Positions 1-64,000 of a stretch of DNA of 64,000 nt are shown piece by piece. The notes below the pieces were generated by a model. The model ran no database searches, was not told where the DNA came from, and saw only the letters and a list, made by a program, of their open reading frames with translations. The translations under genes and the position numbers were made by a program. The stretch lies in sequence record PQ850631.1; one strand, written 5' to 3'. This stretch comes from Escherichia phage VerenaGrendelmeier_Bas101. How positions within the stretch are numbered: the first letter of the stretch is position 1; each line of letters opens with the position of its first letter.

Positions 1-1
1 C

Positions 2-781
2 CCATCCAACGCTATTGCGATGGCCTATCGTCGTGAGATGAAAGGTCTTTGCTATGCGATGATTGACGACTATCAAGCAGGAATTGCTGAGTGGCTTGAA
101 AAGAAGCAGGTGAAAAAGTTCTTTGCGCAAGACTCTGCTGATTCAACTTTTCAGACCTTGATGAAGCGCCTTCAACTGAAATGGGCAAAAGCATTCGCCC
201 GTGTTGGGTCAAAGATTGCTGCAGATTTCATCAAGTCAGTTGAAAAGGGTGCGACTTCTGCTACATTCGCAAGTCTTAAATCTGCAGGAATAGAAGCGCC
301 AAAAGCCACATATAATAAATTCGTTGAGAACACTCTTAAAACAAGCGAGACGTTCAACACGACTCTAGTGACTAAGGTTGGCGAGGATATTCACAACAGG
401 GTGTACGAAGCGGTGATGCTTTCGCTGACTTCGCCAGACCCAGCGCAGCAAGGCACATCCGGCATTCAGGCGGCACTAAGGAATGTAAAACAATTCTCTG
501 CAAAACGCGTAGACCTTATCGCCAAAGACCAAACGAGCAAACTTTATTGCGTATTAAGTGATGAAAGGATGCGACAGAATGGCGTTGAGGAATTTGAGTG
601 GGCGCATTCAGGAGCAGGCAAAGAGCCGCGAATATCACATGAGCACGTCGACGGCATGAGATTCAAGCTTGATGACAAACGCTTATGGGAAGTAGGTGGA
701 GAACTTAAGTTCAAAAAGGGTGACATCGGTCCTCCTGGATGGGCAATACACTGCAAGTGCAGAAAAATACCAATTATCTGA
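2..781 (+). CDS. head morphogenesis protein, MuF/SPP1 gp7-like (5'-partial at window edge)
   Basis: Frame is open from the window start. C-terminal motif HSGAGKEPRISHEHVDGMRF...PPGWAIHCKCR is typical of the Mu F head morphogenesis domain. Confidence 0.65.
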   Translation, partial: PSNAIAMAYRREMKGLCYAMIDDYQAGIAEWLEKKQVKKFFAQDSADSTFQTLMKRLQLKWAKAFARVGSKIAADFIKSVEKGATSATFASLKSAGIEAPKATYNKFVENTLKTSETFNTTLVTKVGEDIHNRVYEAVMLSLTSPDPAQQGTSGIQAALRNVKQFSAKRVDLIAKDQTSKLYCVLSDERMRQNGVEEFEWAHSGAGKEPRISHEHVDGMRFKLDDKRLWEVGGELKFKKGDIGPPGWAIHCKCRKIPII

Positions 782-788
782 GGTCATT

Positions 789-1709
789 ATGACGATACCA
801 ATCAACACATTCCCTCTATCTGGACAAACTCCAGTCTTGCCTGCGGTGTATGCTAATGGCTTGGCAATTGTCTCAGAATTCACTTCTGATAAAAACTTGA
901 TTGTTCCACTGAGCCCGCCGCTTGCATCAGGGTATAACTCAGTAGGTCAATTCTTTATGATTGGCAATGATGGCGATTCGACCAGCAAGCCTAACCTGAC
1001 ATTGTCTGTGCCTAAGATGAACATCACAGACGTTCAAACTGGCTTGACTGCATCAACAATCACCATTGCTTTTGGTGAAGCAGTGATCATAGGTATGGAG
1101 TCTGGAGGGTCGAAAAACGCTGTCGCAGTCAAAGTTGTGAAAACCAGCGGCAACCAATACACGTTACCAGCGGCAACAGCTTCCGTTCTTGGTGGCGTCA
1201 AAATAGGCACCGGAATAAGCGTAGCAGGTGATGGTACAATCAGCGTCACCCAATACTCATTGCCGATTGCCTCAGCATCTACTTTAGGCGGCGTAAAGGT
1301 CGGTACAACTCTATCAATTGATGGGTCTGGTGTGCTTAATGCAGCAGCAAGTACCGTCCAGAATGCCACTAATAGCGTCAGCAATCCTCCAACAACTTTG
1401 GTCAATCTGGCAACCTTAAACCTTCCTGCAGGGAAATGGCTTGTAACAGCAAGTCAGTTGACTGTCGCGACAGCAGGCGTTCAAGCGAATACCGGAATTA
1501 CAGTCAAATTGTCAACAAGCAATTCAGATATTACGGATGATGCATTTGCCATGTCAGCTGGAATTCGGGCTGCAGGTCGCTTCGGCGGCAACATCCCAAC
1601 AAAAGTAATTACTCTTGCCGCGCCTGGTAATGTGTATTTAAACTATCAGTGCACCGACGCGTTGACATCTACCGTTTACGGACAGATCACCGCAATTAAG
1701 CTGAACTAA
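789..1709 (+). CDS. structural protein with tandem fiber-like repeats
   Basis: GAGG RBS 5 nt upstream of ATG. Internal ~32-aa repeats (PAATASVLGGVKIGTGISVAGDGTISV / PIASASTLGGVKVGTTLSIDGSGVL) resemble fiber-type repeats. Confidence 0.55.
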   Translation: MTIPINTFPLSGQTPVLPAVYANGLAIVSEFTSDKNLIVPLSPPLASGYNSVGQFFMIGNDGDSTSKPNLTLSVPKMNITDVQTGLTASTITIAFGEAVIIGMESGGSKNAVAVKVVKTSGNQYTLPAATASVLGGVKIGTGISVAGDGTISVTQYSLPIASASTLGGVKVGTTLSIDGSGVLNAAASTVQNATNSVSNPPTTLVNLATLNLPAGKWLVTASQLTVATAGVQANTGITVKLSTSNSDITDDAFAMSAGIRAAGRFGGNIPTKVITLAAPGNVYLNYQCTDALTSTVYGQITAIKLN

Positions 1710-1719
1710 AGAGGAAGTT

Positions 1720-1857
1720 ATGCAAAAGATTATTCAGTCACGTTATGTTAAAGTGCGAAATATTAATTGCAACTCTTTGCTTTCTTGGAAATGGGCTGTT
1801 TATGACTCGATGTTGATTGGCGTTTTAGTGGCAGGAGTGCTATTTAATATTCACTGA
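1720..1857 (+). CDS. small hydrophobic protein (45 aa)
   Basis: ATG preceded by GAGGAAG RBS; C-terminal hydrophobic stretch MLIGVLVAGVLF. Below the ORF-track size cut-off. Confidence 0.3.
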   Translation: MQKIIQSRYVKVRNINCNSLLSWKWAVYDSMLIGVLVAGVLFNIH

Positions 1858-1890
1858 ATTCATCGGCAAAGGATTGCCGCGAGTTTTATA

Positions 1891-2160
1891 CGTATAATGA
1901 CGTATCATCCGTATCAAGTAAGTTGTTGTTTTCAAAAGAATCTTACGGATGATACGCGTTGCCGCCGTACCATATAGGAATTCAAATAAATTAATTTAAA
2001 ATTATATATCTAATTTAATTTTATTTTTTTATAAACTCTTATATATGAAAAGTATCCGTATCATCCGTATCATCCGTAGCACACCAGTGATAGCGCGACT
2101 TATACACCGATACGGATAAAAATACGCCTCATTTTATCCGTATCATCCGTATCACACTAA
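1891..2160. repeat. iteron-like region: at least 8 copies of the 9-10-mer TCATCCGTA(TCA), both orientations, flanking an AT-rich tract (1981-2050)
   Basis: Copies at 1905-1916, 1943-1953 (rc), 2052-2078 (three tandem), 2109-2118 (rc), 2135-2154. Shares blocks with 54327-54615. Confidence 0.7.
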
Positions 2161-2211
2161 TAAAGGCGCGGCTATATCGGTTGTTATACATATTCAAACC
2201 ATAATTATTGT

Positions 2212-2240
2212 TTGCCTAAGTTTTTTTCATTAGATATAAT
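2212..2240 (+). promoter_or_regulatory. sigma70-like promoter TTGCCT-17-TATAAT for the structural operon
   Basis: -35 at 2212-2217, 17-bp spacer, -10 at 2235-2240, about 25 nt upstream of the 2264 start. Confidence 0.4.
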
Positions 2241-2263
2241 ACACAATACTTATTTGAGGGTGG

Positions 2264-3685
2264 ATGCGAATGCAAACGGCACGCGAAATTGACAAAAATG
2301 GATTCTTGACGATTATGGGTTGTCCAATTTCGTCATTTGGCATTTTTGATTATTCTGCTGGTCAAGTTGGTCTTGATGGTGATCCGAATCGCATCGTAAA
2401 AGTCTATCGCCCTGAGTCAGCGGTGAAAGACCCCGAAGCGATAGATTCATTCAAAAATATCCCTTTCATCGACAATCACGAAATGCTTTCTGGATTTGAA
2501 GGTGATGAGGATAACACGGCACCCGAAGAGTATGGTGTCGATGGCGTTCTAACTGGCAATGTTTATTATGACAAGCCATGGATGCGCGGCGACCTTAAAG
2601 TGTTCAGCCGTCGTCTTAAGAAGGCCATTGATTCTGGAAAGGTTGACTTGTCTTTGGGCTATGACTGTGAATTCATCATACAGTCTGGAGAGTTTGACGG
2701 GCAGCCGTATGAAGTGGTGCAGACAACTCTTCGCGGCAACCACATTGCTCTCGTGGACGTTGGTCGAGTACCAGGTGCACGGGTGCTGGATGGTCGTTGC
2801 TTTGACCATCTTTGTTTGACGACTGTAACACCATCCAACGAGGATTTAGACATGCCAAAACCGTTAAAAGGTAAAGCGCGTGATAATGCTGTTGAACAGC
2901 TGAAATCACTGATCCCTGCGCTCGAACAATTTCTGAATGAAGAGAGTGCTGAAGCTGCTCATCAGGACGAAGTTGAAGTGAAAGCAGAAGAGAAGGACTC
3001 AACCGAAAATCGTGAAGAAGTAATGGTTGATCCAGAAGTCAAGGCAGAAGCAGAAGAAACCCCAGAAGGTGAAGAGAAGTTTGAAGTTGAAACTGAATCT
3101 CACGCTGACGGCGAACTTCCGCAATTGATCAGCCAAATCGAAGCACTTATTGCAAAACTGAAAGGTGGCGCGGTAGGTGATGAAGAAGAAGTTGAAGCCG
3201 AAGTCAAAGACGAAGAAGAAGTTGAAGTCAAGGCTGAAGATGTATCACCTTGCGACAAAGCTGAAGATGTGGTTAGCGGCCTGCAAAACAGCAACGTAAA
3301 GGGGGCTTCGGTCGAAAAAGATGACAAACCGACAAAAGCGGCGAAAGCGTCGCCAGGTCCAGCAAAAGGGGAACACTCAATGGCATCTGATTCAGCAGTT
3401 GCTGCTTTCTACGCTGATTCTGCTCGTAAGAATAGCCTCTACCAGCGCCTGTCTAAAGTTGTTGGTGCCTTTGATCATGCAACTATGGACTCCAAGTCCG
3501 TAGCGAAATATGGCGCTAAAAAGTTAGGCTTGAAGTGCGTTGATGGTGCTGAGTTTGACGTGGTGGATAATTATCTGCGCGGCGTTGAGCACGGTCAAAA
3601 ACAGCGTGTAGTCGCAAAACAAAAGGCCGCTGCGGATTCTGCAGCAACTGACGAAGCATTTGAAGCTTGGTTGAAAGGGGAATAA
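2264..3685 (+). CDS. capsid maturation protease / scaffolding-like protein (DUF2213-like N-terminal domain, acidic repeat C-terminal half)
   Basis: N-terminal 200 aa resemble phage prohead protease-like domains. C-terminal half is highly acidic with tandem EEEVEAEVKDEEEVEVKAED repeats. An in-frame ATG at 2270 has better RBS spacing. Confidence 0.5.
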   Translation: MRMQTAREIDKNGFLTIMGCPISSFGIFDYSAGQVGLDGDPNRIVKVYRPESAVKDPEAIDSFKNIPFIDNHEMLSGFEGDEDNTAPEEYGVDGVLTGNVYYDKPWMRGDLKVFSRRLKKAIDSGKVDLSLGYDCEFIIQSGEFDGQPYEVVQTTLRGNHIALVDVGRVPGARVLDGRCFDHLCLTTVTPSNEDLDMPKPLKGKARDNAVEQLKSLIPALEQFLNEESAEAAHQDEVEVKAEEKDSTENREEVMVDPEVKAEAEETPEGEEKFEVETESHADGELPQLISQIEALIAKLKGGAVGDEEEVEAEVKDEEEVEVKAEDVSPCDKAEDVVSGLQNSNVKGASVEKDDKPTKAAKASPGPAKGEHSMASDSAVAAFYADSARKNSLYQRLSKVVGAFDHATMDSKSVAKYGAKKLGLKCVDGAEFDVVDNYLRGVEHGQKQRVVAKQKAAADSAATDEAFEAWLKGE

Positions 3686-3687
3686 AC

Positions 3688-4305
3688 ATGATTTTCCAAA
3701 CTAGTGTAGGCCGTCAATATACAACTGGCTTTCCTGGCGACATCGTTCGCGACGGCCCACAGCGTGGGAAGCCAGGCCGAATCGTTAGCGCCAACGACGG
3801 TGCAAACGTAAACGCCATCAGCCGTGTGTTTGGTTTTAAGGCTGACGTGTCATTAATGGGTACTGGCCAAACCAAAACCTTGGGCGCGCAGGACTTTGAA
3901 GTTGAACTGGGCGGCACCAATTACTATGGCATCCTTGGCAACAGCAAGCGTTACGCTCTGTATGGCAACTCTACTGGTCCTTTGGGTGCCAGCATGGTTC
4001 TGCCTCAATATAGCGAAGGCGAGTTCTATGATATGTGCACGGGCCTCGTAGTTGAAGTATTCAACCCAAGCACCAGTCCGCAGACGCTGAACTACGGCGA
4101 CCTGCTCGCTTATGTACCTAAAGGCATTTCCAGCGGTAACAACCCGAACAACTTGCCTATCGGTGCAATTATCGCCTATACTGGCTCACTGCCAACTGGC
4201 ATGGTTGCCATTCCAGGCGGTATCGTGATTGACCCGACTGCTATTGCCCTTTCCGGCCCAAGCGTCCAGTCTTCCACTTATACCATTGTACAATTGACTC
4301 GTTAA
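3688..4305 (+). CDS. head protein of unknown function (possible decoration/cement protein)
   Basis: AAGGGG RBS then ATG at 3688; lies between protease/scaffold and major capsid genes. Confidence 0.4.
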   Translation: MIFQTSVGRQYTTGFPGDIVRDGPQRGKPGRIVSANDGANVNAISRVFGFKADVSLMGTGQTKTLGAQDFEVELGGTNYYGILGNSKRYALYGNSTGPLGASMVLPQYSEGEFYDMCTGLVVEVFNPSTSPQTLNYGDLLAYVPKGISSGNNPNNLPIGAIIAYTGSLPTGMVAIPGGIVIDPTAIALSGPSVQSSTYTIVQLTR

Positions 4306-4319
4306 TAGGCAGGTGAATA

Positions 4320-5459
4320 ATGACTCGCATTAGCCAAACACACTCTCGCCTCCCAGCGAGCAAGGTGCGCCCTTTTGATATGCAATCCGTTACTGACGCG
4401 GCTGTTTCCCAGCTTGCTCGTATCGGTATTGTGTTTGATTCCGCGATTGTGCGTGATCAGATTGAGCACTTAAACCGTGCAGGCGCTTTCCGCGTAGGTG
4501 ACGCCGCGTTTACTGCGCCGCAGACTACTCCGTCAATCCCGACCCCGTTGCAATTCCTGCAGCAGTGGCTGCCTGGCTTCGTCAAAATCATGACCGCTGC
4601 TCGTAAAATCGACGAGCTGGTTGGTATTGATACCGTTGGTCAGTGGGAAGATGCAGAAATCGTTCAGGGCATCGTTGAACCAGCTGGCACCGCAGTTGAA
4701 TATGGTGATTTCACATCTATTCCTCTGGCAAGCTGGAACGTAAACTTTGAACGTCGTTCTATCGTTCGTGGCGAAATGGGCATGGCAGTTGGTATGCTGG
4801 AAGAAGGCCGCGCATCCGCTATGCGTCTGAACTCCGCAGAAACCAAGCGCCAGCAGGCTGCTGTATCTCTGGAAATCATGCGTAACGCAATCGGCTTCTA
4901 TGGTTGGTACAACGGGAACAACCGCACATTCGGCTTCCTGAATGATCCAAACCTGCCAGCAGCGATGACTTCCAACACCACTTCCGGCTGGGCTACTGCG
5001 ACTTTCCAACAGGTAACTGCAGACATCCGTTTGATGGTTCGTCAAATTCGTGTGAACTCTCAGGACCAGATTGATCCAGAGAAAGTTGACATGACTCTGG
5101 CGCTGCCGACTAACTCTATCGATTGGCTGTCCAACACCACTGACTTCGGTATTTCTGTACGTGACTGGATCACCCAGACTTATCCGAAGATGAAGATCAA
5201 ATCTGCACCGGAACTCAACGGCGCACTTGGCAGTGACCCGACTTTCTTGAACGTGGCATACCTGTACGCCGATCACATCGATTCCTCAATCGATGGTTCA
5301 AGCGATGATGGTTCCGTATTCAGTCAGCTGGTTCAAACCAAGTTCATGACTCTGGGCGTTGAAAAGCGTGCTAAGAGCTACGTTGAAGACTACGCAAACG
5401 CAACAGCAGGCGTTCTGCTCAAGCGTCCGTTCGCAGTCGTCCGTATGACTGGTATTTAA
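4320..5459 (+). CDS. major capsid protein
   Basis: 379 aa, position after scaffold, strongly optimised codon usage, followed by a hairpin; resembles the DUF2184-type capsid family. Confidence 0.7.
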
Positions 5460-5486
5460 TTGCTGTGATTACACAGTAAAACACAT

Positions 5487-5512
5487 GGGGCGTGGTCGAA
5501 AGGCTTCGCCCC
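5487..5512 (+). terminator. GC-rich hairpin after capsid gene (attenuator/terminator)
   Basis: GGGGCG...CGCCCC stem at 5487-5512; weak U-tract. Confidence 0.4.
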
Positions 5513-5574
5513 ATATCAATAGACCTCAAGGGCTGTAGGGGCTTATCTGAGGCTTATATAAATAGGACTACAAA

Positions 5575-6039
5575 ATGTCAAAATACATCGTTTCAACTAT
5601 GTCTATGTCAGTTAACTACACTTTCTATACGGAAGTGAAAGAAAACCCGAATGCAAAAGCTGGTTCAGGCGCTCTTCCAAATATTCGCAAACAGATTCTA
5701 ATCAAGGGCGGCGCTGGTCTTACTTCAGCAACTTCCGGCTTTGGTGAAATGGCAAAAGGCGCTGACGGTGCACCTTTGTGGACTCCTGAAGGAATCGTCA
5801 CCGTTGTAAGCGATGCAGATTTTGAGCATCTGAAAGATCATCACGTGTTTAAGCAGCATCTTGAAAAAGGTTTGGTGAAAGTCGTAAATCACGACATTGT
5901 TGGCAACCACAAAGCCGTCGCTAAAGAAGTTCGCAGCATGTCAGACGACCCGTTTGCGCCTATGACGCGCGAAACTGCTGACAAGCGCATCAAGGTAAAA
6001 TTGAGCGGCGACCAAGAAGATGATTTGTTCCGCGTTTAA
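5575..6039 (+). CDS. hypothetical structural protein
   Basis: ORF with ATG start in the structural operon. Confidence 0.45.
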   Translation: MSKYIVSTMSMSVNYTFYTEVKENPNAKAGSGALPNIRKQILIKGGAGLTSATSGFGEMAKGADGAPLWTPEGIVTVVSDADFEHLKDHHVFKQHLEKGLVKVVNHDIVGNHKAVAKEVRSMSDDPFAPMTRETADKRIKVKLSGDQEDDLFRV

Positions 6040-6053
6040 ATAAGGTGAATGCC

Positions 6054-6509
6054 ATGTCATTAGATTACGAAAAGTTCAGAATTAAATTTCCACAGTTTGC
6101 TGATCAGGTTAAATTCCCTGACACAACACTTCAAGTATTCTATGACATGGCATGTGAATTTATTGAATCACAAGACAGTCCTTGTCGTGTTTTAAATGGC
6201 AGTAAATTGGAGCTGGCATTGGAATATATGACGGCTCATCTTTTATGCATAGCCGCAGACCAACAAGTGTCTGTGTCTTCTGGTGACGGAGTTGAACAAG
6301 GCGGCTTCGTGACTGGCGCAACAATTGGTGACATCACAGTGAACAAAGTCGCGCCGCCTGCGAGTGATGGCTGGGAATACTGGCTATCAAGCACTCCATA
6401 TGGCATGGCGCTGTGGGCGCTTCTTCAAGCACTGGCCGTTGGCGGCTTGTCATTCGGCGGTCTTCCAGAGCGTGAAGGATTCCGTAAAATTGGTGGGGTA
6501 TTCTGGTGA
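6054..6509 (+). CDS. head-tail connector-like protein (DUF4054-like)
   Basis: AAGGTG RBS 6 nt before ATG at 6054; size and position fit. Confidence 0.4.
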   Translation: MSLDYEKFRIKFPQFADQVKFPDTTLQVFYDMACEFIESQDSPCRVLNGSKLELALEYMTAHLLCIAADQQVSVSSGDGVEQGGFVTGATIGDITVNKVAPPASDGWEYWLSSTPYGMALWALLQALAVGGLSFGGLPEREGFRKIGGVFW

Positions 6510-6892
6510 GGATTCCTGGCGTAAACTTATATCGAGTTGCGACAAAGGTTATCGGTCGCCAACCGATTCAATATTACATGTACAAGGGGCGCACCCTTGA
6601 TAAGATGCGCAACTATGTCACTACATATGAAGAACCAATCACTTTACTTGCTTCGGTGCAGGCTGTACTTCGAAACCAATACGTTGAGCTTGGATTAGAG
6701 CTTCAAAAGAACTATGTCAAAATCTGGGTGGACAAAGACATTGTTGACCTTGACCGCGACGCTTCCGGCGACTATTTTGTGTTTGGTGGCAAAACGTACA
6801 AGATGGAAGATGAAACGACATGGTTTGACCAAGATGGTTGGACGTCTTGCCTTGCCGTGGAAGTAAAACAAAGCTTTCCAGTGTCTACTTGA
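6506..6892 (+). CDS. hypothetical structural protein
   Basis: GTG start overlapping upstream stop (GTGA), suggesting translational coupling. Confidence 0.4.
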   Translation: MRIPGVNLYRVATKVIGRQPIQYYMYKGRTLDKMRNYVTTYEEPITLLASVQAVLRNQYVELGLELQKNYVKIWVDKDIVDLDRDASGDYFVFGGKTYKMEDETTWFDQDGWTSCLAVEVKQSFPVST

Positions 6893-6899
6893 GGTGTAT

Positions 6900-7475
6900 A
6901 TGACAGATGTCGACCTGATTGACATGCTGGCAACGCGAATTGAAGAAGGTCTGGCGGCGTATAGTCGTGCAGACCTTTCTGCTGTTCCGGTCCAGAAAAA
7001 ATACCAACCGACTCAACAGGGCATTCCGACTGGTGATCAGATTTGGTTTAACCTTTTATTCTCAGTTCCATTTGGTTGGTCGATGAGAAAGAATGAATTT
7101 GTCAATGATGAATCTCAATTCGTTAATGGCAAATTTAAAGATATTGAAGATCAGATATACGCAACACGTTTTCAAATTAGCGGTTTATTTCCAGAAGTCC
7201 CTGGCGATCCAGAAAAGCCTACGGCTAATGACGTTTTGACTTATTTAGCAAGATTCATAACCCACAAGGCTAATTTGAGAGATTGGTTTAAAAAGCATCA
7301 AGCTTCAGTATATAGAGTCGACATGAACAACAATGAAAAGTTCTATGACGACATGTCGCAATTTGAATCGTTTCCTTCTTTTGATTTGGTAATCCTTCAC
7401 AGAAACGCAATTTCAATTGACACGCCTGCTGTTGCAAGAGCTGTTAATAACGATTTAGGCGATATTCCGGTGTGA
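6900..7475 (+). CDS. hypothetical structural protein
   Basis: GAGG RBS then ATG at 6900. Confidence 0.45.
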   Translation: MTDVDLIDMLATRIEEGLAAYSRADLSAVPVQKKYQPTQQGIPTGDQIWFNLLFSVPFGWSMRKNEFVNDESQFVNGKFKDIEDQIYATRFQISGLFPEVPGDPEKPTANDVLTYLARFITHKANLRDWFKKHQASVYRVDMNNNEKFYDDMSQFESFPSFDLVILHRNAISIDTPAVARAVNNDLGDIPV

Positions 7476-7476
7476 T

Positions 7477-7962
7477 ATGACAAAATCAAAAATGATAGAA
7501 AAACAGATAAAGGCGCTTCAATCGATGAAGGGTCTTACTGTAGAGGCAGGATGGTTTGATTCTACCAGATACCCTTCAGAAACTGGTGGAGAAGGGATGT
7601 TGGTGTCAGAAGTCGCGCGGCTTAATGAATTTGGTCACATAGCCGTTTTGAACTTTGGACAAGGTCCAGTCAGGGTAGAAGTGCCACCCAGACCATTCAT
7701 GAGATATGCCTATGAATTATTCGTTAGTGAGCGCAGTGAAATAGAGAATAAAATTGCTAAAAAGATTTTTTCCGGTAAAATAGACGCTAGACAGGCATTA
7801 GGTCAGATTGGGCTTGCGATGGAAGCAAAGATTGTCGAATCAATTAAAAACGGACCGTGGCAGCCAAACGCCAGATATACTGTACGTGTGAAGGGATTCG
7901 ACAAACCTTTGATTCACACCAGCCTCATGTGGCAATCTGTCAGCAGCCAAGTCATTAAATAA
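7477..7962 (+). CDS. hypothetical structural protein (possible tail completion/neck)
   Basis: ATG start, tight packing. Confidence 0.4.
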   Translation: MTKSKMIEKQIKALQSMKGLTVEAGWFDSTRYPSETGGEGMLVSEVARLNEFGHIAVLNFGQGPVRVEVPPRPFMRYAYELFVSERSEIENKIAKKIFSGKIDARQALGQIGLAMEAKIVESIKNGPWQPNARYTVRVKGFDKPLIHTSLMWQSVSSQVIK

Positions 7963-7974
7963 GAGGACACCGAC

Positions 7975-9513
7975 GTGATCAGTCAATCTCGTTATATTAA
8001 AATTGTATCAGGGGTCGGAGCAGGCGCGGCTGTTGCAGTTCGCAAACTGTCGCTTCGCATCATGACTTCCAATACAGTCCTGCCGCCGGGCATTGTAGCA
8101 GAATTTTCAACTGCTGATGCCGTTGGATCATATTTCGGTTTTTCTTCCGAAGAATACAAGCGTGCAGCATTGTATTTTGGATTCATCAGCAAGCAAATCA
8201 ACTCGCCTGATTCAATCAGCTTTTCTCGCGTTGTATCCACGGCGATTCCTGCAATGGTTATCGGCGATACTGAGCCTAAAACGCTTGCTACTTTTCAGGC
8301 ATTCACTGGCGCTATCTTAAGCATCACTTATGACGGCACAGACTACCTGACTGACGCCATCAACCTTTCAGCGGCAACAAGCCTTGCCAACGTAGCGGAA
8401 CTTTTGGAAACGGCAATCAACACCAAGTTTGCAGCCGAAGGTGGCACGTCGGTGCCTGCACTTGCTGATGCAGAAGTGTATTGGAATGCCAACACCCAGC
8501 AGTTCACTTTGGAAGCCGCTACGTCGACCGCTGGTGCTGGAAACCTTTCGATTAACGTCACAGGTCAACCGACAGACCCATCTCAGGCGCTTGGTTGGAC
8601 GACTACTGGCACCGTTACGGTTGCTGGCCAGGGTGTAGCAAGTCCGGTAGAAGCCATCGCGGCATCTGTGGAGATTTCCAACAACTTTGGCTCATTCCTT
8701 TTCGCTGGAGCAGACCGAACGCTGGAAGAAATCACAGCCGTTGCAGCTTGGACTCACTCGCAGAACAATATGTACATGTATCTGTTCTCGACTGCATTCG
8801 CCAACATTGGCTCATACTATACCGCACTGAAAGGTTACTCAGGCGTTGGTATGATGATCCGTGCAACCAACCTTGCGAATGATTACATCGACCAGGCACC
8901 TGCTGAAATTCTCGCGGCGACAAACTATAATACTGTAAATGCAACTCAAAACTACATGTACTATCAGTTTGACACGCGAAATGTTACTGTATCGACTGAT
9001 TCACGCGCAGATACTGCTGATCAAAACCGTGCAAACTATATCGGCGCTACTCAGCAAGCTGGTCAAACGCTCGCGTTCTTCCAGCGTGGTGTTCTGATGG
9101 GCGGGTCTACCGCAGCAGTTGACATGAACACTTATGCCAACGAGATGTGGCTTAAATCTGCTATTACTTCTCAGCTGTTCAGCATGTTCTTGAATCTTGG
9201 TCGCGTGCCTGCAAACGAAGAAGGCAAAGCGACTGTCCAAGCCATGATTCAAGTTGCTGTTGACAATGCGAAGGTTAACGGCACCATCTCTGTCGGTAAG
9301 GCGCTGACGGAAATTCAGAAACAGTACATCACGCAAACCTCCGGTGACAACACTGCTTGGCGGCAGGTTGAGACTATCGGTTATTGGTTGACTGTCGATT
9401 TTGACACTGAAACCACTTCCGATAACCGCACCGAATACTATGCAACATACACGCTAATCTACTCTAAAGATGATGCTGTGCGTCGCGTTGAAGGTCGTGA
9501 CGTTCTTATTTAA
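7975..9513 (+). CDS. tail sheath-like protein (DUF3383-like)
   Basis: 512 aa, immediately upstream of tube-like gene; AAGAGGA RBS then GTG. Confidence 0.5.
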   Translation: MISQSRYIKIVSGVGAGAAVAVRKLSLRIMTSNTVLPPGIVAEFSTADAVGSYFGFSSEEYKRAALYFGFISKQINSPDSISFSRVVSTAIPAMVIGDTEPKTLATFQAFTGAILSITYDGTDYLTDAINLSAATSLANVAELLETAINTKFAAEGGTSVPALADAEVYWNANTQQFTLEAATSTAGAGNLSINVTGQPTDPSQALGWTTTGTVTVAGQGVASPVEAIAASVEISNNFGSFLFAGADRTLEEITAVAAWTHSQNNMYMYLFSTAFANIGSYYTALKGYSGVGMMIRATNLANDYIDQAPAEILAATNYNTVNATQNYMYYQFDTRNVTVSTDSRADTADQNRANYIGATQQAGQTLAFFQRGVLMGGSTAAVDMNTYANEMWLKSAITSQLFSMFLNLGRVPANEEGKATVQAMIQVAVDNAKVNGTISVGKALTEIQKQYITQTSGDNTAWRQVETIGYWLTVDFDTETTSDNRTEYYATYTLIYSKDDAVRRVEGRDVLI

Positions 9514-9560
9514 ATAATTGCCGCCGTAACTGGCGGCCATCTCTCTGAGAGGAATCTGTA

Positions 9561-10028
9561 ATGATTAACGTTTCCGGTTTTGGCGCTTCGATTCGTTTGG
9601 TAGCATCAAACACTTTCCCTAATGGTGTGACCCTTTCTGATTTTGCAGATGATGCTGATCCGATTGACGCGCCGGACCTGCAAATCTCTGAGGCTGCAAT
9701 GGGCCTTAACGGTGACTTAGTAGTGTGGAACCGTGCAAACCCGCTTGAAGTAGGTGTGAACATCATCCCTACTTCTGAAAGTGATGTTAACTTGGACGTT
9801 CTTGCAGCTGCAAACCGCGTAGGCAAGCGCAAGAACTCCGCAAAAGACGTGATCACACTTGTGCTGACTTATCCTTCTGGAATGGTTATCACGCTAAACA
9901 AAGGCACCTTGACAACTGGTTCAGTAATTCCTGGCATCCAGTCTCAAGGTCGTGTGAAAACACGTCAATATCGCTTCAAGTTTGAGAACGTAGTCAAAAC
10001 TGGCGTGAGCAACCAAGAGATTTTATAA
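9561..10028 (+). CDS. tail tube-like protein
   Basis: 155 aa directly after sheath-like gene; N-terminus MINVSGFGASIRLVA; paralog of 10979-11476. Confidence 0.5.
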   Translation: MINVSGFGASIRLVASNTFPNGVTLSDFADDADPIDAPDLQISEAAMGLNGDLVVWNRANPLEVGVNIIPTSESDVNLDVLAAANRVGKRKNSAKDVITLVLTYPSGMVITLNKGTLTTGSVIPGIQSQGRVKTRQYRFKFENVVKTGVSNQEIL

Positions 10029-10357
10029 TGTATCAAATACCACTTGACAGCGTACCTAACCAGAATATCAGCTTTAACGTTGACGGTGCATATTGGCAGT
10101 TGCACATTTTTGCCGCTATCGAGCATATGTGTGCCGACGTATATCGCAATGGTGAACTTTTGATTCAAGGGGTGCGCTGTTTTGGTGGTATCCCAATGGT
10201 GCCTTATAAGTATCTCATGATTGGGTACGGTAATTTCATTTTCGACAGCGTACCTGATTATGAAAGGTTTAACTCAGGCGGCTGTAATCTATATTACATG
10301 TCAGAATCTGAGTTGGCTGAATTCCAGGCCACTGCTGAAGCGGAGTTTGCAATTTGA
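10028..10357 (+). CDS. hypothetical protein
   Basis: ATG overlaps upstream stop (TAATG). Confidence 0.4.
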   Translation: MYQIPLDSVPNQNISFNVDGAYWQLHIFAAIEHMCADVYRNGELLIQGVRCFGGIPMVPYKYLMIGYGNFIFDSVPDYERFNSGGCNLYYMSESELAEFQATAEAEFAI

Positions 10358-10710
10358 CAACTCTAACCATTGAAGTGAACGAAAATAATGACCTTTTTCT
10401 ACCTGATGGAAGAAACTTAAATATTCTTTCAGGAGAAAAAGCGATGGTGCAAGTAATCAAGGCCGCGCATCAGATGCGACTTGGTGAAGACTTGTACGAT
10501 ATAGAAAACGGGGTCGATTATTTGGGGACCGTTTTCAAGTCGCCCGTTGACGAAGACGGTGCGCGAAAGTCGATTGCAGATGCTATTCTGAAGAAAGCAG
10601 ACGTTGCCGGAATCGACTCATTGACTGTCACCATCCAAAACGGTATCCTTGGATTCACTGCAGAAGTGGTGACTATTTATGGCGAACGTATAAAGGTGAG
10701 TAATCAATAA
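10354..10710 (+). CDS. hypothetical protein
   Basis: TTG start overlapping upstream stop; start uncertain. Confidence 0.35.
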   Translation: MTTLTIEVNENNDLFLPDGRNLNILSGEKAMVQVIKAAHQMRLGEDLYDIENGVDYLGTVFKSPVDEDGARKSIADAILKKADVAGIDSLTVTIQNGILGFTAEVVTIYGERIKVSNQ

Positions 10711-10976
10711 TGGCACAAGTAATTCATTTTGCAAATGGCGTCATGAAATTTGGCGAAAAATTTGAAGACGCATCAGAGCTGTTTAATAAGAAGGTTGAGC
10801 CTGTTACAGAAATCAAAGAGCAGGTCGAAGAAAAGTCCGTTGAACAAAAACTCGATTTTGATTCCATGAGCGTTTCAGAATTGAAGTCTTATGCCAAAGA
10901 AAATGGCATAGACATCAAGGGTCTTTCTTATAAGGATGAAATTCTTGCTGCAGTTAAATCTGCATCTGCGGAGTAA
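10710..10976 (+). CDS. hypothetical protein
   Basis: AAGGTGAG RBS then ATG at 10710. Confidence 0.4.
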   Translation: MAQVIHFANGVMKFGEKFEDASELFNKKVEPVTEIKEQVEEKSVEQKLDFDSMSVSELKSYAKENGIDIKGLSYKDEILAAVKSASAE

Positions 10977-10978
10977 AC

Positions 10979-11476
10979 ATGGTCAATATTAGTGGATTTG
11001 GCACAAGCATTAGAATTGTCGCTCTTCAATCTTTTCCTGTTGGGCTGAATATCAGTTCTTTGTCTGATGACCAGGATTCGCTAATTATTGAGGAAGTTGA
11101 ATCAGTAGGTTATCAACTTACTTACGACGGCGGCATTTGCATATACGACAAAGCCGCCGTCGTTCGCGTATCCATTGCGGTCATTCCAAACACTGAAGAT
11201 GACATAAATCTTAAGCTTTTATTATCTGCCCGTAAAGGTGGATTCAAGTGGTTGCCAATTCAGGATGTGACATCAATGCTTATTACATATCCTGACGGTG
11301 GAAGGGTGGCATTCTCTAACGGAACAATAATCAGCGGTCCGCTTGGTGACTCCATAGAGCAATCAGGCCGTCGCAAGACAAACCGATACACATTTGTGTT
11401 TGCCAGCTACGGCGGCGCGCAGAGCACGTCTCAAATTGCCAAGGGCGTGGTGCAGAGCATATTGGGGTCCATTTAA
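10979..11476 (+). CDS. tail tube-like protein, paralog
   Basis: N-terminus MVNISGFGTSIRIVALQSFP parallels MINVSGFGASIRLVASNTFP of 9561-10028; similarity continues along the protein. Confidence 0.45.
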   Translation: MVNISGFGTSIRIVALQSFPVGLNISSLSDDQDSLIIEEVESVGYQLTYDGGICIYDKAAVVRVSIAVIPNTEDDINLKLLLSARKGGFKWLPIQDVTSMLITYPDGGRVAFSNGTIISGPLGDSIEQSGRRKTNRYTFVFASYGGAQSTSQIAKGVVQSILGSI

Positions 11477-12009
11477 TGGCTATCGATTTACTGTCATATA
11501 GTCTATCAAACAGAAGCTTCACGATAAAGAGCTTCAACCTTGGAGAAGTATCCACGCTTGGATGGGCCATAGTCAACGTCAAAATAAGACTCCAAGCGAA
11601 GATATTCAAAAACCAAAGGGAAGACGGCAGCTATATTGTCGATGGCAGAGTAAAGATGCCGCGAATACTCACTGTCACCGTGATAGCGCAAACGAAAAGT
11701 GCATCAGATGCAATAGCTAAAATGCTGCAAAACAGGTCGACTATATACACAATTAATTCCCGTGGTCTAATATTCGAACGTATGGTGCTGCAAAATAACA
11801 ACTTCAGCCAGGACGCTGACAATATAACGTCTCAGCCCATACAATTGGTCTTCCATGAGATATTAACACAGCAGGATGTGTCTATTCAAACAGCGCAGGC
11901 AGGCGACTCAACAGTAATAGAGCGCGGCATTGCATACATAAAAGAAACTTCTGCCAGCGTCACTGGCGTCGCTACAAAGGTGATGAATGGTATCAAGGGG
12001 ATGTTCTGA
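11476..12009 (+). CDS. hypothetical tail protein
   Basis: ATG overlapping upstream stop. Confidence 0.4.
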   Translation: MAIDLLSYSLSNRSFTIKSFNLGEVSTLGWAIVNVKIRLQAKIFKNQREDGSYIVDGRVKMPRILTVTVIAQTKSASDAIAKMLQNRSTIYTINSRGLIFERMVLQNNNFSQDADNITSQPIQLVFHEILTQQDVSIQTAQAGDSTVIERGIAYIKETSASVTGVATKVMNGIKGMF

Positions 12010-12569
12010 TGGACTTCGTTTCGATTCTGCTTTCTGGTCAATCTTTGACCATAACGAATGAGTCAACAGGTCTTCCTGTCTGGACAAGGCTTTCACCTGT
12101 TTCTGCAGAAATAACATCCCCAGCAGAAACAACTCAATTCCCTCTTGCTGGTACAGCCATGCAGGTTGTCGAAGTATCAAGCACGTCATCAGTAAGCAAT
12201 TTACAGGCGGCAAAGGTTGTAATGCCAGCCCATATGGCGTTAAACGTAATTTGCAATGACCAGTCTACAATTGAAAATATCATAAATTCATTTGATGATG
12301 ACGAAGTCACATTTTCAATAACTTCACGAAGCATCATTGCCAGTAAAATGTCGATGTCCGACGTTGAAATAACCCAGTCAGAAGAAAACTTGAATGGAGT
12401 CTCAATAGTAATAACCTTCGAGCAAACGTCATTTAGCATTCAAGGAAGCTTCGACCCTAAACAATCTGCAGACGAATCATCAAATGGTGTTGCTATTAAA
12501 GAACCAGTCAGTTTGACTACAACTGTGAGTTCGTTATATAATAAAATAAAATCAACAGTAGGAATATAA
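12009..12569 (+). CDS. hypothetical tail protein
   Basis: ATG overlapping upstream stop. Confidence 0.4.
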   Translation: MDFVSILLSGQSLTITNESTGLPVWTRLSPVSAEITSPAETTQFPLAGTAMQVVEVSSTSSVSNLQAAKVVMPAHMALNVICNDQSTIENIINSFDDDEVTFSITSRSIIASKMSMSDVEITQSEENLNGVSIVITFEQTSFSIQGSFDPKQSADESSNGVAIKEPVSLTTTVSSLYNKIKSTVGI

Positions 12570-12570
12570 A

Positions 12571-12987
12571 ATGAAGATCACCAACAAACAAACTGGTCGT
12601 ACAGTAGAAATTAAAATCAGCAAAATGACTGCGATGGAAGGCTGGAATATTCAGCGTCGCTTTGTCGAATTTGCAATGTCGAAAGACCCTGCTTTTCGTT
12701 CAGAGTATACGATGGAAGTGTTGAGCTTCGCAAAAGTCGAGCTTGATGTGGGCCAAGAAATCCCATTAAGTACTGGTGCACTAATTGACAACCATCTTGG
12801 TGACTGGGAAAACCTTAAAGAAGTCTTCGAAGCAGTCCTCATGGAGAACGGTATAAACCCAGATACTCACGCCGAGCGTGAAGGCTACTGGGAACAAGCT
12901 GGCGGCGAAATGGCTGCAGCATTCATCGGCGAATCGATGCGATTAATCGCGCCATTCCTCAGCGGCGAGACTCCAAACAAGGGGTAA
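12571..12987 (+). CDS. putative tail assembly chaperone
   Basis: Small acidic protein immediately upstream of tape measure gene. Confidence 0.3.
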   Translation: MKITNKQTGRTVEIKISKMTAMEGWNIQRRFVEFAMSKDPAFRSEYTMEVLSFAKVELDVGQEIPLSTGALIDNHLGDWENLKEVFEAVLMENGINPDTHAEREGYWEQAGGEMAAAFIGESMRLIAPFLSGETPNKG

Positions 12988-12990
12988 ACT

Positions 12991-15171
12991 GTGTCTGACT
13001 CATTAGAAAAATTTGTGCTTCAATATACGGTGGACTTGAAAGAGTCCATCAATCGTCTTGAGCAATTGCAAGATAAGGTTGATCAGACAAACAAAAAGGC
13101 GAAATCCGCTGGCAAAGATTTCTCTGGAGCATTCAAAGATGTTTTTGGCGAGCTAAAGCCGCTTACTGGTGAGCTAGGGTCAATTGACGGAATACTTGCG
13201 CGGCTGACATATCGTTTTGCCGCGCTCGTTCCTGTTGTCGCAGGATTGGCCGTCGTCGTCAAATCCATCGTTGATGTTCGAAAAGAATACGAAGCGCAAA
13301 GAAAGCTTGGTTTTGAAGCCGGACTCTCTCCAATGGGCGTCGAACAACTACAACGACAGTTGAATGAAAGTTCAGGTGGCATCCTTGGCGCACAGGGGTC
13401 GCGCGATTTAATCAGCAAAGCTTCTAATCTGGCATTCAATGCATACACCAACCCCGATGTGATGAACAAGGACAACTTGTTGTTGAACAAGATGGGGACA
13501 AGTCCTTTCAACAGTAACGGCGGCATCAAAGACACGAATCAGCTGCTTGATGAAATTGGAACAAAGCTGAGAAGTGTGAATGAGCAAACCGCTCGTGCTA
13601 TTGGTGCTCTGGCAGGTTTTACCGCCGATGAAGTCCGCGCCCTTCGCGAGCGCAACCAGTCTGTGAAAGAAAGCACACGCATAAGCGATGAGGAAACGGC
13701 AAAGCTGCAGCGCCAACAAGCTGCTCTTGAGACTATACGAAATAGTATGGGGCAAATTCAAGAAGATTGGCGGCGTATTGAACTGGTTATCGGTGAAAAC
13801 GTTATGCCTGCATTCTCGACGCTTGTCAGCAAGACCGCCGATACAGTCGAAGGATTCCAGATGATGTTCCAAAGAATGTCTGACGGATGGAGCGAATTTG
13901 TCGACAATTTCATCGCTGACTTGAAACACCCGTTTGATAAACAGGCGGCTGTTAACGAGCGTCACGAGCGTGCCGTTGATAGATGGATCACGCAGATGGC
14001 CGAAGGCGATGTGAAACGCCAGAGGAACCAGGAGCAAAACGCTGCTGAACAACGCTCTGCACAGGCTCTTTTTACTCGCGATATCAACCTGTTTTCAAGT
14101 GCCGTTTCAACCTTTGCTGGCGTGATTGATGAGCGTCAAGCTTGGGCGGCATGGGCAGGTGAAATCGGGCGCAGCGCAGGGCAATCCGCGATGCCTGGAA
14201 CACCAGCATTGAATACTGGCGCGACCGTAGGGAATAATCTTGGGTCAGGGAATCCGACAGCATATGACTCAATATATGAGGAAGCTTCAAAACGCTATGG
14301 CATACCTGTAGCGATGATGAAGGCTGTAACTGAAGTCGAATCTGGATTCAATCCAAATGCTGTGAGCGGAGCAGGCGCGACTGGTTTGATGCAAATCATG
14401 CCTTCTAACTTCAAGGGTCTTGGAATAACAGATGGTAATGATCCTCGACAAAACATTATGGGCGGCGCTCAACTTTTGAAAGAGTATCTGAACGCCGCCA
14501 ACGGCGATTGGAATCTTGCGCTGACGATGTATCACGGCGGCTACGACCGAAGCGGCTGGGGCAAGAACACACGCGCGTATCCTGGAAAGGTGATGGCCGC
14601 TCTCGCCCGACAATCCAATGGCGAGTATGCCACGACAGCGCCGCAAGGTGCACCAGTTACTCCAGTACTTAGCGGTAGCGGAGCGGAAGCGCCAAAGGGC
14701 CGTTATGCACCAGTACAAGGTCAATCGCGCCAAACGGTGCAATACAGGCAATTGCAAGAAGCCATTGCAGGATACCTGAACGTACCAGTTGAGCAGTTGA
14801 TGCAGGGACAAGTCAACAAAGGTGATATTGACTTTGCTCAAACTTACCTTAAGCTTGGCACGCAAAGGGATTATATTAAAAACATGCAACTGGCTTCAAC
14901 TCCAGGTGTAAGACCGAACATTCAAGCCGAAGCTATGAAAAACGCTCGTCTTGCTGCATTCCAACTTGAAGCATTCCAGAAATACGGCGGCGACCTTTCC
15001 GCGAATAGTCGACCTGGTGGGCGTGATATTACTATGGGTCAGAAAAACGTTGTCATCAACATCAACGGCGCTCAAGACCCACGCAGCACGGCATTCGAAA
15101 CGAAACGAGTGCTTGAACAAGATGATATCAACGACATAAACAACCTTACTGCTACACCTTTGAAGTGGTGA
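12991..15171 (+). CDS. tape measure protein with C-terminal lytic transglycosylase (SLT) domain
   Basis: 726 aa; coiled-coil N-terminal part, hydrophobic segment, SLT signature EVESGFNPNAVSGAGATGLMQIM...YHGGYD. Confidence 0.7.
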   Translation: MSDSLEKFVLQYTVDLKESINRLEQLQDKVDQTNKKAKSAGKDFSGAFKDVFGELKPLTGELGSIDGILARLTYRFAALVPVVAGLAVVVKSIVDVRKEYEAQRKLGFEAGLSPMGVEQLQRQLNESSGGILGAQGSRDLISKASNLAFNAYTNPDVMNKDNLLLNKMGTSPFNSNGGIKDTNQLLDEIGTKLRSVNEQTARAIGALAGFTADEVRALRERNQSVKESTRISDEETAKLQRQQAALETIRNSMGQIQEDWRRIELVIGENVMPAFSTLVSKTADTVEGFQMMFQRMSDGWSEFVDNFIADLKHPFDKQAAVNERHERAVDRWITQMAEGDVKRQRNQEQNAAEQRSAQALFTRDINLFSSAVSTFAGVIDERQAWAAWAGEIGRSAGQSAMPGTPALNTGATVGNNLGSGNPTAYDSIYEEASKRYGIPVAMMKAVTEVESGFNPNAVSGAGATGLMQIMPSNFKGLGITDGNDPRQNIMGGAQLLKEYLNAANGDWNLALTMYHGGYDRSGWGKNTRAYPGKVMAALARQSNGEYATTAPQGAPVTPVLSGSGAEAPKGRYAPVQGQSRQTVQYRQLQEAIAGYLNVPVEQLMQGQVNKGDIDFAQTYLKLGTQRDYIKNMQLASTPGVRPNIQAEAMKNARLAAFQLEAFQKYGGDLSANSRPGGRDITMGQKNVVININGAQDPRSTAFETKRVLEQDDINDINNLTATPLKW

Positions 15172-15175
15172 TAAT

Positions 15176-16048
15176 TTGAAAAAGAGAATCCTTAAAGTCA
15201 CCTTATCTATGCCGGATGGCACAAGCCAAGTGCTTGATGAAGGATTGATGCTTAGATGCCGAATCAAAAAGGCAGCACTTTCCGTGCAAAATAAGGCCAC
15301 AATCGAAGTCGCAGGATTGACAGGGTACTTAAGAGAGTACCTGCTTTCCAACTTCACCGCATTCAACAAACGTCTGCGTGATCAAGGCCAATTGGCGGCG
15401 AATTATGTCAACGTAACAATTGAAGCTGGATATAGAGAAGGCAACGTTGTTAGTAGCAACTTAGTCTACAAGGGGCAAGTCACAACGGTCGAGATAACAG
15501 CGCCGCCGCCGAACATCGTCATACGCATCACTTGCTACACCAACCAGATAAACAGGACTAAGTTTATCACTCAAGCTGCACCGTCAAACCCAACATTCAA
15601 AGAGTTTGTGGAGTGGTCGGCAAAGCAAATGGATATTGATACTGTTATATGCGATACTTCGATTAACAATCAGCGCCTTGTTAACCCAGGCCGCACAACA
15701 TATGTTGCAGCCGCCTTGTTGCTTGAGATTCAGAACTATCAAAGGAACTCTATTGCGGCATATATCGATGATGATACGCTCATCGTCAAGGATAAAGACA
15801 AAATTCTGAATCCAGAACAGATAACGGTGATTGAGGAATTTGTCGGAATACCGATGTGGAACGAGTGGGGTGCTGACTTCACTTGCATGTATAACGCGGA
15901 TTTGAAGCTTGCCCAAGGTGTGAAATTCAAATCAGTCTTAAACCCAAGCTTGAACGACACCACATTTGTCATCATGCAACTTGAATATGATTTAGCAAGT
16001 CGTGATGATATATTTACGGTGACGGGCGGCGTTGCACCATCGGCCTAA
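15176..16048 (+). CDS. hypothetical tail/baseplate protein
   Basis: TTG start after RBS-like GTGGTG; position after tape measure. Confidence 0.4.
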   Translation: MKKRILKVTLSMPDGTSQVLDEGLMLRCRIKKAALSVQNKATIEVAGLTGYLREYLLSNFTAFNKRLRDQGQLAANYVNVTIEAGYREGNVVSSNLVYKGQVTTVEITAPPPNIVIRITCYTNQINRTKFITQAAPSNPTFKEFVEWSAKQMDIDTVICDTSINNQRLVNPGRTTYVAAALLLEIQNYQRNSIAAYIDDDTLIVKDKDKILNPEQITVIEEFVGIPMWNEWGADFTCMYNADLKLAQGVKFKSVLNPSLNDTTFVIMQLEYDLASRDDIFTVTGGVAPSA

Positions 16049-16050
16049 AT

Positions 16051-16572
16051 ATGAGAAAGAATAAAGTAATTGAGCTGTTTGGAGTTACTTATGAAATACA
16101 TCAATTCAGCGCAATAGACGCGTTTGAAATGGTTGATGCGATAAGCATATTAACTCCACTTGAATTATTAAGTGAATGTCATGTTATTAAATATGACGGA
16201 ACTAAAGTCAGATTAAACTCTGAGAAGGCCATCAGTGAAGAAGTGAAAAGTGTGCCAAATCACTTGCCGCCCAACCTTGTATTGAAAGTTCTAATGGAAG
16301 CGGTAAAGAAGCACAATTTTGGATTCCTCAGTGATTGGAAAGGCACTAAGATTCCAAATAGATTCTTGGCTGACGTCCCGACCGTAGAGCCTAATTATCT
16401 TGAGCCGATGGTTGCAAGCCTAATAAACAATGGTCTTGCTTCGTTAAAAGAATTGGAAGAATATTATTCATTGCGTGATGCATTCGCTATGTTTGATGGA
16501 CTAATAGCAAAATCACTTAATGAAGCCTACTCAAACGAAGCTGCCATTAAAGAATCAAAGTCAAATCGCTAA
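16051..16572 (+). CDS. hypothetical baseplate protein
   Basis: ATG start. Confidence 0.4.
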   Translation: MRKNKVIELFGVTYEIHQFSAIDAFEMVDAISILTPLELLSECHVIKYDGTKVRLNSEKAISEEVKSVPNHLPPNLVLKVLMEAVKKHNFGFLSDWKGTKIPNRFLADVPTVEPNYLEPMVASLINNGLASLKELEEYYSLRDAFAMFDGLIAKSLNEAYSNEAAIKESKSNR

Positions 16573-16582
16573 AATATTGCTT

Positions 16583-16631
16583 ATAGACTCCTTATAGATT
16601 ATAATTTGTTGATCAGATATAAGGAGTCTAT
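16583..16631 (+). repeat. perfect 14-bp inverted repeat (ATAGACTCCTTATA / TATAAGGAGTCTAT) enclosing the RBS of the spike gene
   Basis: Arms at 16583-16596 and 16618-16631, 21-nt loop; right arm contains AAGGAG and abuts the start codon. Confidence 0.6.
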
Positions 16632-16632
16632 G

Positions 16633-17358
16633 ATGGCAGAGAAGTTAACTCAACTTACAAGCCCCAACCAAACTGACAAATCAAGTATGTTTGCCGCGCT
16701 GCAGGGAATGCTGGATCGTGGCAAGTATACCACTGACGGCATGATTCCTGCACAAGTAATATCTTATGACCGCAAACAGAATTTAGCAGTCATAAAGCCT
16801 GTTATTCATTTCGTAAGTCTTGATGATAAACCAGTGGAGCGTCAACCTCTGGTGTCAATTCCTGTATTGGCAATCGGCGGCGGCGGCTTTGTAATCAACT
16901 TTCCTTTGAAAGAAGGTGATTTGGGCTGGATATTCGCTGGCGACCGCGAGTTGTCGACATTCCTTGAAGAATTGAAGCCGACCGCGCCTACCAATGGTCG
17001 CGTGAAAACTTTCGCTGATGGACTGTTCATACCGGATGTATTCCGAAAATACACCATAAGCGGAGAGGATGCAGGCTCAATGGTAATTCAGTCACTCAGC
17101 GGCGCTGTACGAATTGCATTAAGTGATGACTCGATAAACATAACCGCATCAGCTGGGGTAAACGTGAAAACACCAATCACCACTATCGACCAACAACTGA
17201 TAGTGAATGGAAAGGCAACATTCAATGGTGGTATAGAAGGGAAAGAAGGAACGACGGCAACGCTTCCGACTGGCACCACAATCGGCGGCACAAATGTATC
17301 CACTCACGGGCACATAGGTAACGGACCTGGAAACAGAACTGGGGACATGATAGAATGA
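16633..17358 (+). CDS. baseplate central spike protein (gpV / Mu gp45-like)
   Basis: OB-fold-like region PVLAIGGGGFVINFPLKEGDLGWIFAGD; C-terminal GTNVSTHGHIGNGPGNRTG. Start chosen at ATG with AAGGAG spacing. Confidence 0.55.
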   Translation: MAEKLTQLTSPNQTDKSSMFAALQGMLDRGKYTTDGMIPAQVISYDRKQNLAVIKPVIHFVSLDDKPVERQPLVSIPVLAIGGGGFVINFPLKEGDLGWIFAGDRELSTFLEELKPTAPTNGRVKTFADGLFIPDVFRKYTISGEDAGSMVIQSLSGAVRIALSDDSINITASAGVNVKTPITTIDQQLIVNGKATFNGGIEGKEGTTATLPTGTTIGGTNVSTHGHIGNGPGNRTGDMIE

Positions 17359-18626
17359 GTGCACAATATTCTTACATAGTAAGCACTGGTGTAATAACCA
17401 TCGACACAGCCGATTTGCTGGCTGACGTTCAGAATGAATGGATTGAGTCATTAGGGGTCGGGCTTGACGTTGATGCATCGACACCGCAAGGCACCCTAAT
17501 CGCGACAGAGACTTTGGCAAGAACTTCAGTCATGAAGAACAACGCCGAGCTGGGAAGTCTCATCAACCCTAATTATTCATATGGCGTATACCTTGATGCC
17601 ATCGCGGCACTGCTTGGTATTGAGCGAACGAAAAACATCAGCACGATGTTGAAAGGAATTACCGCAGAAGGAACGCCGCTGTTGGAAATTCCTGCTGGAA
17701 GTTTGCTGACGGATTCAAACGGCACATACTGGTATGTTCTTGAAGACGTTCAAATCACTTCGACTGGCAAGACAAGCAACATGACTCTTGCATCAAAAGA
17801 TTATGGCTCATTTACGGTTGCCCCTGATGAAGAGTTTACAGTGGTGCAAGGTTATGACGTCATCGGATGGTCAAGAACGTATTCAACATCAGCAACGACG
17901 ACTGTGCCAGGAACGCAATACATGGGCGACGGAGCGTTAAAGGCCGCTCGCGTTAAGCGTCTTTACCAGCAGGGCATTGCATCGCTTGGTGCCATTCGCG
18001 CTCGCGCCATGTCGGTCGACGGCGTGGAATCTGTGATGGTCGTGGAGAACGACACGGGATTGCCTGGAACGGTACGCGGCATCACCTTTTCAACGCCTAA
18101 CGGTGTTTGGGTGTGCGCAAGCGGAACTTTCGATAAGCAAGTTTTTGCTGAGACTATTTTCAAAGCGAAAATGGGCGGCCAGCCGTGGGACTTTGGTGCT
18201 GCCAACCAGGGCAATCCAGTCAACTCTCCTGATGGAATAGAAGTTGTCGACGAAGAATCACAACTGTCTTATTTCGTGAAGTTCAACACTGCAGTAATAT
18301 ATGACTTGTATGTCGATATTACTGTTTCAAGAGGCACCGCAACCGCCGATGCGGAATCTATTATTGCCGCTGTGTTGAATTACGGCAATGGCAATTTTAA
18401 CGGTGAGCAAGGGTATACAGTAGGTCAATCTCAATCTTCTTTTGAAATTGCTTCAGCAGTGTCTTGCGAGTATCCAGGCTTGTATATTAAAGATTGCAAA
18501 ATTGCAGCAGTTAAAAGCGGACAGGCAGCGCCAAATTATCCATCCGATTACGGCAGCGAGTGGATTGCCAATCCTTGGGATAAGGCGAATACTATGCGCG
18601 GCTTCATCAACGTTAAATTTGTGTGA
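17355..18626 (+). CDS. baseplate J-like protein
   Basis: 423 aa, position after spike; ATGA overlap with upstream gene. Confidence 0.55.
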   Translation: MSAQYSYIVSTGVITIDTADLLADVQNEWIESLGVGLDVDASTPQGTLIATETLARTSVMKNNAELGSLINPNYSYGVYLDAIAALLGIERTKNISTMLKGITAEGTPLLEIPAGSLLTDSNGTYWYVLEDVQITSTGKTSNMTLASKDYGSFTVAPDEEFTVVQGYDVIGWSRTYSTSATTTVPGTQYMGDGALKAARVKRLYQQGIASLGAIRARAMSVDGVESVMVVENDTGLPGTVRGITFSTPNGVWVCASGTFDKQVFAETIFKAKMGGQPWDFGAANQGNPVNSPDGIEVVDEESQLSYFVKFNTAVIYDLYVDITVSRGTATADAESIIAAVLNYGNGNFNGEQGYTVGQSQSSFEIASAVSCEYPGLYIKDCKIAAVKSGQAAPNYPSDYGSEWIANPWDKANTMRGFINVKFV

Positions 18627-18632
18627 GGAACT

Positions 18633-21371
18633 ATGCAAAAGTTTGACACAAACCTGTTGCAAAACCTTAAGTGGATGCAGAACAATGCACCAAACATTAC
18701 ATCTTTGGTGCAAAAGAAAAGTGACTGGTATGAAAGATACCAAGATCAGTTTTGGACTGACTGGTACAATAACATTTTTAACATTGACACTTGTGATGCA
18801 ATGGGCATTTATATTTGGTGCGACATTCTTTGCATACCAAGAGACTTTGTGGACTTAAGCAATTATGAGCACAACTGGGCGTTTGGACCGACGCGCGACA
18901 ACTTTGAAGGTGCGGACAACATCGGCGGCAACTTCTTTGGTGCTGGCGGGAAGGTTGTAAAGAATATCGAAGAAGCGCGCATACTTCTTAAGCTTCGTTA
19001 TCTGACGCTTACAAGTGATGGCCGCATCGAAAGTATCAACCGCATGCTTAAGTGGATTTTTAACCGTGGAGAGGCTTGGGATTACTCTTCATCACGCTAC
19101 GCATATGTGACCGACAATACTCAAGGTGCGGTGTCTTCATCTGAATCAACAAATGGCTCATTCCTTCTGTACGACTGGCAAGGGTCAACTGAGATTCAGC
19201 ATGATTATAAGCAGATACTTTTAAGCCATGGCAACAACGCCGGGCTGACCATCAGCGGAGTGTCAGGCGCCGTGTCACGGATGGCGCACCCAGATTGGTA
19301 CTCATGGGGGAATGGCTCCGGCACAGGTCTTGTCGGCGGCGACACCAGACAGTATGGCGGCCCTGATTACTATGGACAGTTGTGTGGTGATTACCCAGGC
19401 GAGGCCATAGAGAATTTTGCCAACGCAGTAAGGGTAGTCAAGACTGCTTCAAGCGGTGAGCCTGTGTATTCTTTGGCAAATAATCCAAGCGCCCAATCCA
19501 TTGCGCTTCCTTCGCAGGCTGGCGTTAACGTTTGTTATAGCTTCTACATAAAGGTGCTTTCTGAAAATGTCGCTTCTGTTTCGGTTACAGAGAATAGTGA
19601 TGCATCGAGTAATGGAAAGCTGTTTGACCCCGTCACTGGCCAGTTCAACTTGGACCCGTCATTGAGCTATTTCATCAAAGGCAAATTCGATGGAGTAAGA
19701 AGGGAATCAAACCGTGGTGGCATAAAAGCAATTGGCGGCGATTGGTATCGAATCTGGATTGTAGAGCAGACGGCAACCGCTGCTTCTGGAGTAAGTACCA
19801 GCTTTTCAATAGAGTTGAAGGCGACTGCCGCTGGATCAACTCAAACTCGTGAATTGCCTGAAGGGTCTGATGCTCTTTTGTTTGGATACTCGATTTGCGT
19901 CTGCGACCCTGTTCAGAATCCAAATGGACCTGAGCCTTATTTTTATGGAACGCAAAACCCTCCTTCTGACGGAACAGCAATCCTGTCTGTAACGGCGGGA
20001 ACACTCAATAACATCTCCTGTGCAAACGGACCGCTGACGACAAGAAACGGTGTAGTTGGCGAGTCATTCATGCAACCTGGCTCATCACTTGCATACTCTG
20101 GCTCAATCGGCGGCTACCCGTACCCAGGGAACGCCACGCTGATTGCAGAGACTGATGGAATCAGACGCTCATGGAACGTTAGCAGGCTGGATGGAGTACC
20201 GCCGCCGCCGACCGCCGACTATTACATGGAATACGTCATCGGACCTTATTTCGCCAACAACCTGTCTGACAACTTTAAGACGCTAGTTGGTGACAGGAAT
20301 GAAGGATTCTTGCCAGCAAATGCCGGAATACGCTGGCAGCTTTACCAAGAAGTCGCAGACTTATCTGATATTGATTTGACTGTCAGCGACATAACAGACA
20401 CGCGCGTAGGATTTGAAACGGAAGGTGTTGCGTGGATTAACACTGACGGTATCATCAGAGTTGGCGGCATCAACGAGTGGCCGCTGAACAACTTCAACGG
20501 TGTGATACGCCAGCTTGAATCTTTGAAAGGTGTAAACCAGGTCGTCGACGGCGCGCTTGTCAACGACTATTCAATCTCAAAAGCATCAAGAGATGACTTT
20601 GGTCGTGAAATACCACGCGCGGCAATCACTAACTATTGGCGCTACACACAGCCAAATGACGGTACATCTTTTGGCAATATCATTGAGGATGGCGCAAACA
20701 CTGTCACAGCGATGCCAATCAGCGGTGTGCCCAACCAGTTCCCATCATTCAAGCTTTCCGCTACAATAGGGACTGTGCCAACGTCCGGTTATGCACGCGC
20801 TGTACTTGCTACTAAATACACTGGCACCCTGACTGGCCCTTTGTCATTTATCGCAATAGTCAAAAACAACACGGTTAACGGTCAAAAACTTTTTGTAACT
20901 GTACCGGATGGGATGGGCGGCTATATCCCTAAATTCTACAACATAGGCGCAGGTGATTTGCAACGTATCGAAATTGACCTTGCCGCTGAGATTGTTGAAG
21001 GCGCTACCTGGGATGGATCAACAGGCGGCATCAGCATCGGTTTGATATCAGGGAAAGACTTGCCGACCGAAGTTGGTACTACTCTTGAACTTGATATTTT
21101 AAGCTTGATGCTTGTGTCTGGTAGTACGATGAATGCGCTTGCAATTTCAACAAGCGAAGATTTCGCAAAGAAAACTGCGACTTCTATATACATCAAAAAC
21201 CCAGGATCACTTGCCACTGGAGTTCAATTGATTGCTTCTAATGGTGATGTTGTAGCAACAGTAAACTTTCCGAGAAGTGCTGCTGGTGGTTATGTTTCAA
21301 GCATGAACATAACTGACTTAACTGGTGATTGGGCATCGACCCTTTTATCAAAAATTAAATACATCGTGTAG
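18633..21371 (+). CDS. large baseplate wedge / tail fiber-associated protein
   Basis: 912 aa, GAGGA RBS, position between baseplate J and fiber. Confidence 0.45.
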   Translation: MQKFDTNLLQNLKWMQNNAPNITSLVQKKSDWYERYQDQFWTDWYNNIFNIDTCDAMGIYIWCDILCIPRDFVDLSNYEHNWAFGPTRDNFEGADNIGGNFFGAGGKVVKNIEEARILLKLRYLTLTSDGRIESINRMLKWIFNRGEAWDYSSSRYAYVTDNTQGAVSSSESTNGSFLLYDWQGSTEIQHDYKQILLSHGNNAGLTISGVSGAVSRMAHPDWYSWGNGSGTGLVGGDTRQYGGPDYYGQLCGDYPGEAIENFANAVRVVKTASSGEPVYSLANNPSAQSIALPSQAGVNVCYSFYIKVLSENVASVSVTENSDASSNGKLFDPVTGQFNLDPSLSYFIKGKFDGVRRESNRGGIKAIGGDWYRIWIVEQTATAASGVSTSFSIELKATAAGSTQTRELPEGSDALLFGYSICVCDPVQNPNGPEPYFYGTQNPPSDGTAILSVTAGTLNNISCANGPLTTRNGVVGESFMQPGSSLAYSGSIGGYPYPGNATLIAETDGIRRSWNVSRLDGVPPPPTADYYMEYVIGPYFANNLSDNFKTLVGDRNEGFLPANAGIRWQLYQEVADLSDIDLTVSDITDTRVGFETEGVAWINTDGIIRVGGINEWPLNNFNGVIRQLESLKGVNQVVDGALVNDYSISKASRDDFGREIPRAAITNYWRYTQPNDGTSFGNIIEDGANTVTAMPISGVPNQFPSFKLSATIGTVPTSGYARAVLATKYTGTLTGPLSFIAIVKNNTVNGQKLFVTVPDGMGGYIPKFYNIGAGDLQRIEIDLAAEIVEGATWDGSTGGISIGLISGKDLPTEVGTTLELDILSLMLVSGSTMNALAISTSEDFAKKTATSIYIKNPGSLATGVQLIASNGDVVATVNFPRSAAGGYVSSMNITDLTGDWASTLLSKIKYIV

Positions 21372-21381
21372 AGGAACGGCA

Positions 21382-23169
21382 ATGCCAACACTTATTAACA
21401 GACCTTTCGCGCAAAGCGGTGATGTATCCGTGGTGCCGGATGCAAGTCCAAGCGGTTATGTGAACTTCCAGCGCGGCTACACCCCTGACTATGCACTTGC
21501 GCTGGAAGCCGGAAACGTAGCCGCGAAAGCAGTTGAACGTGAGTCGATGAACTGGTTGCTGAATCTGATCACCGACAACCTTATGTTCATACAGGACCAC
21601 GGCGCTCAACAGTATTTCTCGTCTGACTTGAAGCCAGATGGATACCCGAAAAATGCCATCGTTGTCAGCAACTCTGGCACCCCTTCAGCGCCTGAATGGC
21701 GCATTTTCCAGAGTGTGGTAGACGGCAACACCAGCGCAGTCCCAGCTAACGGCGAAACGGAATCTTGGCAGGAATTGACGCTGCCTAGCGAAGCGAGAAA
21801 ATATATTCCTATGCCTGCTGGCGGCGATGCGCAAAACCCGTATTTTGTTCGCGGACTGATTTCAAACTTTGTGGACTTTGATAATATCACGACTTCCACA
21901 ACTATTGTCATTCAATCTGATGCCGTTGCCGCTCTCTGCTCTAACATCCCGAATGCGGTTGGTGCGACGAAGGTTGCAGGACGTCTCCAGGTTTGCGCTT
22001 GGCAGGTTGATGCGCAGACTTTCGCCCTGCAACAATACACGTCAATGAACGGATATGTTTTCACCCGCTCTTATACGTCTGGTGCTTGGAGTGCTTGGAT
22101 TCAAAATGCAACTGTTCAAGACGTGCAAATCGGCACGCCGAATCTTGCATCAGGTAAAGGCGCACAAGATATAATCCTTACCGTTCCGGCAGGTTATGCA
22201 TGGCCGCCGTCAGCAGGTAGTCGCCTGACAATTGTCAATGATGTAACGACTACCGGACCTGTTACCGTGACCATTGGTGCAAACAAGGTTGCCGTCCTTG
22301 GATTCGACGGCGGCGAGTTGCCAGCAGGGTCCATCGTCGGTCTGCTGCCTTTCACCATTATTTATGACGGAACAGTCTGGCGTCTTCTTCAAGCATTCGG
22401 CGCGGCGCAAATCGGTGTTGATGCTAGTGAGCCGCAACAGTTTGTGACAAAGCGTCAACTCGATGATTTGGCTTCTAAGTTGATCACTATGGGTGATGTA
22501 TTCGAAGTCGGTGAGACTCGATTCTTGACTAATGGCACCAACCCAAACACCAAGCTTGGCGCTTATGGACAGGTGTGGACCAGATTGCCTGATAACATGG
22601 TCATCAGAACATCCGGCACGGCACGAAACGGTCTTGCCACTGGCGGCGCGGACTCCGTCACCCTTACCGCCGCCATGCTTCCTCTGCACAATCACAGCGT
22701 GAACATTACTACGCGACAAAGCGGTCCATGGTCAAATACCACTGGAGATGCGGGCAACCATAACCACACAGGCGATACCAGTCAAAACGGTGCTCACGTG
22801 CACGGAATGGATTCGGCAGGCAACCACCACCATGACAGTAGCTGGGGTGAGGCGAATACGAATGATGCGCGGTATGGCGTGTATGACAATACGCACAACA
22901 ACTTCGGCAGTCGAAAGGGCGGCGACTGGGATAACTACAAATACAACACCTCGACTAACGGCAACCACGTCCACAATATCCAATCTTCTGGGTCACACAC
23001 CCATGGGTTGAATATAAATTACGCTGGCAATCACAGCCATAGCTATACCCTTCCCGCTCACACTCACGATGTGGTCGGTAACACTGGCAACGCAGGGCAG
23101 TCTGTTCCAACGGCTGTCTCAACCCTGCCGCGATATGTCGTCTTGAACGGCTGGTACAGAAGCGCATAA
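21382..23169 (+). CDS. tail fiber protein with C-terminal His-rich HxH repeats
   Basis: GAGGA RBS; C-terminal GNHNHTGDT...AHVHGMD...NHHHD...NHVHNIQ...SHTHGL...NHSHSY...AHTHDV. Confidence 0.65.
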   Translation: MPTLINRPFAQSGDVSVVPDASPSGYVNFQRGYTPDYALALEAGNVAAKAVERESMNWLLNLITDNLMFIQDHGAQQYFSSDLKPDGYPKNAIVVSNSGTPSAPEWRIFQSVVDGNTSAVPANGETESWQELTLPSEARKYIPMPAGGDAQNPYFVRGLISNFVDFDNITTSTTIVIQSDAVAALCSNIPNAVGATKVAGRLQVCAWQVDAQTFALQQYTSMNGYVFTRSYTSGAWSAWIQNATVQDVQIGTPNLASGKGAQDIILTVPAGYAWPPSAGSRLTIVNDVTTTGPVTVTIGANKVAVLGFDGGELPAGSIVGLLPFTIIYDGTVWRLLQAFGAAQIGVDASEPQQFVTKRQLDDLASKLITMGDVFEVGETRFLTNGTNPNTKLGAYGQVWTRLPDNMVIRTSGTARNGLATGGADSVTLTAAMLPLHNHSVNITTRQSGPWSNTTGDAGNHNHTGDTSQNGAHVHGMDSAGNHHHDSSWGEANTNDARYGVYDNTHNNFGSRKGGDWDNYKYNTSTNGNHVHNIQSSGSHTHGLNINYAGNHSHSYTLPAHTHDVVGNTGNAGQSVPTAVSTLPRYVVLNGWYRSA

Positions 23170-23177
23170 GGTGATTT

Positions 23178-23822
23178 ATGATTAATGCAAACGTGATATC
23201 TAAAGGGACCGGATGCAGCATGGATGTCGCAGAGAAATGGGTGGACCCTTTCAAGCAGGCTTGTGAGCACTACGGAATCAAAAGCAAGAACGCCATCGCG
23301 GCGTTGCTTGCAAACGTAGGAGTGGAAACAGGCAGTCTGAAGACATTTGTGGAAAACTTGAATTATTCCGCTCAAGGTCTTGCTAATACATGGCCTAGCC
23401 GTTACAGCGCCAGCGGTCGTTTCGGCGGTGCACCCAACTCCTTGGCATTGTCGATTGCCCGTAAACCAATGGAAATCGCCAATAATACATATGCAAACCG
23501 CATGGGCAACGGTTCGGTAGCATCGGGAGACGGTTGGAAGTACCGTGGCCGTGGTGCCATTCAGCTGACTGGAAAGGATAACTATGCAGATTATTCAAAG
23601 CAATCAGGCTATGACGCATTGAACAATCCTGATATTCTGACTGAACCAAAATACATCGCTGACAGCGCGGCATGGTTCTTTAAGAATAGCGGCTGTATTC
23701 CTCTTGCCGATGCGGGTGCATTTGATTCGACTGTTAAGCGGATTAACGGGGCCGCGCCGAATACGGCTAACCATGGGGATTTGCGACGGAAGCGTTACAA
23801 GGATGCACTAGCAGTTATGTAA
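23178..23822 (+). CDS. endolysin, glycoside hydrolase family 19-like
   Basis: Motif YRGRGAIQLTGKDNYADY and AAWFFKNSG consistent with GH19. Confidence 0.75.
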   Translation: MINANVISKGTGCSMDVAEKWVDPFKQACEHYGIKSKNAIAALLANVGVETGSLKTFVENLNYSAQGLANTWPSRYSASGRFGGAPNSLALSIARKPMEIANNTYANRMGNGSVASGDGWKYRGRGAIQLTGKDNYADYSKQSGYDALNNPDILTEPKYIADSAAWFFKNSGCIPLADAGAFDSTVKRINGAAPNTANHGDLRRKRYKDALAVM

Positions 23823-23823
23823 G

Positions 23824-23854
23824 AAAAAGGCCCATATGGGCCTTTGTTTATTTT
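23824..23854. terminator. bidirectional rho-independent terminator
   Basis: Palindrome GGCCCATATGGGCC flanked by A-tract upstream and T-tract downstream, between convergent genes. Confidence 0.7.
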
Positions 23855-24078
23855 ACGGCTTCAACCTGGACGGGCGGCGCGGAGCTTGTATCAATGTCTG
23901 GCAAGTCGAAGTAATACCCCGCCATGCCAATCACGCCAACAATCGCGGCCCGTGCCACCTTGTTGCTAATTGACTCCCCAATAAGCTTTACCAACAGGGA
24001 CAAGATTTGAGACGTCAAAGCCTTTTTCAGCCTTTTGTTTTCTTCCAAATCTTTCTGCATAACTACCACCCATGTCAA
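23848..24078 (-). CDS. small membrane protein (one TM)
   Basis: Hydrophobic segment AAIVGVIGMAGYYF. Confidence 0.4.
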   Translation of the reverse strand: MTWVVVMQKDLEENKRLKKALTSQILSLLVKLIGESISNKVARAAIVGVIGMAGYYFDLPDIDTSSAPPVQVEAVK

Positions 24079-24617
24079 CGCACATCCTGTGTCTTAACAT
24101 TACCTGAAGCATCTCTTAAGGGCAGTGGATAGTAGGCCATTTGGTAGTCTGATACGCCTTCAACATGATAAAACACGATTACGTCTTTGCTGTTGATGAG
24201 CATGTTAACGACATCTGATTTATCTTCTGGAGTAAGTATGAGTGCGCCGCCTGTCCTGCTGTCTACTGCAACAGGGTATGTCTTGTCGACAAGGCCGCTG
24301 TCCAATGTATTATACCTGACAACGATTTCAGGGGCATCAACTTTTGCAATTGACATTCCGAACACAAACGACACGACTTGGCGACCGCGATCATTCATTA
24401 CGCACATCTTTTCCTTGTCAAACCTTTCCTTTATCACATCGTATTTGTTCCAGCAAAATTCGAACGATTGGCCGTTGTTAAAATATCGAGTTAATACTTT
24501 TGCATTGCTGTTTGGCGGCGTAAACATACTTTCAGCCGCAGCACTTTTGGTGAAGAACAAAACTGTCAGCATAGCCATGATGATGATCAAAACAATCTTT
24601 AAATTTTTTGATTTCAT
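24075..24617 (-). CDS. secreted protein with N-terminal signal peptide
   Basis: MKSKNLKIVLIIIMAMLTVLFFTKSAAAES resembles a Sec signal peptide. Confidence 0.5.
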   Translation of the reverse strand: MKSKNLKIVLIIIMAMLTVLFFTKSAAAESMFTPPNSNAKVLTRYFNNGQSFEFCWNKYDVIKERFDKEKMCVMNDRGRQVVSFVFGMSIAKVDAPEIVVRYNTLDSGLVDKTYPVAVDSRTGGALILTPEDKSDVVNMLINSKDVIVFYHVEGVSDYQMAYYPLPLRDASGNVKTQDVR

Positions 24618-24793
24618 TATAATTCACCTTTTGATTACGAATATTAATAGTATAGGCCGAAGGTTTTGAAAGTAAATAAGGCGAAAGGTAAATAAAAGAA
24701 AAGCCGGAGATTTCCGGCTTTATGTATACACTGCAGATTTAATTCTATAAAACGGCGCGATAGATTATCCGCACCAATTATTTATCCAGTGTC

Positions 24794-25771
24794 TTAAAAA
24801 TACTCCATATCGGTAATATCACGGAAGCATTTATACAAAGCAGAGCGCGGCACATCGACAATGCCAAAGTTAAAGAATTTATATGTAAGATACTTGTTGC
24901 GATAATTCTCGCGATTCTCCCAAAGCATTTTTCTCTCTGCCATAGGCATTGAACCAGCGGAGACGCGGAAAGGAATCATTTCGCCTTTCTCATCAACATA
25001 TTTTGGATTGACGACTACGAATGAGCCAAGGTATCCTTTTGCGACTAATCCTTCAGCCTCTTTTGAACGCTTAGTGCGACCCAACTCATCAATGAATGCT
25101 TCGTTGTTGTTCTCCATCATCTCAACGAAGTCTATGATCAGTCCTTCTTCATCGGTCCACGGCTTGTCCTTCCACACATCACGTGACTTTGGCGTCGCGC
25201 GGCCATGCTTGTATTTACCCGTCCAAGACTTGCCATACAAGCCTTCATAGCCAAGCTGGTCTGCTTCGATTTGCATTGCCGCGTACTGCTCCATATTTTC
25301 GATGTTGCGATATTCGAGAGCGCGAAGGAATGGGCGTCGACCATGGTTGATGAGGTGCTGATTGACTTCAGCAACTCTAGCGCGATAGTTTGCATAACGC
25401 TTTTCAAAAGGCAAATCAGGGTCGCTGAAATCATCAAACACCCACCATGTAAAGTTAGTGATTGCATCAGTATTCATGCATGCAGTATAGGCCTGTTGCA
25501 TGACGTTCTTATCATTTGGATTGCCGTCGATTAGCTCTCCATCAAGTCCGTGAATTAATTCACCCAAGAAGAGGAACTCTTTTTTGATTTGAATGTTTCG
25601 CAGTGCCATGCCGGACGTGCCCATTGGCAAGTTGTCATACGCCATTGCGCGTATGCCATCGACCTTGAATGACAATCCGCAAGGCAGCGGCACGTCTTCG
25701 CCGCGCTCGATTATTTGCTTACGCTGGCAACCCTTCATTGGTTTTAATGCTTTGATTTCTCCTGCCATCAC
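24794..25771 (-). CDS. ATP-dependent DNA ligase
   Basis: Nucleotidyltransferase motif I KVDGIRA; also GELIDG and EGLVAKG. Confidence 0.65.
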   Translation of the reverse strand: MMAGEIKALKPMKGCQRKQIIERGEDVPLPCGLSFKVDGIRAMAYDNLPMGTSGMALRNIQIKKEFLFLGELIHGLDGELIDGNPNDKNVMQQAYTACMNTDAITNFTWWVFDDFSDPDLPFEKRYANYRARVAEVNQHLINHGRRPFLRALEYRNIENMEQYAAMQIEADQLGYEGLYGKSWTGKYKHGRATPKSRDVWKDKPWTDEEGLIIDFVEMMENNNEAFIDELGRTKRSKEAEGLVAKGYLGSFVVVNPKYVDEKGEMIPFRVSAGSMPMAERKMLWENRENYRNKYLTYKFFNFGIVDVPRSALYKCFRDITDMEYF

Positions 25772-26361
25772 TCAAACTCCTTATTCATCACTTGTTCCAG
25801 CGCATAGGCGTAAGCCTGATCAGTCGATTTGATGAATGTGCCGTTGTACATGACACCTTTTCGGTCTTTAATGTCTTCGTAGGCCGCTTGCGCACAGTCG
25901 GATAAGCGAAGGCCATAATCATGAGCTACGCCGGAAAGGTAATCGGATGCGGCCATGATGGTCACGTCAATATCCATGGTCTGATTCTTAGCGATTGCAT
26001 CACCAAGTCGTCCAAGGGTCTTTGCCAGGCGAAGGATAAATGAATGAGGGTGAGCACCTTTATCAGCGCAACCGCCGCCATTAATGTTTTCGATTTCAGT
26101 ACCGTTTTGCGCTGCCAGGATGGTCAACACAACAAGGCAATCGCCGATGTCGTCCTTAATTGCTGCCTGCAAGTCACAGATGGCTTGCTCTGTATATCCA
26201 ATTTCAGGGTCGAAGAACACAAGGTCATGGAGTTGATCAACGTGGTCGGTTAACTCCCCGAACTCGCTGATAAGCTTCGGGTATTGGTCCTTAAGGTCGC
26301 AACCTTGGATGATGTTACGGTCAGAAGCCCACTGGCGAATGTTTGCATAAATCTGTTTCAT
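25768..26361 (-). CDS. MazG-like nucleotide pyrophosphohydrolase
   Basis: IRQWASDRNI, LISEFGELTDHV and IGDCLVVLTILAAQNG match the MazG-type EExxE helical pattern. Confidence 0.5.
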   Translation of the reverse strand: MKQIYANIRQWASDRNIIQGCDLKDQYPKLISEFGELTDHVDQLHDLVFFDPEIGYTEQAICDLQAAIKDDIGDCLVVLTILAAQNGTEIENINGGGCADKGAHPHSFILRLAKTLGRLGDAIAKNQTMDIDVTIMAASDYLSGVAHDYGLRLSDCAQAAYEDIKDRKGVMYNGTFIKSTDQAYAYALEQVMNKEFE

Positions 26362-26876
26362 TTATTTTCCTTTGATGCATTGAATTGATCGATTTTTATT
26401 TTAGCCTGATTATAAGTATCAATCAAGCTATTAACTTTCTCTTTTAATCGATTTGTTTCTGCGGCGAACTGAACAAGAAAACTGACATCTTCTTCTGATA
26501 GTCCACAGTTTCCTTCTGGGATAGAGAGGCGTCCAGTGGTCGCAGAGTCGGGCATACTCCTGAGTAACTCACGGGAGCAGCTGAGTTGCGCGCGCAACTT
26601 GATATTCCCAGACTTGTAACGAGCAATAGTGTCATCAGCAACCAGTTGCGCTTCCTGGCGACCCTTCTCATATGCCGATGCCGATTCAACCTGTAAAGAT
26701 GCAATTTGCTCTTCGAGTGCATTTATCTTGTCCTTACGCTCATTAAGCGATGTCAGATATTGATTATCCTTGACCAGTGATGCGTTGGTTTGCTGCAGGT
26801 CTTCAACGTATGATCCAGCGGCAAACGCGCCAACAAGGGCCAGAATCTTCAGGAGCGGTACAATTCTTTCTATCAT
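26358..26876 (-). CDS. Rz: i-spanin (Rz-like)
   Basis: N-terminal TM (ILALVGAFAAGSYV) followed by coiled-coil periplasmic domain; contains an embedded lipoprotein ORF. Confidence 0.65.
   Translation of the reverse strand: MIERIVPLLKILALVGAFAAGSYVEDLQQTNASLVKDNQYLTSLNERKDKINALEEQIASLQVESASAYEKGRQEAQLVADDTIARYKSGNIKLRAQLSCSRELLRSMPDSATTGRLSIPEGNCGLSEEDVSFLVQFAAETNRLKEKVNSLIDTYNQAKIKIDQFNASKENK
26444..26671 (-). CDS. Rz1: o-spanin (Rz1-like) lipoprotein, embedded in the Rz frame
   Basis: Alternative frame inside 26358-26876: MRRVARKRNWLLMTLLLVTSLGISSC with lipobox Cys; Pro-containing mature part. Confidence 0.55.
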   Translation of the reverse strand: MRRVARKRNWLLMTLLLVTSLGISSCARNSAAPVSYSGVCPTLRPLDASLSQKETVDYQKKMSVFLFSSPQKQID

Positions 26877-26894
26877 GATGCACCAGATAAATAA

Positions 26895-26916
26895 AAGGCC
26901 GCCAATCGGCAGCCTT
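26895..26916 (-). terminator. rho-independent terminator (minus strand)
   Basis: 9-bp stem with one mismatch; minus-strand transcript followed by UUUUAUUUAU. Confidence 0.5.
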
Positions 26917-26933
26917 GTTGATTTGATTGTCGA

Positions 26934-27794
26934 TTAAAACTCTTCTGCGTCGGTCGGAGTTTCATTGACAGGACCAGCGGCACCGCTTGCTTCTTCCTGC
27001 TTGCTGCGGTCAATGTTAACGTTGCCGCCAACTACGTCATTGTGGAATGCCTTGGCGACTTCGTACAGACCTTTATCCTGCACCAGACCTTCCAGCTCAA
27101 ACTTAAGAACTGACCAGGTGTTGCCGTCTTTGGACTGAGATGCAGTGCCCATGCGAACAATGTTCATAAAGGTCGGCGGCGTTTTCAGACCCTGCGGAGT
27201 CTGAACTTTCTTCTGCTGCAGAGCGGTCATCAGCATGCGAGACGGCTTGATCATGGAAGAAGTCAGAGACAGCATTGCGCTACCAAATTCACCAGTTTCT
27301 TCGTTCAACAGAATTACGAAGTGGTTGCGTGTATCTGCGTAGTAAGGCGATTTCTTCTCGTGCACCTTGCCGTTTTCGTCCGGCACGAATACCTTACCGT
27401 TGATCTCAACAGCGCGGCCTGCCGCGACTTCTGCATCAACGTGCTCTTTGGTGAATTCACCTTTAAAGCCTTTATCATCGGACTCGCGACCGCCCCAAAG
27501 GATGAAGGTGCGTTTGAATGCGCAAGGGATGATCTGCACGCCTTTCTTGCCGTCATACAACTCACCAGTAACGGTGTTGTAAAGCATGCCAGCTTTTGCG
27601 CCAGGAACGTGTTTTGGATCATCTTCGTCGACCATAGGAGACATCTTCTGCAGTACGACGATAAAAGGAATGGCATACGCATCGGCATCGGCACCTTCAA
27701 AACCAGCGCCAAAATCGGTCATGTCGACAAAATCAGCCATAGCGGACATCTGGGTGTTTTTCACTGCAACTTCGGTGGTTTCTTTCTTAGACAT
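26934..27794 (-). CDS. putative single-stranded DNA-binding protein (acidic C-terminal tail ending in Phe)
   Basis: 286 aa; C-terminus ...NETPTDAEEF resembles the T7 gp2.5-type acidic tail with terminal aromatic residue. Confidence 0.4.
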   Translation of the reverse strand: MSKKETTEVAVKNTQMSAMADFVDMTDFGAGFEGADADAYAIPFIVVLQKMSPMVDEDDPKHVPGAKAGMLYNTVTGELYDGKKGVQIIPCAFKRTFILWGGRESDDKGFKGEFTKEHVDAEVAAGRAVEINGKVFVPDENGKVHEKKSPYYADTRNHFVILLNEETGEFGSAMLSLTSSMIKPSRMLMTALQQKKVQTPQGLKTPPTFMNIVRMGTASQSKDGNTWSVLKFELEGLVQDKGLYEVAKAFHNDVVGGNVNIDRSKQEEASGAAGPVNETPTDAEEF

Positions 27795-27853
27795 TTGATA
27801 TTTTCCTATAGTATCAAGTTTCGTGGCAACCTGATTTCAAGATAAAGGTTAAA

Positions 27854-28411
27854 TTACTTTTTGCTTTTAGGCAAGGTTATTTTAGCTTCTTTGTATTCAA
27901 AAACGCTAATATCTTCACTAACTGGATTGCCCGCTTCCAGCTGTTCTTTTACAAACGACTTCAGTGTAGCAGAATGAACGCCTTGTTTCAACGTGGCTTC
28001 AACACCATCTTCACGCAGTGCGGCAACAATCTCTTGCGCCTGTTCGATTTCTTCGCGACCGAACTCAGCCGTGACGCTGGACTTGATCAAGCCGCCGTAA
28101 CCGTTGTTGACAAGCCAATCGAAAACTTTTAATTCGTTTTCTTTCTTGATTGAAGCATTCACCTTGGACTCGACTTTGATTTTGGTCTTGTCCTCAAGCT
28201 TGATTTCAGACACACCAAGCTCATCCATTACGCCAGGAAGCAGAACAGTTTTGATTTCACTGATGCGCTGCTTTTGCATATCAGCTTCATCTTCAAGCTC
28301 TGTCAAAGCTTCTTGGCGTTCTGCCAGTTCAGATACTAAGCGCGCAAGGCGCTCTTGAATGCTCTCAGGAGCGACCTGCGGCAAATCATCTTCCCAATTA
28401 ATATTGCTCAT
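27854..28411 (-). CDS. hypothetical protein with N-terminal coiled coil
   Basis: 185 aa, acidic, coiled-coil N-terminus. Confidence 0.4.
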   Translation of the reverse strand: MSNINWEDDLPQVAPESIQERLARLVSELAERQEALTELEDEADMQKQRISEIKTVLLPGVMDELGVSEIKLEDKTKIKVESKVNASIKKENELKVFDWLVNNGYGGLIKSSVTAEFGREEIEQAQEIVAALREDGVEATLKQGVHSATLKSFVKEQLEAGNPVSEDISVFEYKEAKITLPKSKK

Positions 28412-28671
28412 ATTTTACCTTCTTGCATTAGCCCTTCAACACGGGTCATTTGATAACGTTCAGGTTTCCAAGCCGCCAAAGCCTTCTCAGCGCCTTTTAA
28501 GGTTTTATATGCCTTGATGCCAGGCATAATAACGGTATTCACCCCAGCACCGTTGCCATAATCAAACTCTTTAACAACGCGGAACATTCCGTCAATTTCT
28601 TTGACCAAAAGACGTTTGAAAGCGATTGCGCCAGTAGCTTCATTTTTGTAACGTTCAAGGATGCGTACCAT
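28408..28671 (-). CDS. hypothetical protein
   Basis: 87 aa ORF, overlapping stop/start with neighbour. Confidence 0.4.
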   Translation of the reverse strand: MVRILERYKNEATGAIAFKRLLVKEIDGMFRVVKEFDYGNGAGVNTVIMPGIKAYKTLKGAEKALAAWKPERYQMTRVEGLMQEGKI

Positions 28672-28747
28672 TTTGTATTCCTCTGTTTCGTTTCTATGAA
28701 TTAATTATGACTCATCTTCCGTGACAAGTCAAATTATTTTTTTGATA

Positions 28748-30271
28748 TTAATTCATCTTTTTGCCGTCGAGGATGTGATCAGCAAGCATAGACTTCATAC
28801 TTAGTGATCGCTGAATTTCTTCGTCGATGGTATCAACACCAATAAAATCAACATACAACACGCTTGATTTGGTGCCGATGCGGTGATTTCGGTCTTCGGA
28901 TTGCTTGCGCAGCTCGTTGTCATAGTTGCAAGAATAATAGATTGCCAAGTCGGCAGCGGTAAGCGTGATTCCGATGCCTGCCGCTGCAGCGTGGCAAACC
29001 AACACCTGTGTTCCACCATTCGCGACTGTGTTCTTCTGGAAGTCATCAATTAAGAACTCGCGCTGCTCTTTGGACGTTTCACCGTTGTATACACCAGTGA
29101 CCACGCCTTCAGACCCAAGCCAGTCCTTAATCTGGTTCATCTCTTCCTTAAAGATGGCCCAAACGATGAATTTGCGCTCTGGGTCGTCTTCCAGCACCCC
29201 TTCCACATAGTCCTTAAAGGCCGTGAATCGTGGGTTGTCTTCCATGTAGACCATCTCATCATACACCTTAACAAAGCCTGATGTCACCTGCTTCATCTTA
29301 GTGCGAGATGCGATCATCTCAAACTTAACGTTTTCTTCTTCGCCTTTGTACTCCATCAGATAGTTGTACTCATTCTTGAGTTCATCGTATACATCGCGCT
29401 GCTTAGGAGACAACTCGAAGTCGATAAACTTGTACACCTTCTCTGGAAGGTCCGGCAAGTATTCCGCTTTTGTCGCACGGAAATAGTGCGGCTCCATCAG
29501 CCGGATAAGCTTGTCAAGGTTTTTATACATCGGTCGGCCAAACTGGTCTTTGCGCGGCACTTGCGGAATGCCATAACCGTTGCCGCCGATTTTCTTGAGA
29601 ATGGCCTGCATCTCTGGGTCGTGCGCTTCAAGCAGCACTGTGAATTCAGAGTTGAATGCACGGAACGATTTGGTGCCGAGCAAGCCAGCTTCAAGGAAGT
29701 GATACTGCATGTAAATATCAGCAGGCGAGCGCGGCAGCGGCGTGCCGGAAAGTATGCGACGGGCCTTTGCCAGCCGTCCCAATTCTACAACCTTGATGGA
29801 GCGTTTGGCTGTGTTATTTTTGATACGCGTCGATTCGTCAATGATCATCAAACAGCGGTACTTCTTCAGGACAGACTCGATGTGTTGATAACCGACTGGT
29901 GTGTTGACAGTATCGATGTTGAATGAGAAGATGCGCGCAGGCACTTCACCTTCAGGATAGTGATCAGCAAACATCTTCTCCCAAATGGCTTTACCCTTTT
30001 TAGTTTTCATCTTGTCATTTCCGCGCCAGTAATGACCAATCCATTTAATGGAAAGGTGTTCTGGTGCTTCACGACGAATCCAGTTCGAGTGGACACCGTT
30101 AGGAGCGATGACAACCATGGCATCAAATGCGCCAGCGGCGAAGTGTTTTTCAAACTCTGCCAAAGCAGTCCAGGTTTTACCAAGACCCTGTTCCATAAAA
30201 TAAGCAAAGTATTTTCTGCGGCCTGCTTTATCAAGCGCCAATAATTGGTGGCGCATCCCTTGTGTTTTCAT
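28748..30271 (-). CDS. SNF2-family helicase
   Basis: Walker A QGLGKT, DExx-like IIDESTRIKN, LSGTPLP, motif VI EDRNHRIG. Confidence 0.7.
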   Translation of the reverse strand: MKTQGMRHQLLALDKAGRRKYFAYFMEQGLGKTWTALAEFEKHFAAGAFDAMVVIAPNGVHSNWIRREAPEHLSIKWIGHYWRGNDKMKTKKGKAIWEKMFADHYPEGEVPARIFSFNIDTVNTPVGYQHIESVLKKYRCLMIIDESTRIKNNTAKRSIKVVELGRLAKARRILSGTPLPRSPADIYMQYHFLEAGLLGTKSFRAFNSEFTVLLEAHDPEMQAILKKIGGNGYGIPQVPRKDQFGRPMYKNLDKLIRLMEPHYFRATKAEYLPDLPEKVYKFIDFELSPKQRDVYDELKNEYNYLMEYKGEEENVKFEMIASRTKMKQVTSGFVKVYDEMVYMEDNPRFTAFKDYVEGVLEDDPERKFIVWAIFKEEMNQIKDWLGSEGVVTGVYNGETSKEQREFLIDDFQKNTVANGGTQVLVCHAAAAGIGITLTAADLAIYYSCNYDNELRKQSEDRNHRIGTKSSVLYVDFIGVDTIDEEIQRSLSMKSMLADHILDGKKMN

Positions 30272-30690
30272 GACAATTCCTCTAAATACTTGATGATGTG
30301 ATGAATAGTTCCCTTCACGATTATCTCACGTTGAACGTCTGCAATATTATAACGCTTTAATTCAATAGAAGGGTGGACTAAATAAAACATCTTCTCAGAA
30401 TCAACCTTAAGCAGAACAAATGATGGGTATTTCCAATCATTCCACGAAGAAAGAAAGCTGCATTGGCCTTTCTCAAATGCATTTCTGAAAGGTGCAGTGG
30501 TGGCCCTTGCAGGCCACGATTCAAAGAACTTCATTTCAAGCCAAAAGCCGCGCCCTTTCCGGTTTGTGCCGATTACGTCCGGCACGCCATCACCAGTCAT
30601 CGACTCGATTCTTTGAAGCTTCAATACCGATTCTGAATGCTTCTTCAAAGGCACGAATATGTATTTCTGCTCACGGTTATTTGTTGCCAT
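30268..30690 (-). CDS. VRR-NUC domain nuclease
   Basis: GVPDVIG...GFWLEMKF matches the PD-(D/E)xK VRR-NUC pattern. Confidence 0.6.
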   Translation of the reverse strand: MATNNREQKYIFVPLKKHSESVLKLQRIESMTGDGVPDVIGTNRKGRGFWLEMKFFESWPARATTAPFRNAFEKGQCSFLSSWNDWKYPSFVLLKVDSEKMFYLVHPSIELKRYNIADVQREIIVKGTIHHIIKYLEELS

Positions 30691-33574
30691 CTGGATACAC
30701 CTGTTTGATCACATCAACGATGAACATGTCAATGCCTTCAAGCTTACGACCTTTCATCAGGAAGAATGCGCCGTTCCCGACGTTTTCAGCAATGTACTTC
30801 CCGTACTTCTGGAACTTCTCTGGACGAATCCTGAAGCGCATTGGCGAGTCGGTCGAGTCGTCTTTGCACATAAGGTCGATGAACTGAGTCTCAAGCTTGT
30901 TCCCGTACTGGTCAAACTCTGCGTAGCGGCCATCAGCTTGAAGACCCTTTTTAAGCTTTCCGTGCTTTGTATAAATGCCGCGCTCAAGACGTTTACGGAT
31001 GCGTGTTGCTTCGTTCTCGTCTGCAAGCACTTTCTTTGTCAACTTGCCGATTACTATTGCGCGCTCGTCATCACCGACTTCCTTCATCTGGCGTATTGAA
31101 GCACCGGAAGTAACGCCAATCAGATAGGGGTCATTATACGCCCAGCCGAACTTGGTGTGCATCTCTGTAAGGTCGCCGTATTTAACTTCAGCATTGGCCA
31201 ATGCACCCTTTTGCTTTTGCGTTAAGGTTCCGGCTTCACGTGCTTCGATATACTTCATCGCCTTCACCATTCCGTACCCTTTCGCGTTCATGATGCCGCC
31301 GATTAGCTTTCCGTTCGCGATGGTCCAGTTCATCGAAGAGTGATCAGGGTCGATTGGAACGTAATCCACGCCTTCCTTCGCAAGTTCACGTAATATCGCA
31401 ATCGTCTGGTCTTCGTCCTTAGCAGCGCGTAAGCAGGCAGCGGCAAATTCCAACGGGTAGTGTCGCTTAAGCCACAAGGTCCAGTAGGTCACGACCGCGT
31501 ATGACACGGAGTGTGACTTGTTAAAGCCCCATGACCCGAACGTAGCCATCGCTTGCCAAAGCTTTCTTGCATCCGCTTCCGGTACGCCGTTATTGATTGC
31601 GCCTGCAACAAAGTCCTCGCCAAGCTTGTTAAAGTATTCTTCACCCTTACGGCCTGACATCGCCTTACGTACAGCGGACGTTTTCGCCCAGTCAAATGAA
31701 CCAATCTCTTTAACAACGGCCATGATTTGCTCTTGGTAAAGAAACACGCCGTAAGTCTCTTTTAAGTATGGCTCAAGCTGCGGCACGTCGTATTCAATCG
31801 GCGCACGCCCTGCCGCGCGTTCAATGTATTTCTGGGCCATACCGGATGACAACGGGCCAGGTCGACCCAAAGCTGTCAGGTTGTCGATTTTGTTAAAGTT
31901 ATCGACGTGAACAAAGTTTGTTACTGAACGTACAGCATCACCTTCAAACTGGAAGATGCCTGACATCTTGTTTTCGTTAAGAATGTCAAGGACGCTTTGA
32001 TCATCAAGCTTGATTCCGTAGAGCGTTTCAGCATCAATAACGCCTGTATCAGAAATAATGCCGAGAGTACGAAGGCCCAACGCATCAAGCTTCAAAAGGT
32101 TAAGGTATTCGCTGTCAGGCTTATCGATTTGCGCAATCCCTTCTGCAGTTACAGTACAGTAATCAGAGATTGGGTCATTACACACAATGATTCCCGCTGC
32201 GTGAACACCTGTGTGAGACGGGTGAATCTCAAGGTCACCCATGCAACGCGCGGCGTCAGGATATTTCGCCACGAACTCTTGACCCGTGGTCGTTGTTGCA
32301 AAGGTATCCTCCAGGCCGTGACCATAACGGGCGTCACCGGATGAGTATTCAAGCAGTGCGTTTTTAATGTTGGCCGTTTCGTGGTATCCAATGTTGAACT
32401 TCTTACCAACCTGCGCCATTACTGAGTTGGCCTTAAGCGTGTTGATGTTGCCAAGCTTTGCAACGTTCATTTCGCCGTATTTCTCTTTAAGATAATCAAA
32501 CACCATATAGCGTTTGGTATCTTCAAAGTCGATGTCGATGTCAGGAAGGTCGGCGCGGCTTACGTCGATGAATCGGGCAAACAGTAGCTTATACGGGATT
32601 GGGTCCACTTCCGTGATGCCGAGGCAATAGCAAACAAGTGAACCAGCCGATGAGCCGCGCGCAGGACCGACGAGCATTTTTGTTTTTGCGAATCGCACAA
32701 GGTCCGCTACCACCAGAAAGTATGAGTCGAAATCTTTCAGCTGAATCTGGTGAATCTCTTCGTTGAAGCGGTCCTCATATTCCTGAGTCCATTCTTTGAT
32801 GTGACCTGCTTTTAGACGGTACTCCATCCCCTCACGAGCAAGCTTTACCATGTCACCAGCAAGGTGAATAATCGGTGCCTTACGCAATTTCAAGTCAAGT
32901 CCGACTATGCCGTTTGCTATGTCAACAGCATTGGCCGTTGCCTGATCAAGTTCATCTTCAGTCAAGATGCCTTTAAGCTGTTTGCGCAAGTCTTCCGCGT
33001 CAACGATGCAATGCGGCTTGACCGTGTCGCGCACTTCCCAAGCATAAGCAAAGTCAACGTGCTCAGGTGAAGGCATGTGGTTGTATCCGGTTAAAACCAG
33101 CGGCCTTCCACCGCTACGATGAGCCAATGCCTGGCGCTTTGCCAAAAGGAACGATGATGGGTTGACGTCTATATAGTCGTAGTCCTCTGGCCGCAGCAAC
33201 TCCACGGCACCGCCACAGAATTTAACGACGCCATCGAGCGCACCGAACTCTGCACGGGTAAGCCCACCGCGCTGCGTTGAAAGTGTTGTAGCATTGTAAA
33301 AAGATTTTAAGTCAAGGGCCAATATCCAAGCCTTCGGTTTGAATCCCTTTTTAGGGTCCGCATCAGGGTCGATGATTGGAATCTCCATCCCAAACATAGG
33401 CTTAATATCATTTTTCTGGCATTCCTTTTCCCAGCGAACGTGACCCCATGTGTTGTTATCAACTAATGCCGCGACTTCGCAGCCCAACTCTTTGAGCCGT
33501 GCTATAATTTCAGGATGCCGTCCATAAACTTCTTTGAACGTGTAACCGCTGCGAACTCTCAATTGTGGAAACAT
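30677..33574 (-). CDS. dnaE: DNA polymerase III alpha subunit-like (DnaE family)
   Basis: 965 aa; PHP-like N-terminus; catalytic block GPARGSSAGSLVCYCLGITEVDP...DLPDIDIDFE parallels E. coli DnaE. Confidence 0.8.
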   Translation of the reverse strand: MFPQLRVRSGYTFKEVYGRHPEIIARLKELGCEVAALVDNNTWGHVRWEKECQKNDIKPMFGMEIPIIDPDADPKKGFKPKAWILALDLKSFYNATTLSTQRGGLTRAEFGALDGVVKFCGGAVELLRPEDYDYIDVNPSSFLLAKRQALAHRSGGRPLVLTGYNHMPSPEHVDFAYAWEVRDTVKPHCIVDAEDLRKQLKGILTEDELDQATANAVDIANGIVGLDLKLRKAPIIHLAGDMVKLAREGMEYRLKAGHIKEWTQEYEDRFNEEIHQIQLKDFDSYFLVVADLVRFAKTKMLVGPARGSSAGSLVCYCLGITEVDPIPYKLLFARFIDVSRADLPDIDIDFEDTKRYMVFDYLKEKYGEMNVAKLGNINTLKANSVMAQVGKKFNIGYHETANIKNALLEYSSGDARYGHGLEDTFATTTTGQEFVAKYPDAARCMGDLEIHPSHTGVHAAGIIVCNDPISDYCTVTAEGIAQIDKPDSEYLNLLKLDALGLRTLGIISDTGVIDAETLYGIKLDDQSVLDILNENKMSGIFQFEGDAVRSVTNFVHVDNFNKIDNLTALGRPGPLSSGMAQKYIERAAGRAPIEYDVPQLEPYLKETYGVFLYQEQIMAVVKEIGSFDWAKTSAVRKAMSGRKGEEYFNKLGEDFVAGAINNGVPEADARKLWQAMATFGSWGFNKSHSVSYAVVTYWTLWLKRHYPLEFAAACLRAAKDEDQTIAILRELAKEGVDYVPIDPDHSSMNWTIANGKLIGGIMNAKGYGMVKAMKYIEAREAGTLTQKQKGALANAEVKYGDLTEMHTKFGWAYNDPYLIGVTSGASIRQMKEVGDDERAIVIGKLTKKVLADENEATRIRKRLERGIYTKHGKLKKGLQADGRYAEFDQYGNKLETQFIDLMCKDDSTDSPMRFRIRPEKFQKYGKYIAENVGNGAFFLMKGRKLEGIDMFIVDVIKQVYPDGNK

Positions 33575-34116
33575 TATTTACTCCAGATGTCATATACGCC
33601 AATTTGTTGGCAGACTTTGTGCAGTAATATTACGTCGTCTAATGCACGGTGTTTCTGTTCATATTTTCCGAAATATAATTCATACAGCTCTTGAAGCTTA
33701 ACTCTTCGGCCAAAAATAGGCAAGGTTTGCTCAACTGTACAAATGTTTATTTCTGGAAAATTAACATCATCAAGCGTAAGTCCTTCGCGCTGTAGTGCAT
33801 AATCAAGAATGTTTTTATCGAACGCATGGTTGTGCGCGATAGTGGCATCCGTCTTCTTGAAGATTTCTTTTAGCTGCGGGACAAAATTGATGAATGGTGG
33901 ATTGCACTCAAGGTCTTCATTTGTTAATCCGGTAATCTTTGTGATAATTTCTTCAATCACGATTTCAGGATTAATTATGAATTCAAACGTTTCAAGAATC
34001 TCTTTGCCGTCTGTCAACAGACCTGCAAATTCAATAGGGCGCGGCTGCATCCCAAGCGGCGCTTTCGGGTGCACGGTCAATCCGGTTGTTTCGAAGTCAT
34101 AAGGGAGAAATAACAC
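33574..34116 (-). CDS. dnaQ: DnaQ-like 3'-5' proofreading exonuclease
   Basis: Exo motifs DFETTGL, AHNHAFD, HRALDD. Confidence 0.75.
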   Translation of the reverse strand: MLFLPYDFETTGLTVHPKAPLGMQPRPIEFAGLLTDGKEILETFEFIINPEIVIEEIITKITGLTNEDLECNPPFINFVPQLKEIFKKTDATIAHNHAFDKNILDYALQREGLTLDDVNFPEINICTVEQTLPIFGRRVKLQELYELYFGKYEQKHRALDDVILLHKVCQQIGVYDIWSK

Positions 34117-34139
34117 ATTAGCCTCCTACAAAAAGGCCG

Positions 34140-34159
34140 CCCATTAGGACGGCCACATA
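34140..34159 (-). terminator. rho-independent terminator (minus strand)
   Basis: 8-bp stem with one GU wobble; minus-strand transcript followed by UUUUUG, then AGGAGG RBS of the exonuclease gene. Confidence 0.55.
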
Positions 34160-34170
34160 TTCACGATTTG

Positions 34171-34722
34171 TTATACAGTGTACGGAGTACCGTCTTGATT
34201 CAACCGCACGATGAACTTAAGGTCAACACCAATGATTTCACGCGTATCAAAGATCACATAGTTGTAACGACGCTGACCAGCAATGTTTGGGTTGGTGTGA
34301 GAGTCGGTCACAACTTCCTGTGCAACCTGAATGCCTTCTTCGCTAAAGAACTTACGCCATTCAGCAAGTTCAGCGGCAGTCACGTGCATGCCAAGGTGGC
34401 TGACCTGATTGTCATGCGCATCGATATATTCGATGTTTTCGTTAATCCAGTTGCAGCCCATTGTGTAGTCAAGGATTTCAAGCTCAAGAGGCTTACCAGC
34501 GCCGCCATCAGTACCGTTGCCAGCCTGATAGTTGAAGCGCAAGTCAGCTTCATTGGTACAATCGTCGCGACGACCTTTAAAGTCATCAGCTTCAAATACG
34601 CGACCAGTAGCAACAACATGATCATGGAACCATTCTGTCAGGCCGATTTTAGCCAAGAAATCCTGTGCGCGCTGAGCATCTGGAATTGACAGGGCGATTT
34701 GTTCAATTTTAAAATGTGGCAT
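34171..34722 (-). CDS. VOC (glyoxalase/bleomycin-resistance)-like protein
   Basis: 183 aa; N-terminal HFKIEQIALSIPDAQRAQDFLAKIGL resembles VOC beta-alpha-beta modules. Confidence 0.3.
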   Translation of the reverse strand: MPHFKIEQIALSIPDAQRAQDFLAKIGLTEWFHDHVVATGRVFEADDFKGRRDDCTNEADLRFNYQAGNGTDGGAGKPLELEILDYTMGCNWINENIEYIDAHDNQVSHLGMHVTAAELAEWRKFFSEEGIQVAQEVVTDSHTNPNIAGQRRYNYVIFDTREIIGVDLKFIVRLNQDGTPYTV

Positions 34723-34818
34723 TTTGTTTCCTTAATTAAATATTATTGATTAATTACTGTGTTGTCTTCGTCCTGTTTCTTTTCAGGAGCGGGTGTGACA
34801 ACTTCAAATGTTCGTGAT

Positions 34819-35502
34819 TTATTTACCGAATGGAATATCAGTACCAGACATAAAGCGCCATGCGCCCGTAATTAAGATATGGCGAATGAAGTCAGCAATT
34901 ACTTGCGGCTCAGTCTCCAATCCGTTCATCAATGCCTTTTTCTGGTATTCAGCAGCATACTCAGGAGTCCAGCCGCGAGTCGCGCAAACAGCATCTTCAA
35001 TCTGTTTGGACATGCCAGTACCACGTAGCTTGTTAGGACTAATAGAAAATACCGTGATCCCGTATTTAGGCGTAAGCTCGTGAGCCATCTGCTTGCTAAT
35101 CATAAGCGCAGCGGCCTTGGAAGCATTATAACACAAGCTGGACGTCATAGGAATATGCGCAGCGTTGGAAACGATATTGATCACAAAACCTTTGTTGTCG
35201 ATAAGACTTTTCAGCGCGGCTTGAGTCGTGTTGACGAAAGAGAAGGCGTTGGTGTGCATAACGCGATTGAACTCTTCGTAGTTAACATCTTCAAACCAGT
35301 TGTTGGAGTTGACGCCAGCACAGTTGATCAAGCCTTCTACATCATATGGGCTTAAAATTTCTTTCATCTGTTTCGCGTCGCGGACGTCATATCCGTATGC
35401 TGAATCGATTCCAAGCACGTTATGACCGTAAGCGCCAAGGGTGTCAAAAATAGATTTACCAAGACCGGAATTGGAACCTGTTACAACAATTACTTTTTTC
35501 AT
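34819..35502 (-). CDS. short-chain dehydrogenase/reductase (SDR)
   Basis: Cofactor motif VTGSNSGLGKS and catalytic YNASK. Confidence 0.7.
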   Translation of the reverse strand: MKKVIVVTGSNSGLGKSIFDTLGAYGHNVLGIDSAYGYDVRDAKQMKEILSPYDVEGLINCAGVNSNNWFEDVNYEEFNRVMHTNAFSFVNTTQAALKSLIDNKGFVINIVSNAAHIPMTSSLCYNASKAAALMISKQMAHELTPKYGITVFSISPNKLRGTGMSKQIEDAVCATRGWTPEYAAEYQKKALMNGLETEPQVIADFIRHILITGAWRFMSGTDIPFGK

Positions 35503-35567
35503 TTATTTATCCTTTTTGGACTTCATTTCGATGAGATAAATATAACTCATCGAAACGCACAAGTAAA

Positions 35568-36440
35568 CTATTTATTGAAATTAATATTGTGGGTGTTGAC
35601 GAGACGTTCACACATGGCGCTGTAAACACCATCATCGTGTATAGAGTCTTCGTGCTTCAGGCCGCTGATTGCAAAGCGTGTAAGCTTGACAATCTTAAGC
35701 TCGAACAGATGCCACATGTGGTAGTCTTCCGGCGTTTTCAACGTTACGCCATTAGGGAAAAGCACCTGCATAACCTGGCCTACCATCACAGCGTTATCGC
35801 CATAGACAGCGTTACGCTCACGGAAAGTCGCGGCCATCGCATCAAGAATATCGGCGGCGGTTGCCGGAGATTGTTTGATTTCCACTGCTTTAGTCTCTTC
35901 TTGCCCCGTTGCGCTTGGATCAACTGCTAATCGTTGCACTACTTCACCTGCCTTGCAAAGATTAAATGTAAAAGCGATTTTATTTTGAGCAACGGAATTA
36001 TAATCCATAGCTTCTTTACGCATCGCCGCGAGTACGTCTTGTCTGTCGTCAAACACATTAATGATTCGATAATCGCCGTGACGCAATGCGTAATATAGCC
36101 ATTCAGACTTCATAATAGTTGATGGACGTTTGTCGCCATAGTCTCTCATCTTGATTGTAAATTCATCAAAAGGGAAAACATTGTCCAGACGTTCAAAAGT
36201 CACTTGTCTGTATTTTTCTGGCCTTGCAGTCCAATATTCAACCGCCTCACCGCGAAGAGATGCCGACTCTACTGCTGATGCAATGTGAGGATAGAACTGA
36301 TCATAACCAATACCGCTGTAATAATCATCATAGTCTGACAACGGACCTGCCACCTTGATGCGGTCTAAGCGCCAACGGTCATCAAACAGCGTTCCGTCAA
36401 GGTCGAATACGTTTAAAATTTCGCTGTTTTTAATGCTCAT
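35568..36440 (-). CDS. HAD-family phosphatase fused to a C-terminal domain of unknown function
   Basis: Motif I FDLDGTLFDD, later NVFDDRQDV; ~140-aa C-terminal extension. Confidence 0.55.
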   Translation of the reverse strand: MSIKNSEILNVFDLDGTLFDDRWRLDRIKVAGPLSDYDDYYSGIGYDQFYPHIASAVESASLRGEAVEYWTARPEKYRQVTFERLDNVFPFDEFTIKMRDYGDKRPSTIMKSEWLYYALRHGDYRIINVFDDRQDVLAAMRKEAMDYNSVAQNKIAFTFNLCKAGEVVQRLAVDPSATGQEETKAVEIKQSPATAADILDAMAATFRERNAVYGDNAVMVGQVMQVLFPNGVTLKTPEDYHMWHLFELKIVKLTRFAISGLKHEDSIHDDGVYSAMCERLVNTHNINFNK

Positions 36441-37240
36441 CCTTTTGATACTCCATCTTTAGCAACTGGATTGTTGGTGATTGGCATCGCACTCCAAAAC
36501 TGGATGCGTAACTCTTCTTGCTGTGCCGTGGTATCCATCCAATCACGATACCAAGGGCAATGGGCTTTGCCATGACGAGGAAACGCGCATTTACCCATAC
36601 CGATGCATTGCGGCTGTAATAATGGATTTGCCCACGGGTGCACCTTGAGGACTTCCGCAACCATTGCTCGGAATACTTCTTGATACTCGCCTTGTGTGCG
36701 CGTGCACAAGCGGTTGGAAGCCATCTGTTGCAGCGTTCGCAAGTTGAACTTTGCCATGATATGCGTTTGCATATTAGAAGGCAACACGGCACGTGCATCT
36801 TGAATCTCTGCGCCAGCCGCGCGAAGCTCTTGATACAAAGCATCGATAGTCGCCATCGCATCATCCCACTTCTCTGCCAGTTCAGCGGCCTTCTCGTCAT
36901 GACGAGTCCATCCCTTTGGATCATCCTCTGGGTAAGTAAACTTAGCAGGGCGAATCGCATCAAATGCAGACGACTCCTGAGCGCGGCTGGTGCGTTCTTG
37001 ATATGCGCCTGTGCGTGTGCGCACCATCTGATGGGTCATATTCTTTGATACATCAGTGATGTCAAAGATATAGTCCACAAAGTCAAAAGGCGACTTGATT
37101 GTATCAAGCATGTAGCGCCAGTGCTCTTGCTTCTCTGATTCTGTCATCTCAGAGACTGGCTTACCAGTCATGCGCGTGTTCTTTGTTTCCAGCAAAAGGT
37201 CAAGTGCATCTTGGGTGTATCGAATTAATTCAACTTTCAT
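36437..37240 (-). CDS. thyX: ThyX-like flavin-dependent thymidylate synthase (variant RTR motif, C-terminal Cys/His extension)
   Basis: RTRTGAYQERTSR aligns with the ThyX RHR-X7-8-S motif; ARAVLPSNMQTHIMAKFNLRTLQQM aligns with the ThyX LP/N.R.L block; extra C-terminus QCIGMGKCAFPRHGKAHC. Confidence 0.55.
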   Translation of the reverse strand: MKVELIRYTQDALDLLLETKNTRMTGKPVSEMTESEKQEHWRYMLDTIKSPFDFVDYIFDITDVSKNMTHQMVRTRTGAYQERTSRAQESSAFDAIRPAKFTYPEDDPKGWTRHDEKAAELAEKWDDAMATIDALYQELRAAGAEIQDARAVLPSNMQTHIMAKFNLRTLQQMASNRLCTRTQGEYQEVFRAMVAEVLKVHPWANPLLQPQCIGMGKCAFPRHGKAHCPWYRDWMDTTAQQEELRIQFWSAMPITNNPVAKDGVSKG

Positions 37241-37253
37241 TTTAATTATCCTA

Positions 37254-37700
37254 TTAACGGTAATTCACTAGTTGCTGATCACCAGAGAAGGTGCAATGAT
37301 AAACGAATTGTGCGTTATAAAGCAACTGAAAACTTTTCTTTGGTTCATTATTAGAACTCATTGATGTAAAGATTTCTGCACCAGAACGGTTTTCACCAAT
37401 CAGGTTAATAAAGCCGCCAGTTGAACGAGGCTGAACGAAAGTGAAACGCTGCATCCACGGAGTCCGGTTGGCACCTTTTCCGGTGAATCCCTGAATCTGA
37501 ATATTCAGACCTTCTTGCTCGTTCACACCGATGTAAGTGGTAATTGTTGCGCCAGTCGTCGCTGCGGTCTTGCCGTCCATCGCTTCGCAATCGTAAACAG
37601 CGATTGAATCGGAAGTACGGACAGCGGCTTCAGTCGCTTCCATATACATGGTTCCGAGAATAGCAGTCGCGGCAAGCGCGATTCCAGTGATGCGTTTCAT
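37254..37700 (-). CDS. secreted protein with signal peptide, unknown function
   Basis: MKRITGIALAATAILGTMYMEATEAA signal-like N-terminus; two Cys. Confidence 0.5.
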   Translation of the reverse strand: MKRITGIALAATAILGTMYMEATEAAVRTSDSIAVYDCEAMDGKTAATTGATITTYIGVNEQEGLNIQIQGFTGKGANRTPWMQRFTFVQPRSTGGFINLIGENRSGAEIFTSMSSNNEPKKSFQLLYNAQFVYHCTFSGDQQLVNYR

Positions 37701-37720
37701 TTTCGTTTCCTCTATGAGTT

Positions 37721-37757
37721 CTGCTTCAATGATTAAAGTATACGCCCATTGAAGCAG
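37721..37757. promoter_or_regulatory. 11-bp-stem hairpin in intergenic region
   Basis: CTGCTTCAATG ... CATTGAAGCAG, 15-nt loop, directly upstream of the RBS of the 37254-37700 gene on the minus strand. Confidence 0.5.
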
Positions 37758-37765
37758 AAAGCAAA

Positions 37766-38761
37766 TTATTTATTAGCAATATAAGCAAATTTTTGATAGT
37801 TATTTGCTTTGATGAGTTTTTCAACTTCAGCAAGGTCATGAGCGACGTCATCAAGCAAAATGTTTCGCCAAGTAGCGAATCGACCGACACTGAATACGTT
37901 CAAATCCATAGTCAACTGGAGCAGTAAGGCGTGGCGCAAGTCTTTCGGAATGTCGACAATTTTGCCATACTTCTGGTCAACCTTTTCAACTTCTTCCAAA
38001 GAGATGTCATTCCATGAAAGACCAAAAGCGGTAAGAACTTCATCCACTTCTGCACGCAGCTTCATGTCGCGATAACGTGTAATGCCGCCAGCGGCTTCAA
38101 CTGCTGCCGCGCTGACGCTTACCAATGGAATTGTTTCAATGATCAGCGTGTCACCAGTGATTGATGCGCGGTAAGTCCTTACAGAATAGTCAGGGAAGTA
38201 AATTGTTTGATACAACTCACACTTGCGCTTAATCTTAAAACGATAAACGCGAATATTTGCCTTATCAAACGAGAAGTCGAGCTTTTGATCAATACCAGCA
38301 AGCTTCATCATGACTGGCAGCGGCGATGTGTTGATGATTGGCGTCTCGCTATAGCCGCAAAGCGTGTCGACCGGAGTATTAAAGAATATACGGTCACCCA
38401 GTTTATCGACAAGTTGATCATAAAAGTCATCCGGCGCTATGTAGCGCGTAGCAGTTTGAAGCTTCATGATTGAGCGGCTGCCAAACTGGTTGGTGACTTT
38501 CATAGAGTACATATTGGCAAGGTTGATTGGGCAATGGTCGTGATAGTAGTTACCGCGAAAATACACGGCCTTGTCAACTGTCACTGCCTTAAAAGGGATT
38601 CCGGTAATACGGCTTACTTCTTCGCCGCGAAAGCGTAGCAGCGCCTTGTGCTGTGGCGCTCGCTCCCCTGCTTCGTACACAATAGAGTTCGGGAAGTGAC
38701 ACGCGGTAATAAGTCCTGCCAAACCGCCGCCGATAATCATTACAGGTTGTTTCATGTTCAT
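37766..38761 (-). CDS. FAD/NAD(P)-binding flavoprotein, UDP-galactopyranose mutase-like
   Basis: Rossmann motif IIGGGLAGL then acidic residue; C-terminal VGRFATWRNILLDDVAHD resembles the Glf-type C-terminus. Confidence 0.4.
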   Translation of the reverse strand: MNMKQPVMIIGGGLAGLITACHFPNSIVYEAGERAPQHKALLRFRGEEVSRITGIPFKAVTVDKAVYFRGNYYHDHCPINLANMYSMKVTNQFGSRSIMKLQTATRYIAPDDFYDQLVDKLGDRIFFNTPVDTLCGYSETPIINTSPLPVMMKLAGIDQKLDFSFDKANIRVYRFKIKRKCELYQTIYFPDYSVRTYRASITGDTLIIETIPLVSVSAAAVEAAGGITRYRDMKLRAEVDEVLTAFGLSWNDISLEEVEKVDQKYGKIVDIPKDLRHALLLQLTMDLNVFSVGRFATWRNILLDDVAHDLAEVEKLIKANNYQKFAYIANK

Positions 38762-38840
38762 TTGTCCTTTGTGGGTGATATGAGAAGTATAATAGCTAAA
38801 TTATTTTACAGCAACAAGTCATTTCTATTTAGTACAGACG

Positions 38841-38868
38841 AAAAAAAGACCCACAACAAGTGTGGGTC
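38841..38868 (-). terminator. rho-independent terminator (minus strand)
   Basis: GACCCACA...TGTGGGTC stem; minus-strand transcript followed by seven U. Confidence 0.65.
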
Positions 38869-38896
38869 AATTACCGCTATATAACCGTCCTACAGG

Positions 38897-39742
38897 TTAT
38901 TCCGCTTGATCACCGTCTTCAGCATCGTCGTTGGATTCAACATCGACAAACTCGATGTGGCCCATCTCTTCCAGCTTGCTCAGGTAGGAGCGAACGGAAG
39001 CGCCAAACAGTTGATCTTTAACTTTCTCGCCCAGCTCATCGATAGACTGTGCCACGCCAACTTCGCCTTCTTTGATCGCAGCCAGAACGCGTCCACGGGT
39101 GGAATGCTCTTGCGGCTGGCTCAGGCCATTACCAGTGTAGATGAAGTGAGTAGCTTTTGCACGACGCTGACCGTTTGCCTTTTTAGCAGCCTTACGTTCT
39201 GCGATGGCTTTGCGACGTTCTTCAGCTTCTTTCTTACGCTGTTCTTTCTGCTGTTCTGCAGCTTCTTTCGCCGCAATCTTAGCAGCTTCACGCTCTGCCT
39301 TGCGTTTCGCTTTAGCTTCTTCTTTGGCCTTCTCTTTTTCGGCCTTCGCTGCAGCACGGGCTTGATCACGCTCTGCTTTCTTAGCAGCAGCTTGTTCAGC
39401 TTTCAGGCGCTTGGCTTCTTCTTTAGCCTTTGCCTTTTCGATTTCTTTCGCTGCTTTAGCGGCTTCACGCTCTGCTTTCTTAGCAGCGGCCTTTTCTGCA
39501 CGCTCTTTAGCTTTCTTGGCTGCTTCTTCAGCACGCTTCTGAGCCTTCTCATCAGCAGCCTGCTTGCGTTTCAGCGCAGCTTCTTCACGCTTGGCTTGTT
39601 TTTCCTGCTCACGCTTCTGGCGTTTTTCTTCGGCTTCTTTCTTTTTAGCCAGGCGTTTTTCTTCAGCCACGCGACGACGTTCTGCTGCAGCTGCTTGTTT
39701 TTCTTCTTTAGATAATACTTTGATTGCTTCGGCCATGTTCAC
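38897..39742 (-). CDS. Lys/Glu/Ala-rich protein (long predicted single alpha-helix) with small C-terminal globular domain
   Basis: About 200 aa of KEEKQAAAAERRRVAEEKRLAKKKEAEEKR-type low complexity, then an ~80-aa C-terminal domain. Confidence 0.5.
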   Translation of the reverse strand: MNMAEAIKVLSKEEKQAAAAERRRVAEEKRLAKKKEAEEKRQKREQEKQAKREEAALKRKQAADEKAQKRAEEAAKKAKERAEKAAAKKAEREAAKAAKEIEKAKAKEEAKRLKAEQAAAKKAERDQARAAAKAEKEKAKEEAKAKRKAEREAAKIAAKEAAEQQKEQRKKEAEERRKAIAERKAAKKANGQRRAKATHFIYTGNGLSQPQEHSTRGRVLAAIKEGEVGVAQSIDELGEKVKDQLFGASVRSYLSKLEEMGHIEFVDVESNDDAEDGDQAE

Positions 39743-39895
39743 AGTCCTTAAATAAATTAGTTTATTTTATATTCCCCGTTTGGGATAACTTAATTATGCC
39801 TTCAGTCGCCGCCAGTAGCAACTAAAAACTATGGCGGCGATGCCACTTTAATTAAACTGATTTTCAGTTTTATTTTTCGTAAATTTACGTCAACA

Positions 39896-41080
39896 TTAAC
39901 GCGCTTTCAAATCACGGTACACGGTCAGATTCTTCTTAGCACGGGTGATTGCGGTGTACATCATCTTGGAGTACGGAACGCCGCGCAAGATTTCTTCCAG
40001 CACGCACACATTATCCCACTCGCTGCCTTGCGATTTGTGCACCGTGATGACATAGCCATAGTCCATCCCGCCAACAGCGCGTTGCGCTTCTTTGCGCACT
40101 TCCTGATCAGTAGAGAAGGAAAGAGGATTAATCTTAACCTTTATATCTTTACCATCAGTCAATGAACGCAAGTTGACATACATTATTTCATTCGACTCAT
40201 CTTCATCCCTTTCAAAGTCCGGCACTGGCTCATAGCCAATAACAATCCCTTGCTCGCCATTACAGAATCCTGGCCCGTGTTGGTTGAAGGTGCAAATAAC
40301 CTTCTCGCCGATTCCTGGCATTGGTGTTATACGTCCGCTCACTTGCCGTAATAATGAATTCCATTTATCTTTGGTGCTATTATAGGAGCAAATAATTTGA
40401 TCATCTTCGCCCATGAATTTCTTCAATGCAGTAACGCGCGGCGATTCTGCCAATACTTTGACGTCATCGTATTCACGCGGAGGAAGGCGGTTGCCTTGGC
40501 GAACGAAGAAGGAAGCACGGATGATGTTGGACTCTTTCCCTTGCCGCATGATTTCTGTTAACAGTACGTCAACGGCTTCTTCGGTAAAGTAGGCGGCGGC
40601 TTTTACCGGAGGGACTTGTCCAATGTCGCCTAATGCCAGCACAGGGATGCGGTGATCAAGAAGGCGCTCTGTGTCCCACTCGCCAACCATTGAAGCTTCA
40701 TCAAGGACTACAAGATGCGGCTTTTCGTCCAGCTTTGACTTTCTCGAGAATATTGGCTCATTGTCGTCATTTACGCCGCGCACGTTATAGATGAACTGGT
40801 GAAGGGTCTTAGCGCCACGACAACCTTTTTGCTTTAATCTGCTTGCAGCCTTTCCGGTCGGCGCAATATAGATAGCGCCGTACTCACCGACACAACGGCG
40901 CACAATCTCGCGAGCAATAGAGGTTTTACCAGTCCCTGCATAGCCAGCGATGAAAAACACGCGCTTCGTCGTTTTACCGTCTTGCAATCGCTTGTACCAT
41001 GCAACGGCCTTTTCGATGGCGTCAATTTGTTGCGCGTTAAACTGAATCACTGGCTCATCATTAAATTCTGGAATGTTCAT
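39896..41080 (-). CDS. SF1 helicase, Dda/RecD-like
   Basis: Walker A GYAGTGKTS, Walker B VVLDEASMV, C-terminal VITVHKSQGSEWDNV and YTAITRAKKNL. Confidence 0.7.
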   Translation of the reverse strand: MNIPEFNDEPVIQFNAQQIDAIEKAVAWYKRLQDGKTTKRVFFIAGYAGTGKTSIAREIVRRCVGEYGAIYIAPTGKAASRLKQKGCRGAKTLHQFIYNVRGVNDDNEPIFSRKSKLDEKPHLVVLDEASMVGEWDTERLLDHRIPVLALGDIGQVPPVKAAAYFTEEAVDVLLTEIMRQGKESNIIRASFFVRQGNRLPPREYDDVKVLAESPRVTALKKFMGEDDQIICSYNSTKDKWNSLLRQVSGRITPMPGIGEKVICTFNQHGPGFCNGEQGIVIGYEPVPDFERDEDESNEIMYVNLRSLTDGKDIKVKINPLSFSTDQEVRKEAQRAVGGMDYGYVITVHKSQGSEWDNVCVLEEILRGVPYSKMMYTAITRAKKNLTVYRDLKAR

Positions 41081-41406
41081 TATAACTCCACTACGCTGTC
41101 AAGGTCCAGATATACTGGAATAAAATGGCAATCTTCTTTTCGTTCAAACATCTCACCATCAACATGGCTGAAGAAAACAGTTGTATTTGGTATCTTCCAT
41201 CCTTTCTCGTCGCGCACTAAGTACGCCATGGATTCAACAGGGATGTGCAGCGATACCGGATTTGCGGCAAAAATAAATTTGATTCTGTCTGGTTGACCCA
41301 GGAATCGCATGATTGTTAGGCTTGAATTCAATCTTGTATTAAGGAAGGACTCAACGATTCCGACGTGTGTTGCACGTTCGCGTTGCTTCGTCTCTTTTTC
41401 GTTCAT
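41080..41406 (-). CDS. hypothetical protein
   Basis: First gene of the leftward block; ATGA overlap with helicase gene. Confidence 0.4.
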   Translation of the reverse strand: MNEKETKQRERATHVGIVESFLNTRLNSSLTIMRFLGQPDRIKFIFAANPVSLHIPVESMAYLVRDEKGWKIPNTTVFFSHVDGEMFERKEDCHFIPVYLDLDSVVEL

Positions 41407-41444
41407 TTCAGGCGACCTTTGTTAGTGCGGAAATATTTTCTGAT

Positions 41445-41473
41445 AGTATAATTGCAGATATAGTATAAAGCAA
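41445..41473 (-). promoter_or_regulatory. sigma70-like promoter for the leftward block (TTGCTT-17-TATACT on minus strand)
   Basis: -10 complement at 41445-41450, -35 complement at 41468-41473. Confidence 0.4.
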
Positions 41474-41509
41474 AGTAAATCGAAATTGTGAACTAAATGG
41501 TAAATATTG

Positions 41510-41537
41510 TTGACTTTGTATCACTCAATATTATACT
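41510..41537 (+). promoter_or_regulatory. sigma70-like promoter for the rightward early block (TTGACT-16-TATACT)
   Basis: -35 at 41510-41515, -10 at 41532-41537, about 30 nt upstream of the primase gene. Confidence 0.45.
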
Positions 41538-41566
41538 GCAGGTATTGATCACCGAAGGAAAGAAAG

Positions 41567-42649
41567 ATGGCTAGTTTAAGAGAAGAAGCAAAAATAATTG
41601 AAGAGTTTTTAACAGAACTCCAAAGAGGCATCCCAGAAGATGAGCGCGTCATGACGGTGTTTGCTCCTGAAGCAACGGTACAGACCGACGAGCGCGGCAA
41701 GAAGATCAACAGCAGCTTCTGGCCTAAGCCTTGGAAGTTGGGCAAGCCGCTCATGCAGCACCAAAACGGCTATGCTTGCATCAGTTCAATGCGTAAGTCT
41801 CCCAACCCAAAGACGGGTGAGATGCGATACTGGCGTACAGAGTCGGCCTTTGGTCACGGCATGGCGATGATGGTCGACGACATCGGTCACGGTAAAGGGT
41901 CCAAAGGCGATTTAGATTTGGAGTTCTTTTTCGAGCGACTGAAGCCGACTGTCATAGTCGAGACGTCACCGAACAACCACCAGCTTTGGTACTTCTTTAA
42001 AGAACCGATTGACCATCTTATTCAGTTCAAAGCATTTCTTGGGTCTTTCGTTAACATGGTACTCAAGAAGGGCGGCGACAACACGATTAAAGACGTAACG
42101 CGCGTTGGCCGTGTTCCTGGGTGCATCAACAACAAGCGTGTGACTCACGACGGCCCCTATAAATATGTCGATGAGAACGGCGACCCGTTCCGCTGCCGAC
42201 TTGTCCATGCAGACTACTCCTTGCGCTACACCATCGAAGACATCTGTCAGGCATTCGGCTTTCACGTCGTTATGCCGCAAAAGCGTGAGATTCAAATTGA
42301 CGTAGATGAATACAAGTACGATGCTGTTTGGTATAAAATAGCCCAGCAGATTCTAGCGCGCAACAAGATGGGTGAAGGGTCTGATGGCGACGTCATCGAG
42401 AATATGTCAGGCAAGTGCCGCATAATCTGCCCTTGGGGTGAAGAACACACCAACGGCGACCCGTATGGCGCTTACTTTCGCGGCCCTATCCCTGGTGCAG
42501 AACATGAGTTTGTGTTCGGTTGCGCCCACGACTGTCACCGGAAAGGGGAAGGCAAGAAAGGTTGGACTGCTTTTGTTGAAGCAATCGTCATGCCTTATAT
42601 TGAGAATCAACTTGACATGATAAATCGTCGTGCAGGTGGCATAAAATAG
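41567..42649 (+). CDS. AEP-family primase-polymerase with C-terminal zinc-binding motif
   Basis: AEP motifs MMVDDIG, SPNNHQLWYFF and RVGRVPGCINNK (R.PG..N.K); C-terminal CPWGEEH...CAHDCH. Confidence 0.55.
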   Translation: MASLREEAKIIEEFLTELQRGIPEDERVMTVFAPEATVQTDERGKKINSSFWPKPWKLGKPLMQHQNGYACISSMRKSPNPKTGEMRYWRTESAFGHGMAMMVDDIGHGKGSKGDLDLEFFFERLKPTVIVETSPNNHQLWYFFKEPIDHLIQFKAFLGSFVNMVLKKGGDNTIKDVTRVGRVPGCINNKRVTHDGPYKYVDENGDPFRCRLVHADYSLRYTIEDICQAFGFHVVMPQKREIQIDVDEYKYDAVWYKIAQQILARNKMGEGSDGDVIENMSGKCRIICPWGEEHTNGDPYGAYFRGPIPGAEHEFVFGCAHDCHRKGEGKKGWTAFVEAIVMPYIENQLDMINRRAGGIK

Positions 42650-42707
42650 TTTGCTTTTATTTTCATAGCAACTATAATCATTTTATGAACTGAAGCAGAG
42701 GTGATTC

Positions 42708-42854
42708 ATGCAAAGCGAAGAATTGAACATCGAGGTTGAATGTCTGTTAAAGTCGTTAGAACCTAAACCAGCAGAGCTTCCGACCCTTCAAGGAGTCACG
42801 GCTCACCATCAAGCGGCTGCGGCCAAACACTACTCTGAATTTGTTAAGGAATAA
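42708..42854 (+). CDS. small hypothetical protein (48 aa)
   Basis: GAGGTG RBS, ATG at 42708, fills the gap between flanking genes. Confidence 0.3.
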   Translation: MQSEELNIEVECLLKSLEPKPAELPTLQGVTAHHQAAAAKHYSEFVKE

Positions 42855-42856
42855 AA

Positions 42857-43147
42857 ATGAACGAACCAAAAATGATGACCGTTGAAGAAGCACAAAAGCT
42901 TCGTGTTGAAAACGAGCTTAAGCTTGTCAACCAGATTCTCCCCTTGTTTGCAGGCTACGCAGTGGAGGAAGTTGTTGGTGCAATCCTTAACGTATCAACG
43001 CATGTCGCTATGAATCTTCAGGCCGAACGATTCAATACGCTGCTGACTATTAAAAACCTTACGGTCAGTGCAACGTTCACCGTTGAGCCAGTCAATTTTG
43101 ACGAAGCTTCAGCCGCAATTCAACAGCAAAGAGATCAAGAGGTGTAG
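42857..43147 (+). CDS. hypothetical protein
   Basis: ATG start. Confidence 0.4.
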   Translation: MNEPKMMTVEEAQKLRVENELKLVNQILPLFAGYAVEEVVGAILNVSTHVAMNLQAERFNTLLTIKNLTVSATFTVEPVNFDEASAAIQQQRDQEV

Positions 43148-43148
43148 C

Positions 43149-43412
43149 ATGGGTGCTTTCCGTAATGAGTTCACCTGGAACGTTACCAGCAATCTCTCGA
43201 CTTGTCCTAACTGTGCAAGCGATGTTATCAAGGTGCGGCAGCATCGCAACGCGGAGGAAGGTGCCTGGGAGGATGGCGACCTTGTAGAATGCCAGTGCTG
43301 CTCTCATGAAGGTGTTGTGGAGCTTTACGCTGGCGAAGGTTGCCCACCAGCAGAACGCACAGCACGCGTTGAATGGGATGCAACAGACTCCATTGGTGAT
43401 CCTCAACAGTAA
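43149..43412 (+). CDS. small zinc-ribbon-like protein
   Basis: CPNC...CQCC cysteine pairs; start at ATG after the upstream stop. Confidence 0.4.
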   Translation: MGAFRNEFTWNVTSNLSTCPNCASDVIKVRQHRNAEEGAWEDGDLVECQCCSHEGVVELYAGEGCPPAERTARVEWDATDSIGDPQQ

Positions 43413-43430
43413 ATTTAGGTATAGATACTT

Positions 43431-43535
43431 ATGAAAGCCGTAAAGAAATACACATTAATCATTTCCCTTGTTATCATCCTGGGGCTATTATATGTATTGG
43501 ATATGGCATATTATTTGGCAGGGGTGAGTAAATGA
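43431..43535 (+). CDS. very small membrane peptide (34 aa)
   Basis: MKAVKKYTLIISLVIILGLLYVLDMAYYLAGVSK; ATGA overlap with next gene. Confidence 0.25.
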   Translation: MKAVKKYTLIISLVIILGLLYVLDMAYYLAGVSK

Positions 43536-43822
43536 ATATTGTAATTCTTTATGGTGAAAATATCAGCGATGACGACATCGAAGTTGCCGTTGATGTTTAC
43601 GGTATCGATGAGGTGAAACGTGTTGAAGAAATTAGTGGCGCAAATCTCAATGAGATTGTCAAAGAAGCTGGTTGCCCTTCGGAAGAGATTCTGGTGGTTA
43701 CTAACGATGACCTGTCTTCTATGGATCATTTGCGCCGCATCTTCACCGATTGCCAATACCTTCATGCTGTTCAATCAGTAAACAAATTGAGAAAGGCATA
43801 CGCCAACCAATTTCCTTGCTGA
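43532..43822 (+). CDS. hypothetical protein
   Basis: ATG start. Confidence 0.4.
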   Translation: MNIVILYGENISDDDIEVAVDVYGIDEVKRVEEISGANLNEIVKEAGCPSEEILVVTNDDLSSMDHLRRIFTDCQYLHAVQSVNKLRKAYANQFPC

Positions 43823-43872
43823 TAGTTCACCAGTTATATTGCTTTAAATTGAGTTTTACTATATTAATATAC

Positions 43873-43897
43873 AACGCCAGATTTCTGGCGTTTATTT
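43873..43897 (+). terminator. rho-independent terminator
   Basis: CGCCAG...CTGGCG stem followed by TTTATTT. Confidence 0.6.
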
Positions 43898-43958
43898 ACC
43901 GCACCCTGAAAGGATATATCCATGCAACAATATAACAAAGCCGTATCAGGAGGATTAA

Positions 43959-45629
43959 ATGTCAATTAATAATGACAATCTTCCAGAGGATACAGGTGAT
44001 GAATTTGGTGCAATCTTTGACGAAATTCAAGATGCAGGCGTTTCGGAAGAAATGCAGGCAGCAGAGCAGCAAGGCACCAGAGCTAAAATCAGCCTTCAAC
44101 ACAAAGCCGTTGAAAAAGATTCAGAGCGCATGGAGTGTTACGGTGAAGAAGACTTGGTTGAAAGAGCACGCTTGCTCGCCTCACTTCAGGTAATCAAGTT
44201 CCCTCACTACAAGCCGACCAAAGATGACTTCGTTCTACAGGCAGACCGGACGAGTGACATGAACCGCTATGCGGTGTTCGACGCGTTGTTTGATAAGGGA
44301 AGTGGCATTGTTCCATTCCCTCACAAAGATACTTTTCGTGGGCGCTTAGTCGACCATCGCGGCGAAACATTCACTGACCGTACCTTGGAAGTCACAGAGA
44401 TAGTTGCCGCTGTCGACGCAGCAGGGCTGTCTAACCCAAACTCACGTCAGGTTGCTCAATCCTATAAGGAATGGGCCATGCGTTATCAGCGCGACGACCT
44501 GATGGACTTCTTCTACAAGAAGCTGCCTGAATGGGACGGTACTGCGCGCATCGAGAAATACCTTATCGAGCTATTCCGACCGTTCGATACAGAGTTAAAC
44601 CGACAAATCGGTGTGTATTTTTGGCTATCGCTCTACAACCGCCTGACCAACCCTGGCTGTCAAGCGCCAATCTCCATCGCGCTCATCGGCGGCCAGAACG
44701 CAGGGAAGAGTTATTTTAGCAAGCTGCTTTGCGAAGCTATTATGAACGACCGCCACGCAACACCGATTCCGTTGAACTTAGCCGCGCAAAACTTCAACCC
44801 GTTCTTGCGAGCTATTACGGGTCGCTCGATTATCGCGAACGTCGGCGAGATGACAGGCTTTAAAAAGGCCGACATCGAAAACATGAAAGCATTCCTGACT
44901 AAGACGGAAGATGACCTGGACTTCAAATTTGAAGATACGCAGGTTAAACCACGCCAGTGGATTGCTATCATGGACGGCAACGAATACGCAGGCATGCAGC
45001 GTGATGACACGGGCAACCGTCGTGTGTATCCTATCTTTGTTGGCCAACTCGCCGACAAGGACGGGCAACCGAACTGGTCGAAAGATTTCCAAGCTGACCT
45101 TTCCACTTTGAAAGAAGACGTTTGGCAGCTTATGGCTGAGTGCGCTGCGTGGATGGAGAAGCACGGCGAAGCAGGCTATAACGCGTTTGTTGGTGAAACA
45201 TCTCGCATGCTTACTGAGTTCAGTAAAAACGAGATGGAACGCGCTCGCGGCGTTATCCGTGATGAGATGGTTGACAACGACCTTGTTGAAGTCGTCATCA
45301 CCGCGCCTTATGATCGACATCACAGCGGACGCTGGCACATCACCAGTGGTGCTATTGCTATGGGATTCAGAGCGAAGTGCGGCAAGTCGCCTTTCTCTCG
45401 TACCCTTGCGCCGCACATGTCGAAGCTTGGTTTTGAGCCTGCAACCTATCGCAACCAGCGCGGTTACTTTACGCCGCTGATTAAGAATGAAGCAGGGGAA
45501 TACATTTCTGATTTGATGACCATCTTAGCGTATCTTATCCGCGATGAGTCTGACCCTGAAGATATTGAATTCTTGAAGAAGGTTATCGAGCGTAAACGTT
45601 CTTTGGGAAGAGATAAGGATGAATTCTGA
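43959..45629 (+). CDS. P-loop NTPase, VirE/D5-like primase-associated helicase
   Basis: 556 aa; Walker A IALIGGQNAGKSY; AGGAGGA RBS. Confidence 0.5.
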   Translation: MSINNDNLPEDTGDEFGAIFDEIQDAGVSEEMQAAEQQGTRAKISLQHKAVEKDSERMECYGEEDLVERARLLASLQVIKFPHYKPTKDDFVLQADRTSDMNRYAVFDALFDKGSGIVPFPHKDTFRGRLVDHRGETFTDRTLEVTEIVAAVDAAGLSNPNSRQVAQSYKEWAMRYQRDDLMDFFYKKLPEWDGTARIEKYLIELFRPFDTELNRQIGVYFWLSLYNRLTNPGCQAPISIALIGGQNAGKSYFSKLLCEAIMNDRHATPIPLNLAAQNFNPFLRAITGRSIIANVGEMTGFKKADIENMKAFLTKTEDDLDFKFEDTQVKPRQWIAIMDGNEYAGMQRDDTGNRRVYPIFVGQLADKDGQPNWSKDFQADLSTLKEDVWQLMAECAAWMEKHGEAGYNAFVGETSRMLTEFSKNEMERARGVIRDEMVDNDLVEVVITAPYDRHHSGRWHITSGAIAMGFRAKCGKSPFSRTLAPHMSKLGFEPATYRNQRGYFTPLIKNEAGEYISDLMTILAYLIRDESDPEDIEFLKKVIERKRSLGRDKDEF

Positions 45630-46276
45630 TGAATAAAGCAATCAACATCGCTAAATTCTTTCAACATCTTGGTGAACTGAACAAAGAAAGTGACGTTCAC
45701 GGCGAAGAAATGAACCGGATGATCTCAACCGTGTTGCGTGGCTTTGGTTATGATAAGGACTCAATCACTTGCAAGCGTACAAAGCTTGTTGATGAGTCTT
45801 ATCTTTACTACGTAGAGTTGCGCATCGGGAAAGATGTGATGATCATTGACCCTAAACTGGAAGGGGCGCACTGTTTTGGCGCTCACCCTCGTGCGAGTGA
45901 ATTCAAGGGTCGCGGTCGCAACCGAATCCAGAAGCTTGATGACGCAGGTGACTTGAACATTGCCATGTTCCTTAAAGAGTTCCTTGCGCTACCGAAGGTT
46001 GCATCATCCACTGGTCGTGATGACCCTTGCAAGATTGGATTCCGAACTAAAGATTTGCGCAATGCGCTACGCAAGAAGGGATTTGTGCCTTCTTATGACA
46101 ACGTCGCCGCGCTGATGGCTTCAATGGAGGAAGCTGAAGCGATGGACAAGGTGCGCGGCTATTTCCTGAATACAGGCTTCACCATGTATGAATGGCACAC
46201 GAAGGGATTGACTGTCGCCGACTTCATCTATTCATTAGAGCAGAAGTATGTACGCAATATGCAGGCCACAGGATAA
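45629..46276 (+). CDS. hypothetical protein
   Basis: ATGA overlap with upstream gene. Confidence 0.45.
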   Translation: MNKAINIAKFFQHLGELNKESDVHGEEMNRMISTVLRGFGYDKDSITCKRTKLVDESYLYYVELRIGKDVMIIDPKLEGAHCFGAHPRASEFKGRGRNRIQKLDDAGDLNIAMFLKEFLALPKVASSTGRDDPCKIGFRTKDLRNALRKKGFVPSYDNVAALMASMEEAEAMDKVRGYFLNTGFTMYEWHTKGLTVADFIYSLEQKYVRNMQATG

Positions 46277-46315
46277 TTATCATCAAAATATTTGCTTTTC
46301 TGACGAGGTGATATT

Positions 46316-46540
46316 ATGATTAATTTAGACAGGATTGAGTTAGCACTTAGTACCTTAATCAAATATTACCAGTTTGCTTTTAAGGCTAGTTTGTTCGGCT
46401 TGTTCAATCCTCATCAAGCAGCAAAGGCGCGAAGCAATGCTAACCGCCTGCGCTGTACTGGTATAGTTATCCACGACCGGATATTGACAGAGGGTAGATT
46501 CAGCCATGAATACACAAGGGAGAATAACAAAGCAACGTAG
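46316..46540 (+). CDS. hypothetical protein
   Basis: GAGGTG RBS, ATG start. Confidence 0.4.
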   Translation: MINLDRIELALSTLIKYYQFAFKASLFGLFNPHQAAKARSNANRLRCTGIVIHDRILTEGRFSHEYTRENNKAT

Positions 46541-46715
46541 GGCTTTACAAGTCCTCATCCACTACCTGTCACGCCTTTATCCAACGGCGCACGAGCAGAA
46601 TCCATCAACGGGTCACCTGTTTAAGCGCCGTAACCTTTCGTTGAAAACATTCGCTTTAATCCAATACGACCGCTACCTGGACGGGCGCTACTGCGGCCCG
46701 AAGGATTCTCTATGA
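46506..46715 (+). CDS. hypothetical protein
   Basis: Fills the gap; overlaps neighbours at both ends. Confidence 0.3.
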   Translation: MNTQGRITKQRRALQVLIHYLSRLYPTAHEQNPSTGHLFKRRNLSLKTFALIQYDRYLDGRYCGPKDSL

Positions 46716-46990
46716 TTACTACATACAAAGTATTCTTTGTCAAGTGCACATCATCTATTGATGACCAATTTACTGCTGACAAGAATTATCCCGTGATTTC
46801 TGAGTCAAGGCTAGATATAATCTTGAATGATCATGAGATCTATGAGCCGATGCCAGCGACTGCGTTTGATGTTATCGGTCACGTTCGGATTAAGACGAAT
46901 GTTGAGACGATGCATGACCCGTTGTTCAAGAAGCAAATCAAGAATGCTATGCAAGACTTTTGCGCGGCTATGTTTAAATATTATAAGTGA
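46712..46990 (+). CDS. hypothetical protein
   Basis: ATG start. Confidence 0.4.
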   Translation: MITTYKVFFVKCTSSIDDQFTADKNYPVISESRLDIILNDHEIYEPMPATAFDVIGHVRIKTNVETMHDPLFKKQIKNAMQDFCAAMFKYYK

Positions 46991-46997
46991 GTTGAAG

Positions 46998-47219
46998 ATG
47001 AGCAAGAAAACCCTTAAGGCTGGCGACCGTATCCGTTGGGTATCAGGACAACATGTGCGAGCAGGAACCATCCTTGAGCTGGATGAATACCTTACCGATT
47101 CTCGCGGTCGCAATCATTACCGTGTAAGAATCGATACAGTAAAAGAAGATGACAAATCAATGGTTGGTGAAGTGGTCATCGTTACTCCACGTCAAATTAA
47201 GGCGGCTTGTGAAGCATGA
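46998..47219 (+). CDS. hypothetical protein
   Basis: ATG at 46998. Confidence 0.4.
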   Translation: MSKKTLKAGDRIRWVSGQHVRAGTILELDEYLTDSRGRNHYRVRIDTVKEDDKSMVGEVVIVTPRQIKAACEA

Positions 47220-47371
47220 ATAAATATCAATTTAGCGATAATAAAATCAGTAAGGCAGATGCAATCAAGCAGCTTCGCCGCGTACTTGAAGCCAGCGGAC
47301 ATACGAAAGAGCGTGCACGCGTCCTGGCCAAAGAGCATTATAAACGTTTTGTGTCACAAATCAGAGGTTAA
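47216..47371 (+). CDS. small hypothetical protein (51 aa)
   Basis: ATG overlapping upstream stop; fills the gap to 47374. Confidence 0.35.
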   Translation: MNKYQFSDNKISKADAIKQLRRVLEASGHTKERARVLAKEHYKRFVSQIRG

Positions 47372-47373
47372 TT

Positions 47374-47865
47374 ATGATCATTCATCGCCCTTTAATGTTA
47401 AACAAAGAAGAGTGTGAAGAAATTTTACACGCATTGAGACGTGCAGAGGCAGATGTCAACATTCGTGTAAAGGTAAGAAACTTTATCATGAATGAGTTTA
47501 AAGGTTATGATGTTGACTATGCCATCGATAAATTACTGAATCGAAACGTCAAGGGTGCAACAAGACCTATTCACCATCAATCACGTTGCGTAAGAGTTCC
47601 TATTAAAACTTATGTTGATAAAAAGCCGCGCCTTAAGCCAATTGACATATTTGACATAAAGAACGGCTACTCAATCATAAGCAAGGACGCGGAAGAGGGT
47701 GCAATTCCTGTCAATGGCCGAGTGATTCACGTGTCGCACGATGCTGATCAGACTTTAATTCAATGGGTAAGGTTTGATAACACTGGCGGCGGCAAATATC
47801 GCTACTATGGCGACGAGCGATTCACCACTAAATTCTATAAGGTACTCGACCATGGCTCATGTTAA
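47374..47865 (+). CDS. hypothetical protein
   Basis: ATG start. Confidence 0.45.
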   Translation: MIIHRPLMLNKEECEEILHALRRAEADVNIRVKVRNFIMNEFKGYDVDYAIDKLLNRNVKGATRPIHHQSRCVRVPIKTYVDKKPRLKPIDIFDIKNGYSIISKDAEEGAIPVNGRVIHVSHDADQTLIQWVRFDNTGGGKYRYYGDERFTTKFYKVLDHGSC

Positions 47866-48199
47866 AGACGAAGTGCTGTTTGGCGCAGAGATTAAGAAAC
47901 GTGTCAGAGAAATGGCAGGAGAAGAAAGAATGAAGTCGCTGCGAAAAGGTTTTGATCACATCAATGGCGTATCCGGCACGAAGGAGATGGGCGTGTTGGT
48001 AAAAGACATTCGCATTGGCGATGTCATGGTCATCGACCGACAAGCGCGCGTCGTTATCCAGGTACAGCCGAACGATGATGAAGGTTGTGTCCTATTGAAG
48101 CTGAAGAAGCTTTCATCCAGCCCAGCGAAAGCCGTCATCAAGAAGGTATGGCCCGAAGGATTACGCAAACTCATTCGTCGACCCGTGGAGAATGTTTAA
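47852..48199 (+). CDS. hypothetical protein
   Basis: Internal ATG chosen to minimise overlap with upstream gene. Confidence 0.4.
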   Translation: MAHVKDEVLFGAEIKKRVREMAGEERMKSLRKGFDHINGVSGTKEMGVLVKDIRIGDVMVIDRQARVVIQVQPNDDEGCVLLKLKKLSSSPAKAVIKKVWPEGLRKLIRRPVENV

Positions 48200-48435
48200 T
48201 GGAAGATTATATCAACGCTATGTATATGGCATTCTATGTCGTGCAACTTCCCAATGGCGCGGTATTTTATGGCGAGTATACCTTTGACGTTCAATATGAC
48301 GTTTCAGAGCGTACAGTGTTAACAAGGGAGTTGATTGCGGACCTTAAGGACGACATCAAACGCGTCGCGCGGCAGCAGTTCAATTTGGATGACACAGTCA
48401 TCGTTCGAATTACCGGAATAACAGAGGTGCAGTGA
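48199..48435 (+). CDS. hypothetical protein
   Basis: TAATG overlap. Confidence 0.4.
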   Translation: MEDYINAMYMAFYVVQLPNGAVFYGEYTFDVQYDVSERTVLTRELIADLKDDIKRVARQQFNLDDTVIVRITGITEVQ

Positions 48436-48764
48436 TGACCCGTGATCAGATACTCGCCGCGCATGAGCGTGGACTGATAAAGGAAGTGTGGAAGAAGGCC
48501 AATGCATTTGCTGATTCTTATTACTTCTTAAAGAAGTGCATAAAAGAAAATGCAAGAATGGGCAACACAGTATTGACTTTCAATCTTCTGTCTTATGGCG
48601 AAAGGCTTAATGCAATATATGCTTGTAGACTAGCCAGCATGAAGTTTGATAGAGGAAATGACGGAGAGTTGACCATCTATCGATTCTCTCACCGGACGGG
48701 TGATACAAAGATAACAAGGACACGTGAACAGATAGAGATTGACCTACTCCACTATGTAAAATGA
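48435..48764 (+). CDS. hypothetical protein
   Basis: AGAGGTG RBS, ATG at 48435. Confidence 0.4.
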   Translation: MTRDQILAAHERGLIKEVWKKANAFADSYYFLKKCIKENARMGNTVLTFNLLSYGERLNAIYACRLASMKFDRGNDGELTIYRFSHRTGDTKITRTREQIEIDLLHYVK

Positions 48765-48769
48765 ATATC

Positions 48770-48849
48770 AAAAAGGTGAGCTAAATGCTTGCCTTTTCTT
48801 TTATCAATACCTATACTCTTTTCATCAAGACGAACAATTGAGGTGAATT
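48770..48849 (+). promoter_or_regulatory. terminator-promoter cassette, copy A (hairpin overlapping -35, TTGCCT-17-TATACT)
   Basis: AAAAGGTGAGCTAAATGCTTGCCTTTT hairpin plus T-tract; -35 at 48789-48794, -10 at 48812-48817; homologous to 50021-50097. Confidence 0.5.
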
Positions 48850-49167
48850 ATGATTTACTTAGGAATGGACCAGGAACAAAACGAGTTGCTAGGAAGCGTG
48901 TTAAACGTAGACTTGAACACAGCTGTACACATCAAGCCTTGGCCAGAGGACCACGGCGACGTAGTTGTACCCGTTGCGCCTTGGACGCGTTACGTGGCCA
49001 TTGACAATGACGGCCTCGTACATTGTTATTCAGAAAAGCCGACTTACTTCGAAAAGTATCACCAATGGCTGATGACTGGATGGGCAAAGGTGCGCTGTTG
49101 CGGCGAAGTCAGTCTGGAAGGCTGGAGCTTCGAGGCTAGTGAATCGTGTGTCGAGGTGAAATTATGA
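48850..49167 (+). CDS. hypothetical protein (shares a domain with 52644-53135)
   Basis: RYVAIDNDGLVHCYSEKPTYFEKYHQWL parallels RFVARDSNGTIWAYEEKPVWEERRGQWL. Confidence 0.45.
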   Translation: MIYLGMDQEQNELLGSVLNVDLNTAVHIKPWPEDHGDVVVPVAPWTRYVAIDNDGLVHCYSEKPTYFEKYHQWLMTGWAKVRCCGEVSLEGWSFEASESCVEVKL

Positions 49168-49382
49168 ATGCCGCGCTGGGTAAGTTGTCGTTCAATAAGC
49201 GTAACGAATTGCGCATGGTGTCGCGCTTTCAACAAACGCATTTATCACTAATCAAGATTGCAAACAAGGCCTACTCTCTAAATTGTCCTGAAGAAGAATG
49301 GAAAGAATTGAATGAGCGTCATAAACAATTACAAAAGGCTGCATTTAAGCTGCAGCAATATGCTATGGAGTATGCAAAATGA
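49164..49382 (+). CDS. hypothetical protein
   Basis: ATGA overlap. Confidence 0.4.
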   Translation: MNAALGKLSFNKRNELRMVSRFQQTHLSLIKIANKAYSLNCPEEEWKELNERHKQLQKAAFKLQQYAMEYAK

Positions 49383-49762
49383 GAATGAAGCGTTGCCCTT
49401 ACTGCCACGATGTGATGCATCTTCCACACGAAGAGTTTGTGCAGCACATGACTAACTGTGATAAGAATCCTAAGAGCGAAAGCCAACTTGAAGAAAGAAT
49501 GTTCTTGGTGTCATTCAAAGCTTCTGCTTATGAAGTGCAACGTTCTTACGGCGCACCAAGTACGATTTACTGTCCAACAACGTTGAGAAGCGACATCGAC
49601 TCAATTCAGCTTTCGACTTGGATTAACGTTAAGGAAGGAGTCACGCCTCACTTTATTGCGCGCATTCAATCTCAGATTCTACAAATCAAGCGCGAATACA
49701 ACCGTGACATCACTGAAGTGAAGGTGTTGTCTATCACGCCGATGAATAAGGAGATGCCGTGA
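49379..49762 (+). CDS. hypothetical protein with N-terminal Cys/His motif
   Basis: CPYCH...H...C near the N-terminus. Confidence 0.4.
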   Translation: MRMKRCPYCHDVMHLPHEEFVQHMTNCDKNPKSESQLEERMFLVSFKASAYEVQRSYGAPSTIYCPTTLRSDIDSIQLSTWINVKEGVTPHFIARIQSQILQIKREYNRDITEVKVLSITPMNKEMP

Positions 49763-50019
49763 ACAAGGGTCCGATGACGAAGTTGGCCGTTGCCGCGCGG
49801 AAGCTTCGACAAGCCGTTAATGGGTCGCGGCCCGTGGCATTAACACTCGACGACGCAAAGGCACTGGTAGAGCTACTCGACGAGCACAACCGACGCAAGA
49901 ATCTGGAGAACACATTACGCTGGCGCGTTACTCCGAAAGGGCGGGAGAGTGAAAAGAAAGCTTACTTGCGACGCAAACTAAGGTCAGTCGGCCTCCACGA
50001 AGAAGCAAAGAATATTTAA
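49759..50019 (+). CDS. hypothetical protein
   Basis: GTG start after AAGGAG. Confidence 0.35.
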   Translation: MNKGPMTKLAVAARKLRQAVNGSRPVALTLDDAKALVELLDEHNRRKNLENTLRWRVTPKGRESEKKAYLRRKLRSVGLHEEAKNI

Positions 50020-50020
50020 T

Positions 50021-50097
50021 TCAAAAAGGTGAGCTATATGCTTGCCTTTTTATTTGACTGTATTATACTTAGTTCATCAAGCAAAGGAGATTTGATT
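50021..50097 (+). promoter_or_regulatory. terminator-promoter cassette, copy B (TTGCCT-17-TATACT)
   Basis: AAAAGGTGAGCTATATGCTTGCCTTTTT; -35 at 50044-50049, -10 at 50067-50072; then AAGGAGA RBS of next gene. Confidence 0.5.
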
Positions 50098-50349
50098 ATG
50101 CGTATCAAACCAGCAACCCATCGAGTCCAAGACCTAAGTGGCTTTCTTGAGAAGCAAATTAACATTAATGAATTGAAAGGTGATATTTCAGCGTATTTTT
50201 CAATTAAGCAGATGCAGTTGGATGCGCAAGAAGATGGTGATATGGAAATGGCTGCTGCATTTGGATCAAGTATGAGACAGATTCGTGAGAAGTATGACGA
50301 AAGAGTTTGGAAAAAAGAGATTGGATTGATTCAAGCAAAGGAGAAATGA
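50098..50349 (+). CDS. hypothetical protein
   Basis: AAGGAGA RBS, ATG at 50098. Confidence 0.45.
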   Translation: MRIKPATHRVQDLSGFLEKQININELKGDISAYFSIKQMQLDAQEDGDMEMAAAFGSSMRQIREKYDERVWKKEIGLIQAKEK

Positions 50350-50657
50350 TTATGAGTTACGACGAAAGGTTTGGCAGAAGCGTATTGTTTCATGATGCTG
50401 TTTGGATGGACAGCCAAGATGTTGTCTGCGTAGCGTTGAATGAATCTTATAACGGTGTGCTCAAGCCGTTCAAAATCGGTGAGACATACGAGCTGTTTCA
50501 CGGATGGTTGACGCGTCGCAACAACCTTCCTGATATGGAAGTCTGGTGGATAGAATACAAGGGTCAGGCTCATCGGTGCAAGGTTGTAGAGATGCACGGC
50601 GTCAAATACTATCAATCGATTATCAGCGGCTTTGTTTTTAAAGAGGGTGAGATATGA
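50346..50657 (+). CDS. hypothetical protein
   Basis: ATG overlapping upstream stop. Confidence 0.4.
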   Translation: MIMSYDERFGRSVLFHDAVWMDSQDVVCVALNESYNGVLKPFKIGETYELFHGWLTRRNNLPDMEVWWIEYKGQAHRCKVVEMHGVKYYQSIISGFVFKEGEI

Positions 50658-50959
50658 GCACCGAAGCGATGAAGAGCAAGTTGTTGAAGGTGATGCAGGC
50701 CGCTGTCGAGTGCGGCGCTATTCAGGATTTCAAAGAGACGCAAGAAGGCGGTGAGCCAGTATTCTTCTTCAAGAACAAGAAAGGTGCGGCGGCTGCGGTG
50801 ATGCTCTTGAAGAACAGCGACACGACCTTTATCCTTTGCGCAGGCGGTTATGACCTTGTTGCCGATGACTCTTACATCACCTGCGCGACGGGTATTAATC
50901 CTATGTTAACGTTCGAGCGTCGCGGTATTCGTGTTGCGACATTTGGAGGCTGTTTATGA
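50654..50959 (+). CDS. hypothetical protein
   Basis: ATG start with RBS. Confidence 0.4.
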   Translation: MSTEAMKSKLLKVMQAAVECGAIQDFKETQEGGEPVFFFKNKKGAAAAVMLLKNSDTTFILCAGGYDLVADDSYITCATGINPMLTFERRGIRVATFGGCL

Positions 50960-51252
50960 AACTAAGTTTAGCACAAGTCCAAACATTATACCGTATGGAA
51001 GACGGGACGCGATATATGTTGCGTGGCGATTGCAAGAAGGCTCATGAGAAGCGCCCATCGCTGTTTCATGACGTCAATGCACCATCAATCCCTGTCTTGT
51101 TTCGCCTTGGGCTTGTTGATTGGGCGGTTCAAGGAGAAAAAGACCCAAGGCTATATTCATTTGTGGTGATGACAAAGAAGGGTCGCGAGGCATTACAAGG
51201 AATTAAAGAGAATATGAGAAGAGGAAAATACTATTATGACATCCAACCTTAA
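50956..51252 (+). CDS. hypothetical protein
   Basis: ATG start with GGAGG RBS. Confidence 0.4.
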   Translation: MKLSLAQVQTLYRMEDGTRYMLRGDCKKAHEKRPSLFHDVNAPSIPVLFRLGLVDWAVQGEKDPRLYSFVVMTKKGREALQGIKENMRRGKYYYDIQP

Positions 51253-51472
51253 AGCCCGTTTATTATTCATCAAGCCGCATGTGCCGTATAAGATTAGTAA
51301 GCGCACCTGGCTTAACATTTACAACCGCAGCGGCAACCGTTGTTTGTACAAGGCAAAGCGGCGCAAGAAGGTATATTTAAAGGCTGTGATGTCGCAACCC
51401 GTTGATGCATTCAACATCGGCGAAAATGAATTGTCAATCGGCTATCAAATTGAACTAGGAGTAAAGAAATGA
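51236..51472 (+). CDS. hypothetical basic protein
   Basis: ATG start; Lys/Arg-rich. Confidence 0.35.
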   Translation: MTSNLKARLLFIKPHVPYKISKRTWLNIYNRSGNRCLYKAKRRKKVYLKAVMSQPVDAFNIGENELSIGYQIELGVKK

Positions 51473-51978
51473 AAATCGAACAACTCGAAGCAGTATTGGC
51501 AATGGCTGTTAAAGCAGGCGCAATCAAAAGCTGGCATCGCGAGAAGTCGGATGATGGCGCGCATTTTTGTCGCAACTTCTATATCGTCGGCAACCTTAAC
51601 GACCACTACACCATCGAGTGGTATATTAACATGATGACGCTTAAGTCGCGCACCATGGAGCTTTGGTTTGATGACGTTTGCCTTTCTCATAGCCACCCGT
51701 GCTACGACGTTGCGCTTGGATTCTTTTACAAAAGCAACCAACCAATCGCCCACATCGGTGAGAAGCATGAGCATTTGAAGGATAAGCAAAAGACTGCTGA
51801 CGGCTGGATTGATTGGGACGGCAGCGACTCGAATCCAGTACCAGGTAAGAAAGTTATGTATAAGCTTCGAGACGGTTATGAATCAAGAAGGCCTGTACTT
51901 TCGGATAGTATGACATGGGAAATTGTCGGTAGACCTTTTGGCGACGACATCATCGCTTATCGCGTCGTGGAGGAATAA
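51469..51978 (+). CDS. hypothetical protein (C-terminal domain shared with 53132-53551)
   Basis: C-terminus NPVPGKKVMYKLRDG...DIIAYRVVEE parallels NPVPGEIVEYKLRNG...DIIAYRVVKEG. Confidence 0.45.
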   Translation: MKIEQLEAVLAMAVKAGAIKSWHREKSDDGAHFCRNFYIVGNLNDHYTIEWYINMMTLKSRTMELWFDDVCLSHSHPCYDVALGFFYKSNQPIAHIGEKHEHLKDKQKTADGWIDWDGSDSNPVPGKKVMYKLRDGYESRRPVLSDSMTWEIVGRPFGDDIIAYRVVEE

Positions 51979-52319
51979 TGGAAGAGCAAGAAGGACGTGA
52001 GCTAACGTTCGACGAGCAGATGCAAGAGCTTCAGCGCACATCGCCGCTGCGCGGTAAGGTTGTTGACATCGAGGCGAGCAAGTCCAATCTCACTCAGTGG
52101 CGGCTCAAGTGCACCAGCACAAGCAAAGAACTGTCGAGCTTCAAAGTCGGTCAGACCTATTTGCTTTATGAGGCAAAAGGACTTATTATTGATGGAAGGC
52201 AAATTGTCTTCACGGTAGTCAGCGGAATGCGTTGGTTCGTGAAGCGTGATGTCGAGGGCCGTGACATGTTTGTCGCAGGCTTTCCAGAAACAAGATTCCA
52301 ATTGGAGAAGGTTAAATGA
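51978..52319 (+). CDS. hypothetical protein
   Basis: ATG start. Confidence 0.4.
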   Translation: MEEQEGRELTFDEQMQELQRTSPLRGKVVDIEASKSNLTQWRLKCTSTSKELSSFKVGQTYLLYEAKGLIIDGRQIVFTVVSGMRWFVKRDVEGRDMFVAGFPETRFQLEKVK

Positions 52320-52651
52320 AATTGAAATGGTACGTGGACCCTGAGCCGACAGGCTCATACAGGTCATTCCAACGTCGCGGCTGGCCGATTTGTTACAGCG
52401 GTAATCCCGATAAAGAAGACTGCGAGATGCTCGCCGCGATAGTAAGTCTTAATCATGACGGCTATGAAGGCCACTACGCGAGAGCAACCAACCTTCGGCT
52501 CAAGGTGCGCATCCATTTCAAGGTCGCAGGCGAGGACCGCACAGGACTCTCCAAGGAAGAGTTCAGCAGCATTGCCGAAGCAAAGGCATGGCTCAAGGCA
52601 TTCTATAAGAACAACCTAAATTTTATCCAACTAAGGACGCATCATGACTAA
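52316..52651 (+). CDS. hypothetical protein
   Basis: ATG start. Confidence 0.4.
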   Translation: MKLKWYVDPEPTGSYRSFQRRGWPICYSGNPDKEDCEMLAAIVSLNHDGYEGHYARATNLRLKVRIHFKVAGEDRTGLSKEEFSSIAEAKAWLKAFYKNNLNFIQLRTHHD

Positions 52652-53135
52652 CAAAACGCAACGCATCAATTTTGAAGGTAAAGAATACGAAATAGACGCT
52701 CGTGCAAGATTCGTCGCGCGTGACTCTAACGGAACCATCTGGGCGTACGAGGAAAAACCTGTATGGGAAGAGCGGCGCGGCCAGTGGTTGTATGAAACAT
52801 GCGGTTCAGTTTGGTGCGAGCGCATCGACCAAGTGAAGACGTTTGAAAAGAACAGGCCATCATCACGTGATTCATTGAAGGAAGTCGAATCAATCAAAAT
52901 CAAAGACCCAGCGCCGTCGACCGATAAACAATACGCAGTCGGGCAACGTGACATCGAGCAACTCGACGAGGGCGGCTATTATACGCGCCACATCCATGCC
53001 ATGACTCAAGAAGGACTTTACAGCAAGTCGGACATCGCCGCTGAACTGGCCCATCGTGACTTACAAATCGACCTTCTCAAGATAGAAGTGCAGAACTTAC
53101 GAAACACCCTGTTAAATACTTGGAGCTTAAAATGA
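52644..53135 (+). CDS. hypothetical protein (shares a domain with 48850-49167)
   Basis: See 48850-49167. Confidence 0.45.
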   Translation: MTNKTQRINFEGKEYEIDARARFVARDSNGTIWAYEEKPVWEERRGQWLYETCGSVWCERIDQVKTFEKNRPSSRDSLKEVESIKIKDPAPSTDKQYAVGQRDIEQLDEGGYYTRHIHAMTQEGLYSKSDIAAELAHRDLQIDLLKIEVQNLRNTLLNTWSLK

Positions 53136-53551
53136 TACAGCGTTACGATGTTGATTATTGCACGCAGCACGCTTGCACTTGTGAAGTTGTAAAGGATGAT
53201 GAAGGCGGCTATGTTGAATATGAGGACTATGAATCACTACTCAAGCTTAATGAGTCGCTAACAAAAGAGATTGAGCAATACCGCGAGCGCATCAAAGTCG
53301 CTGAAGATATTATCAAGCTTTTTAGCGAGGCTGTTGAGAAATACAAGGAGCGCAACGTACCGATTAAGGAGGAAGCGTGGACCGTGTGGCGTGGTGGCGA
53401 TAATCCGGTGCCTGGTGAGATTGTTGAATACAAGCTGCGCAATGGAGGTGATAAAGTTCTGTCGAGACTTTCTGATCATCTTCACTGGGGTCATATAGGC
53501 GCGTTAAAGGGCAGCGACATCATTGCTTATCGGGTCGTTAAGGAGGGGTGA
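53132..53551 (+). CDS. hypothetical protein (C-terminal domain shared with 51469-51978)
   Basis: ATGA overlap; Cys-rich N-terminus CTQHACTC. Confidence 0.45.
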   Translation: MIQRYDVDYCTQHACTCEVVKDDEGGYVEYEDYESLLKLNESLTKEIEQYRERIKVAEDIIKLFSEAVEKYKERNVPIKEEAWTVWRGGDNPVPGEIVEYKLRNGGDKVLSRLSDHLHWGHIGALKGSDIIAYRVVKEG

Positions 53552-54000
53552 TGGGCAAACGGCTTATCGCCGCTGGTTGGGCCATACCGAAGTGGGGCCA
53601 TCGTGCGCATTACTTTGACGAAGGAGAAGGGCAAAGCCTTTGTGGTCGCGCAACATATTTCGGTGATGAGCGCGTCAGCGGCGATTATATCGATTCGCTT
53701 TTAGGTAAAGGTGATTGCAAGAAGTGCCAAAATATATTAAGAGATATTCTTACGCAAAAAGGATTGCTTGAGCTTGATGAATCGGAAGAAGTAATTGATC
53801 TTAAGCTGGAAGCCAATCACCTTATTAATATGTTCAAGAATTATTACTTAACTAATATGCGCTCAAAGATGCGTAAGGAAGTAATAGAAGAGGTACTCAC
53901 TTACAATCCTTTAAGGATGAATAAAACTAAATTGAAGAAGTTTAATATAATGATAAGGAAGGAATTTAAAAGGCTTGGAGTGAAGAATTTTATATTTTAA
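53551..54000 (+). CDS. hypothetical protein
   Basis: AGGAGG RBS; CxxC...CxxC-like cysteines; last gene before terminator. Confidence 0.4.
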   Translation: MGKRLIAAGWAIPKWGHRAHYFDEGEGQSLCGRATYFGDERVSGDYIDSLLGKGDCKKCQNILRDILTQKGLLELDESEEVIDLKLEANHLINMFKNYYLTNMRSKMRKEVIEEVLTYNPLRMNKTKLKKFNIMIRKEFKRLGVKNFIF

Positions 54001-54016
54001 TAGTGATTAATGTTAA

Positions 54017-54038
54017 GAGGGCCGATTGGCCCTTTTTG
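54017..54038 (+). terminator. rho-independent terminator ending the early block
   Basis: GGGCCGATTGGCCC followed by TTTTT. Confidence 0.65.
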
Positions 54039-54039
54039 T

Positions 54040-54290
54040 TTGCCTGTGGTATGTGAGGATTTATTATCGGATAAAGCGATTGATTTGTGCAAATCTATTA
54101 GAGGGTCATGGGTAGTGAGGATTGTGACGTGAATTTTGTGTCTTGAATATGTGTGCGAATCTGGAAGATTATTGTACTGTGGTGCTGTGGGATTGTAGAG
54201 GGAATCACTAGGAATTGGAGCGTGTACCGTGGTGTGTGGTCCTGTAGGCTGCGCCGTCTATGGGATTGTCGCTTGAAATTAAAAAGGAGA
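54040..54290. repeat. non-coding GT-rich tract with GGGATTGT / GAGGATTGT repeats
   Basis: Strong G+T skew on plus strand; no ORF; repeats near 54118, 54192, 54262. Confidence 0.5.
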
Positions 54291-54326
54291 TATAGTTAGC
54301 TGGCTAACCTTACGCATAGAATTTAA

Positions 54327-54615
54327 GCGTATAATGACGTAAGATTTGGACCTATCCGTAGTTCACTCCACACACTTCTATGGTGCGCCGCGACTGGGTT
54401 CAGTGGTACATCTTACGGATGATACGGATGATACGCGTCGCCGCTATACTTTATACAACTTTGAAAAAAACAATTAACTCCATTTTGAATTAATTTAAAT
54501 TAATTTTTTTCTACATCCTCATACTTATACTAAACTTATATTTATACGTATTATCCGTAAGATATAAGTAAAAACAAAGACTTGCGGCAATACGGATGAT
54601 ACGTCACGATACGCT
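54327..54615. repeat. second iteron-like region homologous to 1891-2160
   Basis: Shared blocks GCGTATAATGACGTA, ATCTTACGGATGATACG...GCCGC, AT-rich AATTAATTTAAA tract, TATCCGTA copies. Confidence 0.65.
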
Positions 54616-54778
54616 TCAACCAGCCAGCAGCGGCTAAGTCATTGATTTGCATAACAAGCGACGAAAGGGATGGATTTCTTTTATACGTATCAAACAGTAC
54701 ACCACGCACCACGGTCCGTTATCCATCCAGCACTATGATTTGTGTACGTTTATAGCCATAATGAACATCAATCTGCAC

Positions 54779-54807
54779 TTGAATATAATGTCCATCCATT
54801 GTATAAT
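54779..54807 (+). promoter_or_regulatory. sigma70-like promoter TTGAAT-17-TATAAT
   Basis: -35 at 54779-54784, -10 at 54802-54807, upstream of the TerS-like ORF. Confidence 0.35.
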
Positions 54808-54817
54808 TCACACTATT

Positions 54818-56298
54818 AATTTGCACTATGGGATTTTGCACTATGAGTCAAGATTATGTAGCGATGCCTGAAGACTTTGAAGACCCGCGATTCGCAGAGC
54901 ACAATCAGGCTTTATTCGATGAGTTCATTGACCTTGTTATTCAGGGCCATGACATGCGCGCAGCTTTTGCACTAGTATTTGGAATGGAAGTTGCAACGGA
55001 TAACTACACTGGCCAGCGAATCCTTTGCACGCAACGCAATCCATACTACAAGATGCGCTTCAAAAAGCGTATGGAAGAGATGCCACTCAAGGATTTGTGG
55101 AGCGTAAAAGGTGCAATTCACAATTTGGTCAAGCTTGTGCGTGATCCAGAAGTCGCGGCGTCAGCCAAGCTTAATGCTATTCGTGAACTGAATATCATCT
55201 ATGGCATCACGATGATTGATGAAAACGGCAATAGTAAAATGGGCCGTTCTATGGACGATTTCTACAAGGATTTTGGAGAGGCGGCCAAAGAAGGCGAGCA
55301 ATTCTCCCGCCACTAGCCAATTTGCACTATAAAACGGCCCTAGAACACATTGTCTCCACTTCTAGGGCCATCGGTAATACGACGGGGAAGGTTGCAACCG
55401 TAAACGCGTTAGAAAGTGTATTATTATAAGTCATCTTTTAGTCACCTTACGTAACAATTTACGACCTTCAACCGTCCAATCGAACGACTCCACCAGCAGA
55501 TTCGCACTATAACCTAAGATGATGCGCCCTTTCTCGTTATCGACCCGCCAACAAGTCTCGAATAGCATTCGATTTGCACTATTAACTATCGCCGCAACGC
55601 GCGTTGGGTAAACGCAATTTGCACTATGGTCGTAAAGGGATAAGGTGCGACCACTTCCGATGGACAATGTAGCGATGAGAATAAGCGTATTCATAAGCCA
55701 CCAATTTGCACTATGAAAAGCGACCCCGAAGGGCCGCCATTCGATTAGATAATCTGGAATGTGTAGGACTTGTTGCCGAACTCAAAGTTCAAGCGTCCAG
55801 CTTCTTTAAGCTTCATGCGGAAGCGAATGTGCTTACTATCCGGTAAGCCCAGCGCGGCGAACGCCACGCGGACCGATTTGAACTCGCCTACACCCTCGAC
55901 CATAACGCCGTTACGCGTGAGACGCTTTTGCGCCACTTCCTTGTTATCCCAACTTTTTGCAATACCTTCGCTATTCGAACGGCGATGGGAAGGAGTTCCA
56001 TTTTGCACTACGCAATTTGCACTATCGTTTAGGCCGCTTTTAACGAAGGCTTCATACTCTTCGTCGGTCATCGCGTCGAGTTCTTCCTGGGTCGGCTCGG
56101 CCTTTTTAACGACCGCACGCGCCTTATGCGTTTTTACATCGCTGGACACTTCCTCGCGCGGCTTCGCGTCGGGAATGGGCGATTCGTTGGACGGCTCATC
56201 GAGCGCGTTTAAGGACTCGATTAACGCGATTACGCGAGTCTCGGCGGTACGGCGGTCCGCAAATTTCTTAATCGGCTTCGAACCGGAATTTGCATTAT
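54818..56298 (+). repeat. strand-specific array of about 10 copies of the 12-mer AATTTGCACTAT (and one-mismatch variants)
   Basis: Copies at 54818, 54833, 55319, 55499, 55571, 55616, 55703, 55999, 56014, 56287, all in the same orientation, irregular spacing, crossing coding and non-coding DNA. Confidence 0.75.
54828..55316 (+). CDS. terminase small subunit-like DNA-binding protein (orphan; start ambiguous 54828/54843)
   Basis: HTH-like GHDMRAAFALVFG followed by LKDLWSVKGAIHNLVKLVRDPEVAASAKLNAIRELNIIYGIT; no large terminase gene adjacent. Confidence 0.35.
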   Translation: MGFCTMSQDYVAMPEDFEDPRFAEHNQALFDEFIDLVIQGHDMRAAFALVFGMEVATDNYTGQRILCTQRNPYYKMRFKKRMEEMPLKDLWSVKGAIHNLVKLVRDPEVAASAKLNAIRELNIIYGITMIDENGNSKMGRSMDDFYKDFGEAAKEGEQFSRH

Positions 56299-56371
56299 AA
56301 AATGCAACGAGGTCGGCGGTCTTAGTTGCGATAACGTCGCCGCTAGTCGAGAAACGATTTAAGCTAACCAT
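55745..56371 (-). CDS. hypothetical protein (208 aa)
   Basis: Long ORF with codon usage distinct from the structural genes (AAG, CGC, TCG-rich); contains embedded 12-mer copies. Confidence 0.4.
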   Translation of the reverse strand: MVSLNRFSTSGDVIATKTADLVAFYNANSGSKPIKKFADRRTAETRVIALIESLNALDEPSNESPIPDAKPREEVSSDVKTHKARAVVKKAEPTQEELDAMTDEEYEAFVKSGLNDSANCVVQNGTPSHRRSNSEGIAKSWDNKEVAQKRLTRNGVMVEGVGEFKSVRVAFAALGLPDSKHIRFRMKLKEAGRLNFEFGNKSYTFQII

Positions 56372-56451
56372 AATGAACTCCTATTTGTTAGGGCGCTAGG
56401 CGCGAAAGAATTTTATTAAAGCGCCGCGCGCGACGCTCTAAAAATCCTCTC

Positions 56452-56766
56452 TTACTCTTCGTCGTCTTCGATTAATTCGAGGGCGAAGGCGTAAGCTTTG
56501 CTATCGTAATTAACTAAAACGGCGAGTTCGAACTCGTTAATAAACGCCGTTTTACCGCATAAATTTAATTCCGCATCGACTTCGAAGAATCCGTTTTCGT
56601 CGCGCTCTAAGCGAGAAGCAGCGAGTTGCTCGATTACCGTCGCGTCGTTAATTTCTTCGCCTAAGCGAACGCCGGAGAATTTCGCGAGAATTTCGCCGTA
56701 AGTAAGCGTAACGCCCTGGACTTCGGCGGTTGCGTTTTCGAGGGTAAAGCGGGTAACGATAGCCAT
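56452..56766 (-). CDS. small acidic protein (104 aa)
   Basis: Strongly acidic, ends ...LIEDDEE. Confidence 0.45.
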   Translation of the reverse strand: MAIVTRFTLENATAEVQGVTLTYGEILAKFSGVRLGEEINDATVIEQLAASRLERDENGFFEVDAELNLCGKTAFINEFELAVLVNYDSKAYAFALELIEDDEE

Positions 56767-56906
56767 AATAAACTCCTAGTTGGGAGAGGCGTTAACGACC
56801 TATTCGTTAACTCATCCCGTCCCGATATGAGTACATTATAATATAGTGTAGAAAAAAGTAAAGCACTTTTTCGATAAAAATGCGATAAATTATTTTATCT
56901 TTTTTC

Positions 56907-56934
56907 TTTACTTCTTCGTACACTCGCGTATACT
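56907..56934 (+). promoter_or_regulatory. sigma70-like promoter TTTACT-16-TATACT with conserved GTACACT spacer and TTGTTTATATCGAGA leader
   Basis: Near-identical architecture to 57305-57333. Confidence 0.45.
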
Positions 56935-56988
56935 TGTTTATATCGAGACGGGCGATGGCCCTTCCTTCTACTAGCATCGGGAGTTTTA

Positions 56989-57293
56989 TTATGACCACTT
57001 TAATCTCTTCTATCCTTACTTACGACGAAGACCGTTTAACCGTTCGCTCTCTTATCGCCGCCGTTAACGCGGAACTAGAATCCACCATTATTAAGGTCCG
57101 CGCGGTCGCTTTCGTCGGCCTTTCCTTCGACGATATTAAGTACGCCGAACGTAGCGCCATCCGCTTCGCGAAGACCGACGACGAAGCCGTTACCCTTATC
57201 GAGACGGTTACGCCGCGCGGCGAAGCGTTAATTATCGTCGAGTATATCGACGTAGAAGGCGATAAGGCTTATAAATATTTTATTGCAGAATAA
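56989..57293 (+). CDS. small acidic protein (101 aa)
   Basis: ATG at 56989; acidic. Confidence 0.45.
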
Positions 57294-57304
57294 CGAAAAA
57301 GTGC

Positions 57305-57333
57305 TTTACTTCTTCGTACACTAAGACTATAAT
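57305..57333 (+). promoter_or_regulatory. sigma70-like promoter TTTACT-17-TATAAT, paralog of 56907-56934
   Basis: Shares CTTTACTTCTTCGTACACT and the GTTTTATATCGAGAG leader. Confidence 0.45.
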
Positions 57334-57400
57334 GTTTTATATCGAGAGGGGATGAGGTAGCGAATAGGTCGCTACCCGCCCGACCAACTAGGAGATTATT

Positions 57401-57691
57401 ATGATTACTTTAGCCGCTATCCGTTCCGCTCGCGTCGAGACTTCCGAAAACTCTAACGTATTTGGCGAAACCTTAGAGAGCGTTTATCTCTCTAACGTAG
57501 ACGCAACTATCGAACCTATTTATGAGCCGATCAACTTCCTCGACCTTTACAAGTATCGCGACGAGGACATCGTATCATCCCGCGTAACGATTAACGGCTT
57601 CGTCTATACGATTACCGAAATCGGCGGCGAATATCTCGCTGTACCGCAACTCGGCGGCGAAGTAACTTATTTTAAAATTGTCTCCTTATAA
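57401..57691 (+). CDS. small acidic protein (96 aa)
   Basis: GGAG RBS, ATG at 57401. Confidence 0.45.
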   Translation: MITLAAIRSARVETSENSNVFGETLESVYLSNVDATIEPIYEPINFLDLYKYRDEDIVSSRVTINGFVYTITEIGGEYLAVPQLGGEVTYFKIVSL

Positions 57692-57710
57692 TATCCTTCC
57701 GTTACTAATA

Positions 57711-57736
57711 GGCCGCGCTTAGTCGCGGCTTTTCTT
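57711..57736 (+). terminator. rho-independent terminator
   Basis: GCCGCG...CGCGGC stem followed by TTTTCTT. Confidence 0.6.
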
Positions 57737-57854
57737 CGTCCCTATCTCGATGCGCTTCTCCGCGAAAACTCCTTTATCCTTCCCTTCGTCGTCGCATAAT
57801 CTTCGTCGAGATGCGCCTTAGTTCGCATAACAGGTATTACGTTAAATGGAGAAC

Positions 57855-57931
57855 ATCGCGTAAGTCCTTGTTTTATATAGACACCTATATCGGACCGTTA
57901 GGGCGGGTCGCGTAAGTCGTTGTTTTATAAA
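57855..57931 (+). repeat. direct repeat pair TCGCGTAAGTC(C/G)TTGTTTTATA
   Basis: Copies at 57855-57879 and 57907-57931; shares TTGTTTTATA with the leaders of the two promoters upstream. Confidence 0.55.
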
Positions 57932-58055
57932 GGCGCAAAACTTTCCCTTCGTTCCGAACTAAAACGAGGAATATGCCGACCCTTCGCCCGAAAATAGTAC
58001 GCATGCGAAATCACATGCATCTCGAATAATCCCCACCGATATTATCCTACACGCA

Positions 58056-58118
58056 ATCATTCGCTTTCGAATCATTATGCTTCATATTATTATGCGTCGA
58101 ATCATTCGCTTTCGAATT
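58056..58118 (+). repeat. direct repeat pair AATCATTCGCTTTCGAAT
   Basis: Copies at 58056-58073 and 58101-58118, each with a TTCGAA palindrome. Confidence 0.55.
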
Positions 58119-58205
58119 GTAACGCTGGAAACTGTAACGGCGATTGATTATTGCGTTCGTGTGGTTTTTAGGGCATGGGTCTTTTGGTGCGTTTTGGTGC
58201 TTGAT

Positions 58206-58318
58206 GGAATTTGCGGTACACTAATCAAAATACGACACATTTGGTCCACTAACTTTTCAAAGAAAAAGTCCTAGACAGTACCGTACTATTTTGTACCCAC
58301 AGGAATTTGCAGTACACT
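58206..58318 (+). repeat. direct repeat pair GGAATTTGC(G/A)GTACACT
   Basis: Copies at 58206-58222 and 58302-58318; combines the AATTTGC core with the GTACACT promoter-spacer motif. Confidence 0.5.
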
Positions 58319-58388
58319 CCTGCGCGGCAGGCAAAATAAAGGGCCGCCCTAAGCGACCCACGATTCATGGTTAAATCAGCAACACCCA

Positions 58389-58769
58389 CTATTCACTCTT
58401 ATGGGCATCACCAAATCCATCAGCAATCTGGCTGATCAACGACTCAATGGACACAGTTTTACCAATTGATCGAGCGGTTATGGCGAGCATATTATCAATC
58501 AAACCACGATTGGCTTCACATGTTCCAGGCTTTAATTCATCTTTAGGACCACCAAAAAGCTGGTCGCGCAGACTTTCAAGAGAACGCTCAATATTTTCCA
58601 ACTTCTCTTCTAAATCGGATTGGCGACGTAAAACCCACGTCAAGTCACGGTTGCCAACTTCCAATCCATCAGAATAGCAAGGTGGAGCGTCAATTTTGAT
58701 GCTGGAACCAAAAGCAGTGCCGCTGCCTTTAGTATAAGTATGGCTCATAGAATCATTTTTATTTGACAT
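58389..58769 (-). CDS. hypothetical protein (126 aa)
   Basis: Start set at internal ATG with AAAGG RBS; the longer ORF-track N-terminus reads through a terminator hairpin. Confidence 0.4.
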   Translation of the reverse strand: MSNKNDSMSHTYTKGSGTAFGSSIKIDAPPCYSDGLEVGNRDLTWVLRRQSDLEEKLENIERSLESLRDQLFGGPKDELKPGTCEANRGLIDNMLAITARSIGKTVSIESLISQIADGFGDAHKSE

Positions 58770-58814
58770 ATCATTACCTTTAATATTTGGGTGATTAACA
58801 ATAACTATAATAAA

Positions 58815-58829
58815 GCCGCATAGCGCGGC
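58815..58829 (-). terminator. small GC hairpin plus U-tract (minus strand)
   Basis: GCCGC...GCGGC; minus-strand transcript followed by UUUAUUAU. Confidence 0.35.
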
Positions 58830-58831
58830 AT

Positions 58832-59092
58832 TCAAATCGATTTATTAATTGTGACGATTGGATTCATCAATCGATACCAATTGCGCAGGGTCGCCGGATA
58901 CCGTTGAGCCGATGATACCCATCTGAGAGAAAATTCTGAATAAACTTCTTTCCAGTACTTGCGCGCAGCTTTCTGGGCTTGCCCTTTGCGCTTATAACTT
59001 TTGCCTTGAAAGATGAAGCGGTCTTTTGGAGCGTAATACTCCACCACACCTTCCAGCCATTGTAAGAATGCTACTGATTCATTTTGATTCAT
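58832..59092 (-). CDS. hypothetical protein (86 aa)
   Basis: GAGGT RBS upstream of ATG on minus strand. Confidence 0.4.
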   Translation of the reverse strand: MNQNESVAFLQWLEGVVEYYAPKDRFIFQGKSYKRKGQAQKAARKYWKEVYSEFSLRWVSSAQRYPATLRNWYRLMNPIVTINKSI

Positions 59093-59099
59093 GTTAACC

Positions 59100-59495
59100 T
59101 CAATATTTTAATAAGAAAGCACCCAACCAACTTTCCTCGACCTCGCGGCCAGTAGCCACACGGTCGGTCTTGGCTATGGGTCTGGATTCGCCGCAGGGCA
59201 ACCCGTCCTGTAGATGTGTACTATTGCCAATTCTCACCATGACCTTTCCATCAGGGTCGATATAAGCGCGACAACCCATGATTTCGAGTCGTTGTAGACA
59301 CTGGCGAATCGTTTTCAGCTTCTCACCGGACCGGATAGAGCGCGGTCGCGACCGCTGACCGTTTTTATTCACTGTACGCTTGACGACCGGAATCTCATTG
59401 GTGCGTTGCGGCTTGGGTCGGTAATAAGCCTCTTCGCCAGGAGTCGCACCTGGCGTTAATTCGCGCTTGAGAGCCTTTTCAATATCGATGATCAT
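59100..59495 (-). CDS. hypothetical basic protein (131 aa)
   Basis: Arg/Lys-rich ORF. Confidence 0.4.
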   Translation of the reverse strand: MIIDIEKALKRELTPGATPGEEAYYRPKPQRTNEIPVVKRTVNKNGQRSRPRSIRSGEKLKTIRQCLQRLEIMGCRAYIDPDGKVMVRIGNSTHLQDGLPCGESRPIAKTDRVATGREVEESWLGAFLLKY

Positions 59496-59589
59496 AATTC
59501 ATGCCGCAGCAGCGTGGATGATTGCGTAAACGATTCCAAACAGGGCGACAATACAAACCGTGCCCCAAAATGCAAAGCGTCGCGCCTCT

Positions 59590-59877
59590 TTATCCATTAG
59601 AGCCTTCTCCGCTGTTAATGTTGTCCAAAATCAAGGTTGGAATTTCATCTTGAGTCCTGACTTTGTAATGCGAAGGCATTTTGCTTTCTAACAATGCCTG
59701 TTCAGCTTCTCCCTTTGTCTCAAAGAGCGGGATGCACCAATCAACTGCATTGCCGTGTTCATCACCCTTGACGGCCTTCAAAAAGACAAGGCGCTTGTCC
59801 GCAGGGTCGATGCCGCAAATTAAGTATTTTGGAAGAGATTTTGCTTTCTGAGCTTTATCAATATCTTCAAATTTCAT
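59590..59877 (-). CDS. hypothetical protein (95 aa)
   Basis: Start at ATG with GAGGTG RBS. Confidence 0.4.
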   Translation of the reverse strand: MKFEDIDKAQKAKSLPKYLICGIDPADKRLVFLKAVKGDEHGNAVDWCIPLFETKGEAEQALLESKMPSHYKVRTQDEIPTLILDNINSGEGSNG

Positions 59878-59958
59878 AAAACACCTCACTTGTTAACGTA
59901 TAATGAGTATAACTTAATAGCGCATAAAGTAAAGGCGCTTTTCAGCGCCTTGAGTGAA

Positions 59959-62292
59959 TTATTTCGCTGCTTTTAGCGCGGCTATCTCTGCCTCTAGTGA
60001 CTCGACCTTTTTCATCAACTCCTGTACCACGTGCATCGTATCCAAAAGCATAGGTGTCGTATCAAGTTGTTTTTGTTCAACTTCGACACCTTCACTCGGA
60101 TAGAATTTAATCGTCTTAACATACAAAGGATCAATAATCTCTGCCTGTTGAGCGATAATACCCCTTCTTATCCTTTCCTTTTCATCATTGTTGTATATGA
60201 ACGTTACATACTCCAGCGATGAAAGGTTGCTCCATGCTTTTTCAACCGTTCCTGGTTTTATGTCATGCTTCAAATTCTCATCAGAGATGGCATTCTTCTG
60301 AAGCGTGTAAAAACTATCTGATCCAAGAATTGACACAGAGAAGAATACATCATGAGAGTTTGGCTGGATGTTCATCCTTGTTTGGTATTGCGCGTTATCG
60401 TCACCTACGACAAGCCAAGTCCCCTGAGCAAAACTTCCATTATTATTGTGGATCAAACCGTGATGAAGAGTGGTCGCATAGCCTGTATCTACTTGTTGAC
60501 CGCCGCTAAAAAGGCTGTTGAATGCATAGTTTTGACCTATTGACTGTCTCACCGTTGCATAAGTGCCGATTCTTGTGCCAGTCTCATTCCAAGACATGAG
60601 ACTTCCGTATCTTGCTGCGTATCGGTCGCTACTCAGGGTTCCTGAATCATCAAACGCAAGGTCTTTTGTAACTCCTTTTGTTTTGTTATATACAGATAAA
60701 ATTGCATAATAAAAGCCATCCATGTATGCATCGCACCGAAGCCCAGCATCAGCCTCAACGACGGTTCCGATTTTGTATTGAGCCCTTATCTGACCAGATG
60801 ATGCCTTGACTCCAGAACCTGGGCGAACGGAGTCAGCATTGATGACCTGCCATTGCGTATCCGCGGCAACGAATCCACCCGATGCACGAATCACCCAAAC
60901 TCCGACGAAGTTGCGCGGAACAATTTCCGCTGCTGAACGACCATAAACAGGACTGCAGCGAGAAGCGTCAAAGTTTGTTTGTATGAATCTTGACCCAGAG
61001 CCTGCTGCCGCAGGAGAGTCACCCGAAGTTATTGACTGAAAAGCACCATTAGTTGCCACCTGGCTTGGTGCAGAAGCCAGCGTCACCATTGTGTGCGGCG
61101 CTGAGTAAATTATATTTGGAGCGCCTGATTCAGACACAACCCCGTTGGATGATGAATTCCCACCGTCACCCCTGCCAAATAAGGCCTGTATGGAACCAGT
61201 TTGAACACCGTTCCTGTCAGGCACTCGAAACGTCGTCGTTCCGTTGCCCAGAGAATATTTGCCGCGTTTTGCTGGGTCTGCTAACCAATCTGCATCAGCA
61301 ATAGGTGAAAGCATTTGCGCATACGCCCAAAGCTCAGGCCAATCAGCACGATTGAGTAGTTGACCGTCAGCGACGACTTCATAAGGTTGAATATAAGCGC
61401 GGCTGTCGCGTAAGTGGAAGTCGCCGACGCCATAGTTCATCACGCCGTTCATACTTGGGCCAACGGTGCCTGTGTTCACCAAGTTCTCAACCCAACGCTT
61501 CGTAGTAGCATCATAGTCGTTAACTGGGTCGCCAGCGAGCGGCGTTGATCCTTGAGGGCGTATGTTCAACCAAGCCTGAGCATTATCTGCAGAGCCTGTG
61601 CCGCCCATGGAAGTTGGCACGATGTCTTGATCAGCGACTGCGCCAAATCCAAAGGCCGACTTCACACCATCAATAGTTGTCTGGCCTGTGCCGCCGTTAG
61701 CTACTGGGATTACGGTTGACTCGGAATAAATCATGACCCAAGAAGACCATGATTGAGTTTCCATGGTGAATCTTCTTTGATATGTATTGTTGGAATCGAA
61801 TGTCGTATATCGTTGAATGCAACTTTCTGATATAACGCCTGTCTGCAATACTTCTAATACTCCTGCTTGCTGCGCAGGGTAATTCAAAGCTGAAGATGCA
61901 CCACCGTTTGAATTTTGGAAGTACTGCCCAAACCAAGTCCCTGTAAGCGCATTAAGATTCATGCCGGATGGAACAATCCCAAAGTTTCGGACAGTGCCCG
62001 TCAAAGTCGCGGCAGTAGTTCGAATGGAAAGCATATCGCCCGCCGCCCATGCACGAGCTGCAGTACCTTCCTGCGCACGCTGCACGGTTAGAACGTTTCC
62101 AACAACGGCTGTTACTGTGACGATTTCGAACTGGAGGCCTGTTGCAGCGTCGACGATTGTCGCCACTACACGCTCGTTTGCGCCCAAGGTCGGAAAGCCC
62201 GACCCTGAGCGGATTGTGATTGTGGTGCCTGAAGTCGTCGTTGGCTGAGCGAGCGCGACCTCAAAGTTGTTTTTGAATATTAGCCTTGGCAT
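59959..62292 (-). CDS. tail fiber / tailspike protein with C-terminal intramolecular chaperone (peptidase S74-like) domain
   Basis: 777 aa; C-terminal SDENLKHDIKP...LEYVTFIYNND...RRGIIAQQAEIIDPLYV and terminal coiled coil. Confidence 0.65.
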   Translation of the reverse strand: MPRLIFKNNFEVALAQPTTTSGTTITIRSGSGFPTLGANERVVATIVDAATGLQFEIVTVTAVVGNVLTVQRAQEGTAARAWAAGDMLSIRTTAATLTGTVRNFGIVPSGMNLNALTGTWFGQYFQNSNGGASSALNYPAQQAGVLEVLQTGVISESCIQRYTTFDSNNTYQRRFTMETQSWSSWVMIYSESTVIPVANGGTGQTTIDGVKSAFGFGAVADQDIVPTSMGGTGSADNAQAWLNIRPQGSTPLAGDPVNDYDATTKRWVENLVNTGTVGPSMNGVMNYGVGDFHLRDSRAYIQPYEVVADGQLLNRADWPELWAYAQMLSPIADADWLADPAKRGKYSLGNGTTTFRVPDRNGVQTGSIQALFGRGDGGNSSSNGVVSESGAPNIIYSAPHTMVTLASAPSQVATNGAFQSITSGDSPAAAGSGSRFIQTNFDASRCSPVYGRSAAEIVPRNFVGVWVIRASGGFVAADTQWQVINADSVRPGSGVKASSGQIRAQYKIGTVVEADAGLRCDAYMDGFYYAILSVYNKTKGVTKDLAFDDSGTLSSDRYAARYGSLMSWNETGTRIGTYATVRQSIGQNYAFNSLFSGGQQVDTGYATTLHHGLIHNNNGSFAQGTWLVVGDDNAQYQTRMNIQPNSHDVFFSVSILGSDSFYTLQKNAISDENLKHDIKPGTVEKAWSNLSSLEYVTFIYNNDEKERIRRGIIAQQAEIIDPLYVKTIKFYPSEGVEVEQKQLDTTPMLLDTMHVVQELMKKVESLEAEIAALKAAK

Positions 62293-62330
62293 TTTACGGT
62301 CCTCGTTTTGTCGACAACCGTATTATAACC

Positions 62331-62672
62331 TTAATTTCTTTTGAGAGGAATATGACGGTGGCTGCCATTATTTGGTTTAATAATGAGCATAAAAACGATT
62401 AGAAAGATGATGGCTGATATACTTAATTCAATCAGCGCGGCTTGAGATATAGATTGATCTTCATGATACTGCTTTTGCATTTCTGCTTTCTTCTGAGCGC
62501 AAACTTCAGGTGATATGTAATCACCTTTTGAGTTGCCATAATAAATTTCGCCGTTTTCAGAAATCAGTCTGCCGCAAATATCCGTTTCAGCCTTTGCGCT
62601 CGACATCATAATAACGGTGCCGATGATAGCGGCGATAGTCCAGATTAACAGTTGTGATAAAGTGTTGTTCAT
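62331..62672 (-). CDS. membrane protein with N-terminal signal peptide and C-terminal TM anchor
   Basis: Start at ATG with AGAGG RBS; MNNTLSQLLIWTIAAIIGTVIMMSSAKA; C-terminal LIELSISAIIFLIVFMLII. Confidence 0.45.
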   Translation of the reverse strand: MNNTLSQLLIWTIAAIIGTVIMMSSAKAETDICGRLISENGEIYYGNSKGDYISPEVCAQKKAEMQKQYHEDQSISQAALIELSISAIIFLIVFMLIIKPNNGSHRHIPLKRN

Positions 62673-62868
62673 GATAACCTCTTTAAATTCCCTTCCCATA
62701 TCGGGAAGGGTGAATATTATTCTACTCGAAAGAACAGGCGCGTACCACACAGCGAGTCCCAACGGCCTTCACCATCCCATACCGACCCAACGCCAGCGGT
62801 GATAACCCCAGCAGAATTGGCGGCATTGGCCCAGGCGAGACGTTTCAGCTTCCAACTGCACCAACGAT

Positions 62869-63105
62869 TCACAGGTCATCTCCTAACTGTAAAATAGAGC
62901 CTGCATAAATGATCGCTAGAGCTAAAGGCGCACCGCTTCCAACTTCTCTATTCTCTTTAATTTGAAGAGTATCCTTAAGGAATTGAAGTTGCACGTTAAA
63001 TTCACTTTCGACTCCAAGAGATACGGCCAATCCCCTTATGGACTCAGCAAAAACTTTTGTCAAGACTTCTTGGGGGATATCAACTGTAATTTTTTCACTT
63101 GCCAT
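62869..63105 (-). CDS. hypothetical protein
   Basis: Start at ATG (alternative TTG at 63123). Confidence 0.35.
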   Translation of the reverse strand: MASEKITVDIPQEVLTKVFAESIRGLAVSLGVESEFNVQLQFLKDTLQIKENREVGSGAPLALAIIYAGSILQLGDDL

Positions 63106-63316
63106 TTTCTTTCCACTCCACAAATGTGCTATCGCTTGTTTCTCTATTTAGCAGGTATCTGCCGCGCATTCCATGAAGGCTAAACTCAACCGTCGATGGA
63201 TTAGATTTTGAAAGCCATATAGGTTGCCCGTCGAATGGACCGCCTATGCACGTGTATTTAGCTTTTGGCTCACTCCTTTTGGGCCGTTTCGCCCGCTCTT
63301 TGATTGATAGTCTCAT
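63095..63316 (-). CDS. hypothetical basic protein
   Basis: 73 aa ORF. Confidence 0.35.
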   Translation of the reverse strand: MRLSIKERAKRPKRSEPKAKYTCIGGPFDGQPIWLSKSNPSTVEFSLHGMRGRYLLNRETSDSTFVEWKENGK

Positions 63317-63531
63317 CAGTCTTCACCTTGAGATTCCAGACAAGTAAGGACAAGCCAAGTCATCGGAAGAATCAAAACCAGAGAAATGAGGGACCAGATA
63401 GACCAGCACAGGATGACAGACTTGAATGTGTGAACGTCGCCAAACGCAGCAGTAAAACAGAATCCCATTACAAATGCAATAGCTGTGGAATGGTTATCTA
63501 TGGCTTTGATGGCGCGGTCGATGAGTTTCAT
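63316..63531 (-). CDS. small two-TM membrane protein (holin-like candidate)
   Basis: 71 aa, two hydrophobic segments (AIAFVMGFCFTAAFG; ILCWSIWSLISLVLILPMTWLVL), charged C-terminus. Confidence 0.4.
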   Translation of the reverse strand: MKLIDRAIKAIDNHSTAIAFVMGFCFTAAFGDVHTFKSVILCWSIWSLISLVLILPMTWLVLTCLESQGED

Positions 63532-63619
63532 ATTACCTCCGATTTTGAGTTAATATGATTATAACGCAGAGTTTCAGAAAGGCAAACTTTTTGTGAATTA
63601 TGCCGTCCATGGCATCGTA

Positions 63620-63850
63620 TCAGTGTGAAGACGCAATTAATGTGCCACTTCCCTTTGCGAAAATCTCAACGCCTGGCGGGATTGTGACTGTACCAACAAC
63701 TGCGATTCCGATCAAATTGTCATCGGCCTTTTCCCCAAAACAAATCTCAGCGGCACCGCCGCGAACTTGAATAAGTGCTCCTGATACGTTTTCAGCAACA
63801 GAGATTACGGAAGTATAAGAGGGAGTGAGTTGAATGTTGACTAGGGCCAT
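63620..63850 (-). CDS. hypothetical protein
   Basis: AGGAG RBS upstream of ATG on minus strand. Confidence 0.4.
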   Translation of the reverse strand: MALVNIQLTPSYTSVISVAENVSGALIQVRGGAAEICFGEKADDNLIGIAVVGTVTIPPGVEIFAKGSGTLIASSH

Positions 63851-63871
63851 GGTTTACTCCTGATAAAAAAA

Positions 63872-63891
63872 TGGCCAGAAAGAATCTGGCC
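63872..63891 (-). terminator. hairpin plus U-tract immediately upstream of the 63850 gene (minus strand)
   Basis: GGCCAGA...TCTGGCC; minus-strand transcript followed by seven U. Confidence 0.45.
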
Positions 63892-64000
63892 GAAAGATCA
63901 CCCTTTATCCACTACTAAGCTGGAATCATAATTTTACTTGATATAGCTTGCACAAGCAAACTATAATATGAATAAAATATCAACACATAATTGGAAAGTC

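What the first reader, a model, noticed from the sequence alone, without database searches (positions are those of the whole stretch)
26358..26876. Embedded Rz/Rz1 spanin pair located 2.5 kb from the endolysin, on the opposite strand
The i-spanin (N-terminal TM plus coiled coil) fully contains a lipoprotein ORF in another frame (lipobox ...LGISSC), the classic embedded architecture. The GH19 endolysin is at the end of the rightward structural operon, separated from the spanins by a convergent terminator, a ligase and a MazG-like gene. No holin lies next to the endolysin; holin-like candidates are 23848-24078 and 63316-63531. Lysis genes are therefore dispersed over at least three loci and two strands.
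Basis: partly seen in the sequence, partly recalled or inferred. Interest (0 to 1): 0.45.

Follow-up and report, generated by a model that had tools for sequence, protein, structure and literature searches.

The report
Known embedded spanin pair, Wifcevirus phage
The window is an E. coli Wifcevirus phage, and the flagged genes are a real nested pair of outer-membrane-disrupting lysis genes (spanins) that was catalogued for this phage group in 2018, so the finding is correct but ordinary.

Summary
Window 26358-26876(-) encodes a 172-aa protein with an N-terminal membrane helix and a two-helix periplasmic domain. Its +1 frame holds a fully embedded lipoprotein ORF, 26444-26722(-), with lipobox ISS|C at Cys43.

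The embedded ORF is not chance. It is intact in 28 of 28 Wifcevirus genomes and in four metagenomic relatives whose i-spanins are 56-66% identical. It is homologous to the embedded o-spanins of Yersinia phage PY54 and Pantoea phage LIET2. It also suppresses synonymous change in the host gene (0.18 vs 0.54 per column, p=4e-9).

It is already known. Kongari et al. 2018 list the ECML-117 orthologues as an embedded spanin pair. GenBank records for Mansfield (2019) and Bas98-100 (2025) annotate both genes at this position.

The spanins sit in a conserved operon with MazG and DNA ligase, behind a conserved terminator.

The holin remains unidentified, so "three loci" is unproven.

Minor new points:
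- A conserved SD+ATG favours the long o-spanin start.
- Pbunavirus relatives carry a different membrane protein in this slot.

The parts
26358..26876 (-). i-spanin (Rz-like), 172 aa. TMD is residues 5-23 (nt 26808-26864). The periplasmic domain has two helices. Cys100 and Cys124 are conserved.
   Evidence: ORF. Hydrophobicity. PHROG 1327 'Rz-like spanin' E=4.6e-26. AF2 helices 5-106 and 128-170. Both Cys are invariant in the alignment. tblastn to PY54 Rz-like spanin E=6e-14. Annotated as i-spanin/Rz-like spanin in Mansfield and Bas100.
26444..26722 (-). o-spanin (Rz1-like lipoprotein), fully embedded in the +1 frame. It is 92 aa from ATG 26722, or 75 aa from the alternative ATG 26671. The lipobox Cys codon is 26594-26596. 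The mature lipoprotein is 50 aa with a second Cys, at position 57 of the 92-aa form (residue 15 of the mature protein).
   Evidence: Lipobox match. Conserved in L005-L008. Intact in 28/28 Wifcevirus records, and 49-51% identical to the embedded ORFs of PY54, P744, P840, LIET2 and Nafs113. Synonymous-site constraint. Annotated as 'o-spanin' in Bas100 and Mansfield. The 75-aa version is used in Kongari 2018.
26731..26735 (-). Shine-Dalgarno AAGGA, 8 nt upstream of the o-spanin ATG at 26722.
   Evidence: AAGGA plus the ATG 42 codons before the Cys are kept in all five lineages, although the overlapping Rz residue varies (N/Y/H/D/N, always an xAT codon followed by G).
26895..26916 (-). Intrinsic-terminator-like hairpin plus U-tract between the upstream Pam3-gp34-like gene and the i-spanin start.
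   Evidence: Scan. A 9-11 bp GC-rich stem plus U-run sits at the same place in all five lineages. Annotated as a terminator in WFC and Mansfield.
25768..26361 (-). MazG-like pyrophosphatase gene. Its start overlaps the i-spanin stop (ATGA).
   Evidence: PHROG 1992 E=5.8e-62. Junction sequence. Same order in L005-L008 and JG024.
24794..25771 (-). ATP-dependent DNA ligase, the last gene of the spanin-MazG-ligase unit.
   Evidence: Sub-threshold Pfam ligase domains. Annotated as ligase in relatives. Followed by terminator-like hairpins at 24753-24776 and 24700-24721.
24649..24676 (-). Conserved sigma-70-like promoter (TTTACT-16-TATACT) for the two-gene unit next to the endolysin.
   Evidence: conserved in L005-L007. 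The motif TTTACN16-19TATAMT has 5 hits in the window against 0.16 expected.
24075..24617 (-). 180-aa secreted protein of unknown function, with an N-terminal signal peptide and an AxA cleavage motif.
   Evidence: No Pfam or NCBIfam hit, and only a weak PHROG hit (phrog_35896, unknown function, E=0.032). Conserved in L005-L007 but absent from JG024.
23848..24060 (-). 70-aa PHROG 5165 protein, convergent with and adjacent to the endolysin. It is a weakly hydrophobic helical hairpin and a positional holin candidate (C).
   Evidence: PHROG 5165 E=2.3e-8. Homologues lie beside the endolysin in 289 Pseudomonas (Pbunavirus) records, e.g. JG024 gp48. No segment passes a TM threshold.
23826..23845 (.). 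Bidirectional terminator hairpin between the convergent units.
   Evidence: Terminators are annotated on both strands in Mansfield.
23178..23822 (+). GH19 endolysin, soluble (no signal or SAR segment), the last gene of the rightward tail operon.
   Evidence: PF00182 E=5.6e-7. PHROG 181 E=8.5e-70. No hydrophobic segment. Detected by MS in ECML-117 and vB_Eco4M-7 lysates (PMC7048862).
63316..63531 (-). 71-aa protein with two TMDs and charged ends. It is the best holin candidate (A) by architecture.
   Evidence: Found only in Wifcevirus. In the 76%-identical relative L016 it is the first gene of the leftward operon that is divergent from the terminase gene and contains a tail-fibre gene. In the window another ORF (63620-63850) lies upstream of it.
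62331..62672 (-). 113-aa protein with an N-terminal signal-like TMD, a 55-aa periplasmic loop, a C-terminal TMD and a basic tail. It is holin or antiholin candidate (B).
   Evidence: No family hit. Kept in L016.

Best explanation
The locus encodes a two-component spanin with the embedded (lambda-like) gene architecture, in a Wifcevirus-type E. coli myophage.

What the sequence and comparisons show:
- The 172-aa i-spanin has an N-terminal membrane anchor and a periplasmic helix-linker-helix domain.
- The o-spanin is translated from the +1 frame inside it. Initiation is most likely at the conserved SD+ATG at 26722.
- The o-spanin has a lipobox, and Ala at +2.
- Periplasmic cysteines are conserved in both proteins.
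- The gene order is conserved, and a terminator lies upstream.

What is inferred from the established lambda Rz/Rz1 mechanism:
- The i-spanin is anchored in the inner membrane.
- The o-spanin is processed by signal peptidase II at Cys43 and sorted to the outer membrane as a 50-aa lipoprotein.
- The two C-termini pair across the periplasm, stabilised by disulfides.
- Once the GH19 endolysin has removed the murein meshwork, the complex fuses or disrupts the outer membrane. This completes lysis.

Unlike lambda, the pair is not in a lysis cassette. It is the first cistron of a translationally coupled spanin-MazG-ligase unit inside the leftward replication gene block. It is probably expressed by read-through of the conserved upstream terminator. 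That would be tolerable because spanins are inert until the cell wall is degraded.
For: Architecture.

Family:
- PHROG 1327 'Rz-like spanin' E=4.6e-26.
- tblastn to the Rz genes of PY54 (E=6e-14), Burkholderia phage Mica, and Pantoea LIET2/Nafs113.
- In PY54 the homologue is the third gene of a holin-endolysin-Rz cassette.
- The embedded ORFs of PY54 and LIET2 share the motif C..S...G.CP.(L/M)PP(L/V)D..L...ET.D(Y/F)Q..MS.FLF with the window's o-spanin.

Dual-coding selection:
- The ORF is intact with the same Cys in five lineages at 52-66% i-spanin identity and in 28/28 Wifcevirus genomes.
- Synonymous divergence is 0.21 over the mature-overlap region, against 0.41-0.69 elsewhere.
- The per-column test gives p=4e-9.
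- The mature o-spanin is 72% identical between lineages, against 41% for the pre-Cys part.
- Negative-control lipobox ORFs are not conserved.

Cysteines: Cys100 and Cys124 are invariant in the i-spanin, and the GVCPTL Cys is invariant in the o-spanin.

Prior art agrees: Kongari 2018 and the GenBank annotations.

Operon:
- The stop and start overlap as ATGA.
- Synteny is conserved.
- The terminator is conserved.
Against: - There is no experimental evidence for either protein in any Wifcevirus. The MS tables excerpted from the study of vB_Eco4M-7/ECML-117 lysates list the endolysin and the two upstream gene products, with no entry that looks like a spanin.
- Pfam Rz (PF03245) and NCBIfam give no hit for the window proteins.
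- The mature o-spanin is only modestly proline-rich (4 of 50 residues).
- The signal peptide from the favoured start has an unusually long, basic 28-aa n-region, and the start codon actually used is not determined.
- The location in a replication-gene operon behind a terminator is atypical. The expression class is inferred, not measured.
Confidence: 0.9

Rival explanations
1. The embedded lipobox ORF is a chance alternative-frame ORF that is not translated. Only the Rz-like protein is made, and outer-membrane disruption is done by something else.
For: A loose lipobox pattern arises in 1.3% of synonymous reshuffles and in two other window genes. No Pfam, PHROG or NCBIfam model hits the ORF. No proteomic detection is evident in the excerpted tables.
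Against: - The ORF, its Cys and its mature sequence are conserved across lineages down to 52% i-spanin identity, and in PY54 and LIET2.
- Synonymous sites of the host gene are constrained exactly where the mature peptide is encoded.
- A conserved SD+ATG is maintained by codon choice despite amino-acid change in the host frame.
- The chance ORFs used as controls decay in relatives.
Confidence: 0.03
2. The pair is a spanin by descent but has been co-opted for a non-lytic early function, for example envelope remodelling or superinfection exclusion. This would explain why it sits in an operon with MazG and ligase rather than with lysis genes.
For: - The operon context lies in the replication block, with translational coupling to MazG.
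- A terminator lies upstream.
- In Pbunavirus the same slot holds a different membrane protein, gp51 (PHROG 1544).
Against: - All spanin features are kept under purifying selection, including the cysteines and the o-spanin C-terminal region.
- No other spanin candidate was found. The Pbunavirus u-spanin gp08 has no homologue in the window, and no other conserved lipoprotein ORF was seen.
- A Gram-negative host requires an outer-membrane disruptor.
- T4 is a precedent for spanin genes placed away from holin and endolysin (Kongari 2018, Fig. 8 legend).
Confidence: 0.05
3. The lysis genes are less dispersed than claimed. The 70-aa PHROG 5165 protein directly beside the endolysin (23848-24060) is the holin. 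There would then be two lysis loci (holin plus endolysin, and spanins), not three.
For: - It is the only small helical-hairpin gene kept next to the endolysin from Wifcevirus to Pbunavirus.
- It stays in place even where the endolysin itself is swapped for a lambda-R-like lysozyme.
Against: - Its hydrophobic segments are weaker than those of lambda S105 on the same scale.
- It lies behind a conserved sigma-70-type promoter. The motif of that promoter recurs near the genome terminus, which suggests early expression.
- It has an acidic, proline-rich C-terminus rather than a basic one.
- A 71-aa protein with two TMDs (63316-63531) fits holin architecture better.
Confidence: 0.25

Closest known systems
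ECML-117 / Mansfield / Bas98-100 spanin pair (genus Wifcevirus)
   Same: These are orthologues: i-spanin 95-99% and o-spanin 91-99% identical, at the same position and in the same embedded +1 frame. ECML-117 is listed as an embedded two-component spanin in Kongari et al. 2018. Both genes are annotated in Mansfield (2019) and Bas98-100 (2025).
   Different: There is no biological difference. Only the chosen o-spanin start differs: 75 aa in Kongari, against 92 aa in the Mansfield and BASEL records.
Yersinia phage PY54 ORF63 (Rz-like spanin with embedded Rz1)
   Same: Detectable homology exists in both frames. The i-spanin is 29.5% identical (E=6e-14), and the mature o-spanin is about 49% identical with a shared CP.LPP.D...ET.D(Y/F)Q..MS.FLF motif. 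The embedded +1 architecture is the same.
   Different: - In PY54 the pair is the third gene of a canonical holin-endolysin-spanin cassette. Here it heads a spanin-MazG-ligase unit 2.5 kb from the endolysin, on the other strand.
- PY54 Rz hits Pfam DUF2514, whereas the window protein hits no Pfam model.
- The PY54 o-spanin has a short signal peptide (19 aa to the Cys, against 42 or 25 here).
Lambda Rz/Rz1
   Same: The architecture and presumed mechanism match: a type II inner-membrane protein with two periplasmic helices and a linker, a wholly embedded +1-frame outer-membrane lipoprotein, and periplasmic cysteines (general description in PMC6139136 and PMC5295617).
   Different: - No sequence-family membership was found: PF03245 does not hit.
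- The o-spanin is less proline-rich.
- The pair is not part of a late lysis cassette.
T4 PseT.3/PseT.2 spanins
   Same: The spanin genes lie away from the holin and endolysin genes, which are themselves dispersed (Kongari 2018, Fig. 8 legend). T4 is the known precedent for dispersed lysis genes.
   Different: T4 has the 'separated' gene architecture, not the embedded one, and the sequences are unrelated.
Pbunavirus (PB1-like) lysis genes
   Same: The genome module is shared: DUF7307 / Pam3-gp34-like / X / MazG / ligase / PHROG 5165 / convergent GH19 endolysin. Lysis genes are dispersed there as well.
   Different: - Slot X holds gp51 (PHROG 1544; Gly-rich N-terminus, coiled coil, two C-terminal TMDs; weak GTA_holin_3TM hit at E=0.018) instead of Rz/Rz1.
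- Pbunaviruses are listed with a unimolecular spanin. In JG024 this is probably gp08, which matches the census length of 133 aa and has a lipobox plus a C-terminal TMD. It lies between the terminase and portal genes.
- Neither gp08, gp10 nor gp51 has a homologue in the window.

Membership tests
Two-component spanin, embedded architecture (Rz/Rz1 type) | The i-spanin has a single N-terminal TMD (type II, N-in/C-out) and no other TMD. | tested here: met
   Only residues 5-23 are hydrophobic. An acidic stretch (YVEDL) follows the TMD. Topology itself was not measured.
Two-component spanin, embedded architecture (Rz/Rz1 type) | The periplasmic domain of the i-spanin is largely alpha-helical or coiled-coil, with two helical segments and a linker. 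| tested here: met
   AF2 gives helix 5-106, linker 107-127 and helix 128-170, with pLDDT 77.7. A coiled coil is predicted for the ECML-117 orthologue in the Kongari supplement.
Two-component spanin, embedded architecture (Rz/Rz1 type) | The o-spanin has a lipoprotein signal with a lipobox Cys, and a non-Asp residue at +2 (outer-membrane sorting). | tested here: met
   LLVTSLGISS|C-A, with the Cys conserved in all lineages. The +2 residue is Ala, Val or Lys, never Asp. Lipidation was not measured.
Two-component spanin, embedded architecture (Rz/Rz1 type) | The o-spanin gene lies wholly inside the i-spanin gene, in the +1 frame. | tested here: met
   26444-26722 lies within 26358-26876, same strand, +1 frame.
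Two-component spanin, embedded architecture (Rz/Rz1 type) | Both subunits have periplasmic cysteines available for intermolecular disulfides. | tested here: met
   i-spanin Cys100 and Cys124 are invariant. The o-spanin GVCPTL Cys is invariant. Bond formation is not testable here.
Two-component spanin, embedded architecture (Rz/Rz1 type) | The pair is required for outer-membrane disruption (a spherical-cell lysis defect in the presence of divalent cations when it is absent). | not testable with these tools
   This needs phage genetics or complementation of lambda Rz/Rz1 mutants.
Two-component spanin, embedded architecture (Rz/Rz1 type) | The pair lies in a lysis cassette next to the holin and endolysin (typical, not defining). 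| tested here: not met
   The endolysin is 2.5 kb away on the other strand, and the pair is co-operonic with MazG and ligase. T4 shows that this feature is not required.
Lambda Rz sequence family (Pfam PF03245 Phage_lysis) | A significant match to the family profile. | tested here: not met
   No hit even at E<=10. The homologue PY54 Rz reaches only E=0.0066, below the cut-off, but does hit DUF2514.
PHROG 1327 'Rz-like spanin' | A significant match to the family profile over most of its length. | tested here: met
   E=4.6e-26, residues 6-160 against profile positions 9-156 of 158.
Unimolecular spanin (T1 gp11 type) | A single protein with an N-terminal lipobox and a C-terminal TMD. | tested here: not met
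   The i-spanin has no lipobox and the o-spanin has no C-terminal TMD. JG024 gp08 does show this architecture, but it has no homologue in the window.
Holin (for candidates 63316-63531, 62331-62672, 23848-24060) | A small membrane protein with at least one TMD and charged ends, expressed late, that permeabilises the inner membrane and releases the endolysin. | tested here: inconclusive
   - Candidate A has two TMDs and charged ends.
- Candidate C is only weakly hydrophobic but is positionally conserved.
- None hits a holin family.
- No holin is annotated in Bas100 or Mansfield.
- Function is not testable here.

The most novel reading that the evidence does not exclude
The lysis system of the PB1-like supergroup (Wifcevirus and Pbunavirus) may be built differently from the cassette paradigm.
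- A conserved slot inside the replication operon, behind a conserved terminator, would serve as an exchangeable membrane-lysis-gene slot. It holds Rz/Rz1 in Wifcevirus and a holin-like 3-TMD-type protein in Pbunavirus.
- The universally conserved 70-83-aa PHROG 5165 protein beside the endolysin would be a new, weakly hydrophobic holin or endolysin-release factor.
- Lysis timing would then be set by terminator read-through and early promoters rather than by a late cassette.
Probability: 0.12. Interest if true: 0.4.

Novelty: already known. Interest (0 to 1): 0.1.

Why it matters
The result matters little in itself. It confirms, with independent comparative evidence, an annotation that already exists for this phage genus. 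Dispersed lysis genes also have a textbook precedent in T4.

The practical value is for annotation. Most GenBank and RefSeq Wifcevirus records lack the o-spanin CDS. RefSeq WFC, WFH, FEC19 and ECML-117 name only the Rz-like spanin.

The residual open question is which gene is the holin of these very fast-lysing phages. No annotated record that was inspected names one. The candidates ranked here make that question directly testable.

Tried and rejected
- Pfam and NCBIfam gave no family for either spanin. Only PHROGs recognised the i-spanin.
- The lipobox pattern alone was rejected as evidence. It fires by chance at about 1-3% per gene, and the two other hits, in 26934-27794 and 28748-30271, are broken by stop codons in relatives. 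One search was a faulty run of this control and was superseded. One search failed on a file name.
- I first took ATG 26671 (the 75-aa form used by Kongari) as the conserved start. One search showed that this ATG lies inside the conserved Rz 'AYE' motif and has no SD. The upstream ATG 26722 has a conserved AAGGA and is preserved by codon choice. I therefore now favour the long form without excluding the short one.
- A search for a holin by homology failed. Candidate A has only close relatives. JG024 gp10, gp08 and gp51 have no homologue in the window. No padloc search was made.
- The part of the genome outside the window (Bas100 1-4694) holds no convincing membrane protein: one gene there has only a weak N-terminal hydrophobic stretch. 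A holin hidden outside the window is therefore unlikely.
- Literature searches found no experimental work on Wifcevirus lysis genes.
Full report
Identity of the window

A 5.5-kb stretch around the finding is 94-97% identical over its full length to 28 E. coli/Shigella myophage genomes of the genus Wifcevirus (Bas100, WFC, FEC19, ECML-117 and others). The window covers almost the whole roughly 68-kb genome. About 4.7 kb is missing (terminase, two small genes and most of the portal gene). That missing part holds no convincing membrane protein; one gene there has only a weak N-terminal hydrophobic stretch.

Checking the observation

ORF 26358-26876(-) encodes 172 aa. ORF 26444-26722(-) lies entirely inside it in the +1 frame.

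The outer protein has these features:
- It has one hydrophobic segment, residues 5-23.
- An AlphaFold2 model from six sequences gives one long helix (5-106), a linker (107-127) and a second helix (128-170), with mean pLDDT 77.7. This is the helix-linker-helix layout described for Rz-type i-spanins.
- It matches PHROG 1327 'Rz-like spanin' at E=4.6e-26.

The inner ORF has these features:
- It carries a lipobox (LLVTSLGISS|C, Cys43, codon 26594-26596) followed by Ala.
- The mature product would be a 50-aa lipoprotein with one further cysteine.

Is it more than chance?

The pattern alone is weak evidence. Reshuffling synonymous codons of the outer gene creates a comparable lipoprotein-like ORF in 263 of 20,000 trials. 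Two other genes of 96 in the window carry one too. Comparison with relatives settles the matter.
- A protein search found four metagenomic relatives whose i-spanins are 56-66% identical. All four keep the same gene order.
- Each relative keeps an open +1 frame, the lipobox Cys at the same place, and a conserved mature sequence: C..NS.AP..Y.GVCPTL.PL..SLS..ET.DYQ..MS.FLF.
- All 28 Wifcevirus genomes keep the ORF at full length.
- The two control ORFs are interrupted by stop codons in the same relatives.
- Among identical amino acids of the outer gene, synonymous differences fall from 0.41-0.69 outside the overlap to 0.21 where the mature o-spanin is encoded. Per column the values are 0.18 against 0.54, Mann-Whitney p=4e-9.
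- The mature o-spanin is 72% identical between lineages, against 41% for the part before the Cys.
- Cys100 and Cys124 of the i-spanin and the second Cys of the o-spanin are invariant. This fits the disulfide-linked complexes described for spanins (PMC6139136).

Wider homology

The i-spanin has weak but significant tblastn matches:
- Rz genes of Yersinia phage PY54 (29.5% identity, E=6e-14) and related Yersinia phages;
- Burkholderia phage Mica, where both i-spanin and o-spanin are annotated next to a SAR endolysin;
- Pantoea phages LIET2 and Nafs113.

The +1 frames of the PY54 and LIET2 genes encode lipoproteins that are 49-51% identical to the window's mature o-spanin. In PY54 the pair is the third gene of a classical holin-endolysin-Rz cassette. 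The window's pair therefore belongs to a spanin lineage that elsewhere sits in an ordinary lysis cassette. Pfam's lambda Rz model does not hit it, so it resembles lambda Rz/Rz1 in architecture and not in sequence family.

Start of the o-spanin

Kongari et al. used a 75-aa form, which corresponds to ATG 26671. GenBank records for Mansfield and Bas100 use the 92-aa form, ATG 26722.
- In all five lineages an ATG lies exactly 42 codons before the Cys. It is preceded at 8-9 nt by AAGGA.
- That ATG is kept although the overlapping i-spanin residue varies (N, Y, H, D, N). The i-spanin codon is always xAT, followed by a codon that starts with G.
- The ATG 25 codons before the Cys lies inside the invariant i-spanin motif AYE and has no SD.

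I therefore favour 26722. This gives a signal peptide with an unusually long, basic n-region. The mature product is the same either way.

Surroundings

- The i-spanin stop overlaps the start of a MazG-like gene (ATGA). A DNA ligase gene follows.
- Immediately upstream of the i-spanin there is a GC-rich hairpin with a U-tract, conserved in all five lineages. It separates the i-spanin from a Pam3-gp34-like gene. The products of that gene and of its upstream neighbour were abundant in published lysate proteomics (PMC7048862).
- I infer that the spanin-MazG-ligase unit is expressed at a reduced level by read-through of this terminator.
- After the ligase come two terminator-like hairpins and a conserved TTTACT-16-TATACT promoter. 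This promoter drives a 180-aa secreted protein and a 70-aa PHROG 5165 protein.
- The PHROG 5165 gene ends at a bidirectional hairpin, opposite the GH19 endolysin.
- The endolysin has no signal or SAR segment, so it needs a holin.

The holin question

[quoted passage not shown] I scanned all small ORFs for hydrophobic segments.
- Candidate A, 63316-63531(-), has the best architecture: 71 aa, two TMDs and charged ends. In a 76%-identical relative it is the first gene of the leftward operon that diverges from the terminase gene and contains a tail-fibre gene. It is confined to Wifcevirus.
- Candidate C, 23848-24060(-), lies beside the endolysin. It is conserved there in about 290 Pbunavirus records, and also where the endolysin has been replaced by a lambda-R-like lysozyme. 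It is only weakly hydrophobic. Its promoter motif recurs near the genome terminus, which suggests early expression.

Its statement that no holin lies next to the endolysin conflicts with its own first candidate.

Comparison with Pbunavirus

JG024 shares the module DUF7307 / Pam3-gp34-like / X / MazG / ligase / PHROG 5165 / convergent GH19 endolysin.
- In JG024, X is gp51. It is a 201-aa protein with a Gly-rich N-terminus, a coiled coil and two C-terminal TMDs (PHROG 1544; weak GTA_holin_3TM hit at E=0.018).
- The spanin census lists Pbunaviruses with a unimolecular spanin. In JG024 this is probably gp08, which matches the census length of 133 aa and has a lipobox plus a C-terminal TMD.
- A multi-TMD protein, gp10, is the probable counterpart of a gene called 'holin' in a related genome (PMC9583000).
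- None of gp08, gp10 or gp51 has a homologue in the window.

The two sister genera have therefore exchanged their membrane lysis genes while keeping the surrounding replication module. This is a modest new observation.

Prior art and verdict

Kongari et al. 2018 list ECML-117 among embedded two-component spanins. They give coordinates and sequences that correspond to this locus. The Mansfield record (2019) and the Bas98-100 records (2025) annotate both genes. RefSeq names the i-spanin in WFC, WFH, FEC19 and ECML-117. T4 is the documented precedent for spanin genes placed apart from holin and endolysin.

The finding is correct, well supported and already known. What remains open is the identity of the holin and the timing of spanin expression.

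Noticed in passing
window 24649-24676(-), 56835-56862(-), 56907-56934(+), 57305-57333(+), 59906-59933(-): A promoter-like motif, TTTACTT-N16/17-TATAMT, occurs 5 times against 0.16 expected. Two copies directly follow a terminator hairpin. Three copies lie in the region that is the direct terminal repeat in phage Mansfield. This is probably the phage's early host-RNA-polymerase promoter class.
   Followed up: partly
L005 13065-13520 and L006 13078-13530, against window 23178-23822: The endolysin slot is exchangeable. Two divergent relatives carry a 150-aa lambda-R-like lysozyme (PHROG 90, E=3.4e-51) exactly where the window and L007 carry the GH19 enzyme. The flanking genes are unchanged.
   Followed up: partly
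L011 (JG024) 2563-3168, the slot equivalent to window 26358-26876: In Pbunavirus the position of Rz/Rz1 is held by gp51 (PHROG 1544). It has a Gly-rich N-terminus, a coiled coil and two C-terminal TMDs, and a weak GTA_holin_3TM hit. It may be an unrecognised holin-like protein.
   Followed up: partly
window 24075-24617(-): A 180-aa protein with a cleavable-looking signal peptide (AxA motif) is conserved in Wifcevirus-like lineages but absent from Pbunavirus. It has no Pfam or NCBIfam match and only a weak PHROG hit (E=0.032). It is co-transcribed with the PHROG 5165 gene beside the endolysin. It may act in superinfection exclusion or lysis regulation.
   Followed up: no
window 26444-26458 (o-spanin C-terminus): The window's o-spanin ends four residues earlier (…QKQID*) than those of the divergent relatives (…QKQTGSEIK, …QKQIDSETK). 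The extreme C-terminus is therefore dispensable or variable.
   Followed up: no
window 43431-43535(+), 59499-59597(-), 1720-1857(+): Three very small ORFs (34, 32 and 45 aa), annotated in relatives, each consist mostly of one strongly hydrophobic helix. Their function is unknown.
   Followed up: no
window 27314-27712(-) and about 28801-29049(-): Alternative-frame ORFs with lipobox-like patterns lie inside the Pam3-gp34-like gene and the helicase gene. Stop codons in relatives show that they are chance ORFs.
   Followed up: yes

What the first reader, a model, noticed from the sequence alone, without database searches (positions are those of the whole stretch)
26934..27794. Candidate ssDNA-binding protein with acidic tail ending in Phe
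The 286-aa protein ends ...PVNETPTDAEEF. An acidic C-terminal tail with a terminal aromatic residue is the interaction module by which T7 gp2.5-type SSBs contact polymerase and helicase. Here the partners would be a DnaE-type polymerase and an AEP primase, an unusual combination.
Basis: inference. Interest (0 to 1): 0.4.

Follow-up and report, generated by a model that had tools for sequence, protein, structure and literature searches.

The report
Likely phage ssDNA-binding protein, unnamed family
This phage gene probably encodes the virus's missing single-stranded-DNA-binding protein: a predicted DNA-binding barrel plus a flexible acidic tail that always ends in a bulky hydrophobic residue, belonging to a very large, unstudied family that always travels with one unknown partner gene.

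Summary
The ORF is real: minus strand, 26934-27794, 286 aa, ending ...PTDAEEF. The window is an Escherichia phage of genus Wifcevirus (100% identical protein in ECML-117). The protein is Pfam PF23977 (Pam3_Gp34) and phrog_2402, both without assigned function.

The tail is under strong selection. All 119 full-length close homologues end in Phe. So do 107 of 141 diverse representatives (128 of 141 hydrophobic). All 77 distinct IMG/VR copies end in F, Y, L or M. Many distant members end ...DDIPF, the bacterial SSB tip.

The family is not tied to DnaE; family-A polymerase phages carry it more often. It is tied to an upstream DUF7307 gene (74 of 83 loci).

Verdict: the SSB reading is partly supported and plausible but untested. 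The core is not gp2.5-like. A recombination-annealing role remains open, because one Vibrio phage also encodes a separate SSB.

The parts
26934..27794 (-). Whole gene: 286-aa PF23977 (Pam3_Gp34) / phrog_2402 protein, candidate ssDNA-binding protein
   Evidence: ORF and translation. Pfam 4e-86 and PHROG 4e-105, both of unknown function. 100% identical to a hypothetical protein of Escherichia phage ECML-117.
27675..27794 (-). N-terminal low-confidence segment (aa 1-40): Lys-rich start, then the conserved acidic/aromatic motif DF..DFG.GFEG.D
   Evidence: pLDDT 39-62. G31 is invariant and E33 nearly invariant in the diverse alignment. Net charge -5. Its function is only inferred (self-association or partner contact).
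27015..27674 (-). Ordered core (aa 41-260), predicted OB-type beta-barrel domain with inserted helices
26952..27014 (-). Variable Ala/Gly/Glu/Asp-rich linker (aa 261-281)
   Evidence: pLDDT 56-66. In the family, the segment after residue 255 (this linker plus the tip) is 7-40 aa, median 23. Mean top-residue frequency is 0.22 against 0.48 in the core.
26937..26951 (-). C-terminal tip D-A-E-E-F, putative docking peptide
   Evidence: Terminal F in 119/119 close homologues. Family tip profile: D/E at -6 to -4, P most common at -2, F at -1. Many distant members end DDIPF, DDVPF or EEIPF. The tip type tracks the polymerase type.
26885..26916 (-). Terminator-like hairpin plus T-run directly after the stop codon
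   Evidence: 9-bp stem with 6 G-C pairs, then TTATTTATCT; the best such site in 24.5-31 kb. A consensus match only.
27800..27829 (-). Weak sigma-70-like promoter match upstream of the start (ribosome-binding site AGGAAA lies just downstream at about 27802-27807)
   Evidence: TTGCCA-18-GAAAAT, 9 of 12 matches; sequence. Weak; 15 such sites were found against 8.8 expected.
27854..28411 (-). Upstream partner gene, DUF7307 (Pam3 gp33-like), 185 aa: long helix followed by an alpha/beta domain
28408..28671 (-). 87-aa protein (phrog_27467) overlapping the DUF7307 start; a small ORF fills this slot in distant loci too
   Evidence: No sequence match between the loci; only the position is conserved.
28748..30271 (-). 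SNF2-family ATPase/translocase
   Evidence: Pfam SNF2-rel_dom 1e-21 and Helicase_C. A homologue is found in 43 of the 83 loci, usually within ~1-2.5 kb of the family gene.
30268..30690 (-). 140-aa PD-(D/E)xK-type nuclease (possible junction resolvase)
   Evidence: phrog_2165, with a weak match to phrog_843 Holliday junction resolvase. Motif GVPDVIG...WLEMKF is visible in the sequence. The Pbunavirus protein PBanzai_057, encoded next to the SNF2-like translocase gene, is called a resolvase in PMC12390725; orthology is assumed from position.
30677..34116 (-). DnaE-like polymerase (965 aa) and RNase T-type proofreading exonuclease (180 aa): candidate tail partners
   Evidence: Annotation of ECML-117 and kaset. 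Pfam RNase_T 1e-21 and phrog_192. The partner role is inferred only.
41567..42649 (+). RepB-type primase
   Evidence: Pfam PF16793 RepB_primase 4.5e-36; phrog_4861 DNA primase.
43959..45629 (+). VapE/D5-like helicase, annotated 'DNA primase' in phage records
   Evidence: Pfam VapE-like_dom 1.6e-28; phrog_4630.

Best explanation
The gene encodes the phage's own single-stranded-DNA-binding protein, with three parts.

1. Core (about aa 41-260). An OB-type barrel binds ssDNA through a face of conserved aromatic and basic residues. This step is inferred from the predicted fold.
2. Linker. A variable Ala/Gly/Asp/Glu-rich segment follows the core.
3. Tip. A short acidic tip ends in Phe (DAEEF here). 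Like the C-terminal tips of bacterial SSB and T7 gp2.5, it would act as a docking peptide. It would recruit replication and recombination proteins to coated ssDNA. It might also fold back on the DNA-binding face when no DNA is bound.

Likely partners are the phage DnaE-like polymerase with its exonuclease, the SNF2 translocase and the VapE-like helicase or primase. In relatives whose tip reads DDIPF, host proteins that recognise the SSB tip are also candidates.

The protein almost certainly works with the product of the upstream DUF7307 gene, whose role is unknown.

Shown: the ORF, the family, the predicted fold and its best structural neighbours, selection on the tail, and the gene linkage. 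Inferred: DNA binding, the docking function and the identity of the partners.
For: - Experimental anchor. TG1 gp25, described as similar to phiC31 gp3, binds ssDNA but not dsDNA in EMSA and has a gp32-like fold (bioRxiv 10.1101/2024.08.21.608926).
- Conserved residues. Aromatic and basic residues alternate on strands (F93/R95/F97, W100, R103, F110, R156, F159, W227).
- Tail. Phe is terminal in 119/119 close homologues and 107/141 diverse ones (128/141 hydrophobic). The tip profile is D/E-D/E-D/E-x-P/x-F after a 7-40 aa low-complexity linker. Many members end DDIPF, DDVPF or EEIPF. This matches the SSB-Ct hexapeptide DDDIPF (PMC5872125).
- Context. The gene lies between the SNF2 ATPase/DnaE and the ligase.
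- No rival SSB. No other SSB family was seen among the window ORFs scanned or in the part of a relative's annotation examined. One search displayed only 25 of 46 matched PHROG families.
- Literature gap. The latest review of the Pbunavirus replisome lists polymerase, exonuclease, primase, ligase, three helicases and a resolvase, but no SSB (PMC12390725).
- Tip tracks polymerase type. 7 of 9 DnaE loci have an acidic-x-F tip; 0 of 28 PolA loci do.
Against: - There is no sequence-level homology to any known SSB. hhalign probabilities are 2% or lower against gp3, gp32, gp2.5 and the K228 SSB. 141 diverse members hit only PF23977 in Pfam.
- The gp32/gp3 zinc site is absent.
- Several invariant polar residues (Q49, S52, D154, T155, H158, S179, S185) are unusual for a plain SSB.
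- Vibrio phage K228 encodes a family member plus a separately annotated SSB ending DFDDGIPF.
- The strict pairing with DUF7307 suggests a more specialised two-protein function.
- No experiment exists for any member.
Confidence: 0.55

Rival explanations
1. It is a single-strand annealing or recombination-mediator protein rather than the replicative SSB. It would be one half of a two-protein module with DUF7307. That module would act with the SNF2 translocase and the PD-(D/E)xK nuclease in recombination-dependent replication or fork repair. Bulk ssDNA would be coated by the host SSB or by another phage SSB.
For: - The DUF7307 gene lies directly upstream in 74 of 83 loci, and an SNF2 homologue occurs in 43 loci.
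- A nuclease gene is adjacent here and an 'endonuclease' gene in K228.
- K228 has a separate SSB two genes downstream of its family member.
- T7 gp2.5 shows that an OB protein with this kind of tail can both coat and anneal ssDNA (established knowledge).
Against: - Known annealing proteins (Red-beta/RecT, Erf, Rad52-like, Sak4) bind the SSB tip rather than carry one (established knowledge).
- The fold matches SSB-type OB domains, not Rad52-like or RecA-like folds.
- No other SSB was found in this phage.
Confidence: 0.22
2. It is mainly a decoy or hijacker of the host SSB interaction network. The C-terminal tip would mimic the bacterial SSB tip to capture or inhibit host proteins such as exonuclease I, RecQ, PriA or the chi subunit. 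DNA binding would be secondary or absent.
For: Many family members end in DDIPF, EEIPF or DDVPF, nearly the host SSB hexapeptide.
Against: - A 220-residue conserved OB-type core is not needed for a peptide decoy.
- In this phage and its DnaE-encoding relatives the tip is A-[DE]-x-F, not IPF. That fits a phage-encoded partner better.
Confidence: 0.06
3. It is not a DNA-binding protein at all. It could be a lysis protein, as one database record says ('putative holin'), or a structural or unknown enzymatic protein whose barrel only resembles an OB fold.
For: - A Pseudomonas phage phiLCL12 homologue is annotated 'putative holin'.
- A spanin-like gene lies directly downstream.
- Invariant polar residues (D154, T155, H158) could mark an active site.
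Against: - No hydrophobic membrane-spanning segment is visible in the sequence.
- The gene is conserved inside replication modules of very different phages.
- The acidic tail with a terminal aromatic residue has no known role in holins.
Confidence: 0.07

Closest known systems
phiC31 gp3 / TG1 gp25 (Pfam PF18897): serine-integrase directionality factors that are also phage SSBs
   Same: - Similar size (244 against 286 aa).
- Encoded among replication genes.
- TG1 gp25 binds ssDNA and not dsDNA.
   Different: - No sequence or profile similarity.
- gp3 has a His/Cys zinc site (HHC...C.C) that is absent here.
- gp3 ends ...NDAIAD, with no acidic tail and no terminal Phe.
- There is no serine integrase in this virulent phage.
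- There is no DUF7307 partner in phiC31.
T4 / RB69 gp32
   Same: - Three-part layout: an N-terminal segment, a core, and an acidic C-terminal protein-interaction domain (established knowledge).
   Different: - No zinc site.
- gp32 ends ...DDLLNDL, not in Phe.
- No profile similarity.
- The resemblance of the N-terminus to the gp32 KRKST motif is weak and confined to close relatives.
T7 gp2.5
   Same: An acidic C-terminal tail ending in Phe (...EADEDGDF, against ...PTDAEEF here). In T7 this tail contacts the polymerase and helicase and needs the terminal Phe (established knowledge).
   Different: - No profile similarity.
- The gp2.5 tail is far more acidic.
Bacterial SSB (Pfam PF00436) and its C-terminal tip DDDIPF
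   Same: - Layout of OB domain, low-complexity linker, then acidic tip ending in Phe.
- Many family members end DDIPF, EEIPF or DDVPF. The motif is as cited in PMC5872125.
   Different: - No PF00436 match in 141 members.
- The core is about twice the size of an SSB OB domain.
- This phage's tip is DAEEF, without Ile-Pro.
- The oligomeric state is unknown.

Membership tests
Pfam PF23977 (Pam3_Gp34) / phrog_2402 | Profile match above the curated threshold over the whole domain | tested here: met
   289 bits against a cut-off of 27, covering residues 15-259. phrog_2402 E 4e-105.
T7 gp2.5-type SSB | Sequence or profile similarity to gp2.5 | tested here: not met
   hhalign probability 0.1% for both family alignments against gp2.5. 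No Pfam family other than PF23977 in 141 members.
T7 gp2.5-type SSB | gp2.5-like OB fold as the nearest structural neighbour | tested here: not met
   [not shown]
T7 gp2.5-type SSB | Acidic C-terminal tail with an essential terminal aromatic residue | tested here: met
   The tail has net charge -5 and ends in Phe. Phe is conserved in 119/119 close homologues. Whether it is essential was not tested.
T7 gp2.5-type SSB | Binds ssDNA, anneals strands, and binds polymerase and helicase through the tail | not testable with these tools
   Needs biochemistry.
Bacterial SSB (PF00436) | PF00436 OB-domain profile match | tested here: not met
   No match in the window protein or in 141 diverse members at E up to 0.05.
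Bacterial SSB (PF00436) | Disordered linker followed by the conserved tip D-D-D-I-P-F | tested here: inconclusive
   A linker is present. The tip here is DAEEF (acidic with terminal Phe, but no Ile-Pro). Many distant members carry DDIPF-like tips.
T4 gp32 family | Zinc-binding His/Cys3 site in the core | tested here: not met
   The protein has only one Cys (C91). No conserved Cys/His cluster appears among the invariant columns.
T4 gp32 family | Profile similarity to gp32 | tested here: not met
   hhalign probability 0.3%.
phiC31 gp3 family (PF18897) | Profile match or profile-profile homology | tested here: not met
   Alignment against alignment gives hhalign probability 2%. No PF18897 match in 141 diverse members of this family; the gp3 homologues all carry PF18897.
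phiC31 gp3 family (PF18897) | Shared three-dimensional fold | tested here: met
   [not shown]
OB-fold ssDNA-binding proteins in general | Five-stranded barrel with a helix between strands 3 and 4, and aromatic/basic residues on the binding face | tested here: inconclusive
   The secondary-structure order and the many OB hits fit. The conserved aromatic/basic pattern fits. Model coordinates could not be inspected, so the binding face was not mapped.

The most novel reading that the evidence does not exclude
PF23977 together with the DUF7307 gene directly upstream would be a previously unrecognised, very widespread two-protein ssDNA-handling module of tailed phages. The profile search found 4,784 clusters at 50% identity. 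The OB-fold component carries its own SSB-type C-terminal tip. That tip co-varies with the replisome type: A-[DE]-x-F with DnaE polymerases, x-P-F/Y with family-A polymerases, and DDIPF in further members of unknown context. In this reading it is the missing SSB of Lindbergviridae, which include the therapeutic Pbunavirus phages and the very fast-replicating Wifcevirus phages. It may also tap the host SSB interaction network.
Probability: 0.35. Interest if true: 0.6.

Novelty: new variant of a known kind. Interest (0 to 1): 0.45.

Why it matters
- **Missing replisome part.** Every autonomous replisome needs an ssDNA-binding protein. None has been assigned in Pbunavirus or Wifcevirus phages (PMC12390725). 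Pbunavirus phages are among the Pseudomonas phages most used in therapy, and Wifcevirus phages are reported to replicate unusually fast (PMC11990801).
- **Large unannotated family.** Giving PF23977 a function would annotate a family of thousands of clusters that is currently 'hypothetical', and once 'holin'.
- **Evolutionary test case.** It would add a fourth sequence-unrelated phage SSB lineage carrying a convergent acidic tail ending in Phe. Because the tip type tracks the polymerase type, the family offers a natural experiment on how such tips co-evolve with their partners.
- **Defence systems.** Phage SSBs are known triggers of bacterial defence systems (own knowledge). Unrecognised SSB families therefore matter for predicting phage sensitivity.

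Tried and rejected
1. Sequence searches of the PDB with the protein and with the family profile found nothing below E 0.6.
2. Foldseek against the PDB found nothing significant and missed even gp3.
3. hhalign of the family alignments against phiC31 gp3 (single sequence and a 36-sequence alignment), T7 gp2.5, T4 gp32 and the K228 SSB all gave probabilities of 2% or less.
4. A Pfam scan of 141 diverse members found no second family. NCBIfam found nothing.
5. The DUF7307 partner remains unassigned:
   - AF2 model with pLDDT 78.
   - PDB profile search empty.
   - A lenient Pfam scan of 34 members showed nothing recurrent.
6. The search for related loci with the diverse alignment A3 failed because it had no conserved stretch. 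The closer alignment A1 was used instead.
7. Literature searches for PF23977, Pam3_Gp34, DUF7307 and phrog_2402 returned no paper. Pam3/gp34 hits concerned other proteins.
8. A gp32-like N-terminal 'LAST' motif (MSKKETTEVA against MFKRKSTAELA) occurs in 66 of 119 close homologues but only 12 of 143 diverse ones. It was rejected as a family feature.
9. The 'holin' annotation of a homologue was rejected: no membrane segment, and a replication context.
10. Cluster look-ups of ten distant members gave only 'hypothetical protein' or no name.

Full report
**1. The observation**

The ORF lies on the minus strand at 26934-27794. It has an ATG start preceded by AGGAAA, encodes 286 aa, and ends ...GPVNETPTDAEEF followed by TAA. 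The plus-strand frame is closed by stops. The last 26 residues and the first 40 each carry net charge -5, while the 220-residue middle is neutral. A terminator-like hairpin (9 bp, 6 G-C, then a T-run), the best in the region, follows at 26916-26895. The description is therefore correct, with the strand added.

**2. Where the window comes from**

The protein is 100% identical to a hypothetical protein of Escherichia phage ECML-117 and 99.7% identical to one of phage kaset. Both belong to genus Wifcevirus, family Lindbergviridae, which are relatives of the Pseudomonas PB1-like Pbunavirus phages.

The gene sits in the minus-strand replication block. Its neighbours, in order along that strand, are:
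- a Dda/RecD-like helicase;
- ThyX;
- a polynucleotide kinase;
- an RNase T-type exonuclease;
- a DnaE-like polymerase;
- a 140-aa PD-(D/E)xK nuclease;
- an SNF2 ATPase;
- an 87-aa ORF;
- DUF7307;
- this gene;
- a spanin-like gene;
- MazG;
- an ATP-dependent ligase.

A RepB-type primase and a VapE/D5-like helicase lie on the other strand.

**3. Family**

The protein matches Pfam PF23977 (Pam3_Gp34, 289 bits) and phrog_2402, both without function. No paper in the library mentions these identifiers.

The family is very large. A profile search of 1.84 billion representatives returned 4,784 clusters at E up to 1e-3, and 945 at E up to 1e-30. In the phage collection it occurs in 509 records: mostly Pseudomonas, but also Vibrio, Escherichia, Acinetobacter, Serratia, Bordetella, Burkholderia, Xanthomonas and others. 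Source names are 'hypothetical protein', once 'putative holin'.

**4. Fold**

An AlphaFold2 model built on 60 homologues has mean pLDDT 85. The core (residues 41-260) is mostly above 90. The first 40 and last 26 residues are of low confidence.

- T4 and RB69 gp32 (4.8 and 4.7);

Unrelated chitinases and ligases are interspersed among these. Foldseek found nothing significant.

The gp3 hit is informative. A 2024 preprint (also PMC11795197) showed that TG1 gp25, described as similar to phiC31 gp3, has a gp32-like OB fold. It binds ssDNA but not dsDNA in gel-shift assays, so it is a phage SSB moonlighting as a directionality factor.

There are caveats:
- The gp3 chain in 9teh was started from an AF3 model.
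- There is no sequence-level support. hhalign of the family alignments against gp3 (also as a 36-sequence alignment), gp32, gp2.5 or the K228 SSB gives probabilities of 2% or less. Pfam finds only PF23977 in 141 diverse members.
- The zinc site of gp32 and gp3 is absent.

**5. The tail**

This is the strongest part of the finding.
- All 119 full-length close homologues end in Phe, with a tip consensus P-x-[DE]-A-[DE]-x-F.
- In an alignment of 141 diverse representatives, the segment after residue 255 is 7-40 residues long (median 23) and rich in Ala, Gly, Glu and Asp.
- That linker is poorly conserved (top-residue frequency 0.22 against 0.48 in the core).
- Yet it ends in a tip with D/E at positions -6 to -4, Pro the most common residue at -2, and Phe at -1 in 107 sequences. 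128 of 141 end in a hydrophobic residue.
- Many representatives end ...DDDIPF, DDIPF, EEIPF or DDVPF. That is the C-terminal hexapeptide through which bacterial SSB binds its partners (DDDIPF; PMC5872125).
- All 77 distinct copies in IMG/VR loci end in F (52), Y (17), L (4) or M (4).

The layout of core, low-complexity linker and acidic tip with a terminal aromatic residue is that of bacterial SSB and T7 gp2.5 (gp2.5 ends ...EADEDGDF). gp3 lacks such a tail and gp32 does not end in Phe.

**6. Gene context across relatives**

I fetched 80 IMG/VR loci with the family alignment and searched their ORFs with the window's proteins.
- A DUF7307 homologue lies on the same strand directly upstream in 74 of 83 loci. 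These are essentially all loci with enough upstream DNA, and the gap is mostly -4 to +60 nt. This is a strictly conserved gene pair.
- An SNF2 ATPase was found in 43 loci, usually within 1-2.5 kb.
- A DnaE-like polymerase was found in only 9 loci. A family-A polymerase (Pfam PF00476) was found in 30, together with AEP-type primases and UvrD-like helicases.

The tip type tracks the polymerase type. Seven of 9 DnaE loci have an acidic-x-F tip, against none of 28 PolA loci; 16 of those 28 end in x-P-[FY]. This fits co-adaptation of the tip with replisome partners, but shared ancestry could explain it equally well.

**7. A caveat from Vibrio phage K228**

There the order SNF2 - DUF7307 - family member is kept. 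Two genes downstream, however, lies a separately annotated 159-aa SSB ending PPMDFDDGIPF, next to the family-A polymerase and the primase. The family member itself ends DDIPAEM. At least some phages therefore have two tail-bearing ssDNA-protein candidates. That keeps a recombination or annealing role open for this family.

**8. Is there another SSB in this phage?**

- Pfam and PHROGs scans of the replication-block proteins, and of 34 further uncharacterised ORFs, showed no SSB family. The PHROGs summary displayed only 25 of its 46 families.
- The annotation of phage kaset, examined over about 41 kb around the gene, names none.
- A 2025 analysis of a Pbunavirus lists polymerase, exonuclease, primase, ligase, three helicases/translocases and a resolvase, but no SSB (PMC12390725).

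**9. The partner DUF7307**

**10. Conclusion**

The most likely reading (about 0.55) is an OB-fold ssDNA-binding protein. Its acidic tip ending in Phe would dock replication or recombination partners. It would work with the DUF7307 protein and fill the unassigned SSB slot of Lindbergviridae.

The rivals are:
- an annealing or mediator role within an SNF2/nuclease recombination module (about 0.22);
- a decoy for the host SSB network (about 0.06);
- a non-DNA-binding protein (about 0.07).

The protein works like an SSB of the gp2.5 or bacterial type in its tail, and like gp3 or gp32 in its core. By sequence it is a member of none of these families. I rate it a new variant of a known kind, of moderate interest, and fully testable by simple biochemistry.

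Noticed in passing
window 26358-26876 (-) with embedded 26444-26722 (-): The Rz-like spanin gene (phrog_1327) contains an out-of-frame embedded ORF with a signal-peptide and lipobox-like stretch ...LLVTSLGISSC. This is probably an embedded Rz1-type outer-membrane spanin. The pair sits inside the replication block, about 2.5 kb from the endolysin gene (23178-23822, +) and on the opposite strand.
   Followed up: partly
window 26885-26916 (-): The strongest terminator-like hairpin of the 24.5-31 kb region lies directly after the candidate SSB gene. This suggests the gene closes a transcription unit or is expressed more strongly than the genes downstream.
   Followed up: no
L006 (Vibrio phage K228) 10104-10583 and 8875-9669: The 159-aa annotated SSB has no Pfam match, but its last residues PPMDFDDGIPF are almost identical to the E. 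coli SSB C-terminus. The PF23977 member of the same phage ends DDIPAEM, which looks like a degenerate tip.
   Followed up: partly
window 27854-28411 (-) and loci L005-L087: A DUF7307 gene is always directly upstream of the PF23977 gene (74 of 83 loci), often with start/stop overlap. Its fold (a long helix plus an alpha/beta domain) matched nothing informative.
   Followed up: yes
window 28408-28671 (-); L045 9107-9451; L052 9025-9375; L016 9106-9447; L005 7901-8254: A small ORF (87 aa here, 113-117 aa in the listed loci) occupies the slot just upstream of DUF7307 in distant phages. No sequence similarity between them was detectable.
   Followed up: no
window 30268-30690 (-): This 140-aa protein is annotated 'DNA helicase' in phage kaset and in PHROGs (phrog_2165). 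It carries a PD...E.K nuclease motif (GVPDVIG...WLEMKF). A Pbunavirus protein encoded next to the SNF2-like gene is called a Holliday junction resolvase in PMC12390725. The helicase name is probably a misannotation.
   Followed up: partly
Pseudomonas phage phiLCL12 (OQ428192.1 26879-27610): The PF23977 homologue is annotated 'putative holin'. This is very unlikely, given the soluble OB-type model and the replication context.
   Followed up: partly
window 27762-27794 (-), aa 1-11: The N-terminus MSKKETTEVAV resembles the basic T4 gp32 N-terminus MFKRKSTAELA. The [ST]E[VLI]A motif is enriched in close homologues (66/119 against 9 in shuffles) but rare in diverse ones (12/143). Wider family N-termini are simply Lys/Ala-rich.
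   Followed up: yes
window 27615-27674 (-), aa 41-60, and aa 150-160: The most conserved stretches of the family are not typical SSB motifs: AIPFLxxLQKxSPxVD...GAKAGM and ADTRxH. They include nearly invariant polar residues Q49, S52, D154, T155 and H158. Their role is unexplained and might indicate more than passive ssDNA coating.
   Followed up: no
window 41567-42649 (+) and 43959-45629 (+): The two genes annotated 'DNA primase' differ in kind. The first is a RepB-type primase (PF16793). The second is a VapE/D5-like NTPase (PF05272), which is more likely the replicative helicase or initiator.
   Followed up: partly

What the first reader, a model, noticed from the sequence alone, without database searches (positions are those of the whole stretch)
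34171..38761. Auxiliary metabolic cluster inside the replication block: VOC-like, SDR, HAD phosphatase fusion, ThyX-like, secreted protein, Glf-like flavoprotein
Six consecutive leftward genes encode small-molecule enzymes rather than replisome parts: a VOC-like protein, a classical SDR (TGxxxGxG and YxxxK), a HAD phosphatase (DxDGT) fused to an unknown C-terminal domain, a ThyX-like enzyme, a signal-peptide protein and an FAD-binding protein resembling UDP-galactopyranose mutase. Two flavoenzymes with a reductase and a phosphatase beside the polymerase suggests more than plain dTMP synthesis, for example synthesis of a modified nucleotide or sugar-nucleotide used for DNA hypermodification or host-envelope modification.
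Basis: partly seen in the sequence, partly recalled or inferred. Interest (0 to 1): 0.7.

Follow-up and report, generated by a model that had tools for sequence, protein, structure and literature searches.

The report
Candidate phage thymidine-hypermodification enzyme cluster
Six neighbouring enzyme genes in this E. coli phage belong to a gene set conserved across very different phages, and they are the best available candidates for making the sugar-bearing thymine recently found in the DNA of related Pseudomonas therapy phages.

Summary
The window is a Wifcevirus (E. coli myovirus). Coordinates 34171-38761 hold six leftward genes between two terminator-like hairpins: a VOC-like protein, a short SDR, a HAD phosphatase fused to a conserved four-helix domain, a ThyX-like protein, a signal-peptide protein and an FAD protein of the UGM/PPO/amine-oxidase fold. 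GenBank (phage Mansfield) already names these genes.

What is new is the context. The FAD protein, the ThyX-like protein and the HAD phosphatase travel together in at least four phage lineages, and the SDR in three. These are Pbunavirus/Wifcevirus-like myoviruses, Ss1-like podoviruses, Rhizobium jumbo phages and actinophage clusters D/DV. The FAD family is essentially phage-only.

All 70 linked ThyX-like proteins keep the FAD- and dUMP-binding arginines. All 70 have lost the folate-stacking His53, His79 and the strictly conserved Tyr91. A 2025 preprint showed that Pbunavirus DNA carries sugar-derived hypermodified thymidine and named no biosynthetic genes. [quoted passage not shown]

Best reading (about 0.5): this is a thymidine C5 hypermodification pathway. 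It is unproven. No Wifcevirus DNA chemistry is available, and ordinary dTMP supply remains a serious rival.

The parts
38848..38868 (-). Terminator-like hairpin upstream of the cluster, between the TolA-like gene and the FAD-protein gene
   Evidence: 8-bp stem with 5 GC pairs, then TTTTTTT. The equivalent position is annotated as a terminator in phage Mansfield.
37766..38761 (-). FAD-binding protein of the UGM/PPO/amine-oxidase fold ('Glf-like', phrog_4828). It is the first gene of the unit.
   Evidence: The family has GxGxxG, an invariant HKALLRFR and a C-terminal GRFATWRN motif. It has no Pfam hit. It is phage-restricted. It is homologous to the actinophage 'oxidoreductase' family (hhalign 96%).
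37254..37700 (-). 148-aa protein with a signal-peptide-like N-terminus. It is a Wifcevirus-specific insert and probably not part of the conserved pathway.
   Evidence: Homologues were found in only 6 of 86 loci, all of them Wifcevirus. No family hit.
36437..37240 (-). ThyX-like flavoprotein with a non-canonical active-site signature (Ile for His53, RTR for RHR, Thr for Ser88, Ala for Tyr91)
   Evidence: Thy1 E 1.2e-30. TIGR02170 scores 83.1, below the 87.9 cut-off.
35907..36440 (-). HAD phosphatase domain (DxDGT; PNKP-phosphatase type) of the fusion protein. There is no kinase domain.
   Evidence: Invariant D13, D15, T71, K111 and D131-D132 correspond to HAD motifs I-IV.
35568..35870 (-). C-terminal four-helix-bundle domain of the fusion protein. 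It is DUF6378-like and reaches the highest identities of any cluster protein in the divergent loci.
   Evidence: AF2 pLDDT is 93. 15 of 19 family members hit DUF6378 weakly. It is a separate ORF in locus L084.
34819..35502 (-). Short classical SDR (FabG-like, phrog_3142)
   Evidence: It is 31% identical (E 1e-30) to the SDR of Gordonia phage Lila22. In the phage database it was found almost only in genera that also carry the ThyX-like gene.
34171..34722 (-). VOC-superfamily-like protein (glyoxalase/epimerase fold). It is the last gene of the unit and always accompanies the SDR in proteobacterial phages.
   Evidence: No hit among solved structures by sequence.
34135..34154 (-). Terminator-like hairpin downstream of the cluster, before the exonuclease gene
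   Evidence: 8-bp stem with 7 GC pairs, then TTTTT. Annotated as a terminator in Mansfield.

Best explanation
The cluster is one transcription unit. It encodes a conserved phage pathway that acts on the C5 position of deoxyuridylate/thymidine, and it is the leading candidate for making a sugar-derived hypermodified thymidine of the kind found in Pbunavirus virion DNA.

The core is two flavoenzymes plus a phosphatase:
- a ThyX-like protein that still binds FAD and a 5'-phosphorylated uracil nucleotide, but has lost the folate-stacking histidine and the catalytic tyrosine;
- a phage-only FAD protein of the UGM/PPO/amine-oxidase fold;
- a HAD phosphatase, fused to or next to a small helical domain.

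In Wifcevirus and many other lineages an SDR reductase is added. In the proteobacterial lineages that have the SDR, a VOC-fold protein comes with it. These would tailor the sugar, for example by reducing a carbonyl to an alcohol or by isomerising or epimerising it.

Inferred mechanism (not shown): flavin chemistry creates or captures an electrophilic exocyclic carbon at C5. A sugar or sugar phosphate becomes attached there, the HAD domain removes the phosphate, and the SDR and VOC proteins finish the side chain. The resulting DNA resists restriction enzymes.

What is shown: gene content, operon structure, co-occurrence, active-site substitutions and fold class. What is inferred: substrate, product, order of steps, and whether this phage's DNA is modified at all.
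For: 1. Discrete unit. Six co-oriented genes lie between two terminator-like hairpins (Mansfield annotation).

2. Conserved order. FAD protein > ThyX-like > HAD/helical domain > [SDR > VOC] > exonuclease > Pol III alpha is kept in 80 IMG/VR loci at 30-60% protein identity. Counts were FAD protein 85, ThyX-like 80, helical domain 72, SDR 54 and VOC 51 among the 85 of 86 held loci with any hit.

3. Independent lineages with the same set.
- 40-42 kb podoviruses Ss1 and VA-RY-3: FAD protein, ThyX-like and a HAD-DUF3310 fusion, adjacent to one another.
- Rhizobium jumbo phage: FAD protein, ThyX-like and a HAD/helical-domain protein within about 7 kb.
- Gordonia DV and Mycobacterium D actinophages: oxidoreductase, HAD, FabG-like SDR and ThyX-like. 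The oxidoreductase family is homologous to the window's FAD protein (hhalign 96%, E 4e-9). The SDRs are 31% identical.

4. Matching counts in the phage database. FAD-protein and ThyX-like hits are the same for Pseudomonas (292), Escherichia (26), Serratia (9) and Xanthomonas (6). SDR and ThyX-like hits are both 35 for Gordonia.

5. Phage restriction. The FAD family occurs in only 4 MAG contigs among 185,579 species genomes.

6. Active site. In 70 of 70 linked ThyX-like proteins His53 is Ile, His79 is T/S/N and Tyr91 is A/V/T/I. Q75, R78, R80 and R90 are invariant, and R147 and R174 are present in 69 of 70 with one alignment gap. His53 stacks on the folate pterin. Tyr91 is 'strictly conserved', and Y91A slows carbinolamine consumption by more than 100-fold (PMC11940539; PMC8316439).

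7. Relatives with modified DNA. Pbunavirus F8 and 14-1 carry the three core genes. About a quarter of their thymidines are replaced by 362-u and 390-u nucleosides, interpreted as tetrose-alcohol and cyclised-pentose derivatives, and no biosynthetic genes are named (PMC12191111).

8. Restriction resistance. [quoted passage not shown]

9. No competitors in the genome. No other small-molecule enzyme apart from a MazG-like protein is annotated in the Bas98 record or the Mansfield region viewed, or turned up in the seven further window ORFs scanned with Pfam.
Against: - No chemistry or restriction-digest data exist for Wifcevirus DNA in the literature I could search.
- F8 and 14-1 carry different adducts but nearly identical core genes (FAD protein 97%, ThyX-like 94%, HAD fusion 81%). 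The core alone therefore cannot set the adduct.
- The Pbunavirus modification is reported as TG-specific, which needs an enzyme that reads DNA. None of the six proteins has a recognised DNA-binding domain. The ThyX-like protein keeps the arginines that hold a mononucleotide 5'-phosphate.
- F8 DNA is cut by EcoRI, whereas Wifceviruses resist EcoRI in vivo. The two genera therefore cannot be simply equated.
- The non-canonical ThyX signature also occurs in actinophages with no known DNA modification.
- Much of the synteny could be inheritance of a DnaE-type replication module rather than selection for a pathway.
- A ThyX plus a nucleotidase or pyrophosphatase is also what an ordinary dTMP-supply module looks like.
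Confidence: 0.5

Rival explanations
1. Ordinary nucleotide-supply module for the phage's DnaE-type replisome. ThyX makes dTMP. The helical domain (DUF6378-like, possibly a MazG-like pyrophosphatase) and the HAD phosphatase adjust the dUTP, dUMP or dNMP pools. The FAD protein is a redox or one-carbon helper for ThyX, for example a flavin reductase or an oxidative demethylase that releases formaldehyde. The SDR and VOC proteins are accessory redox enzymes. The DNA stays canonical.
For: - Thy1 domain E 1.2e-30, with all FAD- and dUMP-binding arginines kept.
- The cluster always lies next to the polymerase and exonuclease genes.
- In the Rhizobium jumbo phage it sits among dUTPase and ribonucleotide reductase genes.
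- Actinophage versions sit next to MazG-like pyrophosphatases.
- ThyX can use free formaldehyde as a methylene donor (PMC8316439). An amine-oxidase-fold partner could supply that.
Against: - Loss of His53, His79 and Tyr91 in 70 of 70 sequences is hard to square with normal folate-dependent catalysis.
- The score is below the NCBIfam ThyX equivalog cut-off.
- This reading gives no role to a phage-only UGM/PPO-fold flavoprotein, an SDR or a VOC protein.
- It does not explain the hypermodified thymidine in Pbunavirus, for which no other enzyme candidates are annotated.
Confidence: 0.3
2. No pathway. The six genes are unrelated auxiliary genes ('morons') that happen to sit together in a permissive spot of the replication module.
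For: - The 148-aa signal-peptide gene is clearly such an insert, being Wifcevirus-only.
- Other Wifceviruses have extra small ORFs between the VOC and SDR genes.
- Pbunaviruses have five small ORFs between the FAD-protein and ThyX-like genes.
Against: - The four enzyme families recur together in myoviruses, podoviruses, jumbo phages and actinophages, in a changed gene order.
- Genus counts match in the phage database.
- The SDR and VOC genes are gained or lost as a pair.
Confidence: 0.08
3. Sugar-nucleotide synthesis for modifying the host envelope. The FAD protein is a true UDP-galactopyranose mutase making UDP-Galf, and the phage alters O-antigen or another surface glycan.
For: - Mansfield's annotators reported an HHpred match to E. 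coli Glf.
- BASEL Wifceviruses use the O16 O-antigen as receptor.
Against: - No Pfam GLF or NAD_binding_8 hit, even at E 10.
- No glycosyltransferase, flippase or acyltransferase is annotated in the records viewed or turned up in the extra Pfam scan.
- The family is absent from bacterial genomes.
- In every lineage the gene is tied to ThyX and the polymerase, including phages of hosts with unrelated surface glycans.
Confidence: 0.03

Closest known systems
Thymidine hypermodification clusters of phages M6, ViI, SP10, PhiW-14 and PaMx11 (Lee et al. 2018; 2021, PMC8989533)
   Same: - A phage gene cluster near the replication genes that decorates the C5 substituent of thymidine.
- It can include a flavin-dependent enzyme (PaMx11 gp47).
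- It gives partial replacement of T and protects DNA from nucleases.
   Different: - Those pathways start from a ThyA-type dUMP hydroxymethylase. They use a P-loop 5-hmdU DNA kinase and an aGPT-Pplase amino-acid:DNA transferase, and they attach amino acids or polyamines.
- None of those three families is annotated in the records viewed or turned up in the extra Pfam scan.
- Here the one-carbon enzyme is ThyX-type, and the adduct in the relatives is sugar-like.
Canonical flavin-dependent thymidylate synthase ThyX (T. maritima TM0449, PDB 1O26 family)
   Same: Same fold and family (Thy1 E 1.2e-30). The FAD- and dUMP-binding residues Q75, R78, R80, R90, R147 and R174 are conserved.
   Different: His53 (folate stacking), His79 and Tyr91 (general acid) are replaced in every member of the linked clade, and Ser88 is mostly Thr. 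The score falls just below the NCBIfam equivalog cut-off.
UDP-galactopyranose mutase / protoporphyrinogen oxidase / amine oxidase two-domain FAD superfamily
   Same: - N-terminal FAD Rossmann motif.
- A C-terminal GRxxxW/Y motif reminiscent of UGM (from my own reading of the sequence; not tested).
   Different: - Much smaller (about 320 aa against 365-510).
- 10-17% identity.
- No Pfam model matches.
- It cannot be assigned to any subfamily.
- Phage-restricted.
Glycosylated 5-hydroxycytosine / arabinosyl-hmC pathways of RB69, DLP3 and RL38J1 (PMC13326640)
   Same: Phage pathways that attach sugars to a pyrimidine made by a thymidylate-synthase homologue with altered, flavin-linked chemistry. 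One of them (RL38J1) uses a genuine UGM.
   Different: - Those use ThyA homologues acting on dCMP, dedicated glycosyltransferases and NDP-sugar enzymes.
- No glycosyltransferase is recognisable here.

Membership tests
ThyX (flavin-dependent thymidylate synthase; Pfam Thy1, TIGR02170) | Thy1 domain detectable by profile | tested here: met
   Pfam Thy1 E 1.2e-30, covering 191 of 191 model positions. phmmer hits T. maritima ThyX structures.
ThyX (flavin-dependent thymidylate synthase; Pfam Thy1, TIGR02170) | Score above the curated equivalog cut-off | tested here: not met
   TIGR02170 scores 83.1 bits against a cut-off of 87.9.
ThyX (flavin-dependent thymidylate synthase; Pfam Thy1, TIGR02170) | ThyX signature residues His53, RHR (78-80), Ser88 and Tyr91 (T. 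maritima numbering) | tested here: not met
   The window has Ile, R-T-R, Thr and Ala at these positions. In 70 of 70 linked homologues His53 is Ile, His79 is T/S/N and Tyr91 is A/V/T/I. The roles of these residues come from PMC8316439 and PMC11940539.
ThyX (flavin-dependent thymidylate synthase; Pfam Thy1, TIGR02170) | FAD- and dUMP-binding residues Q75, R78, R80, R90, R147 and R174 | tested here: met
   Invariant in 69-70 of 70 sequences.
ThyX (flavin-dependent thymidylate synthase; Pfam Thy1, TIGR02170) | CH2-THF/NADPH-dependent conversion of dUMP to dTMP | not testable with these tools
   Needs an enzyme assay or thyA complementation.
UDP-galactopyranose mutase (Glf) | Match to the Pfam GLF / NAD_binding_8 models, or to UGM sequences | tested here: not met
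   No Pfam or NCBIfam hit, even at E 10. Profile and single-sequence searches of PDB sequences find no UGM.
UDP-galactopyranose mutase (Glf) | UGM is the distinctly closest fold | tested here: inconclusive
UDP-galactopyranose mutase (Glf) | Genomic partner that uses UDP-Galf (a galactofuranosyltransferase) | tested here: not met
   No glycosyltransferase is annotated in Bas98 or in the Mansfield region viewed, and none turned up in the additional Pfam scan.
UDP-galactopyranose mutase (Glf) | UDP-Galp binding residues and mutase activity | not tested
   Model coordinates could not be inspected residue by residue. Activity needs an assay.
Classical short-chain dehydrogenase/reductase | TGxxxGxG cofactor motif, YxxxK catalytic motif and an adh_short profile match | tested here: met
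   VTGSNSGLG and YNASK are in the translation. adh_short E 2.6e-31. FabG structures match at E 1e-12. No NCBIfam model reaches its cut-off, so 'FabG' names a resemblance and not a function.
HAD phosphatase (DxDxT) / T4 Pnkp | HAD motifs I-IV | tested here: met
   D13, D15, T71, K111 and D131-D132 are invariant in 30 homologues. HAD_PNKP E 7.6e-10.
HAD phosphatase (DxDxT) / T4 Pnkp | 5'-kinase (P-loop) domain that makes a polynucleotide kinase-phosphatase | tested here: not met
   Only the phosphatase domain matches. The rest of the protein is the four-helix domain. The database name 'polynucleotide kinase/phosphorylase' is therefore misleading.
VOC (glyoxalase/bleomycin-resistance/dioxygenase) superfamily | Profile match to a VOC model | tested here: inconclusive
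   Glyoxalase_4 scores 17.8 bits against a cut-off of 27 for the window protein. 9 of 14 family members match, best E 9.3e-6. No PDB hit by sequence.
Known thymidine hypermodification system (5-HMUDK + aGPT-Pplase + ThyA-type hydroxymethylase) | Presence of the 5-hmdU DNA kinase, the aGPT-Pplase transferase and a ThyA homologue | tested here: not met
   None is annotated in the Bas98 record or the Mansfield region viewed. None was found in the Pfam scan of seven larger unassigned window ORFs. Small ORFs were not all scanned.

The most novel reading that the evidence does not exclude
The two flavoenzymes may carry out a folate-independent transfer of a sugar carbon skeleton to C5 of dUMP.

As in UGM and ThyX, the N5 of reduced flavin would form an iminium or carbinolamine. 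Here it would form with the aldehyde carbon of an aldose phosphate instead of with formaldehyde or CH2-THF. C5 of dUMP attacks that carbon. The resulting exocyclic alkylidene is then either reduced by FADH-, giving an open-chain polyol, or closed by a sugar hydroxyl, giving a C-glycoside. HAD then removes the sugar phosphate.

The arithmetic fits both Pbunavirus nucleosides:
- dU + pentose - H2O + 2H = 362;
- dU + hexose - H2O = 390.

The idea would also explain three observations: F8 has a 'sugar alcohol' without any reductase gene; the bulky Tyr91 and the folate-stacking His53 are replaced by small or aliphatic residues; and a UGM-like flavoprotein is always present. It would be a new kind of nucleobase-sugar C-C bond formation.

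O-linked isomers (5-hmdU + tetritol or pentose - H2O) have the same masses, so the mass data do not favour this idea over them.
Probability: 0.12. Interest if true: 0.9.

Novelty: new variant of a known kind. Interest (0 to 1): 0.68.

Why it matters
Pbunaviruses are among the phages most used for Pseudomonas therapy. Their DNA was only recently found to carry a sugar-derived thymidine, and no genes have been assigned to it. A named, testable set of three to five genes would let that pathway be dissected.

It would also show how these phages evade restriction enzymes yet become targets of modification-dependent END nucleases. It would allow the same chemistry to be predicted in Wifcevirus, in Serratia, Xanthomonas, Pantoea and Rhizobium phages, and in actinophage clusters D and DV.

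If the ThyX-like enzyme has really changed its carbon donor, that would add a new reaction type to flavin-dependent nucleotide chemistry. It could also give a new handle for making modified DNA.

Tried and rejected
- Single-sequence and profile searches of PDB sequences gave nothing usable for the FAD protein, the HAD fusion, the C-terminal domain or the VOC-like protein. The 'Pizza' repeat-protein hits for the C-terminal domain are spurious.
- I suspected that domain was MazG-like. hhalign against the phage's own MazG-like protein gave probability 1.7% and against the DUF3310 domain of Ss1 gave 0.15%. Only weak, sub-threshold DUF6378 hits remain, and no paper describes a function for DUF6378.
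- hhalign of the FAD family against an E. coli Glf sequence recalled from memory aligned only the Rossmann motif.
- I looked for VOC and helical-domain counterparts in actinophages by profile against single sequences. Nothing was found. This is inconclusive, because one side of each comparison was a single sequence.
- I compared F8 with 14-1 to find the gene that sets the adduct. There is no difference in gene content. The most diverged genes are gp70 (57%), the HAD fusion (81%) and the small ORFs gp58, gp60 and gp61. Of the non-core F8 genes tested, gp58, gp60-64 and gp68-71 have no Wifcevirus homologue; only gp66 does.
- Literature searches for Wifcevirus DNA modification or restriction digests found nothing.
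- The AlphaFold-database Foldseek library was unavailable.
- The large representative-protein search was not used.

Full report
**What the window is.** The region matches 28 Wifcevirus genomes (E. coli and Shigella myoviruses such as EC150, WFH, ECML-117 and BASEL Bas98-100) at 93-95% nucleotide identity over nearly its whole length.

**The genes.** They lie between the DnaQ-like exonuclease/Pol III alpha pair (30677-34116) and a TolA-like gene plus a Dda-like helicase gene (38897-41080).

Two strong minus-strand terminator-like hairpins bracket them, at 38868-38848 and 34154-34135. The same two positions are annotated as terminators in phage Mansfield. The six genes therefore look like one transcription unit.

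Mansfield's GenBank record already calls them glyoxylase-family protein, SDR, phosphatase, ThyX, hypothetical protein and UDP-galactopyranose mutase. The bare observation is therefore not new.

**The proteins one by one.**

- *SDR.* It is an ordinary short classical SDR (adh_short E 2.6e-31; TGxxxGxG and YxxxK present). It reaches no NCBIfam functional cut-off.
- *HAD domain.* It has all four HAD motifs and matches the phosphatase domain of T4 Pnkp. There is no kinase domain, so the database name 'polynucleotide kinase' is wrong.
- *C-terminal 100 residues of the HAD protein.* They reach the highest identities of any cluster protein in the divergent loci (up to 74% where the polymerase is 66%). 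They fold into a confident four-helix bundle (pLDDT 93) with no specific structural neighbour. 15 of 19 family members weakly hit Pfam DUF6378, a family with no described function. In one metagenomic phage the HAD part and this domain are separate ORFs. In the podovirus Ss1 the HAD part is fused to a different small helical domain, DUF3310.
- *VOC label.* It rests on sub-threshold Glyoxalase_4 hits, found in 9 of 14 family members.
- *148-aa protein.* It has a signal-peptide-like N-terminus and occurs only in Wifcevirus. I treat it as an insert.

**The ThyX-like protein is not canonical.** Aligned to T. maritima ThyX, the window protein has Ile for His53, R-T-R for R78-H79-R80, Thr for Ser88 and Ala for Tyr91.

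I extracted the ThyX-like gene from every locus that also carries the FAD protein, which gave 70 distinct sequences. In these:

- His53 is Ile in 70 of 70;
- His79 is T/S/N in 70 of 70;
- Tyr91 is A/V/T/I in 70 of 70;
- Q75, R78, R80 and R90 are invariant, and R147 and R174 are present in 69 of 70 with one alignment gap.

According to the literature, His53 stacks on the folate pterin and hydrogen-bonds Tyr91 (PMC11940539). [quoted passage not shown]

The protein therefore still looks like an FAD enzyme that binds a uracil 5'-mononucleotide, but the part of the site that handles the one-carbon donor is rebuilt. It also falls just below the NCBIfam ThyX cut-off (83.1 against 87.9 bits).

One caveat applies. 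ThyX-like proteins of actinophages share this deviation, so it marks a broad phage clade.

**Co-occurrence.** The FAD family has 1,912 hits at E <= 0.001 in the protein collection. The few that carry names are phage proteins, and many lie on contigs of about 60-73 kb.

In 80 IMG/VR loci the order FAD protein > ThyX-like > HAD/helical domain > [SDR > VOC] > exonuclease > Pol III alpha is kept at 30-60% identity. The SDR and VOC genes are present or absent together, and both are absent from Pbunavirus.

The same set appears outside this myovirus group:

- 40-42 kb podoviruses Ss1 and VA-RY-3;
- a 206-kb Rhizobium jumbo phage;
- Gordonia cluster DV and Mycobacterium cluster D phages, which encode an 'oxidoreductase', a HAD hydrolase, a FabG-like SDR and a ThyX-like protein around a DnaE-like polymerase.

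A profile-profile comparison shows that the actinophage oxidoreductase family is homologous to the window's FAD protein over its full length (probability 96%, E 4e-9). The SDRs are 31% identical (E 1e-30).

In the 50,697-genome phage collection the genus counts of hits coincide for the FAD protein, the ThyX-like protein and the SDR.

The FAD family is virtually absent from 185,579 bacterial and archaeal species genomes. It was found in only four MAG contigs.

These counts are inflated by many near-identical genomes. The independent evidence is the four or so lineages.

**Link to DNA hypermodification.** A 2025 preprint (PMC12191111) reports several findings on Pbunavirus F8 and 14-1:

- their virion DNA resists restriction enzymes whose sites contain TG;
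- it has a T:A ratio below one;
- it contains new nucleosides of 362 u and 390 u replacing about a quarter of the thymidines;

The paper names no biosynthetic genes. It stresses that such phages lack the known modification genes.

F8 and 14-1 carry the FAD protein, the ThyX-like protein and the HAD fusion. Among the genes of this block these are the only recognisable small-molecule enzymes shared with Wifcevirus.

[quoted passage not shown] The window has 15 EcoRI, 5 EcoRV and 82 EcoP1 sites, and 26.4% of its T's precede G.

No other paper in the searchable library connects these genes to the modification.

**Most likely mechanism, and its limits.** I read the cluster as a pathway that builds a sugar-bearing substituent on C5 of deoxyuridylate/thymidine. 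The two flavoenzymes would be the core, HAD would remove a sugar or nucleotide phosphate, and the SDR and VOC proteins would tailor the side chain in lineages that have them.

Two chemistries fit the published masses equally well:

- O-linked: 5-hmdU + tetritol - H2O = 362, and 5-hmdU + pentose - H2O = 390.
- C-linked: dU + pentose - H2O + 2H = 362, and dU + hexose - H2O = 390.

In the C-linked version the carbon on C5 comes from the sugar, through a flavin-N5 iminium of the kind used by both UGM and ThyX. This is my own arithmetic and inference, not a result.

The hypothesis has several weaknesses.

- TG specificity needs a DNA-reading enzyme, and none is recognisable.
- The ThyX-like protein keeps its mononucleotide-binding arginines.
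- F8 and 14-1 differ in adduct but hardly at all in the core genes.
- F8 DNA is cut by EcoRI, whereas Wifceviruses resist it.
- No Wifcevirus DNA chemistry exists.

**Rivals.** An ordinary dTMP and nucleotide-pool module remains a serious alternative (about 0.3). The host-envelope reading has essentially no support. The 'no pathway' reading is contradicted by the cross-lineage co-occurrence.

**Verdict.** It gains real weight from comparative genomics, from the active-site analysis and from the new Pbunavirus chemistry.

If the link holds, this is a new enzymatic route to thymidine hypermodification: ThyX-type plus a UGM/PPO-fold flavoprotein, instead of ThyA-type plus a kinase plus aGPT-Pplase. 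It is widespread, it includes therapy phages, and it can be tested directly by gene deletion followed by LC-MS.

Noticed in passing
window, whole 64 kb: HindIII sites (AAGCTT) occur 55 times against about 18 expected from base composition. XbaI sites (TCTAGA) occur 0 times against about 18 expected. EcoRV sites occur 5 times against 18 expected. The HindIII excess may reflect a repeated regulatory motif.
   Followed up: no
window 36533-36607 (ThyX-like residues ~212-236): The ThyX-like protein has a C-terminal extension with a conserved Cys/His pattern (CIGMGKCAFPRHGKAHCPWYRDWMD). The pattern is shared with Pbunavirus LMA2 but absent from the Ss1 and Rhizobium-phage homologues. It may be a metal-binding element.
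   Followed up: no
L096 (Gordonia phage Lila22) 7947-11954; L097 (Mycobacterium phage Helpful) 4804-7949: The actinophage versions of the module insert a methyltransferase gene and a 155-163 aa hypothetical gene between the HAD and SDR genes. There is no detectable VOC counterpart.
   Followed up: partly
L087 13894-15090 (F8 gp70) vs L088 13997-15301 (14-1 ORF70): gp70 lies next to the primase genes and is only 57% identical between F8 and 14-1, while neighbouring genes are 91-99% identical. It shows weak Cys-rich (DnaJ-type zinc-finger) hits and has no Wifcevirus homologue. It could be a specificity or anti-defence determinant.
   Followed up: partly
L084 7434-8027: One divergent metagenomic phage carries a borderline pyrimidine-dimer DNA-glycosylase-like gene (Pyr_excise, 23 bits, equal to the cut-off) about 2 kb upstream of its FAD-protein gene. 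A DUF932 gene lies directly upstream, as it also does in L064.
   Followed up: no
window 38897-39742: A 281-aa Lys/Glu/Ala-rich 'TolA-like' protein lies directly upstream of the cluster. It is conserved with Pbunavirus gp66 (51% identity over 110 aa). gp66 is annotated in LMA2 as a putative structural or cell-wall-associated protein.
   Followed up: no
window 25768-26361: A separate MazG-like pyrophosphatase gene lies 8 kb away, next to the ligase and spanin genes (weak Pfam MazG hit, E 0.021; annotated as MazG-like in Mansfield and Bas98). It could belong to the same nucleotide pathway. Actinophage versions place a MazG-like gene beside the polymerase.
   Followed up: partly
window 34168-34689 (+) and 36430-36963 (-): Long mechanical ORFs lie antisense to, or out of frame with, the VOC-like and ThyX-like genes (173 and 177 aa). 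They have no homology support and are most likely not genes.
   Followed up: no
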